Virus record (IMG/VR): IMGVR_UViG_3300016643_000322
Span: 1-50,326 of that record
DNA: 50,326 nt
Source: a virus
Lineage: Duplodnaviria > Caudoviricetes
Strand: one strand, 5' to 3'
Below the pieces are notes generated by a model, which searched no databases, was not told the DNA's origin, and was given only the letters and a program-made list of their open reading frames with translations. The number at the start of each line of letters is the position of its first letter. The stretch's first letter is position 1. A program made the position numbers and the translations under genes. Positions 1-50,326 of this stretch are shown here, piece by piece.

Positions 1-1113
1 GTGAGCTACACGGCACAGATCCGCATCAAGCGCGACGGAGTGCAAGTCTACCAAGAGAGCCAGACCTTCGCCCGAAAACAGGCCGCCCAGGCGTGGGCAC
101 GCAAGCGCGGCTCGGAGCTGGATGAACCTGGTGCGATCGAGCGCGCAAACCGAAAGGGCGCCACGCTCAAAGAAATGACTGATCGCTACCTGGTCGAAGT
201 GGAGAAAGCCAAGCCGCTGGGCAAGACCAAGCGCGCCACACTCAATGCGATTGGCGAAACTTACCTGGGCAAGTTGACCGATACGGATATCAACACCCAG
301 TGCCTGATCGATTATGCACTTTGGCGGATGAGCGGGGAGGGCGGTGGCGTTCAGCCCCAAACCGCTGGCAATGACCTGGCGCACCTCGGTGCGGTGCTGG
401 CAATTGCCAAAGACGCATGGGGCTACCAGGTCGATCCGCTCGCCATGGGCGGTGCGCGGCGTGTATTACGCAAGCTCGGCTACAACCTGAAAAGCCGTGA
501 GCGTGACCGCCGACCGACATTGGATGAGCTGGGACGGGTGCTGACGCACTACCAGGCCATGCAGGAGAGGCGCCCGACCGTCATAAATATGCTGAAGGTC
601 GTGGGCTTCGCCCTGTTCTCCACGCGCCGGCTCGATGAAATAACCCGAATTCGCTGGGCAGACGTCGACGAGGCCGGCCAGCGGGTGCTGGTGCGCGACA
701 TGAAAAACCCAGGGCAGAAGATCGGCAACGATGTTTGGTGTTACCTGCCGGACGAGGCATGGCACATCCTCCTGACGATGCCGAAGGCCGGCGAAGACAT
801 CTTCCCCTACAGCCCTGAGTCGATCTCCACGTCCTGGACGAAAGCCTGCAAGTTTTTGACCATCGCGGATCTGCACTTCCACGACCTCCGGCATGAAGGT
901 GTCAGCCGCCTGTTCGAAATGGACTGGGATATTCCGCGTGTGGCGAGCGTTTCCGGCCACAGGGATTGGAATTCAATGAGGCGTTACACCCACCTTCGCG
1001 GTCGGGGCGACCGCTATGTGGGCTGGGAGTGGCACGAAAAGATTCTGAGGGCGCCCGTCCAACTGGGCGCCGCATCGCAGAAGTGGCTCAAACGGCGTGT
1101 TTTATCCCGTTGA
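1..1113 (+). CDS. int: Tyrosine recombinase/integrase (Rci-like, dusA-associated type); true start probably just upstream of window
   Basis: Catalytic motifs STRRLDEI, FHDLRHE, SGHRDW, RRYTHL; RDMKNPGQKIGND motif resembles that of the integrase at 38385. Confidence 0.93.
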   Translation: MSYTAQIRIKRDGVQVYQESQTFARKQAAQAWARKRGSELDEPGAIERANRKGATLKEMTDRYLVEVEKAKPLGKTKRATLNAIGETYLGKLTDTDINTQCLIDYALWRMSGEGGGVQPQTAGNDLAHLGAVLAIAKDAWGYQVDPLAMGGARRVLRKLGYNLKSRERDRRPTLDELGRVLTHYQAMQERRPTVINMLKVVGFALFSTRRLDEITRIRWADVDEAGQRVLVRDMKNPGQKIGNDVWCYLPDEAWHILLTMPKAGEDIFPYSPESISTSWTKACKFLTIADLHFHDLRHEGVSRLFEMDWDIPRVASVSGHRDWNSMRRYTHLRGRGDRYVGWEWHEKILRAPVQLGAASQKWLKRRVLSR

Positions 1114-1363
1114 GCTGGTTGTGCTCTTTAACCGCGGCTGCGCGCTGTAGGTCCAGGTACGCGGCGAGGTCGGTGAGGTGGATGCCCTTGGCCGACTTCT
1201 GGCTCGGCTCCAGGCGGGTGATGGGCAACTTGATCTGACCGCTCATCACCTTGCGTTGGAACATGTCCGGCGTCAGATGCGTGAAGTAATCCCGGCAAAC
1301 CAGCTCCAACGAGATGACCGCCTGGCCGTCGTACTGGGCCATCAGGATAAAGGCTGTGTTCAT
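1088..1363 (-). CDS. PrtN (pyocin activator)-family DNA-binding protein, possible excisionase
   Basis: MNTAFILMAQYDGQAVISLELVCRDYFTHL...IHLTDLAAYLD matches the PrtN-like pattern; convergent with int. Confidence 0.75.
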   Translation of the reverse strand: MNTAFILMAQYDGQAVISLELVCRDYFTHLTPDMFQRKVMSGQIKLPITRLEPSQKSAKGIHLTDLAAYLDLQRAAAVKEHNQLNGIKHAV

Positions 1364-1365
1364 AT

Positions 1366-1662
1366 CTAAACTCCCGGACGGCCTTTGAAGGCAAGCCAAA
1401 TGTAGTGGCGACCTTTGGCTGTGATCTTGATCTTGCTGGTCTGCTTGTTCCAAGTGATCAGGCGCAACTCGTCGAGGATCGTTGTCAGCGTGTGGCCCTG
1501 GTGCCAACCAGCCAGTGCCTTGATACAGCCTTGGGCAAGTAGGCCACGGAAGTCGGTGTGGCCGAAGTTGGTACCCTGGAATGCGCCCAGCATCACCTCG
1601 TCGGACACCAGGTCGGTGATGACCCTTACGGCCGGGTCGCTTCGGTAGCATTTATGAGTCAT
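1366..1662 (-). CDS. Phage hypothetical protein
   Basis: ORF tightly packed in early operon. Confidence 0.6.
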   Translation of the reverse strand: MTHKCYRSDPAVRVITDLVSDEVMLGAFQGTNFGHTDFRGLLAQGCIKALAGWHQGHTLTTILDELRLITWNKQTSKIKITAKGRHYIWLAFKGRPGV

Positions 1663-1996
1663 AGCCCTCACCCTCAGCCGGGTTGAGGGAGTCGATGCGA
1701 TCCCAAATTTTTTTACCTACCGCATCGCAGCTTTCGCGATTTGGACCCAGCCAAGTGCGCCATACCTCCAATAGCTCTTCCGATGCTACCAGGCGCTGCT
1801 GCAGAGTGTCGGTAAGCTCAATCCTTCGATCAAGTGCGCGCTCTGCGAAGTACAGCTTTTCAACGAGGGTCGACTCGCGTGCCAGGGAGGCGTCAAAGTC
1901 TTCGGCGAGAACTACGACTGGCTGGAACACAGCTTTGCTCTCACCTTCAACACCAGGGATGAAACCTTTCAACTTCCAGCGCTTTACTTCGTTCAT
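1652..1996 (-). CDS. Phage hypothetical protein (coiled-coil centre)
   Basis: ORF with purine-rich RBS, overlaps next gene. Confidence 0.6.
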   Translation of the reverse strand: MNEVKRWKLKGFIPGVEGESKAVFQPVVVLAEDFDASLARESTLVEKLYFAERALDRRIELTDTLQQRLVASEELLEVWRTWLGPNRESCDAVGKKIWDRIDSLNPAEGEGYDS

Positions 1997-2006
1997 AAAG
2001 CCCCCT

Positions 2007-2258
2007 CTACATTCGAAACGATTGATGAATGAACGTCGGCTGTGCCTTATGTTCTGCGGGTTTCGCCATGTCGCCCTGGACCTCGCAAACGAACCGATGC
2101 CGCTTCCGGTTGGGTGCCGTCAGTGCCTCGGTCAAACCTGGCACGGCGTTACTGCACTCCTCGTAAGCGTGAGGGCCGCTCCAGCTGTCAGCCTTCACCA
2201 CCTGGCAATCTGTGTGGGTCGCATCCGCACACAGGTACAGAAGCAGGAGTACGGTCAT
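2007..2258 (-). CDS. Phage hypothetical protein, hydrophobic N-terminus, four Cys
   Basis: ATGA overlap with upstream ORF. Confidence 0.6.
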   Translation of the reverse strand: MTVLLLLYLCADATHTDCQVVKADSWSGPHAYEECSNAVPGLTEALTAPNRKRHRFVCEVQGDMAKPAEHKAQPTFIHQSFRM

Positions 2259-2572
2259 GACTCGTCTCCCGGAAACCCCGGAAAGTCATCGTTGGCGTCA
2301 AGTTCGGCGTAGGCGAACAGCCTCCAATGGATACCGCGACGAAGGTAATGGCCGAGCATCCAGTGGATAACGGCGGCTTGCTCATCTTCACTACGCTCTC
2401 CAATACAGTGCCCTTGCTGTCGAAGCAGTTGGGCTGTATCGGCTAATTTGGTGTGAGGAATACCAAGGATGTAGCGCAGGTCAGCGGTTAGTTCCAATGG
2501 TGCCGATACTGGTGTCACTGGCTCAAAAGAGTGAAAAGTGCGGGTGTCGTTCGAATCTTGATTTGAATGCAT
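2255..2572 (-). CDS. Phage hypothetical protein
   Basis: Strong RBS AAAGGAGAAGCACC-ATG. Confidence 0.7.
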   Translation of the reverse strand: MHSNQDSNDTRTFHSFEPVTPVSAPLELTADLRYILGIPHTKLADTAQLLRQQGHCIGERSEDEQAAVIHWMLGHYLRRGIHWRLFAYAELDANDDFPGFPGDES

Positions 2573-2625
2573 GGTGCTTCTCCTTTCAGGCAGTGGGGGA
2601 GTTGCAGCTCCCCGTGTCCTGCCTG
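2569..2625 (-). repeat. Hairpin(GCTGCAAC)-RBS module, copy 3
   Basis: Sense strand CAGGCAG..GGGGAG-CTGCAA-CTCCCC..CTGCCTG-AAAGGAGAAGCACCATGC. Confidence 0.85.
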
Positions 2626-2634
2626 TGTTGGGTA

Positions 2635-2865
2635 TCAGTGCGCGTATCGACGCGGTTTGTTTTGTCTGGCGGCCTCACGCTCGGCCATGAAAGCCGCCCA
2701 CTCCGCCGTTTTGGTCTGCTGACGGATACGGCTACAGGCCTGGTGTTTGCGGGTGTAGCGGGCATTGCCGCAGATATCGCAACGACTGGGCAGATCAAGC
2801 CGATGGCTTGCCATGGTTGGGCGCCCGCGTTCAGGGCTGGCGTGCTCAGGCATTTGCCACCTCAA
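2635..2865 (-). CDS. Small Cys/His putative zinc-binding phage protein (start uncertain)
   Basis: CDIC...HQAC motif; operon packing. Confidence 0.6.
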   Translation of the reverse strand: MRWQMPEHASPERGRPTMASHRLDLPSRCDICGNARYTRKHQACSRIRQQTKTAEWAAFMAEREAARQNKPRRYAH

Positions 2866-3454
2866 TCGCCTTCAGCTTTGCAAGGCGTGCGGTCTCGTAC
2901 TCGCTGGCCAGGATCTCAACTGCGCCGTCAATCCATCCGCTTGATGGTTGGCCAGCTGCTACTTGGGAGTCGTGTTCGGCTTTGTTGATCTGGAATCCCA
3001 GGTGGAAATAAGCGGTGCCATCGAGTTCAAACTTGATGCCGCCACACAACCACAGGTTGCCGCTATTCACGCCGAGTTGGTCCCAGTACTCGGTACTGCT
3101 CAAGCGTGCAGGGCAATGCTCGTTCCACAATGCGACAAGGCGTTGATGTTCCGCCCGGATGGCAGCTCGTTCGTCTTTCGATATGCCTTTTCCAGGCTTG
3201 GCAGCAGTGCGCAGTGTCCGATATCCATGGTTATCAGGACGGCACCAGTGAACATCCAGCTCGGCACCGCCGCTGAGTTTCACGCCTCCTGCAAAGTGAG
3301 AGTCGACATCACGCATTGGTGCGACCTTGCCGCCGAAGTGCACTCCCAGCGCGGTCAGTAACGCGCTGAAAGCATCCTTCATGACGTAAAAGCTCCGAAC
3401 AATTTCGACGGTTTCAGGCGCGCTGGACTTATAAAAGTAGTCAGCCATGATCAC
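2846..3454 (-). CDS. Phage hypothetical protein
   Basis: 202-aa ORF, ATGA overlap with upstream gene. Confidence 0.7.
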   Translation of the reverse strand: MIMADYFYKSSAPETVEIVRSFYVMKDAFSALLTALGVHFGGKVAPMRDVDSHFAGGVKLSGGAELDVHWCRPDNHGYRTLRTAAKPGKGISKDERAAIRAEHQRLVALWNEHCPARLSSTEYWDQLGVNSGNLWLCGGIKFELDGTAYFHLGFQINKAEHDSQVAAGQPSSGWIDGAVEILASEYETARLAKLKAIEVANA

Positions 3455-3714
3455 TCCCCTCCCATAAGCATGCGCGTCAGCGCATTGGGCTGGTCCGCGG
3501 GCGTCAATTTACTGAGCGGCTGTGTAGTGGTTCGGCCATTTGCACTGCGCAATGTCGCTATATCGCCAGTGATTGCCTCGATTACGGCATTGCGAGCGCT
3601 GAAACGGTAGCTACGGCCACCACCACTGATAGCGACGTAACTGACCTCGTCTCCGACAGCAAGCGGGGTTGTGGTAGCCTCTGCGATGCCGCCTTGGGGT
3701 TGATTCACTTGCAT
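3451..3714 (-). CDS. Phage hypothetical protein (possible KOW/SH3-like beta barrel)
   Basis: Start MQVNQ after repeated RBS; LAVGDEVSY pattern. Confidence 0.65.
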   Translation of the reverse strand: MQVNQPQGGIAEATTTPLAVGDEVSYVAISGGGRSYRFSARNAVIEAITGDIATLRSANGRTTTQPLSKLTPADQPNALTRMLMGGE

Positions 3715-3770
3715 GGTGCTTCTCCTTTGGGTGGTCGGTGTCGAGGGGTTGCAGCCCCTCGGCACCACCT
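3711..3770 (-). repeat. Hairpin(GCTGCAAC)-RBS module, copy 2
   Basis: Sense GGTGCCGAGGGG-CTGCAA-CCCCTCGACACC-GACCACCCAAAGGAGAAGCACCATGC. Confidence 0.85.
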
Positions 3771-3772
3771 TC

Positions 3773-4084
3773 TTACTGGCTTTCGCCAGTTGTTTTTTGC
3801 TTGCGCACCAGGTGCACAAGCACATTTTCAAGTTCGGCAACCTCTTCGGTTTCTGTCTGCCACAGCAGGACGGCGACGATTTGTTCGGGGCTGCACTCCA
3901 GCACCAGAATTTCAAAATCGGTTGCCGCGCTAACTTCCAGAATTTTGACCAGGTCGTCAGGCGCATAGGCCTCGGCGTGAATGATCTTTGAGCTCTCCCC
4001 AAACCACTCCCTCAGCTCTTCCAGATGTCTGTGACGGTTCGTTGCGCCGTTTTGGCCGCCGCTTGCGATGACTTGTACGTGCAT
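3773..4084 (-). CDS. Phage hypothetical protein (degenerate P-loop-like N-terminus)
   Basis: Start MHVQVIASGGQNGAT after repeated RBS. Confidence 0.65.
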   Translation of the reverse strand: MHVQVIASGGQNGATNRHRHLEELREWFGESSKIIHAEAYAPDDLVKILEVSAATDFEILVLECSPEQIVAVLLWQTETEEVAELENVLVHLVRKQKTTGESQ

Positions 4085-4128
4085 GGTGCTTCTCCTTTGG
4101 GTGGTGTCAGACGTTGCAGCGTCTGGCA
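4081..4128 (-). repeat. Hairpin(GCTGCAAC)-RBS module, copy 1
   Basis: Sense TGCCAGACG-CTGCAA-CGTCTGACA-CCACCCAAAGGAGAAGCACCATGC. Confidence 0.85.
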
Positions 4129-4146
4129 GGTATTGCCGTTGATGAA

Positions 4147-6960
4147 TCAGGCCTGGAAGTGCCAGCACTTCACGATGGGTTGTTTCGTGACGACGGCGTT
4201 GGTCTTGCTGGCCTGGTGAGCCCGTACCGCGCTGTCGGTCGCCTTGTTGACGTCGAGCAGCTTCCGCGAGCGGGAGTCCTTCAGGCGCTCGCGCAGCTCG
4301 CTGACGTCGGCGATTTTTTGTCGGTTTTCTGCCGCGCATTTCACGAAGTCGTTGAGGTTTATGGCGATGACGTGGTCTTTCTTGCTGTGGTTGACCACCG
4401 GGCCATCGGCGTCCAGGCCTTCCAGGTATTCGTAAACTTCCCAGAATTCAGCCACCACCGGATGGTCGGAGCTGATCGAGGCTTGGCGCTCAATTGCCAT
4501 GCGGATGATCTGCGAGCGGGTGTGCTCGACCTGTGCATTGGTGAGCGGCACCACCATGCACAGGCAGTCCAGCAGGGTGAGCATTTGGGCGTGGTTCTTG
4601 TTGATTCGCTCCACCCGGATGTAGCCCCGCAGCTTGTTGCCGCAATGGCTACATTCGCCGTGCTCGTCTTTGAATAGGGTGTCGCAGGCAAAACAATGGG
4701 AATGCAGGTTGCGCAACTTCGCTTCGTAGCCCGCAACCCGCTGGCCGAACAGTTCCATCACCTCCAGTTCTTTACGCACGGCCTGCAGCACAAAGTTGCT
4801 GAGTGTCGAACCTTCTAGCGCGTTGAGCCGATCTGCCGCCGCACGGCTTTCAGCGGTGACGTTGGGTCGCACGAAGTGCAGTTTGACGATGCGGGTCATG
4901 ATCGCCTCTGAAGCCACTACAGGGGCGTTCTGGCTGATGGCGATGGTGCCGCGAAACGGCGGTTCGTAGGTTTCGTTACCTGCGGTTTTCACACCCTTGG
5001 TCGCCAGGGTGCCGCCGCCGTAGTAATCCTTGAGTTCGTCCCATTCGAAGGTTTTGGCATGGGCTTTGTCGTCGCCGCTACGGTCCGATTCCAGTAGCAC
5101 GATGGGCATCCCGGAGACCTGGCCCATCAAGCGGCTGCGGCCGGCCTTGGTGGATTTGGACGGGTCAAACCCTTCGTATCCGTCGCGCCCCGCGAGTTTC
5201 CATAGCAGCGTGAGCAACGTGGTCTTGCCGGCGCCGGCCTCGCCAGTGGCCTCAAGGAAAGGAAACGACTGGTACCGGCCGCGGATCTGCTCGGCGAACA
5301 GCGAGCCAAACCAGAAGGTCAACGCCACGATGCCCTGGGCACCAAAGCACTGCCACAGAAGCCCAAGCCACTGGTCATCGTATTTTTTGCCATCCTTTTC
5401 AAGATCGATCTTCACACCCTTTTGCAGAGTCTTGAGTTTCAACTTGCCCATCTCAAAAAACTCTTCCTCGTTGATGTGGATCACCTGGCCTTCACGGATG
5501 GCGACGTCGTTGAACACGTAGCAGTGGTATTCCTTGCTGTAGCCCACGTAGTCGATGGTCTGAACCGTCTTGATGCCGAAAAGCTGGTCTTTCATGAGTT
5601 TGTCCAATTGCTGACCACTGCCGGTGAACACGGCTCCGGCACCCATGCCGAGAAGTCTTTTTTTGAATTCGCTCGCAGCGGCGACCTGTCCGCCCGTGAA
5701 GGTGTTTTTCACTGAGCCGCCGTCGTGCGGGAAGTCGACGCGGAAGAAGTACCAGGACTCGTCGGTAATCTCGTTGCGCTGGAAATAGAGGGCTTTGGGG
5801 TAGCAGTTGGCGATCTCGACGACGCAGCCGGCGACGTTCAGTGCCTTCTCCCGCAGCTGCTTTTCATTGAGTGTTTGGGCTTCGTGGCCATCGCTCTTTT
5901 CGAGGGCCTGCTTGGCGTTGTTGTATTTCGCCAGGTCCAACTTCCACCAGTACAGGCGGGAGTCGAAACAGAAGTGGAATTCCTCCCGTTCACGCCACTG
6001 GTACATGAGCAAAGCCTTGTCGCTGGCACTTTCTGCGATCAGCAGGGCGCCCTGGTGGCGGGCTTCTTTCAAGTCACTTTCGATGCGATCAGCGCGGGCT
6101 TTTTCGTCGTCGATAAACGCCCAGCGTTGATGCAGATCGTTCCAGTCAACCTTGCGGGCGTCAGGCTGTGACAGCTGAGCAGCCTCGCAGGTAAAACCGA
6201 GTTCGCGGGCACGGTTGACCCACATACGGGTGTACTTGTGAGCGCCTGGCTCGTTATCCAGAGCCCAAACCAGCTTCGGGGTTTTACCGCCGCGAGCGGT
6301 GATCAGGGCCTTGAGCGATTCCTCTGGAAAGGCGTTGGAGGACAGCGCCGCAACCGCAGAGATACCGTTTTGAATGAGCGCTATGGCGTCGAAGATGCCT
6401 TCAACGATCCACAGCTCATTTACTTCCAGCAGATCCACGCACGGCGGGCACCACCAGTGCCCCCTGTAGCTCTTGAGGGGTTGGAAGCGGGCCTTCTTCT
6501 TACCGAACCGTGACGGTTGGTCAATCAAGCGCTCCCAGTACCCGCCGTGTTCCAGAGGGAAGCGCACGGTGGCAGAGCCAATATTCAGGTCGCGATCAAA
6601 GTAGCTTTCCTGGGTGTACCAGCCCTCTATCAGCTCAACGCGGAAACCTCGGGAAAATGTTAGGTAGGCCTTTGCGCTGGCGGCAGGCTCGTCTCGGGTG
6701 GCCGGTGCACGCTTGCTCCAATCGTCGAACAGGTCCGGGTAAAGCTCTTTGGTGGGAGCCATGTACCGGCAATTTTTCTCGCGGCCACAGCGGATGAACC
6801 AGGGTTCATCGTGGCGCGAAAACAAACGTTTCTGATTGCACTGCGGGCAGGTGCCCTTACGCATGTAATGCGTGCCTTTCATGTGCTGAAGGCCGTAATC
6901 AGATTCCAGGCGCTGAAGAACATCAGCGCGAATCTTGTTTTCCATGGGCTTGCGAATCAC
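4147..6960 (-). CDS. Zinc finger-toprim-P-loop primase/helicase replication protein
   Basis: CPQC..RCGREKNC zinc finger, WIVEGIFDAIAL/ALDNE toprim, Walker A GEAGAGKTT, Walker B-like IVLLESD. Confidence 0.88.
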   Translation of the reverse strand: MIRKPMENKIRADVLQRLESDYGLQHMKGTHYMRKGTCPQCNQKRLFSRHDEPWFIRCGREKNCRYMAPTKELYPDLFDDWSKRAPATRDEPAASAKAYLTFSRGFRVELIEGWYTQESYFDRDLNIGSATVRFPLEHGGYWERLIDQPSRFGKKKARFQPLKSYRGHWWCPPCVDLLEVNELWIVEGIFDAIALIQNGISAVAALSSNAFPEESLKALITARGGKTPKLVWALDNEPGAHKYTRMWVNRARELGFTCEAAQLSQPDARKVDWNDLHQRWAFIDDEKARADRIESDLKEARHQGALLIAESASDKALLMYQWREREEFHFCFDSRLYWWKLDLAKYNNAKQALEKSDGHEAQTLNEKQLREKALNVAGCVVEIANCYPKALYFQRNEITDESWYFFRVDFPHDGGSVKNTFTGGQVAAASEFKKRLLGMGAGAVFTGSGQQLDKLMKDQLFGIKTVQTIDYVGYSKEYHCYVFNDVAIREGQVIHINEEEFFEMGKLKLKTLQKGVKIDLEKDGKKYDDQWLGLLWQCFGAQGIVALTFWFGSLFAEQIRGRYQSFPFLEATGEAGAGKTTLLTLLWKLAGRDGYEGFDPSKSTKAGRSRLMGQVSGMPIVLLESDRSGDDKAHAKTFEWDELKDYYGGGTLATKGVKTAGNETYEPPFRGTIAISQNAPVVASEAIMTRIVKLHFVRPNVTAESRAAADRLNALEGSTLSNFVLQAVRKELEVMELFGQRVAGYEAKLRNLHSHCFACDTLFKDEHGECSHCGNKLRGYIRVERINKNHAQMLTLLDCLCMVVPLTNAQVEHTRSQIIRMAIERQASISSDHPVVAEFWEVYEYLEGLDADGPVVNHSKKDHVIAINLNDFVKCAAENRQKIADVSELRERLKDSRSRKLLDVNKATDSAVRAHQASKTNAVVTKQPIVKCWHFQA

Positions 6961-7211
6961 TGCACATGCTCCGCAGGCGTAACAACGAGCTGTTTTTTCA
7001 GCTCGCTGCGCGTCTTGCAGATGCCTGCCAGGTAGGGCAAGTCCTCAAGCACCTTCGGCGCGCGCTGACCACTTGGCACATTCCGGTAGCGGTCGGAGTA
7101 CCAAATATCAGCCATGGTGACTTCGTACTGACTGGTCAACCACAACAGGTAGTGCTGCGCCTGTTGTTCGTCCAGCTCCAGTTTTATGGTGATTTTGCTC
7201 ATTTCGGCCAC
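6957..7211 (-). CDS. Phage hypothetical protein
   Basis: ORF overlapping primase start. Confidence 0.65.
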   Translation of the reverse strand: MAEMSKITIKLELDEQQAQHYLLWLTSQYEVTMADIWYSDRYRNVPSGQRAPKVLEDLPYLAGICKTRSELKKQLVVTPAEHVQ

Positions 7212-7272
7212 CAGTAAGTTGCAAATTTCCCCTACCCACGCGGTGCGGGCATCTAACAGGGAGGGTTTTGGA

Positions 7273-7647
7273 TTAGTGCGGGAGGTTGCGAGTCAGCAGC
7301 AGGCGTGTGGGGAGCAAGCGTGCTGAAACGGGATGTCGCTGTTGGGTGCAGTTGTCGAGCAGCAAGATCACCGGGCGGAAAGGGCCACTGGTGGGATGGA
7401 TACCCAACCAGGCCACACGCTTGCAGGTCATGCTTTCGAACTCGGCCAGCGCCAGTTCAGCGATGCGCTGCACCTGGTGCGTGGGCACTTCAAGCGACTG
7501 GGTCAAGTACCGTGTGCAGTTCTCTAAAAGCTGGCTGTCGCCGGCAAGATGCTCGCAACGGTGGCGGTACAGATAGGCCACGGCCGCTTGTTGCATCGCG
7601 GCACGGTAATCGCTTGCGGGGTTGGTAGTCAGGGCGATGGTGTTCAT
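7273..7647 (-). CDS. Phage hypothetical protein
   Basis: ATGA overlap with ogr. Confidence 0.65.
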   Translation of the reverse strand: MNTIALTTNPASDYRAAMQQAAVAYLYRHRCEHLAGDSQLLENCTRYLTQSLEVPTHQVQRIAELALAEFESMTCKRVAWLGIHPTSGPFRPVILLLDNCTQQRHPVSARLLPTRLLLTRNLPH

Positions 7648-7937
7648 ACAGGTGCGGCCTCCGTTTCCAGTTGATCCAACAGATCAGGTTGCTCATTGGC
7701 GGTTTTCATTGCCTGGCGACGAATGACCACATCTGCAACTGGCAGCTTTACAGCGGGGTTGGGCATGCCGCTGGGGCTTAGTTCGTGGGTCATTTGAAAT
7801 TCAGCACGCACCGCCCAGCCGCAGGCTTCGTTGGTGCATTGCATGTAGGTGATACGCAAAAAAATATGTTGGCCTTCGCTGGTGCGGATGCGCATGCGTC
7901 CGTGGCAGTGAGGGCAGACGAGCTTGTAGGTGCTCAA
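7644..7937 (-). CDS. ogr: Ogr/Delta-family late transcription activator
   Basis: CPHC..IRTS..Y.QCTNEACG four-Cys zinc finger. Confidence 0.88.
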   Translation of the reverse strand: MSTYKLVCPHCHGRMRIRTSEGQHIFLRITYMQCTNEACGWAVRAEFQMTHELSPSGMPNPAVKLPVADVVIRRQAMKTANEQPDLLDQLETEAAPV

Positions 7938-8407
7938 TGTTTTGGCCCCCGACTGTGCAGCAGAATCGTTGCCAGGACCTCGGAGTGACGAGCCGCCATG
8001 TAATGGCTGTGAGCGCGTAAAATCGCCTCGGCTTCGTCCCGCTCGATGACGCCGTCGTCCAGTGCCTTCGCAATGATCTGGTCGACCACACCGCGCTTGG
8101 CTGCTGCACGCACTGAACGGTTGTAGAGGTCCACGTTGTCCAGTGTTTCAGGCTTGGCGAGGGGGACAAACATGCCGCCGTACATCGCCGCGATGTATTC
8201 CGGCAGGTAGGTGGTGCCCATGTCCTGCTCTAACAGATGGATCTGTTCATCGCTCAGGGGCCGACTGCCGGCGTTTTCGTAGATGTGGTTATCGAACTTC
8301 TTGAGTTCGTATCCAAGGCGGGCTGCAGCGCATTCGCGGCCACCTTCGTAGTCGTTGATCACTGCGCTCATTACCTGGCGCTTGGTCGCTAGAACTGGGC
8401 GTTTCAT
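7934..8407 (-). CDS. CII/YmfL-like phage regulatory protein
   Basis: GGRECAAARLG N-terminal HTH, ALDDGVIERDE C-terminal motif; second gene of early operon. Confidence 0.7.
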   Translation of the reverse strand: MKRPVLATKRQVMSAVINDYEGGRECAAARLGYELKKFDNHIYENAGSRPLSDEQIHLLEQDMGTTYLPEYIAAMYGGMFVPLAKPETLDNVDLYNRSVRAAAKRGVVDQIIAKALDDGVIERDEAEAILRAHSHYMAARHSEVLATILLHSRGPKH

Positions 8408-8436
8408 CTTCTGGTTTCCCCTTGGAGCCAGAGGCC

Positions 8437-8649
8437 CTAATTTGTAATCACGCCGTCTTTGATTCCGAGCAGTACGGCTGCGCGGTGAGCCTCACCGCGC
8501 AAGCACTTCTTCTGTCCGTTCAAAACCGCATAGACCGTCGATGGGTTGAACTCATTTTTTTCGGCCCAGTCTTTGGCCGAGATCCCGAGACGTGCGAGAC
8601 GATCACGGGCCTCTTGGCATGCTTGCTCGATGGGGGATGCGTTCGGCAT
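8437..8649 (-). CDS. Cox/Ner-like lytic repressor (small HTH)
   Basis: GISAKDWA...VYAVLNGQKKCLRGEAHRAAVLLGIK; divergent from XRE repressor. Confidence 0.8.
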   Translation of the reverse strand: MPNASPIEQACQEARDRLARLGISAKDWAEKNEFNPSTVYAVLNGQKKCLRGEAHRAAVLLGIKDGVITN

Positions 8650-8686
8650 AGTCTCGTTTCGTGTGGTTTCGTGTGATGACAGGGGG

Positions 8687-8715
8687 AGAATATTCAACGT
8701 TCGTTGAATAGTCAA
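8687..8715 (-). promoter_or_regulatory. Early sigma70 promoter with palindromic operator in the spacer
   Basis: TTGACT-17 nt-TATTCT on minus strand; inverted repeat TATTCAACG-TT-CGTTGAATA at 8691-8710. Confidence 0.7.
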
Positions 8716-8732
8716 CTCTATAAGGGGTCGTT

Positions 8733-9083
8733 TTGTTGAATATCGGTGAAAGGCTGAGAGAGGAGCGCGTCCGCTTGGGTTTCAATCAAGGGGATTTCGC
8801 AGCTTTTGCGGGTGTCGCTAAGACCTCCCAGTTCAATTACGAAAAGGGTGACCGAAGCCCTGACGCGGATTACTTAGCTGCTGTGTACGCGAAAGGCGTG
8901 GATGTCCTTTACGTCATTACGGGCGAGCGCAAACCGCAGGCTGCCGATAGCATCCCAGCTGAGGCGTTGGAGCTTCTTAAGCTGTATGAAAATGTTAATG
9001 ATGCTGACCGACAGGTACTGCTGCGGATGGCTTCGGCGTTCGCTAGTGTCGCGGCTTCGAACACGAAGAAGGGCAGCAACTGA
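8733..9083 (+). CDS. XRE-family prophage immunity repressor
   Basis: IGERLREERVRLGFNQ...YEKGDRSPDADYL HTH_3 pattern; divergent switch position. Confidence 0.88.
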   Translation: MLNIGERLREERVRLGFNQGDFAAFAGVAKTSQFNYEKGDRSPDADYLAAVYAKGVDVLYVITGERKPQAADSIPAEALELLKLYENVNDADRQVLLRMASAFASVAASNTKKGSN

Positions 9084-9120
9084 GTGAGGCTTGTCGGATT
9101 AAGGCAATTGGATGTGATAC

Positions 9121-9145
9121 GCCGACCCAGCAGGTCGGCTTTTTT
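9121..9145 (+). terminator. Rho-independent terminator
   Basis: GCCGACC-cagca-GGTCGGC followed by T6. Confidence 0.75.
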
Positions 9146-9169
9146 CATGGAAGTTAAAGGAGTAGCGGA

Positions 9170-9970
9170 ATGGCTTTGAAGCCTTGTAAGTCCTGTAAAC
9201 ACAACGTCGATACAACAGCAAAGGTCTGCCCAAGTTGCGGCGTTAAAAATCCTGGGGTGACTGCGGGTCAGCAAGTATTCGCACTAGTGGTTCTTCTAAT
9301 CATCATCGCTGTCGCAGTTTCAATGTGCTCCGGCGGGAGTAAAGATAAAAATACTGACCAGGTCGCCCAGCAAGCTCAAGCTGCACCAAATACTGGGATG
9401 TTGCCCTCTTACTCAATTACCAAAGATGATGTCCGTGAAGGCAGGCCACGGAAGGTTGAGGTCATGCTACCCGAGCGCCTGAGCGAAGCCGCCCTCGCCG
9501 AAGTAGCAAAGGCTGTTCGCGCCGATACCAAATTCAAAGCCGAAAAAACCTTCATTGGGTTTCGCGTTGATGGGCAATCCGACAGCACTTACTGGGCAAA
9601 CGCCAGCTTCGATCCTGACTACCGTTCCTCACTGATCGGCCTGAGCGCGCAGGACTATCAAACCCTTAAAGCGCTGGACTTGAGGGCTTATCCGAACAGG
9701 ATTGGTAGTTGGTTGCGGGACGGCGCGCTGGGCCATGTGATGGTGCTGTATAAGCAGGACGACAAGTACTTGATCGATTCTGTCTTCTCCAGCGGTGGGA
9801 AAAATACGGCGCAATACGTAGGTAAAAAACTGCCAGATGGTGGGTTGCGCCTAGACGATCCCGAAAGCGGCTTTGACGAGCATTACGTAGTCGATGCCAA
9901 AGGCAACTTGCAAGGCTGGGGAGAGAATGGTGTTTATATGACGCTCCCTCCGTTCAAACCGGTTCAGTGA
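9170..9970 (+). CDS. Zinc-ribbon + single-TM membrane protein (accessory)
   Basis: CKSC..CPSCG, hydrophobic FALVVLLIIIAVAVSM, RBS AAAGGAG. Confidence 0.8.
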   Translation: MALKPCKSCKHNVDTTAKVCPSCGVKNPGVTAGQQVFALVVLLIIIAVAVSMCSGGSKDKNTDQVAQQAQAAPNTGMLPSYSITKDDVREGRPRKVEVMLPERLSEAALAEVAKAVRADTKFKAEKTFIGFRVDGQSDSTYWANASFDPDYRSSLIGLSAQDYQTLKALDLRAYPNRIGSWLRDGALGHVMVLYKQDDKYLIDSVFSSGGKNTAQYVGKKLPDGGLRLDDPESGFDEHYVVDAKGNLQGWGENGVYMTLPPFKPVQ

Positions 9971-10105
9971 CTTAACGAAACAAATATTTTTTGTCCGCCG
10001 CCCGATGACACAGCAAAACGTGATGGAAATTAGCTGTTCCCTGGGGGACTTTAACGGAGCTATGTAGGCTCCGAGTCCCCCGTTGCGTGTGAAAGGAGTA
10101 TTCGC

Positions 10106-10270
10106 ATGATGGAGAACAGCGGTGTATCGGGAAAGCAAGTGTCAGTCGTAGATGCGAATGGCCTTAGCGAACGGGAGGTGATGTTGCTGGCGATGTTCAG
10201 GGCGATCAGTCATCAACGGCAGAAAGATGTGCTGCGGCTGTTGGAGGTATTCACCCAGGCATCTGAATAA
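10106..10270 (+). CDS. 54-aa protein resembling the repressor C-terminal helices (not in supplied ORF track)
   Basis: AAAGGAG RBS; MMENSGVSGKQVSVVDANGLSEREVMLLAMFRAISHQRQKDVLRLLEVFTQASE; hairpin downstream. Confidence 0.7.
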   Translation: MMENSGVSGKQVSVVDANGLSEREVMLLAMFRAISHQRQKDVLRLLEVFTQASE

Positions 10271-10282
10271 ATAGCTCGCAGG

Positions 10283-10304
10283 CCCCGGATAAGTTCCGGG
10301 GTTT
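10283..10304. terminator. Hairpin between convergent genes, probable terminator
   Basis: CCCCGGA-taagt-TCCGGGG-ttt. Confidence 0.55.
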
Positions 10305-11574
10305 ATACTTGCTTATCGGCTTGAGCTTTTTTCCACTCCCGGTCTACCGCTCGCTTGGCTGTCTGTTCGCTGGCATATAACCACCGTAACCGTCTAGGTT
10401 TCGCCTGATCCCCCGCTGTAACCGTCTTTTCCTTCCCGGTTTTCTGGTCGCGATAGTAAGCGATTATCCCCGTGTAATCGCCCTGGCTCTCTTCCGCCAG
10501 ATCCTCAACGTTGTCCTCCGGCAACTTGCTCTCTAGCTCCAGGCTGACGGTATAGCCGCCATCCGGGCTCAGGTTGTGCTGCACGTTGCCCCCGTACCAG
10601 ATGATCTCGTCAATTTCCGCTTTAACGCCCTGGAGCGTGTAGGTCAGTTCGGGGATCAGGTTCGGCCGGCCCATCGCAAGGGTGTAGCTGAGCGTGGCAC
10701 TGCCTCGTTGCAGGCGTCGAAACTCGGCCCTTGCAGCCCTGAGCGCTGACTGCTGATCGCTGTAGGTGTGGCGCAGGTCCTTGAGGTTCTCGCCGCCGCC
10801 GGCAATCGCTTCCTGTTTCTTAGCGCTGTGCACATCGTAGAAATAGGCGCGCACACCGTCGTAGCTGTCGCGATCCGCCTGCAGGTAGCGGTGCTGATCG
10901 CCGTCGGCGCGTGTGAGGGTAATGTGGGGCAGGGGAAGCCCGCTGGCGGTCTTGCCGCCGCCAGCAGGGATGCACAGCAAACACCCAGCCTTCACGCTGG
11001 CCACCGCATCGAATTCTTCGCCCAGGCGCGTGATCAGGTTGGCGTCCGATTCGTTGGCCTGGTCGAGCTGCAGGATCGGCAACGCACCGAGCGCGCCGGC
11101 AACGGTCGAGGTGAGGTTGTTTCCCATGGCGATATCGCCGATGACTTTACCCAGCGTGGTATTGCTCCAGCTGCGCTCGCGCTTGGTCTTCAGCCCTTTG
11201 CGCAGGTCTGCTGATCGAGCGCGGATGCTGAGCACATCCGGCGCGCCGCTGTGTTCCGTCTCGTCGACGGTGTAGGTGCCCTTGTCGACTAGGCCGGTGT
11301 CGCTCCAACCCAACCACAAGCGAAGTACTGCGCCCTTGGGCGGTATCGACAGTAGGCTGTCATGGTCACTCAATGTGATCGTGAGCTGATCGGCCTCGAC
11401 GCCACGGTTATCGGTTAGATCCAGGTTCATCAGCCGCGGACTCACCTTCATGGCGATATCGTTGCCGTCCACCGTGAGACGGAAGGCCGGGACAGGATAG
11501 GCGGCATCCCGGACGAAGCGTTCCGCCGTATCCACGAGGTAACCGGTGACTTTGGACAGCGCGGCCTCTATCAC
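10303..11574 (-). CDS. D: P2 gpD-like late control/baseplate hub protein
   Basis: LTDNRGVEADQL, DQANESDANLITRL motifs; synteny. Confidence 0.9.
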   Translation of the reverse strand: MIEAALSKVTGYLVDTAERFVRDAAYPVPAFRLTVDGNDIAMKVSPRLMNLDLTDNRGVEADQLTITLSDHDSLLSIPPKGAVLRLWLGWSDTGLVDKGTYTVDETEHSGAPDVLSIRARSADLRKGLKTKRERSWSNTTLGKVIGDIAMGNNLTSTVAGALGALPILQLDQANESDANLITRLGEEFDAVASVKAGCLLCIPAGGGKTASGLPLPHITLTRADGDQHRYLQADRDSYDGVRAYFYDVHSAKKQEAIAGGGENLKDLRHTYSDQQSALRAARAEFRRLQRGSATLSYTLAMGRPNLIPELTYTLQGVKAEIDEIIWYGGNVQHNLSPDGGYTVSLELESKLPEDNVEDLAEESQGDYTGIIAYYRDQKTGKEKTVTAGDQAKPRRLRWLYASEQTAKRAVDREWKKAQADKQV

Positions 11575-12011
11575 AGCAGCCCCCGCAGAATGTTGAGCCC
11601 GGTGCTGGTAGCGGCGCCGAGCAGGTCGATACGGTCATCATCGGTACGCTTGAGTGTGAGGGTGAACTCAATACGCCGTGGCGTGCCGTCGCTGAAAAAG
11701 ATGGTCTTGTTCTCACTCAAACTTTCTATCACCCACAGGCCGTAGATCCGGCCGCTGCCTTCAACCATGGGCCAGGCCTTGCCGGTGTTTGCCATTAAGC
11801 GCAGGGCGTCGAGACTGAGGGCGCTGCCGGCTAGCTCGGGGAGGATGATGCCGGGGAGGGTGATGGCGTCCTCGCCACGCCCGACGAACTGCCGTGCGGG
11901 AGCGGCGCCGATGCGGTTGTTGCTGGCGTGGCGCCAATCGGTTTGGCGTTGCAGTTCCTGGTAAGCAGCGGTTTTGAGGCTGAACACGAACATGCCGAGG
12001 GCCATCATCAT
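11571..12011 (-). CDS. U: P2 gpU-like tail protein
   Basis: MMMALGMFVFSL..YQELQR..WRH. Confidence 0.9.
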   Translation of the reverse strand: MMMALGMFVFSLKTAAYQELQRQTDWRHASNNRIGAAPARQFVGRGEDAITLPGIILPELAGSALSLDALRLMANTGKAWPMVEGSGRIYGLWVIESLSENKTIFFSDGTPRRIEFTLTLKRTDDDRIDLLGAATSTGLNILRGLL

Positions 12012-12016
12012 GGTGG

Positions 12017-14638
12017 TCATTCCAGGTCAGAAAGTTTGCTGCGCTGACGCGCCTTTTTTTCGTTTTCGATGCGGGCCATCAGGGTGCGTACGGTCTTTTC
12101 CAGGCTTTGCAGATCGGTGCCAGGCCCTGCTGTGATGTTGAATTCGTAGGTATCGTGGCTGTCCTGGAGCATGGAAGGCGGCGCGCTGCTGATGGGCGGT
12201 GTAGTGTCCACGGCGAACGCAGGCATGGCAGTGGCGCCCAGGGCCAGAGTGCTGGCGGCGGTGAGTTGTTTAGTCATGCTGGTCAGTGCGGTCAGTGGGC
12301 CTTTCTGTCCGCCTTCCAGTCCCTGTGTGAGTCCTGCCATGGTGAAGCCGCCCAGCTCGGCGAACACACGCGATGGGCTATGGATGCCGAGCTTTTCCTT
12401 GAACCACCCGATGCTTGCATCGCCGATTGAGCTGATGGCGGTCTTGACGCTGCCAAGCCCCGCCATCAGTCCGTTGACCAGGCCGTTCACGATCATGTTG
12501 CCGAACTCAGTAAAGCGGTTGGGTAGGTCTATGCCCAGGTAGCTCAACACGCCAGCGAAGGCCTGGTAAATCAGGCCGATGGGGCTGAAGTTGGCGAGGG
12601 TATTGATGATGCTGACGATCCCACCATCGAACCCTGCTTTGATTTCCGTCCAGGCGTTGGCGAAGTAGTTCTTCACCGCGTCCCAGTTTTTGTAGATCAG
12701 ATAGGCACCACCCGCCAATGCCGCAACGACGGCGGCAATGACCAGCACAATCGGGTTTGCCGAGAGCCCCCACAGCGCGATACTAACGGTGCGAAGCGCG
12801 GTCACAAGCGGGCCGATGAGAATGCCGCCGAGTGTTCGCAGCACCGTGCCGAACACCTTGAAGATGCCGATGATGCCAGGCAGGCGCAGGCCGAACATGG
12901 CCAGGCTGAACCGCAAGAACAGGAACGGCCCCAGGATGCCGGCAAGTGTGAGGGCGAGCCCGCCGAAAACGGCTGACAACACCACCACACTGGCTATGAT
13001 TTTCAACAGGGTCGCAGTCAGCGTGGGGTTGGCTTTGACCCATCCATTGATCTTGTCCAGCACCCCACCGACGGCGTCCATGACTTCGACCATCGTGGCC
13101 CGCACGGACTCACCTGCGCCGCTTTTGGTGTTGAACAGTTTGTTTTGCAGCACCTGCCAGCGACCTTCGATCGCGTCGGCGCGGATATCCATCTCGCGTT
13201 GCATGGAACCACTGGCTGCTGCGTCGTTGACCAGGTCGAGTTGACGCTTCAGCTCGTCCAGGTTGTTGACCAGCTTGCCCGCGTCCTTGCCGAACTCTTT
13301 GCCGAAAATCCGCGTAGACACCTCTGTCTGGTGTTCAGGCGACAATTTTTTGATGCGGTTGAGGACACCCATCAACGTGCCCATGGCGTCCTTGCTCATG
13401 CCGCTTTGAACGGATTTTGAGTCAAGGCCGACCATCGCCATGCCTTCCTGAAACTTCTTGCTCTGCATGGTGGCAATGGACAGTTCGCGAACCATTGCCC
13501 TGGAAGCGCTCGCGGCAACTTCTGGTGCGGAGCCGAGGGACAGAAAGGTACTGCCTAACGCCGCCGCTTTGCGGTAGTCGAGCTTGTCGGCTACGTCGCT
13601 CATGCGGGTCAGCGTTTCGATGATGTCGCCGCCCTTGGAACGGGTGTTGTCGTCCAAGTAGTTGAGCGCGTCACCCAGTGCGGAGATGTTCTTGATCGGC
13701 ACTTTGTACAGGCCGGCGATTCGGCCCATGTCTTCGCCGACTTGTTCCGCTGGCAGGTCGAAGGCCACGGCGGCGGTAGCCGACACCTTCGCCATGGTCA
13801 GCAGGTTTTCCTTGCCCTGGATACCGGCCCGGGCTTGGGCTTCCACTAAAGCAGCGAACTCGGTGGTTGCAATGGGCATTTGGTTACTGGCCGCTTTGAT
13901 CGCATCTGCAAACTCGTAGTAGGTGGCGGTCAGCTTGCCGTTGTTGTCCCGCGCGCCGTCGACCTGCTTGGCGACGCCCATCATGGCGGTTTCGAAGTCG
14001 ACGTATTCCTTGACTACGCCGATTACAGGGCGGCTGGCGGCGTAGGCCACGCCCAGGCTGGAACCGCCGGCTACCGCCGCGTTGCCAGCAAACTGTTTCC
14101 CCTTATCGTAAGCGCCACGGGTTTCCGCCATGCGTTTCTGGCGGGCGCTGAGGGCCGTGAGGCGTTTAGTTTGTTCGGTGATGCTGGCGTTTGCGGCGCT
14201 CATATGCTCGCGCAGCTGGCGCTCGTGGGTGCCCAGATTCTTGGTGCTGATCCCGGCGTCGTAGAGTTTTGAACGTAGGCCCTGCAACTGCACGCTCTGT
14301 TGTTGGTGCTGCTGTTTGAGCTTTGTTGCCTCGCGCACCGCCGCTTGAAACTCCCGAGTCATCGCCTTGGTCGGCGCGCCGGTTGCGGAAAACTGCTTGC
14401 TGAGGGCTTTGACTTTTTCGCGGGCGGCGGTGAGGGCGGTACTGGTCAGTTCAGATGCGGCGCGTTGAGCCCTCCAGGCGCTGACGTCTTTTTGCTGTGT
14501 GTTGAGTTCCTTCAGGCGGTCGCGGGCAGCCTTGAGCGCGCGGGCGGTCTCCAAGCTGCCGTTGTTGATTTGCTTCAGCGGGCGGGTGGCTTTGTCGATG
14601 GCGTTCAGCACCACCTGTAACCGCAGATCATTCGCCAT
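12017..14638 (-). CDS. T: Tail tape measure protein
   Basis: MANDLRLQVVLNAIDKATRP, long Ala/Gly helical body, LGIHSPSRVFAELG. Confidence 0.92.
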   Translation of the reverse strand: MANDLRLQVVLNAIDKATRPLKQINNGSLETARALKAARDRLKELNTQQKDVSAWRAQRAASELTSTALTAAREKVKALSKQFSATGAPTKAMTREFQAAVREATKLKQQHQQQSVQLQGLRSKLYDAGISTKNLGTHERQLREHMSAANASITEQTKRLTALSARQKRMAETRGAYDKGKQFAGNAAVAGGSSLGVAYAASRPVIGVVKEYVDFETAMMGVAKQVDGARDNNGKLTATYYEFADAIKAASNQMPIATTEFAALVEAQARAGIQGKENLLTMAKVSATAAVAFDLPAEQVGEDMGRIAGLYKVPIKNISALGDALNYLDDNTRSKGGDIIETLTRMSDVADKLDYRKAAALGSTFLSLGSAPEVAASASRAMVRELSIATMQSKKFQEGMAMVGLDSKSVQSGMSKDAMGTLMGVLNRIKKLSPEHQTEVSTRIFGKEFGKDAGKLVNNLDELKRQLDLVNDAAASGSMQREMDIRADAIEGRWQVLQNKLFNTKSGAGESVRATMVEVMDAVGGVLDKINGWVKANPTLTATLLKIIASVVVLSAVFGGLALTLAGILGPFLFLRFSLAMFGLRLPGIIGIFKVFGTVLRTLGGILIGPLVTALRTVSIALWGLSANPIVLVIAAVVAALAGGAYLIYKNWDAVKNYFANAWTEIKAGFDGGIVSIINTLANFSPIGLIYQAFAGVLSYLGIDLPNRFTEFGNMIVNGLVNGLMAGLGSVKTAISSIGDASIGWFKEKLGIHSPSRVFAELGGFTMAGLTQGLEGGQKGPLTALTSMTKQLTAASTLALGATAMPAFAVDTTPPISSAPPSMLQDSHDTYEFNITAGPGTDLQSLEKTVRTLMARIENEKKARQRSKLSDLE

Positions 14639-14747
14639 CGGTGGAACTCCGTACCCTGGCACGTTCGCGCCAGTCCATCAGTTCTTGCAGGCCCAACTGA
14701 TCCATGTCAGCCGGTGCCCAGTGAAATACCACGGCCAGATCGGCCAT
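14628..14747 (-). CDS. gpE' extension (frameshift product of E)
   Basis: MADLAVVFHWAPADMDQLGLQELMDWRERA, P2 E'-like; slippery TTTTTTG upstream. Confidence 0.8.
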   Translation of the reverse strand: MADLAVVFHWAPADMDQLGLQELMDWRERARVRSSTDGE

Positions 14748-14755
14748 GGCTTCCT

Positions 14756-15091
14756 CTACGCAACGAGGGATGCATCCGTCTTCGCCGATTTCTGTAGCAA
14801 AAAACCGGTGATCTTCAGGCTCAAGGCAACCAGGTCGGCCGGGTCCATGGCGGCGACCTCAATGCTGGTAAGGCTCGGCGTGCTGATGCGCGGTACCACC
14901 TTGATCAAACTGTTGACGTCCAGTTGCAGTAGCTCGGACAGGCTTACACCACGCAGTTCGCCAGAGTTGGGCTTGCGCAACGTGATGCTGTCGATGGTGC
15001 TGGTACCACGACGAATCGGCGTGTCGAGGACGACGGTGTTGTCGTCGGCCAGCGGTTGTACGTCGGGCTGTTCGGTAGATACGTCTTTCAT
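14756..15091 (-). CDS. E: Tail assembly chaperone gpE
   Basis: LDTPIRRG..LRKPNSGELRG..MDPADL. Confidence 0.88.
   Translation of the reverse strand: MKDVSTEQPDVQPLADDNTVVLDTPIRRGTSTIDSITLRKPNSGELRGVSLSELLQLDVNSLIKVVPRISTPSLTSIEVAAMDPADLVALSLKITGFLLQKSAKTDASLVA
14798..14804 (-). other. Programmed -1 frameshift site (TTTTTTG) of E/E'
   Basis: Same heptamer as P2 near the 3' end of E. Confidence 0.75.
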
Positions 15092-15140
15092 GGTTAAAGC
15101 TCCTGAGGGCGGATGAGGGTGTTACGTGGCGGGTGCGAGT

Positions 15141-15656
15141 TTAGAAGCCCAGGGCGTTGCGCTGTTTTTCCAGCATGTCTACGCCGCCGACTTTCTCGAT
15201 GAAGTTGAGCAGGTCGATTTCGATGATCTCCTCGTTGTCGACGGTCAATTTGTAGTAGGTGCAGGTGGTGGTCATCGAATGTTCGGTGTCTTCGCCTGGC
15301 TGCGCGTCACCCATTTCGATGGTTTCGTGACGGCCGCGCACGACGATTTCCACGGCGCTGACTTCGCCTGTGTCGTCTTGCTCATAGGCGCCGGAAAAGC
15401 GCATAGCGACACCCGCCGCGCTGACCATGCCGAACTGCTTGAGACTGATCAGGTCCAGCCCGCCGGTCTTCCATTCCAGTTGGATACCGTCGTCGGAAAA
15501 GCCCAGGTCAGCCTTGACGGGGCCGTTCATGCCAGCGCCGCGCCAGGCTTCCATCTTGCGGCCCAGGGCGGGCAGGGTGACGGACTTGACCACGCCCCTG
15601 TAGATGTTGGCGTCGTTGAACAGCATGAGGTTCTTGAGTTTGCGTGGCATAGCCAT
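15141..15656 (-). CDS. FII: Major tail tube protein
   Basis: MAMPRKLKNLMLFND..VRGRHETIEMGD. Confidence 0.93.
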   Translation of the reverse strand: MAMPRKLKNLMLFNDANIYRGVVKSVTLPALGRKMEAWRGAGMNGPVKADLGFSDDGIQLEWKTGGLDLISLKQFGMVSAAGVAMRFSGAYEQDDTGEVSAVEIVVRGRHETIEMGDAQPGEDTEHSMTTTCTYYKLTVDNEEIIEIDLLNFIEKVGGVDMLEKQRNALGF

Positions 15657-15713
15657 GGCGGTGTTCTCCGGGTGTTGGTCTGCGGGTTAACGCCCCTCGC
15701 GAGGCGCCCCGGT

Positions 15714-16889
15714 TTAGCCGTTGATCTGGCTGGCGAACTGCATCAGGTAACGGTCGGTGATGCGCTGGCGTAGGGTGAGGTCTTCCAGGGGTGGCACTGG
15801 CGTGTAGTCGTAATCGATCGTCAGCTTGCCGGCCTTGAGGGTGTCTTTGTCGTTGATGTCTTCCGGGTACCAGGCACTGCCGCCGATCAGGTAGCCCTGG
15901 GCAATCAGCTCGCGGAACTTGGCGTTGATACCTTCGATGATGTCCCGCACCAGGGAGGCATGCATGGGCTTGTCCACGGCCCACATATGCGCCTCGGCCA
16001 TGGTGTCGGCGAGGATCTGCGCGGTTCGGGTGTAGTTTTCGAAGGCGAACAGCGGATCATCGCTGCAGGTGCGGCTGCCCCAGAAGCGGAAGCCGCCCTC
16101 GTTGATCAGGGTGGTGATCTCGTTGCTGTTGAGGTAGTTGGCGTCGGTGGCCGGGTTTTGCAGGTCCCAGAACACGTCGGCGCTGATGCCGGTGACACCG
16201 TTGACGGCGACGTTGGAAATGGTCTTGTGCCAGCCGGTTTCCTGATCAATCTTCGCCCGCAGGCCCAGGGCACGGGCTGTGGCGGCGGCGGGCACGGTCT
16301 TGCTGGTAACTGTGTCCCAGTTGAGGAAGTCCGGCCAGATCACCATCACTTCACGGGCGCCGAAGTTTTCGCGGTAAGCGACCACCTCTTCCTTGGTTTT
16401 GCAGTCCCACGCGCTGACATACGCAAATGCGCGCAGGTCTTGTGCCACCGACACCAGGGCAGTGGCCACCGGCAAACTGTCGAGACCCGGTACACCGAGG
16501 ATGCGCGGCGTCATGCCCACGCGGGCCTTGGCCGCGAGCAGGGCCTTCATACCAGTGTATTGACCGCTTGCGTTAGTAGTGCCGATCAATGCGCTGGTAG
16601 TGGTGGTTTCGTCGGTGCCTTCTTTCACTCGCACCACGATGACATAGGGTTTGGTCTGGTCGCCGATGGCTTGCAAGCTCGACGCCAGCGTGCCTTTGAC
16701 GCCGGCTTTGCCGATGGCGGCTTGGACACTGGTCAGAAGGACAGGTGTGTCGAGCGGGAACATAAGCGGGTCTGCATCTTCAGCCGTGCAAACCAGGCCG
16801 ATGACTGCGGTGGGGATGGTGCGAATGGGGCGGGTGCCGTCGTTGAGTTCGATGACCCGCACGCCGTGGAGATAGTCTGAACCGGCCAT
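15714..16889 (-). CDS. FI: Tail sheath protein
   Basis: DYLHGVRVIE..GFRFWGSRTCSDDPLFAFENYTRTAQ. Confidence 0.95.
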   Translation of the reverse strand: MAGSDYLHGVRVIELNDGTRPIRTIPTAVIGLVCTAEDADPLMFPLDTPVLLTSVQAAIGKAGVKGTLASSLQAIGDQTKPYVIVVRVKEGTDETTTTSALIGTTNASGQYTGMKALLAAKARVGMTPRILGVPGLDSLPVATALVSVAQDLRAFAYVSAWDCKTKEEVVAYRENFGAREVMVIWPDFLNWDTVTSKTVPAAATARALGLRAKIDQETGWHKTISNVAVNGVTGISADVFWDLQNPATDANYLNSNEITTLINEGGFRFWGSRTCSDDPLFAFENYTRTAQILADTMAEAHMWAVDKPMHASLVRDIIEGINAKFRELIAQGYLIGGSAWYPEDINDKDTLKAGKLTIDYDYTPVPPLEDLTLRQRITDRYLMQFASQING

Positions 16890-16930
16890 GGGTGGTTGCC
16901 TGCGCTGTGATGGAATGACAGTGCACAGGC

Positions 16931-16986
16931 TGCCGCGCGCGCGCCGGTTGGGCGAGCGCGAGGGGTTGTAGAGGAGGGGGTTACAG
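16931..16986 (-). promoter_or_regulatory. Late promoter element for F operon
   Basis: TTGTA-N11-TACAG plus GCCGCGCGCGCG block, repeated at V and O/P. Confidence 0.65.
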
Positions 16987-16996
16987 GTTCTTGCAA

Positions 16997-17596
16997 TTAT
17001 TGCGACTGGTCGGCAATCCACTCGGGAGCGGGGGGGCGTTCATCTGATGCTGGGAACGCGGAGGCCTGCGGCCAATCGCGAAGAGCTTGGACGTAAACGA
17101 GTAGTTCATGAAACTGGCTCGCCGAGAGCGTTGGTGCTACACCGATTTCCTGTTGGTCTCGGTGACGCTCCCGCAGCCATTTAACTGCTTCGATTTCGCT
17201 GTCTCGCCACTGGCGTTCCGCCGCGATCAAGTCTGCTTCTCGTAGGTTTTCGTCAAGTGCCCAATTGCTACCATCCCAGCGATAGCCCAGCCCTGGGTAG
17301 GGTATTGCGGTGAGGTTTGCGGGGAGCTTTCCGAACTCTTTCCATTGTGTTGTCTGGCCTGTATCTGTGTGATACACGAGGCCGCGAAAGTCAGGCAACA
17401 AGCACCACGTTTTTTCGCTATCAGGTATGTGCACAATTGCATACCCCGGTTTCTTGTTCGGGGGCTGCTCGGCAAACGCCATAGCAGGGACTAGCCAGTT
17501 GCCTTCTTCGAGTGGATCGGGATCGGCCTGGCACGGGCCAAGATATTCACCAGTAATGGGGTGGGCCTGGTACACCACCAGCGTGGATTCATTCAT
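16997..17596 (-). CDS. Tail fibre assembly chaperone
   Basis: TGEYLG..ADP..PDFRG..ERQWRD..YVQALRDWPQ; follows fibre gene. Confidence 0.85.
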   Translation of the reverse strand: MNESTLVVYQAHPITGEYLGPCQADPDPLEEGNWLVPAMAFAEQPPNKKPGYAIVHIPDSEKTWCLLPDFRGLVYHTDTGQTTQWKEFGKLPANLTAIPYPGLGYRWDGSNWALDENLREADLIAAERQWRDSEIEAVKWLRERHRDQQEIGVAPTLSASQFHELLVYVQALRDWPQASAFPASDERPPAPEWIADQSQ

Positions 17597-17605
17597 CGGG
17601 TCACC

Positions 17606-19564
17606 TCAATATTTTATGCACATTAGTCGCGCAGTGCTGCGCGGGCGGGCTTCGCTTCCCCCGGAGGAGGATGTTGCGTACTGAACCTGTCCGGGCGTCA
17701 CCCCTGCGATACCCGTTGGACTGAGACCGTAGTTGGTACTGTGTATGGCGCCATACAGGTGGTTATGGTCCTTGTTTTGGGAATCTTGCCAACTTCCGAC
17801 AGCCCGTCCCGGATCAATACCCCTGCCATCGTCGGCACCTCGAATGAATTCGCCACGACTGTCAGGCAAGTTGAATGTGGTGCTGCCGTCTCCAGCGCCA
17901 TAGGTTGTACCGATTGCAGCAAACAGGTTTGCGTACGCGGTTCGGGAAACCGCTGCACCATTTTCTTTGAGGAAACCCGTAGGTACGCCGGGGCCAGCGA
18001 AAGCAATCGTAGTCCCGGGTGGGAGGATTGTATTTGGGTCAAGATTGCCGGTATGCCACAGCTTGCGGGTGTTACCCCAGACGCCATTCGAACGGCCGCC
18101 GCGTACGTAAATGTCCGGCTCGACCAACCCCTGTCGAAAGCCAATCTGGCCGGCATATCCTGTGTTGCCATAGGGGATATTGACCAGCCCAACGTTGTTT
18201 GCAAAGCCGGTTCCGCCATCACCGTAATAGTAAAATCCGCCAGGCAGACCAACCGTATCAATTGCTGTCATTGGTGCGGCAGTCGCGCCTAATCCGTATT
18301 GACCGACTGCCAACGCATCAGTGATGCCATAGCCGGCAAGAGTGGTCGCCTTTGCTGCTTTACCGTTGAGCGCGGTCAAAATGGTGGTCGAAAAATTTGG
18401 ATCATTTCCCAGGGCAGTAGCCAGCTCCTTGAGCGTATCGAGTGCCCCTGGTGCTCCGTCCATTACTGCAGTGATGGCGTCTTGCACAGCCTTTTGCACG
18501 AAGGCTGTGTTGGCTAACAATGCATTGTTGGAACCAGCGGGAGCCGTGGGGCAGCCCGGCGCGCCGGTAAATAAAGGGCTTGCCAAGGGAGCCTTAAGAT
18601 TTAGCGCACTATCAACTTGTGTCGTGGTGTAGGCGTTGGTTATGCCGTAGCCCGCCAGGCTAGTGGCCTTGTTGGCTTTAGTCGCGGGATCGAAGTTACC
18701 GGTGTGCCAAAGCTCGCGAGTTGCGGTCCAGACATTGGCTGCTTTACCGCCACGTACCAAAATTCTAGGTTCTGTGTTGCCTTGTTCAAACGCAATCTGA
18801 CCTGCGTATGAATCAGCGCCGTAGGGAATATTCACCAGGCCAAGGTTGTTGCCGAAGGTACTCTGGCCCGCACCGAAGTAATAAAAGCCGCCTGGTAAAC
18901 CAATCGTATCAATGGCCGCAGGGGGAGCAGTTGTGCCACCTAAACCGTGCTGGCCTTTGACAATGCCGTCGGTGATCCCGAATCCGTTCAATGTGGTTGG
19001 GTTTCGGCCAGAGACCACAACACCTCGTTTGTCTGTGGTTACTTGAAACCAGGTACCAGGCGCTTTATTTGGAGGCAGCACTGCTTCGATAGACAGGTCC
19101 ACATACTCTCGCGTTGCCAGAACAATCGCAGGATCGATCTTCAACACCACGTTGGCGATGCTGGAAACGATCAGGTTCATCCGAATGATCTGTGTCCGCC
19201 CGGAGCCTTGGTTTGTCAGCGGCTTATACGTACCTGGGCAGTTGGCAACCGCGACCAAGTCGCCGTCCTGGTCATACAAGCCCAGCTCCCGTATCCAGAA
19301 TCCACCGACGCTCTCCGGGATGACCTGCTCAGCGATGATCACACCGGGGTTTTTCGGGTCTGGCTTGAGCTGGTTGAGCGGCGCCCGCCGACGCTCGTTG
19401 ATCAGCCTGGTCTGCAGGCGATCCGGGATGGGGTCAATGCCGTTAGCGTCACCCACTGCCATCTGTGCGAACGTCCAAGGAATACCCAAGGCGTCAGCGT
19501 TTGCCTGTTTGGCCTCGCCGACAGCGGTGAGAATGGCTTGAAACTGGCTGTTCTGGTCGTTCAT
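17606..19564 (-). CDS. H: Tail fibre protein with duplicated knob-like domain and C-terminal collar domain
   Basis: P2 H-type N-terminus (GGFWIRELGLYD, LATREYVD); collar NGAAVSRTAYANLFAAIGT..FNLPDSRGEFIRG. Confidence 0.92.
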   Translation of the reverse strand: MNDQNSQFQAILTAVGEAKQANADALGIPWTFAQMAVGDANGIDPIPDRLQTRLINERRRAPLNQLKPDPKNPGVIIAEQVIPESVGGFWIRELGLYDQDGDLVAVANCPGTYKPLTNQGSGRTQIIRMNLIVSSIANVVLKIDPAIVLATREYVDLSIEAVLPPNKAPGTWFQVTTDKRGVVVSGRNPTTLNGFGITDGIVKGQHGLGGTTAPPAAIDTIGLPGGFYYFGAGQSTFGNNLGLVNIPYGADSYAGQIAFEQGNTEPRILVRGGKAANVWTATRELWHTGNFDPATKANKATSLAGYGITNAYTTTQVDSALNLKAPLASPLFTGAPGCPTAPAGSNNALLANTAFVQKAVQDAITAVMDGAPGALDTLKELATALGNDPNFSTTILTALNGKAAKATTLAGYGITDALAVGQYGLGATAAPMTAIDTVGLPGGFYYYGDGGTGFANNVGLVNIPYGNTGYAGQIGFRQGLVEPDIYVRGGRSNGVWGNTRKLWHTGNLDPNTILPPGTTIAFAGPGVPTGFLKENGAAVSRTAYANLFAAIGTTYGAGDGSTTFNLPDSRGEFIRGADDGRGIDPGRAVGSWQDSQNKDHNHLYGAIHSTNYGLSPTGIAGVTPGQVQYATSSSGGSEARPRSTARLMCIKY

Positions 19565-20181
19565 GGGAGGATGTCCATTGTATCAATGTGGTGTTCACGG
19601 CCACCCAGGCGCAGATAACCGCTCACCTCGATATCGCGTTGGGTCGGAGGGTAAACGCTGAGTTCGTCGCCTTCGGTGACGCAGGCTCCGATGTAAAAGC
19701 TGCCCGTGGTTTCCAGGCTGATGGCGAGGCCGGTTAGGTGACGGCTCCGGGGTTTGGCGTCATCGATCAAGAAGGTGAGTTCCTGGTACATCTCTTCGGT
19801 GATGCCGGTATCGAGTACGCCAACCTTGAGCTTGAAGGTTCCGGGTATGGCCTCCGGTACTTCCTGCCACCATTCGATTATTTCGATCAGATAGCCCAGC
19901 GGCTCCACGACCCTACGTAGTGCCCCGACGGTGCCCTTGCGCGAGTGGATGTAATACGCGGAACGCACGGCCGCCCGCTTGGTCGGCTCCGACCAGGCGC
20001 TGTCCCAGCGGTCGACTGAAAACGACCATGCCAGGTAGGGCAGCACAGCAAGCGGGCACTGGTCAGGGTTCCATAACAGACGCAGCGGGATCGGTACCCG
20101 CTGGATCTGCGCCAACGCCACAGCGGCCTGTCGCTCCAGTGGTGTCGAGTTGACTGGAAGAAGATGTTGGGCGCCCATCAC
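19561..20181 (-). CDS. I: Tail protein I
   Basis: LWNPDQCP..LPYLAWSFSVDRWD..KGTVGALRR. Confidence 0.92.
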   Translation of the reverse strand: MMGAQHLLPVNSTPLERQAAVALAQIQRVPIPLRLLWNPDQCPLAVLPYLAWSFSVDRWDSAWSEPTKRAAVRSAYYIHSRKGTVGALRRVVEPLGYLIEIIEWWQEVPEAIPGTFKLKVGVLDTGITEEMYQELTFLIDDAKPRSRHLTGLAISLETTGSFYIGACVTEGDELSVYPPTQRDIEVSGYLRLGGREHHIDTMDILP

Positions 20182-21089
20182 TGCACCACAACCGCGATTT
20201 GGATATCAGTGCAGTACGGCGCCTGGTAAGGCGTGGCGGCGATATCGTTCCAGTTCACCAACTCGACCTTGCGTACACCTTCGACGTGTAGCGCGGCGTG
20301 GACTGCAGACTCTGAAACCTCCATGCCGAGTCGGCGGCGTTGATGTACGTAGGCGCGTAGCCGCTGCTCGGCGGCGATGCGCGCAGGTTCGGTTTCAGGC
20401 CCGCTGGTGAGCAGGTGGAGCTTGGCGTTGACCTGGTAGCGAAGGATTTGCGCGGCCTGAACCGTGAGCCGATCCGCCACAGGGCGGCGGTCTTCACCGC
20501 TGAGGTACTTGTCGACCACAGCCAACAGATCCGGCTCAGCGGTGCCGTCAGGCTGCATACCTTGCACTGTCACCACTACGACCGCTGGTGAGGGGCTTTC
20601 CGCTGTGGCGTCCGCCACTCGCCCGTCCGCCGCACGGGCGTGAAAGATGTAGCTGTTTTGCGGTCCGGCAGTGCTTAAGCCTTCCCACGCCATCTGCGCG
20701 CGTTCGCGCAGGCTGTCATCAGTTTCCATCAGTTGTGGAATGGGCGGCGTTGTGGTGGGGTCACCTGCTTGAATCACAAGCTTTTTGACGTTGAAGTTTG
20801 CCGCCAGATTCTCCAAATCACTGCCCTGGGCAAGCGCGAGTAAGTTGGCTGTGGCTGCCTCGTTCACACGCTGCCGCCAGATCGTTTCGCGGTAGGCGTT
20901 CTCCTCAAGCAGCTTGGTCAGCGGCTCTGACTCCATTTCCAGGCGGGCCGCAATTTCGGCTTGTTCCTCGACCGGCCAAAGACTGATGGCGTAAGTCTTG
21001 CGTTCTGCAAGGATCTGCTCGTAATCGATCTGCTCAACGATCTGCGGGGCAGGTAAAAGGCTCAGGTCGATGGCTGCGAAGGTGTTCAT
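20178..21089 (-). CDS. J: Baseplate protein J
   Basis: IDLSLLPAPQIVE..ESEPLTKLLEENAYRE..STAGP. Confidence 0.93.
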   Translation of the reverse strand: MNTFAAIDLSLLPAPQIVEQIDYEQILAERKTYAISLWPVEEQAEIAARLEMESEPLTKLLEENAYRETIWRQRVNEAATANLLALAQGSDLENLAANFNVKKLVIQAGDPTTTPPIPQLMETDDSLRERAQMAWEGLSTAGPQNSYIFHARAADGRVADATAESPSPAVVVVTVQGMQPDGTAEPDLLAVVDKYLSGEDRRPVADRLTVQAAQILRYQVNAKLHLLTSGPETEPARIAAEQRLRAYVHQRRRLGMEVSESAVHAALHVEGVRKVELVNWNDIAATPYQAPYCTDIQIAVVVQ

Positions 21090-21430
21090 ACACTGCCTCC
21101 CAGTTGCAAGGGCAGGCTCATGCTGAACTGCTCATTCGTATCGACCACACTGCCCTCCAGCTCCAACACCGACTGACCTTGCAGGTTGGTGCCGAGGAAT
21201 TGAACGCGGCTCAGGCTTACACGATGTTCCCAGCGCATGAGTGCCATGACTACGCCCGAGTAAACCCGTAGGCGCGTTACGTCGTTGAACGGATGGTCTA
21301 CCAGTTCGGGCAGCAGGCTCCCGTATTCGCGGCGCATGACGCGGGTACCGATGCGGGTGGTGAGAATGTCGGTCATGCCCTGGGCTATGTGATCCAGAGT
21401 GCCGATTGCGGCGCCGGTTTCGCGGTTCAT
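21086..21430 (-). CDS. W: Baseplate wedge protein W (gp25-like)
   Basis: DILTTRIGTRVMRREYGSLLPELVD. Confidence 0.92.
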   Translation of the reverse strand: MNRETGAAIGTLDHIAQGMTDILTTRIGTRVMRREYGSLLPELVDHPFNDVTRLRVYSGVVMALMRWEHRVSLSRVQFLGTNLQGQSVLELEGSVVDTNEQFSMSLPLQLGGSV

Positions 21431-21999
21431 TCTGGTTTCCCCGTCTTGCCGTTGCCTGGCATCACGCCGCCGTGCTCGTGTTCGACCAGGCTGATGCCGG
21501 CCGCGATCACGTCGGTTGTGACGGTGACGGTGCCAGTGACGTTCTGGTTGCCGGTTTGGGTGTAGTCGCCCTGGTGCGTGATTGGGCCGACTATGTTGAT
21601 GCCGCCCGTGCTGATCAGGTTGGTGGTGCCGCCTTCGGCAAGTGTGACGTTTAGGTGATGTGCGACGCTGTCGTATTCGATTACCGTGCCGTCGGCGTAG
21701 GTGCGACGGTGCAGACCGGGGCGGTTGCCGTTAGCAGGGATGTGGTCACTGGGTAGGCCAGTGATGACGACGCCATTGGCGAGTTGGCCGGACGGACTGA
21801 ACAGGATTACCTGCTCGTCGATGGTCGGTGGGTCCCACTCGCGGTCTGATCCGGCGCGCAGGGCCAGCCATGGCAGCCAGGCGGTGGTCAGTGCTCCGGT
21901 TTTTACCTGTACGCGCGGAGGCTCCATCTGCACGGCGGCGATGACGCCGAAGCGGATGAGGTTTTCGAGCATGCGGGATAGGGCGGCGAGGTCGTTCAT
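21427..21999 (-). CDS. V: Baseplate spike protein V
   Basis: NLIRFGVI..WLPWLALRAG..C-terminal HEH iron motif. Confidence 0.92.
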   Translation of the reverse strand: MNDLAALSRMLENLIRFGVIAAVQMEPPRVQVKTGALTTAWLPWLALRAGSDREWDPPTIDEQVILFSPSGQLANGVVITGLPSDHIPANGNRPGLHRRTYADGTVIEYDSVAHHLNVTLAEGGTTNLISTGGINIVGPITHQGDYTQTGNQNVTGTVTVTTDVIAAGISLVEHEHGGVMPGNGKTGKPE

Positions 22000-22010
22000 G
22001 GGGCTGATAG

Positions 22011-22066
22011 TGGCGTTGCGCGTGCGAAGCCGCATGCTTTTAGTCTTGTAAGGTTCGCCACTACAA
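22011..22066 (-). promoter_or_regulatory. Late promoter element for V operon
   Basis: TTGTA-N11-TACAA at 22046-22066 plus GC-rich block. Confidence 0.65.
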
Positions 22067-22138
22067 TCTAGATTCAGAGCTGAACGATTCACAGATAAAA
22101 TACTAATTCTCGCGCCTGTTTGTTTTCGGAGTGTACAT

Positions 22139-22834
22139 ATGACTGATAGAAGTAAAAGGTTGATTGGCAAGGTCAAAAAGAAAGCGGAAGACTTTGATCT
22201 TGCTGAGTATGTTGAGGCGATGGTGGATGCTACTTCTGATAGCGAGGTATTCAAGGCAATACCTTTTGTCTCAACAGTAACTGGTGTTGTGAAGACCTAT
22301 CTCCAATTTAAAGAGGGTAAGTTCAAGAAAAAAGTTGAGATTTTTACCGAGGCGGCGGGAAATTTTACGGATGATGAGTGGGATAAGTTTTATACGGATT
22401 TGAACGATGAGGGGAAAGAAGATGACTTTGTAAGCGAGCTTTTGGAGATAATTGAAAGAGTAGATGAGGAGCAAAAGGCTAAAATAATTGGTGGAATATT
22501 TCGCCGACTTGTAAAGCGAGAAATCACTTATTCTCAGTTTGAAGATCAAGTGCAAACCACAATAGCGCTGCAAGTTATGAATATACATTTTTTTATGCAT
22601 GGGTATCATAATGAATACATTTTGGAAGAATCGTTAGGCGACATAATGACAGCGCAGCGAGTGTTGAAACGTAAAATTGAATTGGCTTTTCGAACTATCA
22701 ATATAGGCGCGCAAAAACAAGAGCAATATATTAAGGTTGGTTATGCTTTGACTGCTTTTGGTGGGGCTTATTTGACTACGTTGCATCAAGTGTACAAAGA
22801 TAAAATTCAGCCTGATCATTTGTATGCTGGATGA
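22139..22834 (+). CDS. AT-rich moron, hypothetical protein (possibly Abi-alpha/DUF4393-like)
   Basis: 231-aa ORF antisense to late genes, sharply AT-richer than flanks. Confidence 0.8.
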   Translation: MTDRSKRLIGKVKKKAEDFDLAEYVEAMVDATSDSEVFKAIPFVSTVTGVVKTYLQFKEGKFKKKVEIFTEAAGNFTDDEWDKFYTDLNDEGKEDDFVSELLEIIERVDEEQKAKIIGGIFRRLVKREITYSQFEDQVQTTIALQVMNIHFFMHGYHNEYILEESLGDIMTAQRVLKRKIELAFRTINIGAQKQEQYIKVGYALTAFGGAYLTTLHQVYKDKIQPDHLYAG

Positions 22835-22844
22835 AGTTATGTCA

Positions 22845-23300
22845 TCAGGTCAAGCGACTGATCAGGTTGTCGCGTATTAATTCAATATCTGCTTCAGAAA
22901 AGCCTAAAATTTCACGCTGTTCGTAACTTGTCTCCGGAGCGCCTCGTTCAGCACGATCCTTTAACCCGTACTGGTGAACCCTAGCGATTCTGGCGATACG
23001 CCCAGTGAAGCCTACGGTAACGGCATTGCTGTCACCTCGAACCTTCAGATAACTAGCTGTCCGCAGCTTTTTGAACATCGCAAGCTTCCTTCGGATACGC
23101 CCCTGTTTTCCGCGCAGACTCCGTTTTCTTCGTGGGGCGAACTTGGTCCCATCAGGATTTTCCTGGGCGATTACCCGTTTTTGCTGACTCCGACGCAGCT
23201 CCTGCCCGATGTTCTGGGCAAGCTTACTGCGCGCACCAGGCTCTAGCCGCTCCAGAAGTACTGCCGCCCAAGTCTCCAGCGCCTCCAGATCACTTGCCAT
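22845..23300 (-). CDS. S: Tail completion protein S
   Basis: QENPDGTKFAPRR..IARVHQYGL..REILGF. Confidence 0.9.
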   Translation of the reverse strand: MASDLEALETWAAVLLERLEPGARSKLAQNIGQELRRSQQKRVIAQENPDGTKFAPRRKRSLRGKQGRIRRKLAMFKKLRTASYLKVRGDSNAVTVGFTGRIARIARVHQYGLKDRAERGAPETSYEQREILGFSEADIELIRDNLISRLT

Positions 23301-23772
23301 CAGGCACTATCCATTCACTGATATTGCCCTGGGCCCCAGGCTTCCAGTTTGGATCGAGGTAGCCCGCCACGTACTGTGGTTCGTTGGGGTGCTTCACAGT
23401 TGTGTTGCCCTGGTCATCCTGGCCCACGACTACTTTCTCTGTTAGCGCGAGGGTGATGCTGAGGTCCACTTTGCTTTTGTCGAGGATGTCTGCTTCGAAC
23501 TGAATGCCGTCTTTGACCTTGTTGAGGTTCTCCAGCAGCTCGGATTGGTTGACGCTGAGCCAGCCCAGAATTGGCAGAATTACGCTATCAGGGTGGCCGG
23601 CGAACTCGGTGAGGATGATCTGCAGGTCAAAGCTGTATTCAAACGACAGAGTGTTTGCGGCGGTGCACCGGACCTTGCCATTGTCGATGAAAATCAGAAG
23701 GCGATCAGGGTCGTATTTGAATTCGGATACGGTTGCCAACAGGTGGGCGCGTAGGCTTTCGGCTTTGTTCAT
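23290..23772 (-). CDS. R: Tail completion protein R
   Basis: MNKAESLRAHL..PDRLLIFIDNG..LSFEYSF. Confidence 0.9.
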   Translation of the reverse strand: MNKAESLRAHLLATVSEFKYDPDRLLIFIDNGKVRCTAANTLSFEYSFDLQIILTEFAGHPDSVILPILGWLSVNQSELLENLNKVKDGIQFEADILDKSKVDLSITLALTEKVVVGQDDQGNTTVKHPNEPQYVAGYLDPNWKPGAQGNISEWIVPDGK

Positions 23773-24026
23773 GGGTTGGCCTGCTGGTATTTGTAGATCA
23801 TGTCGACCTGGGCGGCGCAATCGGCCCAGGCGGCTTCGACGCGGTCTTCATCGGTGAGCAGGTCGCCGTTATTGGCTGGGCTTGTCGTCGGCAACTGGCA
23901 CGGCACCACGGCCGGACAGCCAGTCACGGTAAGCTGCGGCGCTGGTGAGGGCGGGGCGCTCGCGCAGCCGGCGAGCAACGTCAGGCAAAGGCTGAGCAGC
24001 CCAGTCGCGTAGTTCGTCGTTTTCAC
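23769..24026 (-). CDS. lysC: o-spanin lipoprotein (Rz1-like)
   Basis: Lipobox LLAGC, Pro-rich linker, overlaps lysB in another frame. Confidence 0.85.
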   Translation of the reverse strand: MKTTNYATGLLSLCLTLLAGCASAPPSPAPQLTVTGCPAVVPCQLPTTSPANNGDLLTDEDRVEAAWADCAAQVDMIYKYQQANP

Positions 24027-24312
24027 GTTTCAGTTCCTCTATGGTTCGTGCGCGCTTTGCCAGGGCCTGGCGCAGTTGATCCTGCTGGGCGCGCAGAGTT
24101 GACTGGTTTTCGCGTTCTTGCTTCAGGGTGGCGGCTAGCGTGGTGGCGGTCGCCAGATTGCGGTCGGCATCTTCGCGGGCCGTCTTGGCCGCACTCTTTG
24201 CCAGGTCTGTTTGGCTTTCGGCGGTATTGATGCGCTGTTGCTGGCCCCAGATCAGCAGCGCCAGGGCACCGAGCAGGGCAACGCCGTACAGGGCCTGGCG
24301 CAGGGTGCTCAC
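23869..24312 (-). CDS. lysB: i-spanin (Rz-like)
   Basis: N-terminal TM, coiled coil, ENDELRDWAAQPLPDV. Confidence 0.85.
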   Translation of the reverse strand: MSTLRQALYGVALLGALALLIWGQQQRINTAESQTDLAKSAAKTAREDADRNLATATTLAATLKQERENQSTLRAQQDQLRQALAKRARTIEELKRENDELRDWAAQPLPDVARRLRERPALTSAAAYRDWLSGRGAVPVADDKPSQ

Positions 24313-24512
24313 GCGCGGTACCAGCCGAGTTTGTTCATGGCTGCGGCGTCGAGTTGCTTGATCGGGCCGCGTACGATCACGGCCCTGGCGTTGTTCATCA
24401 GCTGGATGCACTCGGCCAGCCGAAGCATGTCGTCTTGTTCGGTCGATTCCGGGACCACCAGCAGATCCCCGTCCCGCACGCGGAGTTTCTTCACTGCTTC
24501 GAAGTCAATCAT
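24309..24512 (-). CDS. Small hypothetical protein in lysis cassette
   Basis: Start/stop overlaps on both sides. Confidence 0.65.
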   Translation of the reverse strand: MIDFEAVKKLRVRDGDLLVVPESTEQDDMLRLAECIQLMNNARAVIVRGPIKQLDAAAMNKLGWYRA

Positions 24513-25354
24513 GCCGCCACCCCTTGTCCGCACTCACAGCCAGCGTGCCGCTCGTAGGCGCGCTGCATCTTGGTGTCGTAAAGATTCCTCAGGTAATCCG
24601 GCCCGTTGTAGAGCCGGGCAAACTCGGCCCATTTGCGGGCTTTCAGCGCCTTGTGCAGCACCGGGTCGGTTTCAATGAAGCGCGTGAAAGCGTCGAACTG
24701 CTGCGATTCGCCGGCACTCATCGCCGCCACGAAGGCCTGCACGCTCGCGTAGCCAAGGCGCTCCCAGTGATAACCCATGATCTGGAAAGCGCCCCAGGAT
24801 GCGGATTCAAGTGCGGCCGTGTCGTCGATCAGGCGGGCCATGGCTAGGCGTTGGTGCTCGGCGGTACCGCCGATATAGCCACCGGCCTTCGGGTTTACCA
24901 GGGCGGGGATGGTCGCGGCGAGTTCATCGGCATGGCGCTTGATCTCTGCAGGGTCATCACCCGTGTGTCGAACCTTGCCGAGCTGGCGGTACATAACGTG
25001 CCGTTCGAACAGGATCACCGGCTTGCCGTTGTCGAGGAAGCCTTTGCCCTTGGACTCGACTTCGTTGACCGCGTAGATGCTTGCCAGCGGCACGTCCAGG
25101 CGTTCGGCTGCGGCCACCAGGTCGCTGTTGCGAAGCAACTGAGCGCAGTCACCGCCGGCCAGGCTGGCCTGGGTCTTGGTTCCGGCAACGCCATCGGCTA
25201 CCAGACCAACTTTCATCTGGTACGCACGGACGGCCGTCTCTGTGGCGTCACCATAGTGGCCGTCAGGCACCAGTTTGGCGCCGTGCCTGTTGAGGTTTTT
25301 TTGCAGGATAAGCACCGCCTGCGAGCGGTCGCCGTGGCGAAGGGTGGTGGTCAT
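24509..25354 (-). CDS. Modular endolysin: peptidoglycan-binding + N-acetylmuramidase (DUF3380-type)
   Basis: DGHYGDATETAVRAYQ..DGVAG; AVNEVES..ILFERH; SWGAFQIMG; FARLYNGP. Confidence 0.9.
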   Translation of the reverse strand: MTTTLRHGDRSQAVLILQKNLNRHGAKLVPDGHYGDATETAVRAYQMKVGLVADGVAGTKTQASLAGGDCAQLLRNSDLVAAAERLDVPLASIYAVNEVESKGKGFLDNGKPVILFERHVMYRQLGKVRHTGDDPAEIKRHADELAATIPALVNPKAGGYIGGTAEHQRLAMARLIDDTAALESASWGAFQIMGYHWERLGYASVQAFVAAMSAGESQQFDAFTRFIETDPVLHKALKARKWAEFARLYNGPDYLRNLYDTKMQRAYERHAGCECGQGVAA

Positions 25355-25629
25355 GCGCTGGGCCTCAGCAGGGCGGCGACGTTGCCGCGTGAACGGAAAA
25401 TCAGGGTGCAGAGCAATACGATGGAGACGGCTTGCCAGAGGCTGGTGGGCTGGCGGTACAGCAGTATTTCCAGACCGCAGATGCACAGCGCGGAGCCGAA
25501 GAGGCTGGCGAGTAGTGAGATGCTGCGCCGGTACCGGGATGCGCCTCGGGTGTAGCAGGCCAACCGGAAGGCGCTCAGCAAGTAGGCGATTGCCGTGATC
25601 AGTTGCACGGCCAGTTCGATGTTTGGCAT
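25351..25629 (-). CDS. Holin-family membrane protein
   Basis: Three hydrophobic segments, RSRGNVAALL C-terminus. Confidence 0.8.
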   Translation of the reverse strand: MPNIELAVQLITAIAYLLSAFRLACYTRGASRYRRSISLLASLFGSALCICGLEILLYRQPTSLWQAVSIVLLCTLIFRSRGNVAALLRPSA

Positions 25630-25630
25630 G

Positions 25631-25984
25631 TCAGCTGCCCCCTCGGATGCGACGCCAGATGTCCCAGATGTCCGCTTTTTCCACCCACACCATCAGCTTG
25701 ATGCTGATCGGGATGACCACCAGAGCGCAGAGGAACGCGCCGCCGCCACTGGTGATGAACGGGATAGCCTGCAAGGCCATCGGCGCGAACAGATAGCCCA
25801 CGCCGGCCGACAGGAACAGCGAGCCCAACCGCTGCCATACCTTGAGGTCGTGCTTGGTACTGGTCACCAGCCATGCGCCGAGGATCGCGCCAAACAGCGC
25901 TTCGCCGTCGATAATCGGCGTCACGGTTGCCAGGCCCAGGCCCATAAGCAGGCCGGTCACGGCGCTGGAAGTCGGATCAGCCAT
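25631..25984 (-). CDS. Putative holin/antiholin membrane protein
   Basis: MADPTSS start, multiple TM segments, upstream of endolysin. Confidence 0.75.
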   Translation of the reverse strand: MADPTSSAVTGLLMGLGLATVTPIIDGEALFGAILGAWLVTSTKHDLKVWQRLGSLFLSAGVGYLFAPMALQAIPFITSGGGAFLCALVVIPISIKLMVWVEKADIWDIWRRIRGGS

Positions 25985-26011
25985 GGTGTGGGTTTCCTTG
26001 GTTGCAGGGAG

Positions 26012-26224
26012 TCAGTCCCATAGGTTCACCATCTGCCGCTGGGGCGCGCTGGTTTGGGCTTCGGGCATGTTGACGGGGAGGCCGTGCGGCAAGATGGGGC
26101 CGTGTTCAGCCAGGCCGGGGTTCGCCTGTAGCACCGCTTCGGTGACGCCCGCGGTTCGGCCGTAATACCGCCAGCACAGCGCGTCGACGGTTTCGTTTTG
26201 ATTGGCGCGGATGGTGACCGGCAT
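26012..26224 (-). CDS. X: Tail protein X (LysM-like)
   Basis: TVDALCWRYYG..VLQANPGLA..VNLWD. Confidence 0.92.
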   Translation of the reverse strand: MPVTIRANQNETVDALCWRYYGRTAGVTEAVLQANPGLAEHGPILPHGLPVNMPEAQTSAPQRQMVNLWD

Positions 26225-26685
26225 CAGATCAGCTCCACGGTGGTGCGGCTTTTTCCGAGAAAATCACGGACTGCCCAGCGCAGATCGCGGCGGTAGTCGT
26301 CGATGGTGGGTGCAGTTTCTTCTGCCTTGGCATTGCCGGAGTTGGTAGCGCTGTAGTCGCGGTAACGCTCGCACACCTCGGCACCGGTACCGGCTTCGAT
26401 GGCGCGACGGTAGAGGTGGGCCTTTACCGATACGTCCTTGATGCGGTCACCCGGGACGGAGTCCAGCGTTGTATAACCAGCCGCCTGTTGAATGGCGCGC
26501 CAGTCGCTTAACTCACGGTTGAGATTGATGGCGGCAGCGATCACGGCGGTTTCCAGGCGGGCCGGGGTGACACTGGAGTCGATGCGCAGAGTGGCGCGCA
26601 AGTTGTCCAGATCAATCGACGGCCAGAACGGGTCGGTGTTTATGTGGCCGCTGGCGACGGTGCCGCTGGCAACAAATGCGCTCAT
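26224..26685 (-). CDS. L: Head completion protein L
   Basis: FWPSIDL..YRDYSAT..RWAVRDFLG..VELI. Confidence 0.9.
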   Translation of the reverse strand: MSAFVASGTVASGHINTDPFWPSIDLDNLRATLRIDSSVTPARLETAVIAAAINLNRELSDWRAIQQAAGYTTLDSVPGDRIKDVSVKAHLYRRAIEAGTGAEVCERYRDYSATNSGNAKAEETAPTIDDYRRDLRWAVRDFLGKSRTTVELI

Positions 26686-26785
26686 GAGACTGCACTCGAA
26701 AATAGATCGCCGGTGGTCGGGGCTTCACGTTCAGGAGGAGCGGCCTGGCCGATCCGCCCCGAGCCGGCGGGGTGCGTGGGGACGC

Positions 26786-27505
26786 TCAGTTAGCTGCAGG
26801 AGCAGCGTATTTTTTGAGGAGACGCTCGACGCGCTCCAAATCCTTCTTGCCACCGCAGTTGGTGTTCAGCTCGATGGCGCGGGACAGATATTTTTTCGAC
26901 GACTCCAGGTGACACAGGGCGGCCACCTTGCTTTCCGACGTGTCGTCGTCGGAAACCATGTCCGCGAAAGCCTTGCCTAGGGCCAGATGCAGCTTGGCTT
27001 TAGCCTGGTCGGGCATGTCTTCTTCACCCGCGATTTGCTCAGTGCGCAGCAGCAGCTTCACGTCGAACGTGCCACCGGCCTTCTGCGCCTTCAGGGCGAC
27101 TTCGGCAATTTCTTCGGCAACGATGGTGCCGGTCGTGCGTTCGAAGCGATCAGGCATGAGCAATGCGTACTGGATGACGTACTCGGCAATGTCCAGGGCG
27201 CCGGCAAAGTCGCCGGCATCCATCCGCCAAACCATCAAAGTGGTCAGCACCTGGTCCTGCGCGCCTTTTCCGCCTGCCAGAACGCCTTCCACGTATGGGA
27301 TGTATTCGGGGAGCAGTTGCTTTTTCAGCTCTGCTTTGCCTTCGGTGGACTGGACCTGTTTCAGGCGCAAGTAGTCCTGCTGAAGCTTCGCCAGGTGCAG
27401 TTCGTAAATAGTGGAACCTTCCATGGTCATGGCTGGGCCGGCCACAGCGGCCGCTGCAACGGCTGCTGTGACGCGCTGGAAGTGACGACGGCAAGGATTG
27501 GTCAT
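26786..27505 (-). CDS. M: Terminase small (endonuclease) subunit M
   Basis: MTNPCRRH..LKQVQS..VWRMDAGDF..DMPDQAKAKL. Confidence 0.92.
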   Translation of the reverse strand: MTNPCRRHFQRVTAAVAAAAVAGPAMTMEGSTIYELHLAKLQQDYLRLKQVQSTEGKAELKKQLLPEYIPYVEGVLAGGKGAQDQVLTTLMVWRMDAGDFAGALDIAEYVIQYALLMPDRFERTTGTIVAEEIAEVALKAQKAGGTFDVKLLLRTEQIAGEEDMPDQAKAKLHLALGKAFADMVSDDDTSESKVAALCHLESSKKYLSRAIELNTNCGGKKDLERVERLLKKYAAPAAN

Positions 27506-27516
27506 GGTTGCGCGCC

Positions 27517-28524
27517 TTAGCTCAGGGTGATGTTTTCGGCCATGGCAGCGCAGCCCAGGTCTTCAATCACATAGCTTTCATTGACCGACTCGTAGTTTTC
27601 GATACGGTCGCGTTTGGCGTTATCCACCACCGTGCGGCGGCGGGTGCCTTCCTGCCAGTAGATCGACAGGTTGTCGAGGCGGGTGACCAGCAGGCCGTTC
27701 GGTGGGAAGTGAGGTACTCGCACCGCTGGCAGGTTACCGATGCGCTTCTGGCTCGTGACGATATCGGCCGCGAGCATTTCGGTTGGCGCTTGGGTCTTGT
27801 TGATGATCGGGAAGTACTTGTCGGCCAGCAGCTGGCGTCCGCAGATCACCACCAGGTCAGTGTCTTCCTGGTACCAGGGCTCGATGAACTCGTTGACCAT
27901 GCTGACGACCAGGGCGTCGATGTTTTCGAAGTCTTTGCCCGCGCCGATCTGAATCTTGCCGCTGCCATCGACCACTTCTTTCATAACACGCTGCGGATTT
28001 TCCAAGCGCATCTTTTGCAGCCATCCGACGTTGACGTCCTGCAGCAGCTTGTTAATGTCCGGTTTAGAGGTCGCAGCACGGCTGGTCCCGTTCCAACCAA
28101 TCATGATCCGGTTGAGGGCCTGAGCCCGGATGATGGCGTCACGGATACGCGCCTGGAAGTCTTTGAACTTGGCCCATTGATCAAGCTTCTGGTAACGCAG
28201 GCCGGTATCGAAGTTGGTTTGGGTGCAGGTGTACCCACGGTTGTCGAGGCCGGTGGGGTCGCGGGGCTCGCGGTCTTGCTGGGTGGTATCGGTGGTGCCG
28301 GCAATAGTGCCGTCGATACCGATGCCGATTTTTTCGCCCGACTGCTCGGCCACGCCGTAGACGTTGATCGAGCTGAGAAACGCGCTCGACTCCTGCATCC
28401 GGGTTTCCAACGTCTGGGCAACGGATGGAGCGGCTGTGAATTTGGTGGTGACGTCGCTCACGCCGTGCAATTGGGCGAGTTGTTGCAGGTAAGCGTTGAA
28501 AAGAACGCGAGTATCGTTACGCAT
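27517..28524 (-). CDS. N: Major capsid protein N
   Basis: MRNDTR..ALNRIMIGWNG..LLQDVNVGWLQK..DNLSIYWQ. Confidence 0.95.
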   Translation of the reverse strand: MRNDTRVLFNAYLQQLAQLHGVSDVTTKFTAAPSVAQTLETRMQESSAFLSSINVYGVAEQSGEKIGIGIDGTIAGTTDTTQQDREPRDPTGLDNRGYTCTQTNFDTGLRYQKLDQWAKFKDFQARIRDAIIRAQALNRIMIGWNGTSRAATSKPDINKLLQDVNVGWLQKMRLENPQRVMKEVVDGSGKIQIGAGKDFENIDALVVSMVNEFIEPWYQEDTDLVVICGRQLLADKYFPIINKTQAPTEMLAADIVTSQKRIGNLPAVRVPHFPPNGLLVTRLDNLSIYWQEGTRRRTVVDNAKRDRIENYESVNESYVIEDLGCAAMAENITLS

Positions 28525-28569
28525 GGTGTTCTCCGATGTTCCTTGGCGGGGTGTTGTCCGTGATCTGGA

Positions 28570-29448
28570 TCAGCAGTCGGTGACGAGTGCGCCGTCACCG
28601 CCCGTAGCCGGCGGGCGAACGGAGTACTGCGGTTTCTGGCCGGTGGTGTCCGGGGTTTTTTCGAGCTGTTGAACCAACGCGGTGAAGTCGGCAGACAGCT
28701 TCTCGTGAGCGGTCTGCAGCTTTTCGCGGGCGGTTTTTTCGGCGGTAAAGGCTTCGCCCTGACCGGCGACATGCTCGGCCATGGCTTCAACAGCCTCGCC
28801 GAGTTCAGTGAATAGAGCGGCGTCCTTGCCTTCCTTGTCCTTGCTCTTGCCGAGTAGGTCGAGAACGCGGCTAAACAGGCCTGCGACTTTGCCGCTTTCG
28901 TCCTCAACTTCTTCGAATTCAAGTTCAATCTCGACGACCTCAGAGAAGAGGTTGCCGGGATCGCGTTTGCGACTGGTCAGTGGGTTCATGTCCGGGTGCT
29001 GGGCGCTGAACGTCAGCATCTCAGTGCCCAGGCTGGCCGGGGTATCGGTAACGGCGATGCCGTCCAAATAGGCGCGGCCGGTGTCGGCGAATTTCGGCCG
29101 AATCTCGATGCTGGTGTACAGCTTCTGCCGTGCTTTGTTCATGGCGATCAGGTCTGAGGTCGGTTCGATTTGCGCGAACAAGGCCAATTTTTTGGCCCCG
29201 GCAATCTCGACTTCCTCAGTCTTGAGCGCGACCACATCGCCGTAGGCTCGGAAAGGGCTGTCCGGCAGCAAGCTGCGCATGTGCTCAATCCAAACCCGCG
29301 CACCGTAGGTGTTCTGGCTGTAGGTCTCGGCAGCGTCGACCAGCCATTGGCGTTCGATCTGGCGACCATCGGTAGTGGCGCCTTCAACGGCGACGCGGAA
29401 GAACTTGGAGCGTTGTTTCTTGGCTGGGTTGTCGGTTTTGCCGGCCAT
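28570..29448 (-). CDS. O: Capsid scaffolding/protease O
   Basis: FFRVAVEGATTDGRQI..AVTDTPASLGTE..LVTDC. Confidence 0.93.
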   Translation of the reverse strand: MAGKTDNPAKKQRSKFFRVAVEGATTDGRQIERQWLVDAAETYSQNTYGARVWIEHMRSLLPDSPFRAYGDVVALKTEEVEIAGAKKLALFAQIEPTSDLIAMNKARQKLYTSIEIRPKFADTGRAYLDGIAVTDTPASLGTEMLTFSAQHPDMNPLTSRKRDPGNLFSEVVEIELEFEEVEDESGKVAGLFSRVLDLLGKSKDKEGKDAALFTELGEAVEAMAEHVAGQGEAFTAEKTAREKLQTAHEKLSADFTALVQQLEKTPDTTGQKPQYSVRPPATGGDGALVTDC

Positions 29449-29502
29449 GCGTGAATCCCTCAGTGCGGTGGCAGTCTGCCTTGGCGATGAGCGCATGTTG
29501 TT

Positions 29503-29591
29503 GAGCGCGGGCGCGACGGGCAACGAGGCGCTGTTGTAGATCGTTGATCTACAAGGGGCGGAGGGGGAACTGTTCGCGCGCGGGCGGCAGC
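29503..29591. promoter_or_regulatory. Divergent O/P late promoter region
   Basis: Palindrome TTGTAGATC-GTT-GATCTACAA (29534-29554) flanked on both sides by GCGCG blocks. Confidence 0.7.
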
Positions 29592-29600
29592 ATCTGCGCC

Positions 29601-31358
29601 ATGAATGCCATCGTCCAACTACCTACCGATCACCGCCGCCATTCCAAGCACCTTTACTGGCAGGGCTATCGCGTGTGCGAGATCGCCGAGCTGATCGGGG
29701 AGAAGGAAAAGACGCTGCACAGCTGGAAAGCTCGGGACGAATGGGACCGGGCGACGCCGCTGGAACGCATCCAGGCAGCGACCGAAGCCCGCTTGGTTCA
29801 GTTGATTCTGAAAGATCCCAAGTCAGGATCTGACTACAAGGAAATTGACCTCCTGCACCGCCAGTTGGAGCGGCAAGCCCGTATCCAGCGCTTCAACGAC
29901 GGCGGTACCGAAACCGAGTTGAATCCGAACCTGGCGAAACGCAATGAGGGGCCGAAGAAGGCGCCGAAACGTAACGAGTTCGACGAAGAACACATTGAAA
30001 AGCTGACCGAAGCGTTCATTGACGGCTGTTTCGGGTATCAGCTGGATTGGTACAAAGCCGGCAATCAGCGAACCCGCGCGATACTCAAGTCACGGCAGAT
30101 CGGCGCGACCTACTATTTCGCCCGTGAAGCGCTGATCGATGCGCTGACGACAGGCCGTAACCAGATTTTTCTGTCGGCCTCGAAAAACCAGGCACACATT
30201 TTCAAGGCCTACATTCAGGCCTTTGCCCGTGAGGTAGTCGGTGTTGAGCTGACGGGCGACCCGATCATTCTGGGTAATGGCGCCGAGCTGCACTTCCTCG
30301 GTACCAATGCTCGGACGGCCCAGGGCTACCACGGCAATTTCTACTTCGACGAATTTTTCTGGACCTTCAAGTTCAAGGAATTGAACAAGGTCGCCAGTGG
30401 CATGGCGATGCAGAAGCAATACCGCCGAACCTACTTTTCGACGCCTTCCAGTATGGCCCACGAGGCCTATACGTTCTGGACCGGTGAGCGGTTCAACAAA
30501 GGCAAGCCGGCGGCGCAACGGGTCAAAATCGACGTCTCTCATGATGCTCTGCAGCAGGGCCGGCTGTGTGAAGACCGGGTCTGGCGGCAGATCGTCACCA
30601 TCCTCGACGCCGAAGACCGTGGATGCGACCTGTTTGACCTGGACGAGCTGCGCCAGGAATACGATGCCGAGGCCTTCCAGAACTTGCTGATGTGCCAGTT
30701 CATCGACGACGGGGCCAGCATTTTCCCGCTTGCGATGCTGCAGCCTTGCATGGTGGACAGCTGGGATCTGTGGGCCGAGGACTACAAACCGTTTGCCGCG
30801 CGTCCTTTTGGGGATCGTCAGGTTTGGGTTGGATATGACCCAGCCGAGAACGGCGACAGCGCAGCATTGGTGGTAATTGCTCCACCGACAGTCCCTGGCG
30901 GCAAGTTCCGGTTGCTGGAGAGACACCAATTCAGGGGCATGGACTTCGCCGCTCAGGCGGAAGCGATCCGCCAGGTCACCAGACGTTACTGGGTGACCTA
31001 CATCGGTATCGACATCACGGGCATGGGGTCCGGCGTGGCGCAGCTGGTCAAGCAGTTCTTCCCGAACATCACCACGTTCAGCTACTCGCCCGAGGTCAAA
31101 ACGCGCCTGGTGTTGAAGGCGTACGACGTCATCAAGAACGGGCGCCTGGAGTTCGATGCCGGATGGACGGACATCGCGCAGTCGCTGATGGCTATCCGCA
31201 AAACAGTCACCGCCTCCGGGCGCCAGTTCACTTATACGGCCGGTCGCACCGACGAGACAGGCCATGCCGACTTGGCTTGGGCGACCTTCCACGCCCTGCA
31301 TAACGAGCCTCTTGAAGGGCAGACCACGGCGAATACCGGATTTATGGAGTCCTACTGA
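29601..31358 (+). CDS. P: Terminase large (ATPase) subunit P
   Basis: ILKSRQIGATYYFA, YFDEFFW, VGYDPA, HADLAWA. Confidence 0.95.
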   Translation: MNAIVQLPTDHRRHSKHLYWQGYRVCEIAELIGEKEKTLHSWKARDEWDRATPLERIQAATEARLVQLILKDPKSGSDYKEIDLLHRQLERQARIQRFNDGGTETELNPNLAKRNEGPKKAPKRNEFDEEHIEKLTEAFIDGCFGYQLDWYKAGNQRTRAILKSRQIGATYYFAREALIDALTTGRNQIFLSASKNQAHIFKAYIQAFAREVVGVELTGDPIILGNGAELHFLGTNARTAQGYHGNFYFDEFFWTFKFKELNKVASGMAMQKQYRRTYFSTPSSMAHEAYTFWTGERFNKGKPAAQRVKIDVSHDALQQGRLCEDRVWRQIVTILDAEDRGCDLFDLDELRQEYDAEAFQNLLMCQFIDDGASIFPLAMLQPCMVDSWDLWAEDYKPFAARPFGDRQVWVGYDPAENGDSAALVVIAPPTVPGGKFRLLERHQFRGMDFAAQAEAIRQVTRRYWVTYIGIDITGMGSGVAQLVKQFFPNITTFSYSPEVKTRLVLKAYDVIKNGRLEFDAGWTDIAQSLMAIRKTVTASGRQFTYTAGRTDETGHADLAWATFHALHNEPLEGQTTANTGFMESY

Positions 31359-32410
31359 TGAGCAGACGTAAGCGCGAAACCCAACTGACCACCGTTCTGC
31401 CGGCTGCTGAAGGGGAGGTACTCCCGCCGGAATCCGGCCCGGTCGAGGCGTTCACCTTCGGTGACCCGGCGCCTGTGCTCGATAGCAGGGAAATCCTCGA
31501 CTATCTGGAGTGCTGGGCCAATGGGCGTTGGTTCGAAACACCCATGTCCATGGATGGCTTAGCCAAGACAACGCGCGCCAGCGTGTACCTGCAGTCCGGC
31601 CTCAACTTCAAGCGCAACATGCTCGCCCGCACGTTCGTTCCGCACCGGCTGCTGAGCCGTCAGGCCTTTGAGCAGTTCGCTCTGGACTGGCTCTGGTGCG
31701 GCAACTGCTACTTGGAAAAACGCAACAACATGCTGCGCAACACCATGGGCTTACTGCCGCCGCTGGCGAAGTACATGCGCCGAGGCATCGACATGGAAAC
31801 CTATTACCAGGTGCGCGGCTGGAAGGATGAGCACGAGTTTGCACCAGGTTCGATTTGCCACCTACGTGAGGCCGATATCAATCAAGAGATCTATGGGTTG
31901 CCGGAGTGGCTGGCAGCGCTGCAGAGCGCGCTGCTCAACGAGAGCGCCACGCTATTTCGCCGCAAGTACTACAACAACGGCAGTCACGCCGGATTCATCC
32001 TGTATATGACCGACGCGGCGCAGAAGGAAGAGGACATCGACTCATTGCGCACCGCGCTGAAGAACTCGAAAGGGCCGGGGAATTTCCGAAACCTGTTTGT
32101 GTACGCGCCCGCCGGTAAGAAGGATGGCATCCAGCTCATCCCGGTGAGCGAGGTGGCCGCGAAGGACGAATTCAGCTCAATCAAGAACATCAGCCGCGAC
32201 GATCTTCTCGCGGCGTTGCGCATTCCACCGCAGTTGATGGGCATCGTGCCACAGAACGCAGGCGGTTTCGGGTCGTTGCGGGAGGCTGCTGAGGTTTGGG
32301 CGGTCAACGAACTGGAGCCGTTGCAGGCCAGGCTGGCCCAGGTAAACGAGTGGCTGGGTGAAGAGGTTGTCAGCTTCAAAGAATTTGAGCTTCCAACGGG
32401 GGGTAAGTAG
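31358..32410 (+). CDS. Q: Portal protein Q (PBSX family)
   Basis: EAFTFGDP..QEIYGLPE..LNESATLFRRKYYNNGSHAG. Confidence 0.95.
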   Translation: MSRRKRETQLTTVLPAAEGEVLPPESGPVEAFTFGDPAPVLDSREILDYLECWANGRWFETPMSMDGLAKTTRASVYLQSGLNFKRNMLARTFVPHRLLSRQAFEQFALDWLWCGNCYLEKRNNMLRNTMGLLPPLAKYMRRGIDMETYYQVRGWKDEHEFAPGSICHLREADINQEIYGLPEWLAALQSALLNESATLFRRKYYNNGSHAGFILYMTDAAQKEEDIDSLRTALKNSKGPGNFRNLFVYAPAGKKDGIQLIPVSEVAAKDEFSSIKNISRDDLLAALRIPPQLMGIVPQNAGGFGSLREAAEVWAVNELEPLQARLAQVNEWLGEEVVSFKEFELPTGGK

Positions 32411-32411
32411 T

Positions 32412-32524
32412 ACCCCCGCGCAGTAAACGAGGCGACGAGCTGGTGCGCTAACACCCGCTCGACGCTGAATCACTCGAACGTGCCGAGTGCTCCAACCAAG
32501 GCCTCGCCCCACTGCGCAGGGGGT
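32412..32524 (+). ncRNA. Candidate multi-stem structured RNA / leader upstream of methylase
   Basis: Closing stems ACCCCCGCGCAGT/ACTGCGCAGGGGGT and CGAGG/CCTCG enclose two hairpins. Confidence 0.5.
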
Positions 32525-32566
32525 GCGAAGCCTAAGCGAATCCAATTTTCAAAACAAGGATCACTT

Positions 32567-33361
32567 ATGAGCACACCAATTATCCCGTGGATGGGCGGCA
32601 AGCGCCGCCTGGCAGATCGTCTTATTCCACTGTTTCCACCCCATGAATGCTACGTCGAGGTCTTCGCTGGTGGCGCCGCGCTTTACTTCATGCGTCCCCA
32701 GGCTGCGCCGGTTGAAGTTCTCAACGATATCAACGGCGATCTGGTGACGCTGTACCGCGTCGTGCAGAACCACCTGGAAGAGTTCGTGCGCCAGTTCAAG
32801 TGGGCGCTCAGCTCCAGGCAGGTGTTTGAGTGGCAGAAGATGACCCGGCCGGAAACCCTTACCGATATCCAGCGCGCGGCACGGTTTTTCTACCTGCAGC
32901 ACCACGCTTTCGCAGGTAAGGTCAGTGGACAGACGTTCGGTACCGCCACAACCGGGCCGGCCATCAATCTGCTGAGGATCGAGGAGAACCTGTCTGCAGC
33001 TTGGCAGCGCTTGTCCGGTACCTACGTCGAGAATCTAGGGTGGCTTGAGTGCGCCGAGCGCTATGACCGGCCACATACCTTCCATTACATGGATCCACCG
33101 TATTGGCAGACCGCTGGCTATGGCGTGGACTTCCCCTTCGAAAACTACGAGCGGATGGCTGAGTTCATGCGGCGTTGCAAGGGCAAGGTGATGGTGAGCA
33201 TCAACGATCACCCCGATATCAGGCGGGTGTTTGAGGGGTTCCACTTCGAAACGGTGGATATTCGATACAGCACGGCCAATCAACGCCAGGCGAAGGCCGA
33301 AGTCAGTGGCGAACTGGTGATCATGAACTGGGAGCCCAACGCCTTCGGCGGACTTTTCTAA
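32567..33361 (+). CDS. D12/Dam-class DNA adenine methyltransferase, orphan
   Basis: PWMGGKRRL, YVEVFAGGAA, EVLNDIN, YMDPPY. Confidence 0.92.
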   Translation: MSTPIIPWMGGKRRLADRLIPLFPPHECYVEVFAGGAALYFMRPQAAPVEVLNDINGDLVTLYRVVQNHLEEFVRQFKWALSSRQVFEWQKMTRPETLTDIQRAARFFYLQHHAFAGKVSGQTFGTATTGPAINLLRIEENLSAAWQRLSGTYVENLGWLECAERYDRPHTFHYMDPPYWQTAGYGVDFPFENYERMAEFMRRCKGKVMVSINDHPDIRRVFEGFHFETVDIRYSTANQRQAKAEVSGELVIMNWEPNAFGGLF

Positions 33362-34038
33362 CTCACCGGCTGGATCAAACTGGGGCCTTTGTTTCTGACG
33401 TTGCCCACCGCGACGTCGACCTTGAACCACTCAAAGGCCTCGGCGGGTTCGCCCTGGTGCAACACCATCTGCTCGGCGCGTTCCTTGGGCGTTGCCGGGT
33501 CCAACCATTCGCGGGCCAGGTCCGGGGTTAACACCACGGGCCTTCGGTCGTGAATATCCACCATGCCGCCGGCACTATCGGCGGTGATAATCACGAAGCC
33601 GTCATGCTCGCCTGGTCCTTCATCGGGGTCAGGCACCTGGCCGATGGACGCACAGAATATCGGCGCACCATCCCGCCGGCGGATCAGATAGGGCTGCTTT
33701 TTGGGTCCGCCTTCATCTACCCACTCAAACCAGTTGTCGATAGGCGTGATTGCACGATGTGGCCAGATCGCCCGAAAGAACGGGCCGTGGGCTACCTTCT
33801 CCACGCGGGCATTGATCGGCGCGGCGCGGTCTTTCGCCCAATGCGGCCTCCACCCCCAGCGCACCGGATCAGCGTGTAGCAGGTCGCCCTGCAGGTGCAG
33901 CAGCGCAACCGTAGTTGTCGGCGCGACGTTGTAGCGCTCTATCGGCTGATCACCCACGGAGTTCGCCAGAGCATTGGGCATACTCAGCGCTGCAACAAAG
34001 TCGTGGATTCCCCGGTACTGCGAAAGTCTCCCGCACAT
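33358..34038 (-). CDS. SRAP/YedK (HMCES-like) abasic-site protein
   Basis: MCGR N-terminus, RYNVAPT, INARVE, WFEW, IHDRRPVVL. Confidence 0.92.
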   Translation of the reverse strand: MCGRLSQYRGIHDFVAALSMPNALANSVGDQPIERYNVAPTTTVALLHLQGDLLHADPVRWGWRPHWAKDRAAPINARVEKVAHGPFFRAIWPHRAITPIDNWFEWVDEGGPKKQPYLIRRRDGAPIFCASIGQVPDPDEGPGEHDGFVIITADSAGGMVDIHDRRPVVLTPDLAREWLDPATPKERAEQMVLHQGEPAEAFEWFKVDVAVGNVRNKGPSLIQPVS

Positions 34039-34121
34039 AAGCATCTCCGCTCGTCGGCGCCGATGAACAGCCGGTCCCCGGCCAATCTCTACACTGTAGA
34101 CACTGGCTCGAGGTATTCGTC

Positions 34122-34331
34122 GTGGCGATCAACATTGATCAGGTGAACGCAATGGAGGCGTGGTTTGCGCTGCGTAACGATCCCGCATTTATATCGGCCA
34201 CCCCAGAGGAGCGATACGAAACGCGGCTCGCCCTGGCTGACGACCTCAAGCACAAGGGACTGATCAACGAAGGTGAGTGGCGGGAGCTGACTGAGGAAGC
34301 AGTAGCGGCCTATGCCGACGAGTTAGGCTAA
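34122..34331 (+). CDS. Small acidic hypothetical protein
   Basis: GAGG RBS, 69-aa ORF divergent from SRAP. Confidence 0.65.
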   Translation: MAINIDQVNAMEAWFALRNDPAFISATPEERYETRLALADDLKHKGLINEGEWRELTEEAVAAYADELG

Positions 34332-34676
34332 TGGCTGCTTGTAAACGCTAAGCTCGACCAGCAGTCGCTGATTCTCCCTGAGCAAATGGTCTCGTTGCCC
34401 GGTAATAATCTTCACGCTTTGCACTGAGGCAAACGAGTACTGCTGTTCCAGCATGCTGATCTTTTCTTCAGCCGCTGCCAACCTCTCTTCCGCATCCGCC
34501 TTGCCTGCCATCAGCAGGTCATTCATCTGCACCAAGCCAGCGATATTCTCCCGCGCTCGACGCAGCATGCGCTCTGTCTCCACCAGCTCATCTACGAGGA
34601 TTGAGCATTGGTGCTGGTACATCTCAAGTGGAGTGGGGCAACCGAGCCAATCATCGGTGTCCATGTCAACGTTCAT
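34323..34676 (-). CDS. Coiled-coil hypothetical protein, probably SOS-regulated
   Basis: Start MNVDMDTDDWLGCPTPLE just downstream of LexA box. Confidence 0.7.
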   Translation of the reverse strand: MNVDMDTDDWLGCPTPLEMYQHQCSILVDELVETERMLRRARENIAGLVQMNDLLMAGKADAEERLAAAEEKISMLEQQYSFASVQSVKIITGQRDHLLRENQRLLVELSVYKQPLA

Positions 34677-34693
34677 AGCGGGAATCTCAATAG

Positions 34694-34709
34694 CTGTATG
34701 TGCGTACAG
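34694..34709. promoter_or_regulatory. LexA (SOS) box
   Basis: CTGTATGTGCGTACAG fits CTGT-N8-ACAG. Confidence 0.75.
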
Positions 34710-35067
34710 TAATCGAGGTTTAAATGCGCCGCGATTTGAGCCGACGAGCTGTAGGCGGAAGTGGGGTCGGAGAGCTGAAAAGTGAGCAGGGGAAGGATGA
34801 AAGTTTGGGCTTCTACGACATGAAAAAACCCACCTCAACATAGCATTTTCATGGTGTCACAACAACCGGAAGCGACGTTTCAGTCAATAAATACGGGGGC
34901 GTGACCGTATCCCGACGTATTGACTGGCGTGTCGTAGCTCGGCGGCATCAGGACATGTCGCCGGCTCTACTGGCACGGCGACGGCTCGGGGAACTGGCGT
35001 GCCACATAAAGCTGGGGGGAGTGACGTGCTACAGGCGGTCTATAGGATGGTCTGCACCTGGCGCGCG

Positions 35068-35088
35068 CCGTCGTCCCCCCACCTCGCC
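35068..35088 (-). other. cos site (P2-type cohesive end)
   Basis: GGCGAGGTGGGGGGACGACGG resembles P2 cos GGCGAGGCGGGGAAAGCAC; located beyond Q. Confidence 0.75.
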
Positions 35089-35260
35089 TGCGGGCTAAAT
35101 AGGTCGTTTTTTCTGCGCACCTGCGCACCACTCTCGACGGCGTAGGCTGGGGGTTGCTAGGCGTTTGGGAGGGTACAGAAAACCTGCGGAATCCTGCGAA
35201 GGTGGATGTTTTTGGCAACGCTCATAAGCACGCACACACAGCTGAATTCAGTAGGTGCCT

Positions 35261-35549
35261 CGGGAAAAAGGTTAGTTTTTTTTTGAGGGGGGTGTTGTGA
35301 CTTGGAGGGCCCGTGTTTGTTGGGCTTGAGACCTAACTTTGATGGGTTAGGTTGGGTTAGGTCAAAGGTTAGTAATTCGTAACCTCTTGTTTTTAAAGGA
35401 ATTAATATATTGAATATTTAACGCTAATAAAGGTTAGGAAATAACCAGACCTAACCCAAAAGCTAACCTTGCCAACCATTCGAAAAGCCATAATAAACAA
35501 GGCTTTCAAGGCGCCCTGAAAAAAACTAACCCTCCTAACCTCTTTCCCG
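35261..35549. repeat. GGTTAG iteron cluster around an AT-rich core; candidate replication origin
   Basis: GGTTAG at 35270, 35345, 35355, 35367, 35432; CTAACC at 35451, 35463, 35526, 35535; near-perfect 15-bp terminal inverted repeat. Confidence 0.7.
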
Positions 35550-36092
35550 TGGGTCAACATGAAAACGCGAGAGGTGTCAGGGCGGGCTGCTTTTGAGGCT
35601 TTGTGCGGCATTGCGCAGTACTCACGACCTTTGCGCTCACACAGCGTCAGATATTCACGTTTAGATGGGACGTTGGAATCGGGTCGACAGGCATTGGCGA
35701 CCAGTACCTCGGCGCAACATCAAGCGTGCCTTCTGACTCGAACGATAGAGTCGCTGACCTGCGCCGGTGTCAGGCAACTCAATTTCCCGAAGGCCGCCAG
35801 GTGCTGAATCATTGCTTCATGACTGCCGGGTTGCCGGACGGTCATGCGACGGCAGGTCTTTTCAAGGATCAATCGCGCCATCTGCGGGTTCTCGACCTTC
35901 GTCGCATCGAAGGCCAGCGCGATGGCGGGCCAGCTCGCCCGGGTCCGGGTCCTTGCGTTGCAGTGCCCTGAGCGCATTCATCTGCCGTGCTGTGATGGGT
36001 AGCGACGCGTCTCTCGTCGTTAGCGATTCTGCTCAGCCGTTATCAAGGGCAATGGTAGACCAGGCTCCCGGGGTCTGGTTTCCGCCAAGCGC

Positions 36093-36117
36093 AAAAAAGC
36101 CCGCCGGAGCGGGCCTT
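36093..36117 (-). terminator. Rho-independent terminator
   Basis: GCCCGC-loop-GCGGGC with T6 on minus strand. Confidence 0.65.
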
Positions 36118-36150
36118 GATGTGGGGGGCCATTGAACATAGGGCGCGTTA

Positions 36151-36378
36151 CTAGCAGCGCCCTATAACAGCCAAAGGCTGATGGCGCTTCGGTCCGTTGA
36201 GCATTCCAGCAGGCGGTGTACGCCGAGACGCAAAATCCTCCCACTGCTCAGGCTTTCGCTGTTTTCCACAACACATGCACACGTACTCCTCTGGATCTAA
36301 GCCCAAATAGTAGCCCTTGCGTATATAGGGGTGATCACACTTATGAACAGCACGCGCAACTTCGTCTGACTTATTCAT
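36151..36378 (-). CDS. Small Cys/His-rich hypothetical protein
   Basis: CDHP..KGYYLG..YVCMCCG; terminator downstream. Confidence 0.45.
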   Translation of the reverse strand: MNKSDEVARAVHKCDHPYIRKGYYLGLDPEEYVCMCCGKQRKPEQWEDFASRRTPPAGMLNGPKRHQPLAVIGRC

Positions 36379-36396
36379 AACCATTGAGCACACAGT

Positions 36397-36421
36397 AAAA
36401 AAGCCCGTACTGAGTACGGGC
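36397..36421 (-). terminator. Rho-independent terminator
   Basis: GCCCGTAC-tca-GTACGGGC followed by T6. Confidence 0.7.
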
Positions 36422-36636
36422 AAGACAGGAGTTTTACTTAGAGACTGCTGAGGGAACAGGCTCACTAGTAAGAAATAGAAAATCCCCCATGAGTTTACTT
36501 TTTCCCGCACGCTGTCGACGGACGGCACAGTAAAGCCTGCGGAATCAATATTTATACGAAGCGGCACACCATGTACAAGAAAAAAATCTGAACGTTCTCT
36601 CGGACCAAATAACAAAAAACTCAGAGGGAGCTAAAT

Positions 36637-36906
36637 ATGAAAAATTTCTTATATATCATCGAATATGAAATCCACCATGCAACCAGGTCTTTCATCATAC
36701 GAAGCGAAGTAATGAATAATGCGGAGGCATGGCACTGGGCTTGCTGCGATGCGGGAATAGGCATCATTCCGCGGTCACGTAATGATAAGCTTAAACGTAT
36801 AAGCAAACCGCTCGCCGAGCGCTACGGGCTTGAAAACGTAAGATGGCGGCCGTCCGGCGACGTACCATTTCAGCCAAAGCCCTACATTCCTCCACCACCC
36901 GAATAA
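36637..36906 (+). CDS. Conserved Pseudomonas hypothetical protein (DUF6555-like, from recall)
   Basis: GGGAG RBS; NAEAWHWACCDAG..SKPLAERYG motif. Confidence 0.7.
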   Translation: MKNFLYIIEYEIHHATRSFIIRSEVMNNAEAWHWACCDAGIGIIPRSRNDKLKRISKPLAERYGLENVRWRPSGDVPFQPKPYIPPPPE

Positions 36907-36966
36907 ATGCACGAAACAAATAGTACACCCATATGAATAGATCACCTTGTCTATCCGCTGACGCTA

Positions 36967-37173
36967 TTATTTGCGGTGGCCCGCGAGCAGGCACATTTTC
37001 TCTACGTTGTTGCGCAGTGCAGTGTTCACAATCTGCGCCAAGTGTTTCCGCTTGCACTTAGGGCAAAGTAGATCTGAGGTAGTGGAAACCATGTAAGTGG
37101 GCTCCGCTTCTGTAGAGGGGTCATACGGCTTTTTGCATTTTGCGCAATTACGGCTCGCTTGTTTGGCAGTCAT
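36967..37173 (-). CDS. Small zinc-ribbon protein
   Basis: CAKC..CPKC; GGAG RBS. Confidence 0.6.
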   Translation of the reverse strand: MTAKQASRNCAKCKKPYDPSTEAEPTYMVSTTSDLLCPKCKRKHLAQIVNTALRNNVEKMCLLAGHRK

Positions 37174-37317
37174 GACGGCTCCATCCTTAAGTGACTAGAC
37201 ATGTAAGATTGACCAATTACGGTGTATTTTCAAGAAAGCAGAATTGAAAATTCAAACGAGCGCTTAATTGATAGTTTTATGCCATCACGGATTGGGATAT
37301 GCCCTACTATTAGCAAG

Positions 37318-37524
37318 CTAACGTTTACATCGTCCGGTTAAGATGTAAATCACATCGACATCTATCTCAGCCAATCGGGCGAGATACAGAGCACTGGGAC
37401 TGCGCAGCCCACGCTCATATTTTCCCTGAGCATTCACCAAAACCCCGCCCAATGCAGCAAAAGCAGCCTGGGTGTAGCCAAGTCGAACGCGCTCCTCTCT
37501 AAGCCGCCTGCCTATTCCGTCCAT
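37318..37524 (-). CDS. HTH-only XRE regulator similar to the prophage repressor N-terminus
   Basis: IGRRLREERVRLGYTQAAFAA..YERGLRSP..YILTG; AAGGAAGGGG RBS. Confidence 0.8.
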   Translation of the reverse strand: MDGIGRRLREERVRLGYTQAAFAALGGVLVNAQGKYERGLRSPSALYLARLAEIDVDVIYILTGRCKR

Positions 37525-37692
37525 ACCCCTTCCTTTCGATTGGAGATCACGCGAGCGATTAGCATCAAACGCCAAATAATCCCGTTTTTTCAATCGAAAT
37601 CCAGGGTTGGCCAACACGCCCTTTACGCACCAAAACAGGGCGCCAGTCCCATGGTGGTCCCATGGAGGCTTTTTTGAGACGCCAAAAACCAC

Positions 37693-37727
37693 AAACCCCC
37701 GATTTTCTCCAGGAAAATCAGGGGTTT
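37693..37727 (-). terminator. Terminator-like hairpin downstream of tRNA fragment
   Basis: AAACCCCTGATTTTC/GAAAATCGGGGGTTT followed by T-rich run. Confidence 0.6.
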
Positions 37728-37741
37728 GCGTTTTATCAATT

Positions 37742-37765
37742 TGGCGGTGAAGGAGAGATTCGAAC
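37742..37765 (-). other. 3' fragment of tRNA-Ser (att-core relic)
   Basis: GTTCGAATCTCTCCTTCACCGCCA = T-loop, acceptor strand and CCA; no 5' half upstream. Confidence 0.75.
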
Positions 37766-37807
37766 GCCCGGTACGTTGGAGTATCCTTCCGCATTGGCGA
37801 TAAATTT

Positions 37808-38023
37808 TTACGGGCGATCCTGCTTCTTTAGCTTGGCTAAGCCTTGTTTGATGTGGCCTGCATTCTCACCAAGCGTTTGAAGGGCGCCACGGACGTTTCC
37901 ACCAGTCGTCAATACGCCACGCTCTTCTGTCCATAACACCAGCTCCATTACTGCCGCCTCTAACGCCAGTTGGTTCTCATACATCCTTTCCAGCACATCC
38001 GCTAGTGAGTATTCGCTCGCCAT
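37808..38023 (-). CDS. Hypothetical protein near prophage end
   Basis: MASEYSLADVLERMYENQLALEAAVMEL.. helical ORF. Confidence 0.7.
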   Translation of the reverse strand: MASEYSLADVLERMYENQLALEAAVMELVLWTEERGVLTTGGNVRGALQTLGENAGHIKQGLAKLKKQDRP

Positions 38024-38179
38024 CAATATAGCCCTGGTTCCTAAAGCTTGAAGCATAGCAGCGGATATTCGCGGAGCCGATACGTGCGAAGAACTGCCGT
38101 CCTTTGCAGGGGGTGGTACAGAAGTGGTACGGACATATTTATGGTTCGCTACAGGGCACGTATTTAAAGGCCTGTAGAG

Positions 38180-38227
38180 TTAGTGTTTCCAATCCATCAT
38201 GGGTGCTACAGAAAATTTACGATTCAT
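38180..38227 (-). pseudogene. dusA: dusA 5' fragment containing att core (38189-38206)
   Basis: Translates to MNRKFSVAPMMDWKH*, the DusA N-terminal motif, then diverges. Confidence 0.85.
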
Positions 38228-38384
38228 AACGCCTTGTATTTAAAGGCCTTCAGCAGGTTTTTGTGCTATCGTTCGTGTACATTTCAGGGGCCAAAATCAC
38301 GGTTTTGGTACACCTGGAGTACACGCCGTGTGCATCAAAGGTATGCATCGGGTATGGATAAATGAACACTGAGTGAACACGACC

Positions 38385-39509
38385 ATGGCTTCAATCCAAA
38401 AGCTTCCAAGCGGCAACTGGCGTGTGCTGATTCGATCAAAGGGTCACAAGGCGATCAGTGAAACGTTCACGACAGAGAAGCTTGCAAAGGCGTTTGCAAA
38501 GGAAAAAGCACGTCAGCTTGAAGAGATCAAAGCCACCGGCAGGGCCGCTGCTCCCAAGGGGTCAACTGTCGCGCATTATATCGATGACTACCTCGATTAC
38601 ATACAGCAGGGCCGTACCCTTCAGCGGAGCGCACTGTTCATCTACAAAGCTCTGAAGAAACGCCTGGGCAATATCGGGATCGAACGGCTTTCGAAGAGTC
38701 ACCTGGAGTCGTTCATTGATGCCAGGAAAAAAGAGGGCGTTCAGGGTCAAACAATTGCTGGTGATCTCTCATTGCTGTCATCTGTGCTTCGCTATTGCTA
38801 TGACACCAAGCACCTTGATATTGACCCAGATCTGGCCGACAAGGCGCGTAAGGGGCTGAAGACAAGTCACAAAATGAGAATCAAAAGTCGCGAAGTGGAG
38901 TGTGTACCAACACAGCAGGAGATCGACGCTATCACTGCTGTCTTTGCTACAAAAACCCGTCAGCAGATCGACATGCCGCAGGTGATCCGATTCAGTCTCT
39001 ACACATCTATGCGACAAGCAGAGATCTGCAGAATCAGAATTGAAGACTTGGACAGGGAGAATAAGACAGTCATTATTCGTGACCGAAAGCATCCTGACTT
39101 AAAGGAAGGTAACGATGAGACTGTTCCACTGCTGCCTTCAGCCTGGGAACTTGTAGAGAGCTTTATCGGGGGGCGGAAATCCGGCTGCATTTTTCCCTAC
39201 AATCCGAAGTCCGTTTGTACTGCGTTCACACGCGCACGGGCGGAAGCTGGAGTGTCTCGACCAGTTCGCTTTCACGATCTTCGGCACAAAGCGATCACTG
39301 ACTTTTTCGGCATTGGCCTGAACGTTCCCCAAGTCGCGCTGATGAGCGGCCACCGTGATTGGCAGACTTTGAAACGATACACACACGTCAAAGCGACTGA
39401 TGTCCACACTGCTTACAACGCGCTGAACATCAAGCAACAGGACGCTAAAAATATCGACGGACAACTCGCCCTGATTTTGCAGCAACTTGGTGAACTCAAA
39501 AGCGCCTAG
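38385..39509 (+). CDS. int: Tyrosine recombinase/integrase (dusA-associated type)
   Basis: TSMRQAEI, RDRKHPDLKEGND, FHDLRH, SGHRDW, KRYTH. Confidence 0.93.
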   Translation: MASIQKLPSGNWRVLIRSKGHKAISETFTTEKLAKAFAKEKARQLEEIKATGRAAAPKGSTVAHYIDDYLDYIQQGRTLQRSALFIYKALKKRLGNIGIERLSKSHLESFIDARKKEGVQGQTIAGDLSLLSSVLRYCYDTKHLDIDPDLADKARKGLKTSHKMRIKSREVECVPTQQEIDAITAVFATKTRQQIDMPQVIRFSLYTSMRQAEICRIRIEDLDRENKTVIIRDRKHPDLKEGNDETVPLLPSAWELVESFIGGRKSGCIFPYNPKSVCTAFTRARAEAGVSRPVRFHDLRHKAITDFFGIGLNVPQVALMSGHRDWQTLKRYTHVKATDVHTAYNALNIKQQDAKNIDGQLALILQQLGELKSA

Positions 39510-39514
39510 GTATG

Positions 39515-39544
39515 AAAAAAGGGGCCAGTTGGCCCCTTCATTTT
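39515..39544. terminator. Bidirectional terminator
   Basis: A6-GGGGCCA-gt-TGGCCCC-T-rich between convergent genes. Confidence 0.75.
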
Positions 39545-39776
39545 AAATGCAGCGTCTAATGAACTCGTCCGAATCGGATTCCATCAGACTGCCGATGAAT
39601 TCCATCACAGCGTTTTTTGGATACAAGTAAGCAGAGCCAAAGCGGATAGGTTTCGGCCCCTTGCCGTGCTTTCTCCAGTACGCCAAAGTATCAAGGTTGA
39701 CCTTAGCGAGTTCACTGATATCTTCGGCGGTGTAGCAGTTGATCTCGTGAGCAATCTTACTTCTGATGTCGCTCAT
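39543..39776 (-). CDS. AlpA/Xis-like winged-HTH protein
   Basis: YTAEDISELAKVNLDTLAYWRKHGKGPKPIRFG..LY. Confidence 0.8.
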   Translation of the reverse strand: MSDIRSKIAHEINCYTAEDISELAKVNLDTLAYWRKHGKGPKPIRFGSAYLYPKNAVMEFIGSLMESDSDEFIRRCI

Positions 39777-39777
39777 G

Positions 39778-39999
39778 TCAGATCGCTCCGCCGTGAGTGA
39801 AAACGAAGCCCTTGAGCCTCAACATCGGGAGCGTGCTTACTCCGTCCGCAGGATAAAAGAAGCTATTCCCTACATATGCGTAAGCCGGGCCATGGCTATT
39901 TCCTCTCCAGTAGTCGAGTGTAGACTCGCTCACGTTATATAGGTCGGCTACGTCATCTTCAGTCAGAAAACCCACTTCCTGCGCGATTCCTTTTTGCAT
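39778..39999 (-). CDS. Second AlpA/Xis-like winged-HTH protein
   Basis: LTEDDVADLYNVSESTLDYWRGNSHGPAY..VG..FY. Confidence 0.75.
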   Translation of the reverse strand: MQKGIAQEVGFLTEDDVADLYNVSESTLDYWRGNSHGPAYAYVGNSFFYPADGVSTLPMLRLKGFVFTHGGAI

Positions 40000-41649
40000 T
40001 TTTCTGTCCCGAAAGCACCCGCCATCATGACCGTCAGTGCTCCCTGAGCTCTCAAAAAAAACGGTGTCGTACCGTTGCTTTGTCAATATATGGAATATGT
40101 TTTTCCAGATGCCGTCAAGGCGCAGGGCAAATTTTTTAAACAGTCTACGTAGGGCATACCGTTAGCTAGAGTATGCTAAAAATATACTTTGGTAGTCTTA
40201 ACCAAAAGGCCACTTGTATAAAAAGACGCCGGAGATTGGCCGTACAGACTAGGGGTATGCCCAGAAGAAACGGAAAGTAAATTTCGAGACGCTACTTCTT
40301 ATGTTATATTCTTTAATGTGTGTATGGCTTGTTGTCAAAATACTAAATAAGAGATTTCGTTCTGTGCATGGGATCCATTAGTTCCGGAGATTTGTTTGAT
40401 TCTTGCTAGGACTATATGACCTTCAATTTCAACTAATTCCCTAAGCTGTCGCATGTGGGCTTTTGTGGCTTTTGCAATATTATCTTGAGCAGGTTCGGTG
40501 ATTTTTATTGCTGTTGAGCGATTGCCATAACTCAATGAACTTGTCCCTTGAGAGGCCGTGCTCAGGTTGGAAAAGCGTGTTCGAGCTTTTGCGACTGCTC
40601 TGTTACAAGTCCATGCCTTGGGGGGAAGCGGAGCGATCATCAACTAATGTGACGCCCTCCTGCGCGCAATAATTGCCAGCGGGCCGTCTCCGCCACGGGC
40701 GCAGTCCGTAGCCAATAAGTTACCAGGGCGAATAGGGCGTGGAATCCGGTATGACCTGCACATACCATCTAGGCACTTTTAACTCCGTCGCGACAATGCT
40801 TGATGACGTGCTCACGCGCCCCCGGTGCGACCTCTTCAATCTGAGGATTATCCGGGCTTCCACTAAGCTCTCTTCAGAGTATGCCGACCGGGGCATCTGC
40901 ATGGCTCCGATGACATGGATTACTCGATTGGGTGATCCAGCTGCTTGACCAAAAGGGCGGGACGCTGCGCCTAGGATGTCTTCTGGATGCTTACTAAGGC
41001 TGGGTTTTGCCTGTGCAATATAGAGCGAGATCGGGTGATCAAAAAAATATTTTCGCTACCCCCCCCTTGAAATCATTTTTCAAAACCGGAGATGTTATAT
41101 TTGAGGACAAAAGAAAAGCAGCGATCCCGACAGCCTCGCTTTTTTGGTTTTTCCACGAGCTTTTAAGGCAATCGACTCGATTGCTTTGCTGTTGCTTTGG
41201 TTTTTAGGCTGTTTTCCCTGTCTACTTTTGAATGATGGCTGTTGCACAGCTTAACCTGCGGTGTTGGATATAGGCCCGTAGGGCAGTGAGATGTCGCCTC
41301 TTTGCGCCGTAAGGCGCTGCTATTTTTTGATTTCAAAAAGAAGCAAAAAAGCCAGAAATTGTGAGGGATAGCTCCGTCTGAGAATCTTAGGAGGTCTAAC
41401 ATCCGTTACGAGCTGGCACAGCAGGGCAGGTATTTGATTGGTCATCAGTGCTAAGTGCCTCAACCCACATCACTTCCGGACTCCCTTCCTACTGCTATCT
41501 ATCAGCTACCAAGGCTCGCCCCGCTCTCGGGTATCAACATGCGTCAGCCCTATCGCGACCTCAGTCGCTGAAGTGCAATTCTGTCTGCCGGGAAGGACTG
41601 AATGCCGCTTTCCTAAGGAGAAGTTTTGCGATCCTCCTGGGCACTCTTG

Positions 41650-41924
41650 TAACGGCTTTGAAATCAATCGCGAGCTCTTTGAGCATATCCTTTGATCAGG
41701 CTGTAGAAATTGTTACAGACGCTCCCCAATACGACTGGGAGCTCTTCTGTGATCTCGCCTACGACGATGGGCACTGGCCCAGAATCGTTCGTAATTTTCC
41801 TACTGACGCAACAATGCTTTCTCAGACTAACGAGGGTGAAGAGCTGCCCCACCATGCGTTGCTCGACGCCAGGATTATCGCAGGCATGTTTGCGCCAGTG
41901 TGCGGAGGCAGCGGATTATCCTAA
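41650..41924 (+). pseudogene. C-terminal remnant of a DEDD 3'-5' exonuclease-like gene
   Basis: TDAPQYDWELF...HHALLDAR; no N-terminal DxE motif found. Confidence 0.45.
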
Positions 41925-42063
41925 TCAGATGAATTGATCAGCAATCTGGATTGGCCTGTCGAGCGGAGCAAGTTACGAAATGCAACGCACGCACATCGAG
42001 GCGAATCGCGGAGTTGATCAGTGTTGACAAATGGAAGGCTATTTCCGCTATCAGGACTGATAT

Positions 42064-42525
42064 TCATTCCTTTGGTGGTTGGTGCCACAACCGGCGCAAC
42101 GTTGATTCCGGCAGCCCTAGCTGTCTCGCTGCCTCACTCTGGCTAAGCCCTCTCGTCTTAAGCTCCTGCACGGCCAACCATTTCCTCTGAGCCTCCAACT
42201 CTCGAGGCGGATTGATGGCTTTCGGTTCGGTTGGAAGCGGTCTATCTGCCAGCCCTAGCGCCTCAGCCTCAGCTAGCGACGCCAGAAGAACTTCGCGCAT
42301 TGAGCGTTTTTCATGGGATGCAACAGTTAGTGCCAGCAGTGTGATCGGCTCTACGTTCAGCGCTAAGGCGAGACGTGCACTCATATCGACGGTCGCTGAG
42401 CTCCTTCCTTGCTCTAGCTCGCTGACGTGCGCTTGCGTGACGAAGCCCGAAAGACCTGCCTGAGATAGACCTTTCTGAGTGCGAAGCAGTTGAACTACTG
42501 CTGCATAAGATTTGCGCAGCGACAT
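42064..42525 (-). CDS. XRE regulator with second C-terminal HTH
   Basis: LRTQKGLSQ..VSELEQGRSSAT; GLSQSEAARQLGLPESTLRR. Confidence 0.82.
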   Translation of the reverse strand: MSLRKSYAAVVQLLRTQKGLSQAGLSGFVTQAHVSELEQGRSSATVDMSARLALALNVEPITLLALTVASHEKRSMREVLLASLAEAEALGLADRPLPTEPKAINPPRELEAQRKWLAVQELKTRGLSQSEAARQLGLPESTLRRLWHQPPKE

Positions 42526-42655
42526 TTCACTATCCCGATAAAAGGAGACGGTATGTCGCATTTGCCTGCCGCCACACAAACAGATATATTGGTGGCTGTG
42601 GCGGTATTATGCCTCAGTTACTAATTATTGGATATTGACAGAGAGGGCTTGGGCG

Positions 42656-43051
42656 ATGGATGGGATCATCGAAGACGGTCTGCTAGGTGATCTTGGTATC
42701 CGATTAATGGGCTCCGCACTTTCCCTTGATGAAGCCGTCGCAGTGGCCAGAAAACGCTACAAATGGATGCCCCTATGCGCCGTCGAGGAGTGGATCGTCC
42801 TAGATGCCATCGTCACCGACGAAGAGCGAGCCAAAGTAGCCGCCGCAGGCTGCCAACCAATGTTTATGTTTGCCCACAAGGTCGTGGATGACGAGCAGAG
42901 ACGTTTTGAACCTGGCCACTGGGTCAGGTCGAGTATGGCCACTGCGTTCAACGACGGCTTTCTGTTCGAAACTCGGAATAGCGTCTATGTGCTACTCGGG
43001 CCGGGTCATCGCAAATCAGCAACCATCAAAGAGATCTTCTCTCTATTTTGA
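42656..43051 (+). CDS. Hypothetical protein (DUF6957-like, from recall)
   Basis: GHWVRSS..FETRNSVYVLLGPG. Confidence 0.7.
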   Translation: MDGIIEDGLLGDLGIRLMGSALSLDEAVAVARKRYKWMPLCAVEEWIVLDAIVTDEERAKVAAAGCQPMFMFAHKVVDDEQRRFEPGHWVRSSMATAFNDGFLFETRNSVYVLLGPGHRKSATIKEIFSLF

Positions 43052-43098
43052 ATTAACCAACCGGGCTGCTTTGCGTCCGCAGAAAACTGAGGCACCTG

Positions 43099-43545
43099 AT
43101 GTTCAGAACCGAAGACTCAGACGCTATTGGCGTTCCGGGATTGTTTGGCGAAGGCTTGATGCACTGGCAGGGCGTGTCACGGGTGCTCAGATCGCACTGG
43201 TATCACCTGACCGTTCGAATCAGCGAGCAGGGTCGAAGCACTGAGTTCACGCGAATGATCGAAGGTGAGCGCAGACTGCAGCAAATGCTTGTGCAGCAAA
43301 ATGCAGGGGAAGTGATAGTCGACGTGCAAGTGGTCACCCCCCCTTGGATGAATAACTGCGATGGCTGGGGTATGGAACGCGTCGTTAAGGTGACTGTTGG
43401 TGATGATAATTGCGACTTTGAGGTCAGCCTGATCGAGGTGGACAGTGGGTCTGTTTACCACAACTCACACCGACCAGGTTTTCAAATTCAGTCACTGCAG
43501 AACTGCCGGCCAATTTTTCTCGAAACCATGATTCGATCAGTCTGA
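43099..43545 (+). CDS. Hypothetical protein
   Basis: GAGG RBS, 148-aa ORF co-oriented with neighbours. Confidence 0.7.
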   Translation: MFRTEDSDAIGVPGLFGEGLMHWQGVSRVLRSHWYHLTVRISEQGRSTEFTRMIEGERRLQQMLVQQNAGEVIVDVQVVTPPWMNNCDGWGMERVVKVTVGDDNCDFEVSLIEVDSGSVYHNSHRPGFQIQSLQNCRPIFLETMIRSV

Positions 43546-43632
43546 AAATTACCAACAATCTTGCACGATACCAACGCGCCTGGTTGCGTGTGCAATTCCT
43601 GATATCTCCATACAGAACGCAGCCGGAGGGCA

Positions 43633-44019
43633 GTGATGCTCGACACGATAGATGTAAATTTCCACGGAAAGCGCCATACAGATTTCGATCTCAAACGAAT
43701 CATTAAAGCCCAGGAGCAAGGCTTTGATGTGCCGGTTACCGCTTATCTCTGCGGTGTTTCGATTAGGTCGCGCGCAGGTATCGGTGTTGTTTTTGGCCAC
43801 AAGCGCAAAGACCAGTACGGTCGGTTTGGCGATGGTCACCTGATCAGGACTTCTGACGTGCTGAAGGTCGAACGTGAAGGGCGATTTTGGGTGATGACAA
43901 CCGTGAATTCGCGTTATGTACTAGCAACGTTCCAGCGGGATAATGGACGTGCAAGCCTCCGCCAATACCTTCGACTTTCTAGTGCTCAGCATCATCTATC
44001 CCCGAACCTGCTGCAATAA
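43633..44019 (+). CDS. Hypothetical protein, motif similar to 42656 gene
   Basis: GGAGG RBS; DGHLIRTS..TTVNSRYVL. Confidence 0.7.
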   Translation: MMLDTIDVNFHGKRHTDFDLKRIIKAQEQGFDVPVTAYLCGVSIRSRAGIGVVFGHKRKDQYGRFGDGHLIRTSDVLKVEREGRFWVMTTVNSRYVLATFQRDNGRASLRQYLRLSSAQHHLSPNLLQ

Positions 44020-44307
44020 AGGCGTGCCTCCTATGATCGGCCTATGACTAAAGGATCCGGAGACTGTATGTCGAGCATGTTGATGAGAGCGGGCGAAACG
44101 ATCTTTATTGCATCAGGTGTTGATGACCATCCTGTTTCGTAGTCGATGGCTATTCACATACCTACCGGGCTTGCCCCCTTTTGGGGGCTGACTGGTGTGA
44201 CCAATCCCTGACTGCACCAGGTTTTGGCCCTATGGGCTTTCATTCTCAGGCCTTTGGCCCCAGAGGGCCGGCGCGCTCCGCGTGCTTTAGGCAGCCAATG
44301 AGCGCTT

Positions 44308-46468
44308 TTATAGGCAGCACCTCTTGTATTTTGAGCCGCTTCCACAAGGACATTGGTCGTTGCGCCCATGTCTCTTTGGAACCAATGCTCTCTCGACCAT
44401 TTTCATTGCCGAACCCAGCGATGAAGAAGGCTTCATTGCCTTCGTCAACTCATCCATTTCTGACGATTGCTCCCACGGAAAATCGAGCGTGATACCGAAT
44501 TGAATCTCCCCTTGAAGCCCCACTGAAACTCCAAACCAGTTCGCGGTTCGCTGAGCGTATTTGCGTTTCGCACAATGGAGTTCCAAGGTTCTGACGGCTG
44601 CTTCACTAGGCGTCGGGTTGCAATGGAAACAGATGCCAGTACCTGGTTCAGTCATCCCAAGTACGAAGTCATGTCGCTGACCATCCATCTTTCCCATCTT
44701 GGTCAGCCCATCAATAGCCCGATGAACCGTAATACATGAGTCTCCGTCCATGGAAAGAAGCGTGAAGCCCAATTCTAGTACCGCTGGATGGGGGCGGCGC
44801 TCTATCTGCTCAATCAATCGCTCGTAGTATGTGCCCTTCATCTTGGTCAAAATTCCTGGCGGCACACGCTGGCCAGGAAGGCCTTCACGCCGAACAGTCA
44901 TGGCCGTATCTAGGTCGGCTGCGATTGAGTCTTCCAGCATCACTATATTGTATTGCTCGTCGAGAAAGAGGTTGCATCGAAGGTGGTACGCAAGAGCAGT
45001 GAGCTCATGCCCCATCATCAATTTTTGTGCCGACTCTAGCCGCATACGGACGTAGCTAATGAAGCGCAATGGCGTATCCAGCATTTCTGCTAGGACATCC
45101 AGCAGGAAAACGTCCATCACGAAAGGGGGACGGATGATCTCATCGGCAGAATATTTGAGGTACTGGCTGACTTGAAACGCCAATGCGGGGTAGTGGTCGG
45201 ATACCACGCAGAATGGATAGATCTCCTTGATCGTCTCTGGGAGCACGACAGCTTGGCCACTATCATTTTCTAAGCGACATTTGCCTGAGAGGATGGCCGC
45301 CGCACACTCAGCCCCTTGGTCGTAGGCCTTTTGAATCGCTGCGGCAAAATCAGCCTTGATCTATCCGTCGCTACCTTTGCGGGCAGCAAGAGTTAACTTT
45401 TTGGCTTTTGCCTGAACGATGATGACTCGGTCACCAAAGATGACCAGAACGTCCGCCTCGGCGACAATCCGTTTGCCCTCGTAGATATTGACGTTTGTGT
45501 GAACATTCGCTTTTCCGAAAACCGCTGCCAGGCGACATTGAGAGAATTGTTCAGTGAATGCGCCTCGATTGTCGGACGCTTGTTGCCTGTAAGCTTTATC
45601 CTGGTGCATCCAGAAGAAAGGTGACTCGTACAGCGCTTCATAGATCGCGTAATGAGAGAACAGTAAGACCGAATCCCGACCTGTCGGCAGCAGTGGGGTT
45701 GCAGCTACCTGATTAAAGTCTCCCACTTCATTAAATTGGCCATTATCGCCACTGGAAGGTTAGAGCTTTGAAAACGGCTTCAACAACAGCGAGCTCTTGA
45801 CCAGAACGCGCAGCGATCTCTTGTGCGGTGAACTCGAAGAGTGCCAGCACCGATGCTGCAGGTAGCTCCCCTATCTTGGCTCCGCCACCTACTTGCGCTC
45901 CTTTGGTCGCTCTAACGTCCATCAATGAACACATTGCACTCGCCACTTGCAATGCCTGTGCACTGCTAAACGCCATGGCCCGAACCAACCAGTCATCATC
46001 CTGGGCATGTTTCTCAGCAAAAAAATCTCGATACTGGAAGCTGTAAGCTGACTCGGTGCCATAGAAAATCGGCTCCTTCATCATGGCGCCTTTCCAAATG
46101 TCACTCATGGCGATGCCTTGCTGAGCTTGAGGCATAAGCTCGCCGATCATAAGGCCGGTCATTGCGTCGTGAAGCTCACTCATCAACTCATCAGTACGCG
46201 AGGCGTAGCTTCTCAGCGTGGCTTCATCAACTTCAGTTAGATCTAGAGGTTGACGCGACATCAACCCCAAGATCGTAGTTATTTCATTCCGATTGAGCCT
46301 TTTGCGGTCGAAGAGATGCTCAATATCAGAAGACTTATGCTCACCTTGAAAAGACACTAAGTTGTCGCGATAACAGATGCCAGCCATGGCATGAGCGTAC
46401 CCTGGCTTGGCCGCCAGAGCTGCTAAATCATCAATGACGTCAGCTTCGCTTCGGTGCATGGGATGCAT
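44308..46468 (-). pseudogene. Disrupted PD-(D/E)xK (NERD-like) nuclease with C-terminal SEC-C zinc motif
   Basis: Three ORFs join via one frameshift (~45755) and one in-frame TAG (45361-45363); EADVLVIFGDRVIIVQAK; GRNDQCPCGSGSKYKRCC. Confidence 0.8.
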
Positions 46469-46578
46469 GGCTGATATCCTTAGAACTTATGATTTATGAA
46501 TAGCTCGGAAGAGAACACTTCGGCTAGAAAACCCGCCAAAGACCCTCTGAGAGAACCGTCGTCGAAAACAGTAAGCCC

Positions 46579-46875
46579 TTAGGTCGTACCTGCGCCCCAC
46601 GCCCAGTCACCACCTACCACAATGAAGATCTCAGACTTCAAAAGTCGCGCTCGGAAGGCAGCTTGTACCGAATTACGGACATCGTTTCGTACAGCAACTG
46701 CGCTGGTGCCGTTAAAGAAACCCATCGTAGAGGTGGTGGGAATGACTACATGCTGCCCCTCGTCTGCCTTAACCACCTTTGCTAGGCCGATCCGCTGAAG
46801 ATCTGCATAGGCGCTTTCGTAGTCCTTCGAAGAGGCGTTCTTCAAATCAAACGTGCAATAGACCAAATAACTCAT
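46579..46875 (-). CDS. Small ferredoxin-fold-like protein (GhoS/VapD/Cas2-like pattern)
   Basis: YLVYCTFDLKNASSKDYESAYADLQRIG; AGGAG RBS. Confidence 0.65.
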   Translation of the reverse strand: MSYLVYCTFDLKNASSKDYESAYADLQRIGLAKVVKADEGQHVVIPTTSTMGFFNGTSAVAVRNDVRNSVQAAFRARLLKSEIFIVVGGDWAWGAGTT

Positions 46876-46974
46876 AGTACAAACTCCTGGATAACTCACA
46901 CTCGATGAGATGGGGGCCAGCCCATCCAGCAGCCGGCTCACCCAAGAGCGAGAAACCTAACCTCTAGCCTCTTC

Positions 46975-47181
46975 CTACTGGGTGTGGCACACCGAGGAGC
47001 ACGTCCGGCAGCCATTCGACTGCGGGTATGTGTTGCGAGCCTGACGCACGGCAGTCACACAGCTGCTGTGCTGGCCCAAATCGAGGCGGTTCTGCAATGC
47101 CGGCAAGAAAATGCATGAACTGGTATGCACTTCATGATCGCCATTGTTTTGGGCATTGCGGTTAACGTAATACTGAGCCAT
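46975..47181 (-). CDS. Small His/Cys metal-binding protein
   Basis: YYVNRNAQNNGDHEVH..C..NGCRTCS..CH. Confidence 0.75.
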   Translation of the reverse strand: MAQYYVNRNAQNNGDHEVHTSSCIFLPALQNRLDLGQHSSCVTAVRQARNTYPQSNGCRTCSSVCHTQ

Positions 47182-47182
47182 C

Positions 47183-47437
47183 TCACTCTCCCCGCTGTTT
47201 ATTCGATTGAGCGAGTACCGAGGCCGCGAGGGTCTTGGTGGTGGCGTTGTATTTGTTGCTGTCGAGGACGTGGCTTGCTTTGGTTTCCATACCAGCACCA
47301 GTTTGTTTACCGCTGGAGGCTTGGGCCATAGCTGATCCCGCCAATTCTTTCTGAATCGCGGAGGAGCTGTCGCTACGCAGGATTTTGGAAGCCAGGCTGG
47401 CCAAGGGAGTCGAGGTTTGTTTAGTATTTTTAGGCAC
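47183..47437 (-). CDS. Small basic protein with internal two-fold repeat
   Basis: KQT..ASKIL..KELAGSAMAQ / KQT..ASHVL..KTLAASVLAQ; CAGGAG RBS. Confidence 0.75.
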   Translation of the reverse strand: MPKNTKQTSTPLASLASKILRSDSSSAIQKELAGSAMAQASSGKQTGAGMETKASHVLDSNKYNATTKTLAASVLAQSNKQRGE

Positions 47438-48568
47438 GGTTAGGTGCTCCTGTATTTACATAAAAATTGCGTAAGCAGGAGCAGCACTTGAGCGGAAAAC
47501 CGAGCCGGATAGTTGACATCCAAAGTCGGATTTTTCTCTAATGCGCATCCCACCGATGTTCGCATTGGCTCAGGGTAGGCAGGTATGTGTGCTCGGCGAC
47601 CAAACTTCGCACGCTTACCTGCTGTCTTTACTGAATCCTCAGCTCACTCGAAAAACACTACATATAGATGTGCCTCTCTGGTGTGGCTACAAGATAGTGT
47701 GGTCGATTTTACTTTGCAAGATCACAAGGCTGTGGATAACGTGTATGTAAATTGCAATTTGGATCCATTTTGATGCTGTATGGATGCCCAGGCCTTCTAA
47801 ATCGGGGGCTAAGAGCCATAACAGCCGAAACAACTTGTAATACTCTCCGTCCTTACCGTCGATTTACCTTTAAAAGTGTGGCGATCAGCACTCGAAAATG
47901 ACGATTCTATGACGTCATTTCTTTGTTTCATCACGTCAGTAACCGTCGGTTTCCAAGCTATTACTCCAGTCGCCCCAACGCTTTGATCCGGCACAAGTTG
48001 TTCCAGTAGTCGTACTCGAAGCAGAGCCTTCGCTTAGCGTGTAGTTGATGACCACATCATCGTGAATCAGGATGGCGAGCGTTATCTCAATGCCAGTCGT
48101 CATCACCTCCATGGCGGTCACGATTGGAGCAGCACAAGAACCACCAACTATCTTCATCGCTGATCCACCTTCGTCGTGCAGCCCGCGCATCGCCCAGGCC
48201 TGCCTGGCAGTTACAGTGGCTTTCCTGAGAGCTACTTCTCCCCAGCGCTGGACACTTCATCCTAAATACCCATCACCTGTCAGCCACCAGAGTCTTCAAA
48301 AGCGAAAGCACGCCTTCGGAAAATTCTCCAATTTGCCGCAAATTCTTCAGCAAAAACTCTGCCGTGGTGTACTTAAGCCTTTCCATGAGTAGTGCTTATG
48401 AGATTTCATTAAGAACGGACATCGCTTAGATCAACCACCAGTTTTGACACCCGGCATACCTGAGATCGCCCAAGTAACGGCTGGTAATGTAGGGGGCATG
48501 TGGTGGGATTATTCGCCCCGAAGACTTGGACGCCATTGGCGTAGCCTGGCATAAATTAAGGACAAAAT

Positions 48569-49228
48569 ATGTTCAGCAAATCTCAGATCATCACCATCCC
48601 AGTCCTGATCTCATCGGTACTCTTACTCACCGGCTGCCCGCCACCGGCGTCTTTCACCCAATGGAAACGTGCTTCGACCTCTGTAGAGGGCGTCAAAGCC
48701 GCAATGGCAGAATGTGGCGACCCTGTAGCAGGGCCACAAAACCATTTCCCAATAAACGAACAAATAATCCACTTTCAGTGCATGCAGCGTCTCGGTTTTA
48801 CTCGAAAAGACGGCTTTGAATACTGCGACATAATGAAGAATATGCCGGCCTGTGTTGAAGAAAGGCAGGGGAGGCCGCTCAGCTTGTCCCAGCTCGAAGC
48901 GTTGCCGTTTGTCGAAGACGAAGCATTTCACCCAATCAAGCCTAATTCAGGCCGGGATGAACGTATGCAGGTCTCATGGCGTAGAGCGGGAGCGTCACGC
49001 CATTTTTCATTCAAGGTAGCTAATGACAGCGAAGCCCTGCCGGTGATGTATGCGTGCGGCTATGCGAAGCCACTTGGGTCGAATCTGGACGTCGCAAGCA
49101 TCGGGCGCACTGCAGAAGTGCAGCGTTGCATGATTGATCATGGCTTTGAACCTAAAAACAAAATTATGCTGGTTTGCCAGACTTACCCACAAGTGACGGG
49201 CTGTTCGTCGACAACTCCGCCGAGTTGA
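48569..49228 (+). CDS. Lipoprotein with duplicated Cys-rich domain
   Basis: Lipobox LLTGC; two W.R...CG...CM...GF...C...C units. Confidence 0.8.
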   Translation: MFSKSQIITIPVLISSVLLLTGCPPPASFTQWKRASTSVEGVKAAMAECGDPVAGPQNHFPINEQIIHFQCMQRLGFTRKDGFEYCDIMKNMPACVEERQGRPLSLSQLEALPFVEDEAFHPIKPNSGRDERMQVSWRRAGASRHFSFKVANDSEALPVMYACGYAKPLGSNLDVASIGRTAEVQRCMIDHGFEPKNKIMLVCQTYPQVTGCSSTTPPS

Positions 49229-49325
49229 TGCAGGCAGAGAGCAGGGCTGAGAGGGGCTTGCTCGTTCAAAATAAGAGGACGTCCTAGACGCGCGACCTTT
49301 CAACTCATGGGCACAATTGGATTTT

Positions 49326-49661
49326 CTACATCGATTTAACGGATAGCACTTCCACGTATTTGTATTTCTTCTTGGCAGCCTTCACAGCATCTTGTTCGGC
49401 GAGCAACGAGCTCAACGTATCAGCCTCGTGAATCAACTCGGTCATTTTTCCCTCGAACTCGTTTCCAACCCGTAGCGTGACCCGCAGCCTGGGCGTAAAT
49501 GCTTTCGCCGCCTTCTTCTTGGCTGCTGGAGCGACAACGGGTTTTGCGAGCGCAATTTCTTCCACAGGCTCATTTACTAGAGGAGCAGATATCTGCTCTT
49601 CGGGCTGAGGCGTACCGAATAGGGCACGACGCATTTCTTCTTCAGTTAATTCAGAGCTCAT
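49326..49661 (-). CDS. Hypothetical protein
   Basis: MSSELTEEEMRRALFG.. ORF. Confidence 0.7.
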   Translation of the reverse strand: MSSELTEEEMRRALFGTPQPEEQISAPLVNEPVEEIALAKPVVAPAAKKKAAKAFTPRLRVTLRVGNEFEGKMTELIHEADTLSSLLAEQDAVKAAKKKYKYVEVLSVKSM

Positions 49662-49831
49662 AGAACATCTCAAAGTGGGCAGTAATCAGCTCGACGAATT
49701 CTACTAGGATGGCGGCTCCAGCGTGTCCTCTGGGAGCATGTACGGCCACTGTGAATTCGTGCTACGTGGTCACAACATTTCAACGTGGTAGTGGGCCTGA
49801 TAGCGATAAAAATGATGCAACGTAAGCTAGG

Positions 49832-50326
49832 CTATTGAGGGCTTAAGGGGTCATCGCAATGGTTGTCTGGCTTCGTCTTCGACAACTGAGTGAACTGCTC
49901 CAATGCGTTTTGGAAGTCCTCCAATGCAAAGCTTACCGGCTTGCTCCCTGCGATCCATTGCGTCGAGATTCCAACTTCCAGTTTGTCCGAAATACTTCGA
50001 CCGAAGCGCCGCCAGTGTACGGTGTCAGCCTCGATTACCTGCTCAGCGACCAAGACGATACAGTCGAAATTCATGTCATCGCTACAGACCAGCAACGGCA
50101 CGATTGTGGAGCTTCCATCCTCCGCCGGAATGATGCGACGGTTCGCAAGAGCGTCTTCGTCTTCGTCGATAAGCCAGATTAGAGAAAGACCAAGGCTTGC
50201 GACGTCTGACCATTCGAGATGAGTGGACAGCCATTGCTCAATGCCAACGCCGTCAATCATTAACCATGCGCAAGCGCTCCTGGCGAATCCAGGTCGGTAG
50301 TAAGCGGCGCTGATAACTTGATGCAT
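49832..50326 (-). CDS. Hypothetical protein
   Basis: 164-aa ORF, PLLVCSDDMNFDC motif; start at window edge. Confidence 0.65.
   Translation of the reverse strand: MHQVISAAYYRPGFARSACAWLMIDGVGIEQWLSTHLEWSDVASLGLSLIWLIDEDEDALANRRIIPAEDGSSTIVPLLVCSDDMNFDCIVLVAEQVIEADTVHWRRFGRSISDKLEVGISTQWIAGSKPVSFALEDFQNALEQFTQLSKTKPDNHCDDPLSPQ

Follow-up and report, generated by a model that had tools for sequence, protein, structure and literature searches.

Why should three small accessory genes of a prophage, unrelated to one another, be preceded by the same hairpin loop and the same translation start, when the stems that carry the loop have nothing in common? The locus that raises this question lies in a stretch of 50,326 nt (referred to here as the window), which is a phiCTX/P2-like Pseudomonas prophage. 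The early operon is on the minus strand. It runs from a promoter-like site near position 8700 to the primase gene, and from there into a series of variable small accessory genes. The genes of concern are the following.

4147..6960, minus strand: DNA primase, 937 aa (Toprim, PHROG 1139), after which the conserved early genes give way to the variable accessory region
ATG at 4084-4082, minus strand: 103-aa gene (PHROG 7795), downstream of module 1
3451..3714, minus strand: 87-aa gene (PHROG 3728); the predicted antisense RNA and its promoter (see below) extend over about its first 16 codons
ATG at 2572-2570, minus strand: 105-aa gene with no family match, downstream of module 3

Searches of the small proteins against Pfam and PHROG, including a 72-aa CCHC protein, gave no function. 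No family annotation was obtained for the 103-, 87-, and 105-aa proteins linked to the modules, and inspection by eye finds no obvious hydrophobic segment in them.

The earlier note reported that the three minus-strand gaps after the primase gene share one layout, and this is confirmed. Between stop codon and ATG the gaps measure 62, 58, and 62 nt. Each contains a hairpin with the loop G-CTGCAA-C, followed by AAAGGAGAAGCACCATGCA, a 19-nt sequence common to modules 1, 2, and 3. Modules 1 and 2 share a longer sequence of 26 nt, ACCACCCAAAGGAGAAGCACCATGCA.

4105..4128, minus strand: module 1 hairpin, a 9-bp stem TGCCAGACG/CGTCTGACA (4128-4120 and 4113-4105) with one C.A mismatch
4119-4114, minus strand: loop CTGCAA of the module 1 hairpin, proposed kissing site of a trans target
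4080..4105, minus strand: initiation block of module 1, with the same 26 nt as in module 2 and the ATG at 4084-4082
3737..3766: module 2 hairpin, 12 bp, GGTGCCGAGGGG/CCCCTCGACACC (3766-3755 and 3748-3737) with one C.A mismatch; the loop reads CTGCAA on the minus and TTGCAG on the plus strand, where the hairpin is read as the putative intrinsic terminator of an antisense RNA
3710..3735, minus strand: module 2 initiation block ACCACCCAAAGGAGAAGCACCATGCA, with the ATG (3714-3712) of the 87-aa gene; proposed cis target
2587..2625, minus strand: module 3 hairpin, with the inner stem GGGGAG/CTCCCC (2613-2608 and 2601-2596), the loop at 2607-2602, and an additional outer helix CAGGCAG/CTGCCTG; this would be the kissing site of a trans target
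2568..2586, minus strand: initiation block of module 3, the 19 nt common to all three modules, with the ATG at 2572-2570

This arrangement is unlikely to be due to chance. With up to three mismatches allowed, the 17-mer of the module has three sites in the 50,326 nt, where 0.13 are expected, and none of 100 shuffled sequences reaches three. The sequence GCTGCAAC by itself occurs six times where 3.4 occurrences are expected, a count that 11 of 100 shuffles also attain. It is therefore not rare alone, and the signal is the combination of loop and block. The folding energies differ among the modules, with z scores of -0.11 (unremarkable), -2.7, and -3.29 for modules 1, 2, and 3, respectively. On the sense strand, in agreement with the earlier note, the hairpins are not terminators: the sequence behind them is C/A-rich, none is followed by a U-tract, and a minus-strand terminator scan of the operon is empty. 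A scan for promoter-like sites on the sense strand at the modules found none. No family in Rfam 15 reaches its gathering score on the modules. The best match on the plus strand is Scr6925 (23.7 bits against a gathering score of 50); below it are Mu-gpT-DE (18.9 against 49), which is the best minus-strand match on module 1, and Collinsella-1 (16.5 against 35).

The module is found in hundreds of phiCTX-like Pseudomonas prophages. A scan with the 17-mer gave at least 134 viral-contig stretches, and among the matches listed, GCTGCAAC is located upstream in 121 of 180 unique 17-mer contexts. The canonical hairpin precedes the RBS block at 87 of 94 unique sites in the clade of the window and at 75 of 91 in a second clade, although many of the sequences counted are kin by descent and such counts therefore overstate the number of independent events. 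A profile-based scan with the primase for distant relatives recovered the same close clade. The Mu-like phage JBD30 contains the unit once, with the same stem and an unrelated loop.

The proposal that a fixed loop on covarying stems reflects selection on structure is supported across 138 related sites, which were picked by loop and RBS only, with no pairing criterion. In the 8-bp helix, 76.7% of the cells are paired, a level that none of 500 shuffles reaches; the shuffles give 55.1%, and sliding the partner strand out of register gives 30-43%. The covariation score is 0.491, compared to 0.164 for the shuffles and at most 0.149 for the slid partners.

The modules are not equivalent to each other, however. 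One module per genome, module 2 in the window, carries three signals on the antisense strand. The first is a U-tract after the hairpin, seen on the sense strand as an A-tract 5' of the stem. It is present in 66 of 92 long stems and in 9 of 138 others (8 of 108 short and 1 of 30 mid-length stems). A GC-rich hairpin followed by a U-tract, as in an intrinsic terminator, is thus found on the antisense strand for the module 2 type only, and a terminator scan of that strand independently calls the homologous hairpin in two other loci (L009 and L020). In module 2 of the window itself the U-tract is poor, with 4 A in 8 on the sense strand.

The second signal is a -10-like element. An antisense TAnnnT is located exactly at sense position +34, which is 34 nt into the downstream ORF, in 108 of 127 unique long-stem modules (109 within +28 to +42). 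Short-stem modules have it in 9 of 135 cases, and a control interval gives 5 of 127. Its variants TAGCCT, TATGCT, and TAAGCT sit under different amino acids. In the clade of the window, a long hairpin and an extended -10 are combined in one module at 69 of 75 module-bearing loci; the -10 is present in 72 of 166 modules there, and only three of these 72 are short-stemmed. In the second clade the strict form TGnTAnnnT occurs at only 30 of 73 loci. Codons 1-20 of the overlapped gene are equally conserved at all three positions, and the third positions relax afterwards. One locus (L210) has the 87-aa gene reduced to a 25-codon remnant, and the hairpin, the RBS block, and the -10 element are all retained.

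The third signal is in the stems. Among 1072 Watson-Crick cells of the long stems there are 89 wobble pairs that form on the antisense strand and one that forms on the sense strand. The C.A mismatch of module 2 on the sense strand is a G.U pair on the plus strand. In short modules the numbers are 50 for the sense and 57 for the antisense strand, which does not discriminate the folding strand. With all modules pooled this test is ambiguous, and it becomes informative once they are split into the two kinds. The promoter-like, terminator, and wobble signals on the opposite strand of module 2 argue for an antisense RNA rather than for a protein-binding site in the mRNA.

As a general observation, an intergenic hairpin may belong to the strand opposite to that of the genes around it, and wobble asymmetry together with flanking A/U tracts can reveal this from sequence alone.

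Taken together, the three signals predict an antisense RNA of about 90 nt, on the plus strand of the window at approximately 3686-3779. Its elements are located as follows.

3672..3680, plus strand: extended -10-like element TGgTAGCCT, the putative antisense promoter, within codons 12-15 of the module 2 gene
3686..3779, plus strand: predicted antisense sRNA, with its ends placed from motifs; it may run to about 3800
about 3688-3735, plus strand: 5' stem-loop of the predicted RNA, whose apical loop UGCAU could base-pair with AUGCA of the start region
3775..3800, plus strand: second terminator-like hairpin ACTGGCTTTCGCCAGT followed by TGTTTTTTGC, within the 3' end of the 103-aa gene

The rest of the predicted RNA consists of an anti-RBS segment, the terminator hairpin (3737-3766, loop UUGCAG), and a U-rich tail. 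Its fold has an energy of -48.3 kcal/mol (z score -5.5), which none of 200 shuffles equals. RNAalifold retains both stem-loops, with compensatory changes in 11 of 21 pairs. A covariance model (R1) gives 98.1 bits on the window, which is part of its training set, and 59.4 bits on the JBD30 unit, which is not. Third codon positions are conserved at the 3672..3680 element. TAGCCT matches only three of the six consensus -10 bases, no conserved -35 is seen for it, and a standard promoter scan calls nothing at this site in the window, L009, or L020. The second hairpin is a possible alternative 3' end of the RNA in this genome; its T-run is weaker in relatives, and given the poor U-tract at module 2 of the window it may be needed here as the terminator. 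Of the sequencing runs recorded for the stretch, none is listed as RNA, and the four examined consist of DNA contigs.

The modules of a genome agree with each other in both loop and block. In a set of 110 genomes with 140 pairs of long and short modules, the loops are identical in 137 pairs and differ in three. The 19-nt block from -14 to +5 is identical in 105 pairs and has one mismatch in 23 and two in 11. To judge from sequence complementarity, these identities would allow kissing between the terminator loop of one module and the hairpin loops of the others and, as in control by par RNA II or CopA, a second contact at the initiation region. Variants of the block are also shared: GAAAGGAGAGAACC occurs in both modules in 13 of 15 pairs, and phiCTX has GAGACACC in both of its modules. 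Seven genomes are discordant, with GGAGCAGCACC in the long module and GGAGAAGCACC in the short ones. For the loop types CUGCAA and CGGCAA, 52 of 59 contigs are purely of one type, seven purely of the other, and none is mixed; in the second clade 62 are pure and one (L482) is mixed. The loop type switches at least three times on the primase tree. Identity of loop and block could also be maintained by a protein or by recombination between modules.

Several candidates for the partner of the loop or the determinant of its type were tried and rejected. The upstream proteins, the primase, and the distal gene families do not track the loop type. A host-specific factor is disfavored, as both loop types are present in non-aeruginosa Pseudomonas among the matches listed, in a loose scan with mostly chance matches. 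A pseudoknot within the same mRNA (UGCA of the loop with AUGCA) would have only 4 bp, and the CGGCAA genomes mostly retain AUGCA. For a kissing partner in the sense transcript, a second hairpin with a complementary loop elsewhere, nothing conserved was found. Mimicry of CRISPR repeats (Racr) was set aside, with no likeness by eye to Pseudomonas repeats. No antisense copy of the block with three or fewer mismatches is present elsewhere in the window, where its only strong complements are the antisense strands of the modules themselves (-43.8 kcal/mol; the best other duplex is at -22.3 kcal/mol).

The explanation that we consider best, and to which we give an even chance of being correct, is that one module per genome encodes a cis-encoded antisense RNA that would control all of the tagged accessory genes. 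It starts from what is observed in the modules, namely their structures, strand asymmetry, conserved motifs, and co-variation within genomes. From these we infer the production of the RNA, its pairing in trans, and the sign and timing of its effect. Transcription would start at the extended -10-like promoter inside the first codons of the downstream gene. The RNA, about 90 nt in length, would cross the start codon and the Shine-Dalgarno sequence, and would stop at the long GC-rich hairpin and U-tract, the antisense intrinsic terminator. In cis, it would be fully complementary to the initiation region of its own gene. In trans, it would be complementary to every other module of the genome in two separate patches. 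The terminator loop UUGCAG would pair with the hairpin loops CUGCAA irrespective of the stems, and the 5' part of the RNA would pair with the shared 19-26 nt RBS/start block, with the apical UGCAU facing AUGCA. Kissing of the loops would nucleate the pairing, and the duplex would then spread over the RBS, blocking translation of all tagged accessory early genes and perhaps triggering decay of their mRNAs. One RNA pairing with all modules would explain why the loop is fixed on unrelated stems, why it is identical within a genome, and why RBS variants are specific to genomes.

Alternatively, the mRNA loop and the RBS/start block may be the operator for a phage or host RNA-binding protein, for example a processing nuclease or a regulator that represses or activates translation, in which case the antisense features of module 2 would merely stop stray antisense transcription. 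We regard this as fairly unlikely. It would account for a loop that is fixed on variable stems and concordant within genomes, and for a block whose conservation reaches +5 in genes that are unrelated (47 of 51 distinct gene starts behind modules have CAN as second codon) and which is unaltered between clades with primases about 62-65% identical. However, no candidate protein follows the loop type. The CII-like and PHROG-3967 proteins of a CGGCAA-type genome are 96-97% identical to those of the window, on the tree the primase of L166 (G type) adjoins that of L167 (U type), none of the distal genes is present throughout, and the products of the first post-primase genes are acidic, with pI values of 4.4-5.3. 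The -10-like element at +34, in one module per genome, is also left unexplained by an operator.

The modules may instead work without any dedicated trans factor, as a standard cassette for expression that is also a recombination linker. In that case the hairpin would insulate or stabilise, the CA-rich spacer and strong Shine-Dalgarno sequence would give context-independent translation, and the short identities would serve as crossover points, as in PeSLs. This bears on the earlier note's idea of a cassette junction, which holds in part: the modules are at the boundaries of swappable small early genes, but a special role as swap points is not supported. The 78 close relatives show 59 different gene orders, and of 341 homology breakpoints 84 are inside modules, which make up 3.4% of the sequence (about 7-fold enrichment). 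Hybrid modules (L014, L016, and L018) have the crossover within or beside the loop, L166 has a tandem duplication scar at the hairpin, and the module 3 stem stays with the upstream gene, with seven different downstream families behind it. On the other hand, gene boundaries that contain no module are equally frequent breakpoints (36 at 3440-3459 and 33 at 2240-2259), and an insulator needs neither a particular hexaloop nor concerted U/G changes of the loop on the same stems. The block is 100% conserved even when the attached gene is only about 44% identical, which argues for selection and not for recent exchange. We consider a linker alone unlikely.

A third reading, also raised by the earlier note, is a nut/boxB-like site for processive antitermination by an N-like protein. 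The modules resemble the nut boxB of lambda, P22, and phage 21 in being hairpins of a phage early operon with a lineage-specific loop, and boxB sites with a hexaloop do exist (phage 21). We judge this reading highly improbable. Genomes have 3-5 sites each, every one of them in the distal part of the operon and joined to an RBS; among about 170 canonical hairpins only one (L013) is without an RBS. The upstream flanks are variable gene ends with no conserved boxA-like sequence, no minus-strand terminator is predicted inside the operon or downstream that would have to be overridden, and no small arginine-rich N-like gene was recognised. A hairpin acting at the DNA level, as a primase or single-strand initiation signal or an origin element, has next to no chance of being right: the modules are just downstream of a P4-alpha-like primase gene and could pair in single-stranded DNA, but the hairpins are tightly coupled to RBS blocks, are restricted to one 1-2 kb stretch and always to a single strand in all five whole records, and are accompanied by near-identical primases with either loop type.

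Returning to the antisense RNA, we tentatively suggest, as a possible but on balance doubtful extension, that hairpin and RBS form a portable control tag, so that any gene recombined in behind it would fall under the one antisense RNA of the phage. The loop variants CUGCAA and CGGCAA might then be specificity classes that separate the regulons of related co-infecting phages, comparable to the incompatibility groups of antisense-controlled plasmids, and the unit might have moved between P2-like and Mu-like Pseudomonas phages. If the antisense RNA is real, it would represent an undescribed small-RNA family of temperate Pseudomonas phages (phiCTX-like ones, and Mu-like ones such as JBD30, where it occurs as a single unit). 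The arrangement would be unusual, with one RNA and several targets in the same operon, each having its own kissing hairpin. It would explain how hypervariable accessory early genes can be freely swapped and still be jointly regulated, and it would offer synthetic biology a compact natural RNA control tag.

Searches of the literature on phiCTX, Mu-gpT-DE, D3112/DMS3/JBD30, and antisense RNAs of temperate Pseudomonas phages found no description of the element, and motif matches to GCTGCAAC or GCUGCAAC were primers only. In an Hfq interactome paper phiCTX appears solely as an integration site. The available text of a 2025 review of phage small RNAs gives no such RNA for temperate Pseudomonas phages (PMC12197685). 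Among Rfam families, Mu-gpT-DE (RF03012) is similar in that a phage gene is followed by a hairpin, a CA-rich spacer, AGGAGA, and AUG. Its loop is different, however, and the outer helix by which the family pairs its Shine-Dalgarno sequence is not formed in module 1.

The PeSLs of T4-type phages, as described in the accessible parts of PMC2839356 and PMC4122927, are short conserved stem-loop cassettes on either side of small non-essential genes in hypervariable regions, where they serve as points of recombination. By that description a PeSL consists of an early (sigma-70) promoter and a terminator, whereas the modules have neither a sense promoter nor a U-tract and have instead an RBS/start block and a fixed loop.

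The nearest known systems are the sar RNA of phage P22 and RNA II of the par locus of pAD1. The par locus is a type I toxin-antitoxin system in which, according to PMC7472228, RNA II and RNA I kiss at complementary terminator loops and then pair through repeats over the Shine-Dalgarno sequence and start codon. The two-step binding described there is the same as that proposed here. The two par RNAs, on that account, share one bidirectional terminator and there is a single toxin mRNA as target; here, each trans target would have a hairpin of its own that is not a terminator, and the stems of these hairpins are unrelated. The modules show no obvious toxin-like hydrophobic peptide (inspection of the 87-aa protein by eye reveals no clear hydrophobic stretch), and their loops lack a YUNR motif.

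In phage P22, the sar promoter is located inside the start of the regulated gene. The sar RNA of immI is a small antisense RNA across an intercistronic RBS that represses translation by pairing, according to the section available in PMC12197685. A promoter in the gene start and an RNA running back across the RBS are also what is proposed for module 2. The predicted RNA has no sequence similarity to sar, and host and phage family differ. Moreover, sar has one target, whereas here two to four further genes of the same operon carry the matching RBS block and hairpin, and the modules, unlike sar, have a dedicated hairpin loop that matches the terminator loop of the predicted RNA.

The 50,326-bp IMG/VR provirus record is related to Pseudomonas phage phiCTX (P2-like, Peduoviridae). 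The features of its early region are:

8715-8687, minus: promoter-like site on the start side of the early operon
7934-8407, minus: CII-like gene
7644-7937, minus: Ogr/Delta zinc-finger gene
between the Ogr/Delta gene and the primase, minus: two small genes of PHROG families of unknown function
4147-6960, minus: Toprim primase, 937 aa
beyond the primase, minus: small genes of, in order, 103, 87, 200, 72 (CCHC motif), 105, 83 and 114 aa
1088-1651, minus: PrtN/excisionase-like ORF, 187 aa, after the small genes
1-1113, plus: integrase, convergent to the early genes

In a terminator scan, the next minus-strand terminator-like site after the promoter-like site is found only at 99-84. Within the 187-aa ORF, the PrtN/excisionase-like domain is confined to residues 97-181. 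The ORF's N-terminal half is low-complexity and out-of-frame-type in appearance, and the true start of the ORF is therefore probably further downstream. The region 3′ of the primase (1088-4146, minus) is hypervariable in the window and its relatives (L147-L226), with most genes lacking a family annotation. The first gene past the primase usually encodes an acidic protein of 100-121 aa.

Three non-overlapping gene junctions past the primase, with gaps of 58-62 nt, have the common layout described in the earlier note, a hairpin with a G-C-closed loop CTGCAA after the stop codon and then the identical RBS/start, AAAGGAGAAGCACCATGCA; a C/A-rich spacer lies between the two (modules 1, 2 and 3, near 4128, 3766 and 2613). 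The RBS/start 17-mer occurs in the window at these three places only, even with 3 mismatches (0.13 expected; 0 of 100 shuffles reach 3), and the 8-mer GCTGCAAC alone is found at 6 sites compared to 3.4 expected, which is not significant. No U-tract follows any of the three hairpins on the sense strand, also as described. In the comparison with Rfam 15 suggested there, neither strand of the modules matches a family at the gathering score, the nearest matches being Mu-gpT-DE on module 1 (18.9 bits versus 49) and the Collinsella-1 terminal hairpin (16.5 versus 35). The CTGCAA loop also caps an 11-bp hairpin at 27443-27470 (plus), within the minus-strand ORF 26786-27505 and with no RBS block after it; this occurrence is probably due to chance.

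An exact scan of IMG/VR with the 17-mer finds at least 134 stretches, many with 2-4 copies, and GCTGCAAC is located upstream, on many unrelated stems, in 121 of 180 unique 17-mer contexts among the matches listed. Primase relatives were gathered independently of the RBS, 80 loci with 84-99% identity to the window primase (window clade) and 78 with roughly 62-65% (second clade). A canonical hairpin (C[T/G]GCAA loop, stem of at least 4 bp) is positioned no more than 55 nt upstream of the RBS block at 87 of 94 unique sites in the window clade and 75 of 91 in the second clade. Whole virus records have 3-4 copies of the block (5 of 5 records), in one stretch of 1-2 kb and on one strand, the exception being a single-mismatch match in one record (G004). 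The two modules of phiCTX both have the loop CGGCAA and the variant block AAAGGAGAGACACCATGCAA.

The stems were compared at 138 sites selected by loop and RBS only, with no pairing criterion. Among the cells of an 8-bp helix, 76.7% are paired, compared to 55.1% in shuffled sequences (none of 500 shuffles is as high) and 30-43% with a slid partner. Changes on both sides are present in all 8 helix pairs, and the covariation score is 0.491, compared to 0.164 after shuffling and no more than 0.149 with a slid partner. As the sequences are related, these figures do not represent independent events. The earlier proposal of a fixed loop on co-varying stems is thereby supported.

The hairpins with long stems (at least 10 bp), one per genome, are set apart from the others by three features of the opposite strand. 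First, a sense A-rich tract lies directly 5′ of the long stems, whatever the gene upstream, with at least 5 A in 8 nt for 66 of 92 unique long stems; among short stems the number is 8 of 108, and among mid-length ones 1 of 30. On the antisense strand, this corresponds to a GC-rich hairpin followed by a U-tract. In two relatives (L009 and L020), the terminator scan finds the antisense hairpin of the long module as the sole terminator-like site near the modules, with 13 pairs followed by AATTTTTTTC or TCTTTTTTCC. The U-tract of the window itself is poor (4 of 8). Two weak terminator-like sites are also present on the plus (antisense) strand of the window, within the 3′ ends of minus-strand genes, at 2641-2664 just beyond module 3 and at 4298-4323, about 170 nt beyond module 1.

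Second, 109 of the 127 unique long modules have an antisense -10-like hexamer, TAnnnT, that occupies sense positions +34 to +39 of the ORF downstream (in 108, exactly at +34); short modules have it in 9 of 135 cases, and the count for a control window is 5 of 127. TGn before a -10 hexamer is the extended -10 promoter consensus; TGn often precedes TAnnnT here, and the window has TGgTAGCCT at 3672-3680. The variants TAGCCT, TATGCT and TAAGCT are kept under differing amino-acid sequences. In codons 11-20 of the overlapped gene, third positions are conserved to the same extent as first and second ones (1.04, 1.10 and 1.16 bits), dropping to 0.34-0.42 bits from codon 31 onward. The long hairpin and the extended -10 are in the same module in 69 of 75 window-clade loci with modules; in the second clade TAnnnT is common and the strict extended -10 is found in only 30 of 73 loci. 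The hexamer is weak, no conserved -35 was found for this putative promoter, and a consensus promoter scan did not call the site.

Third, the wobble pairs are asymmetric. The stems of 97 unique hexamer-bearing modules, detected strand-neutrally, contain 1072 Watson-Crick cells, 1 sense wobble and 89 sense A·C cells, equivalent to antisense G·U. One of these 89 cells is the C·A "mismatch" in the earlier note's module-2 stem, a G·U on the antisense strand; among 30 diverse sequences this position, read antisense, is U·G in 14, C-G in 13 and U-A in 3. Wobbles in the short hairpins are ambiguous as to the folding strand (50 sense versus 57 antisense).

The antisense hairpin with its U-tract, the -10-like hexamer and the wobble asymmetry together mark out a plus-strand unit of about 90 nt:

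about 3686-3779, plus: predicted antisense RNA, with putative promoter at 3672-3680, start at about 3686-3688 and end at about 3770-3779

The RNA may instead end at about 3800, after a second hairpin and T-run. The predicted fold of 3686-3779 has two stem-loops (-48.3 kcal/mol, z = -5.5), the first with apical loop UGCAU, the complement of AUGCA, and the second, the putative terminator, with loop UUGCAG. With RNAalifold, both are kept among the 30 diverse sequences, with compensatory changes in 11 of 21 pairs, and the first stem is rich in G·U pairs that are mismatches if folded on the sense strand. A covariance model built from these sequences has a single top match per genome, on the antisense strand, with 98.1 bits for the window, 89.6 for phiCTX, and 87.9, 86.6 and 81.0 for three further virus records (G003, G001 and G004), all of them either used in training or close to the training sequences. 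The Mu-like phage JBD30, outside the training set, has 59.4 bits (E ~8e-12), and the other two modules of the window have 39.7 and 30.9 bits. The unit is a mosaic block, with breakpoints clustered at 3640-3679 (23) and 3760-3779 (29), and at least 19 Mu-like Pseudomonas phage records match only 3666-3772 of the window, with 73.7% identity. In one relative (L210), the overlapped gene is a 25-codon remnant, and the hairpin, block and -10 element are retained. Judged from sequence, the antisense RNA gene is likely to be real.

The first 16 or so codons (MQ[VA]NQP...) are common to different proteins, phiCTX orf40 (L138:5374-5625), JBD30 gp9 (L139:4563-5198, 211 aa) and window 3451-3714, and this common 5′ end coincides with the predicted RNA and promoter. 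The phiCTX protein runs on into a CCHC motif, which in the window is in the separate 72-aa gene (2635-2853).

The loop is uniform within genomes. Among 59 multi-module contigs, 52 have purely CTGCAA, 7 purely CGGCAA, and none is mixed (0 of 10,000 shuffles have as few mixed contigs); in the second clade 62 loci are pure and one (L482) is mixed. Either loop is found on the same stems, and on the primase tree the loop type has switched three or more times. A protein operator is one rival explanation. No protein tracking the loop type was found among upstream proteins, primases and distal genes: a CGGCAA genome carries CII-like and PHROG-3967 proteins 96-97% identical to those of the window, near-identical primases occur with either loop, and no distal gene is universal among the relatives.

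A plain expression and recombination cassette is a second rival, close to the cassette junction of the earlier note; a nut-like site and a hairpin acting at the DNA level are two more. Gene content between the modules does vary, with 59 gene orders among 78 loci 3′ of nearly identical primases (84-99%). The module-3 stem (GGGGAG/CTCCCC) is constant with the upstream CCHC gene while 7 families alternate downstream, and the module-2 hairpin is constant with its downstream gene while 5 families alternate upstream. Of 341 breakpoints in homology between the window and its relatives, 84 are within the modules, which make up 3.4% of the compared 7 kb. However, module-less overlapping gene boundaries are equally frequent breakpoints (36 at 3440-3459, 33 at 2240-2259), and the modules are thus among the junctions but not required for swapping. 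Moreover, the SD-to-+5 block is unchanged between clades with proteins only 44-65% identical, which together with the uniform loop makes a simple cassette insufficient. Among 51 distinct gene starts, 47 have CAN as their second codon. In L166, with a primase almost the same as in relatives of the CTGCAA type, a tandem duplication (6811-6960, plus) spans the last 20 or so nt of the primase gene, the stop codon and the first hairpin, giving two copies of CCCGGACG CGGCAA CGTCCGGG; it looks like a recombination scar at a module.

Long and short modules can be compared within 110 genomes, each with a single long module and one or more short ones, giving 140 long-short pairs. Of these pairs, 137 have the same loop. 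The 19-nt block matches fully in 105 pairs, differs at one position in 23 and at two in 11. Modules of the same genome share variant blocks, and strong complements of the block within the window are found only on the antisense strands of modules. This complementarity of loop and block underlies our proposal. The RNA from module 2 would be fully complementary to the initiation region of its own gene, and to the other modules in two parts only, the loop and the 19-26 nt RBS/start block. Loop-loop kissing would come first, followed by pairing over the RBS, and all tagged genes would be repressed. We infer the trans action, its sign and its timing, and give the model as a whole, antisense RNA with trans repression, an even chance. 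JBD30 has a single module with the same 12-bp stem and an unrelated loop, TGGCCG, as expected if loop constancy is needed only with trans targets to match. Exceptions to the matching of loops (L482 and the 3 of 140 pairs with differing loops) and of blocks limit the model. L482 (6242 and 7240, plus), the only mixed genome seen, has CTGCAA in the short module after the primase and CGGCAA in the long one, which makes this genome a natural test of the importance of a loop mismatch.

Hairpin spacers in L107 (511-561, minus), phiCTX (L138:4705-4736, plus) and L203 (7129-7165, plus) repeat the 3′ half of the loop motif, with as many as 4 tandem copies of CGGCAAC in L107; phiCTX has AACTGCAACCCC. If the antisense reading is right, the repeats may serve as additional pairing sites or have arisen by slippage.

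Antisense control through kissing loops is already known. New here are the RNA/module family itself and its presence in P2-like and Mu-like Pseudomonas phages, as well as a putative design in which one operon holds several targets, each tagged by a hairpin of its own whose loop matches. No description of the element was found in Rfam or in the open-access papers and preprints searched. The closest published concept to the modules is the PeSL of T4-type phages, which, unlike the modules here, is a promoter-terminator cassette (PMC2839356, PMC4122927). The par locus of pAD1 has the same logic as our proposal, the complex beginning at complementary terminator loops and spreading to repeats that cover the SD and start codon (PMC7472228). 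The closest phage case is P22 sar, an antisense RNA over an intercistronic RBS (PMC12197685).
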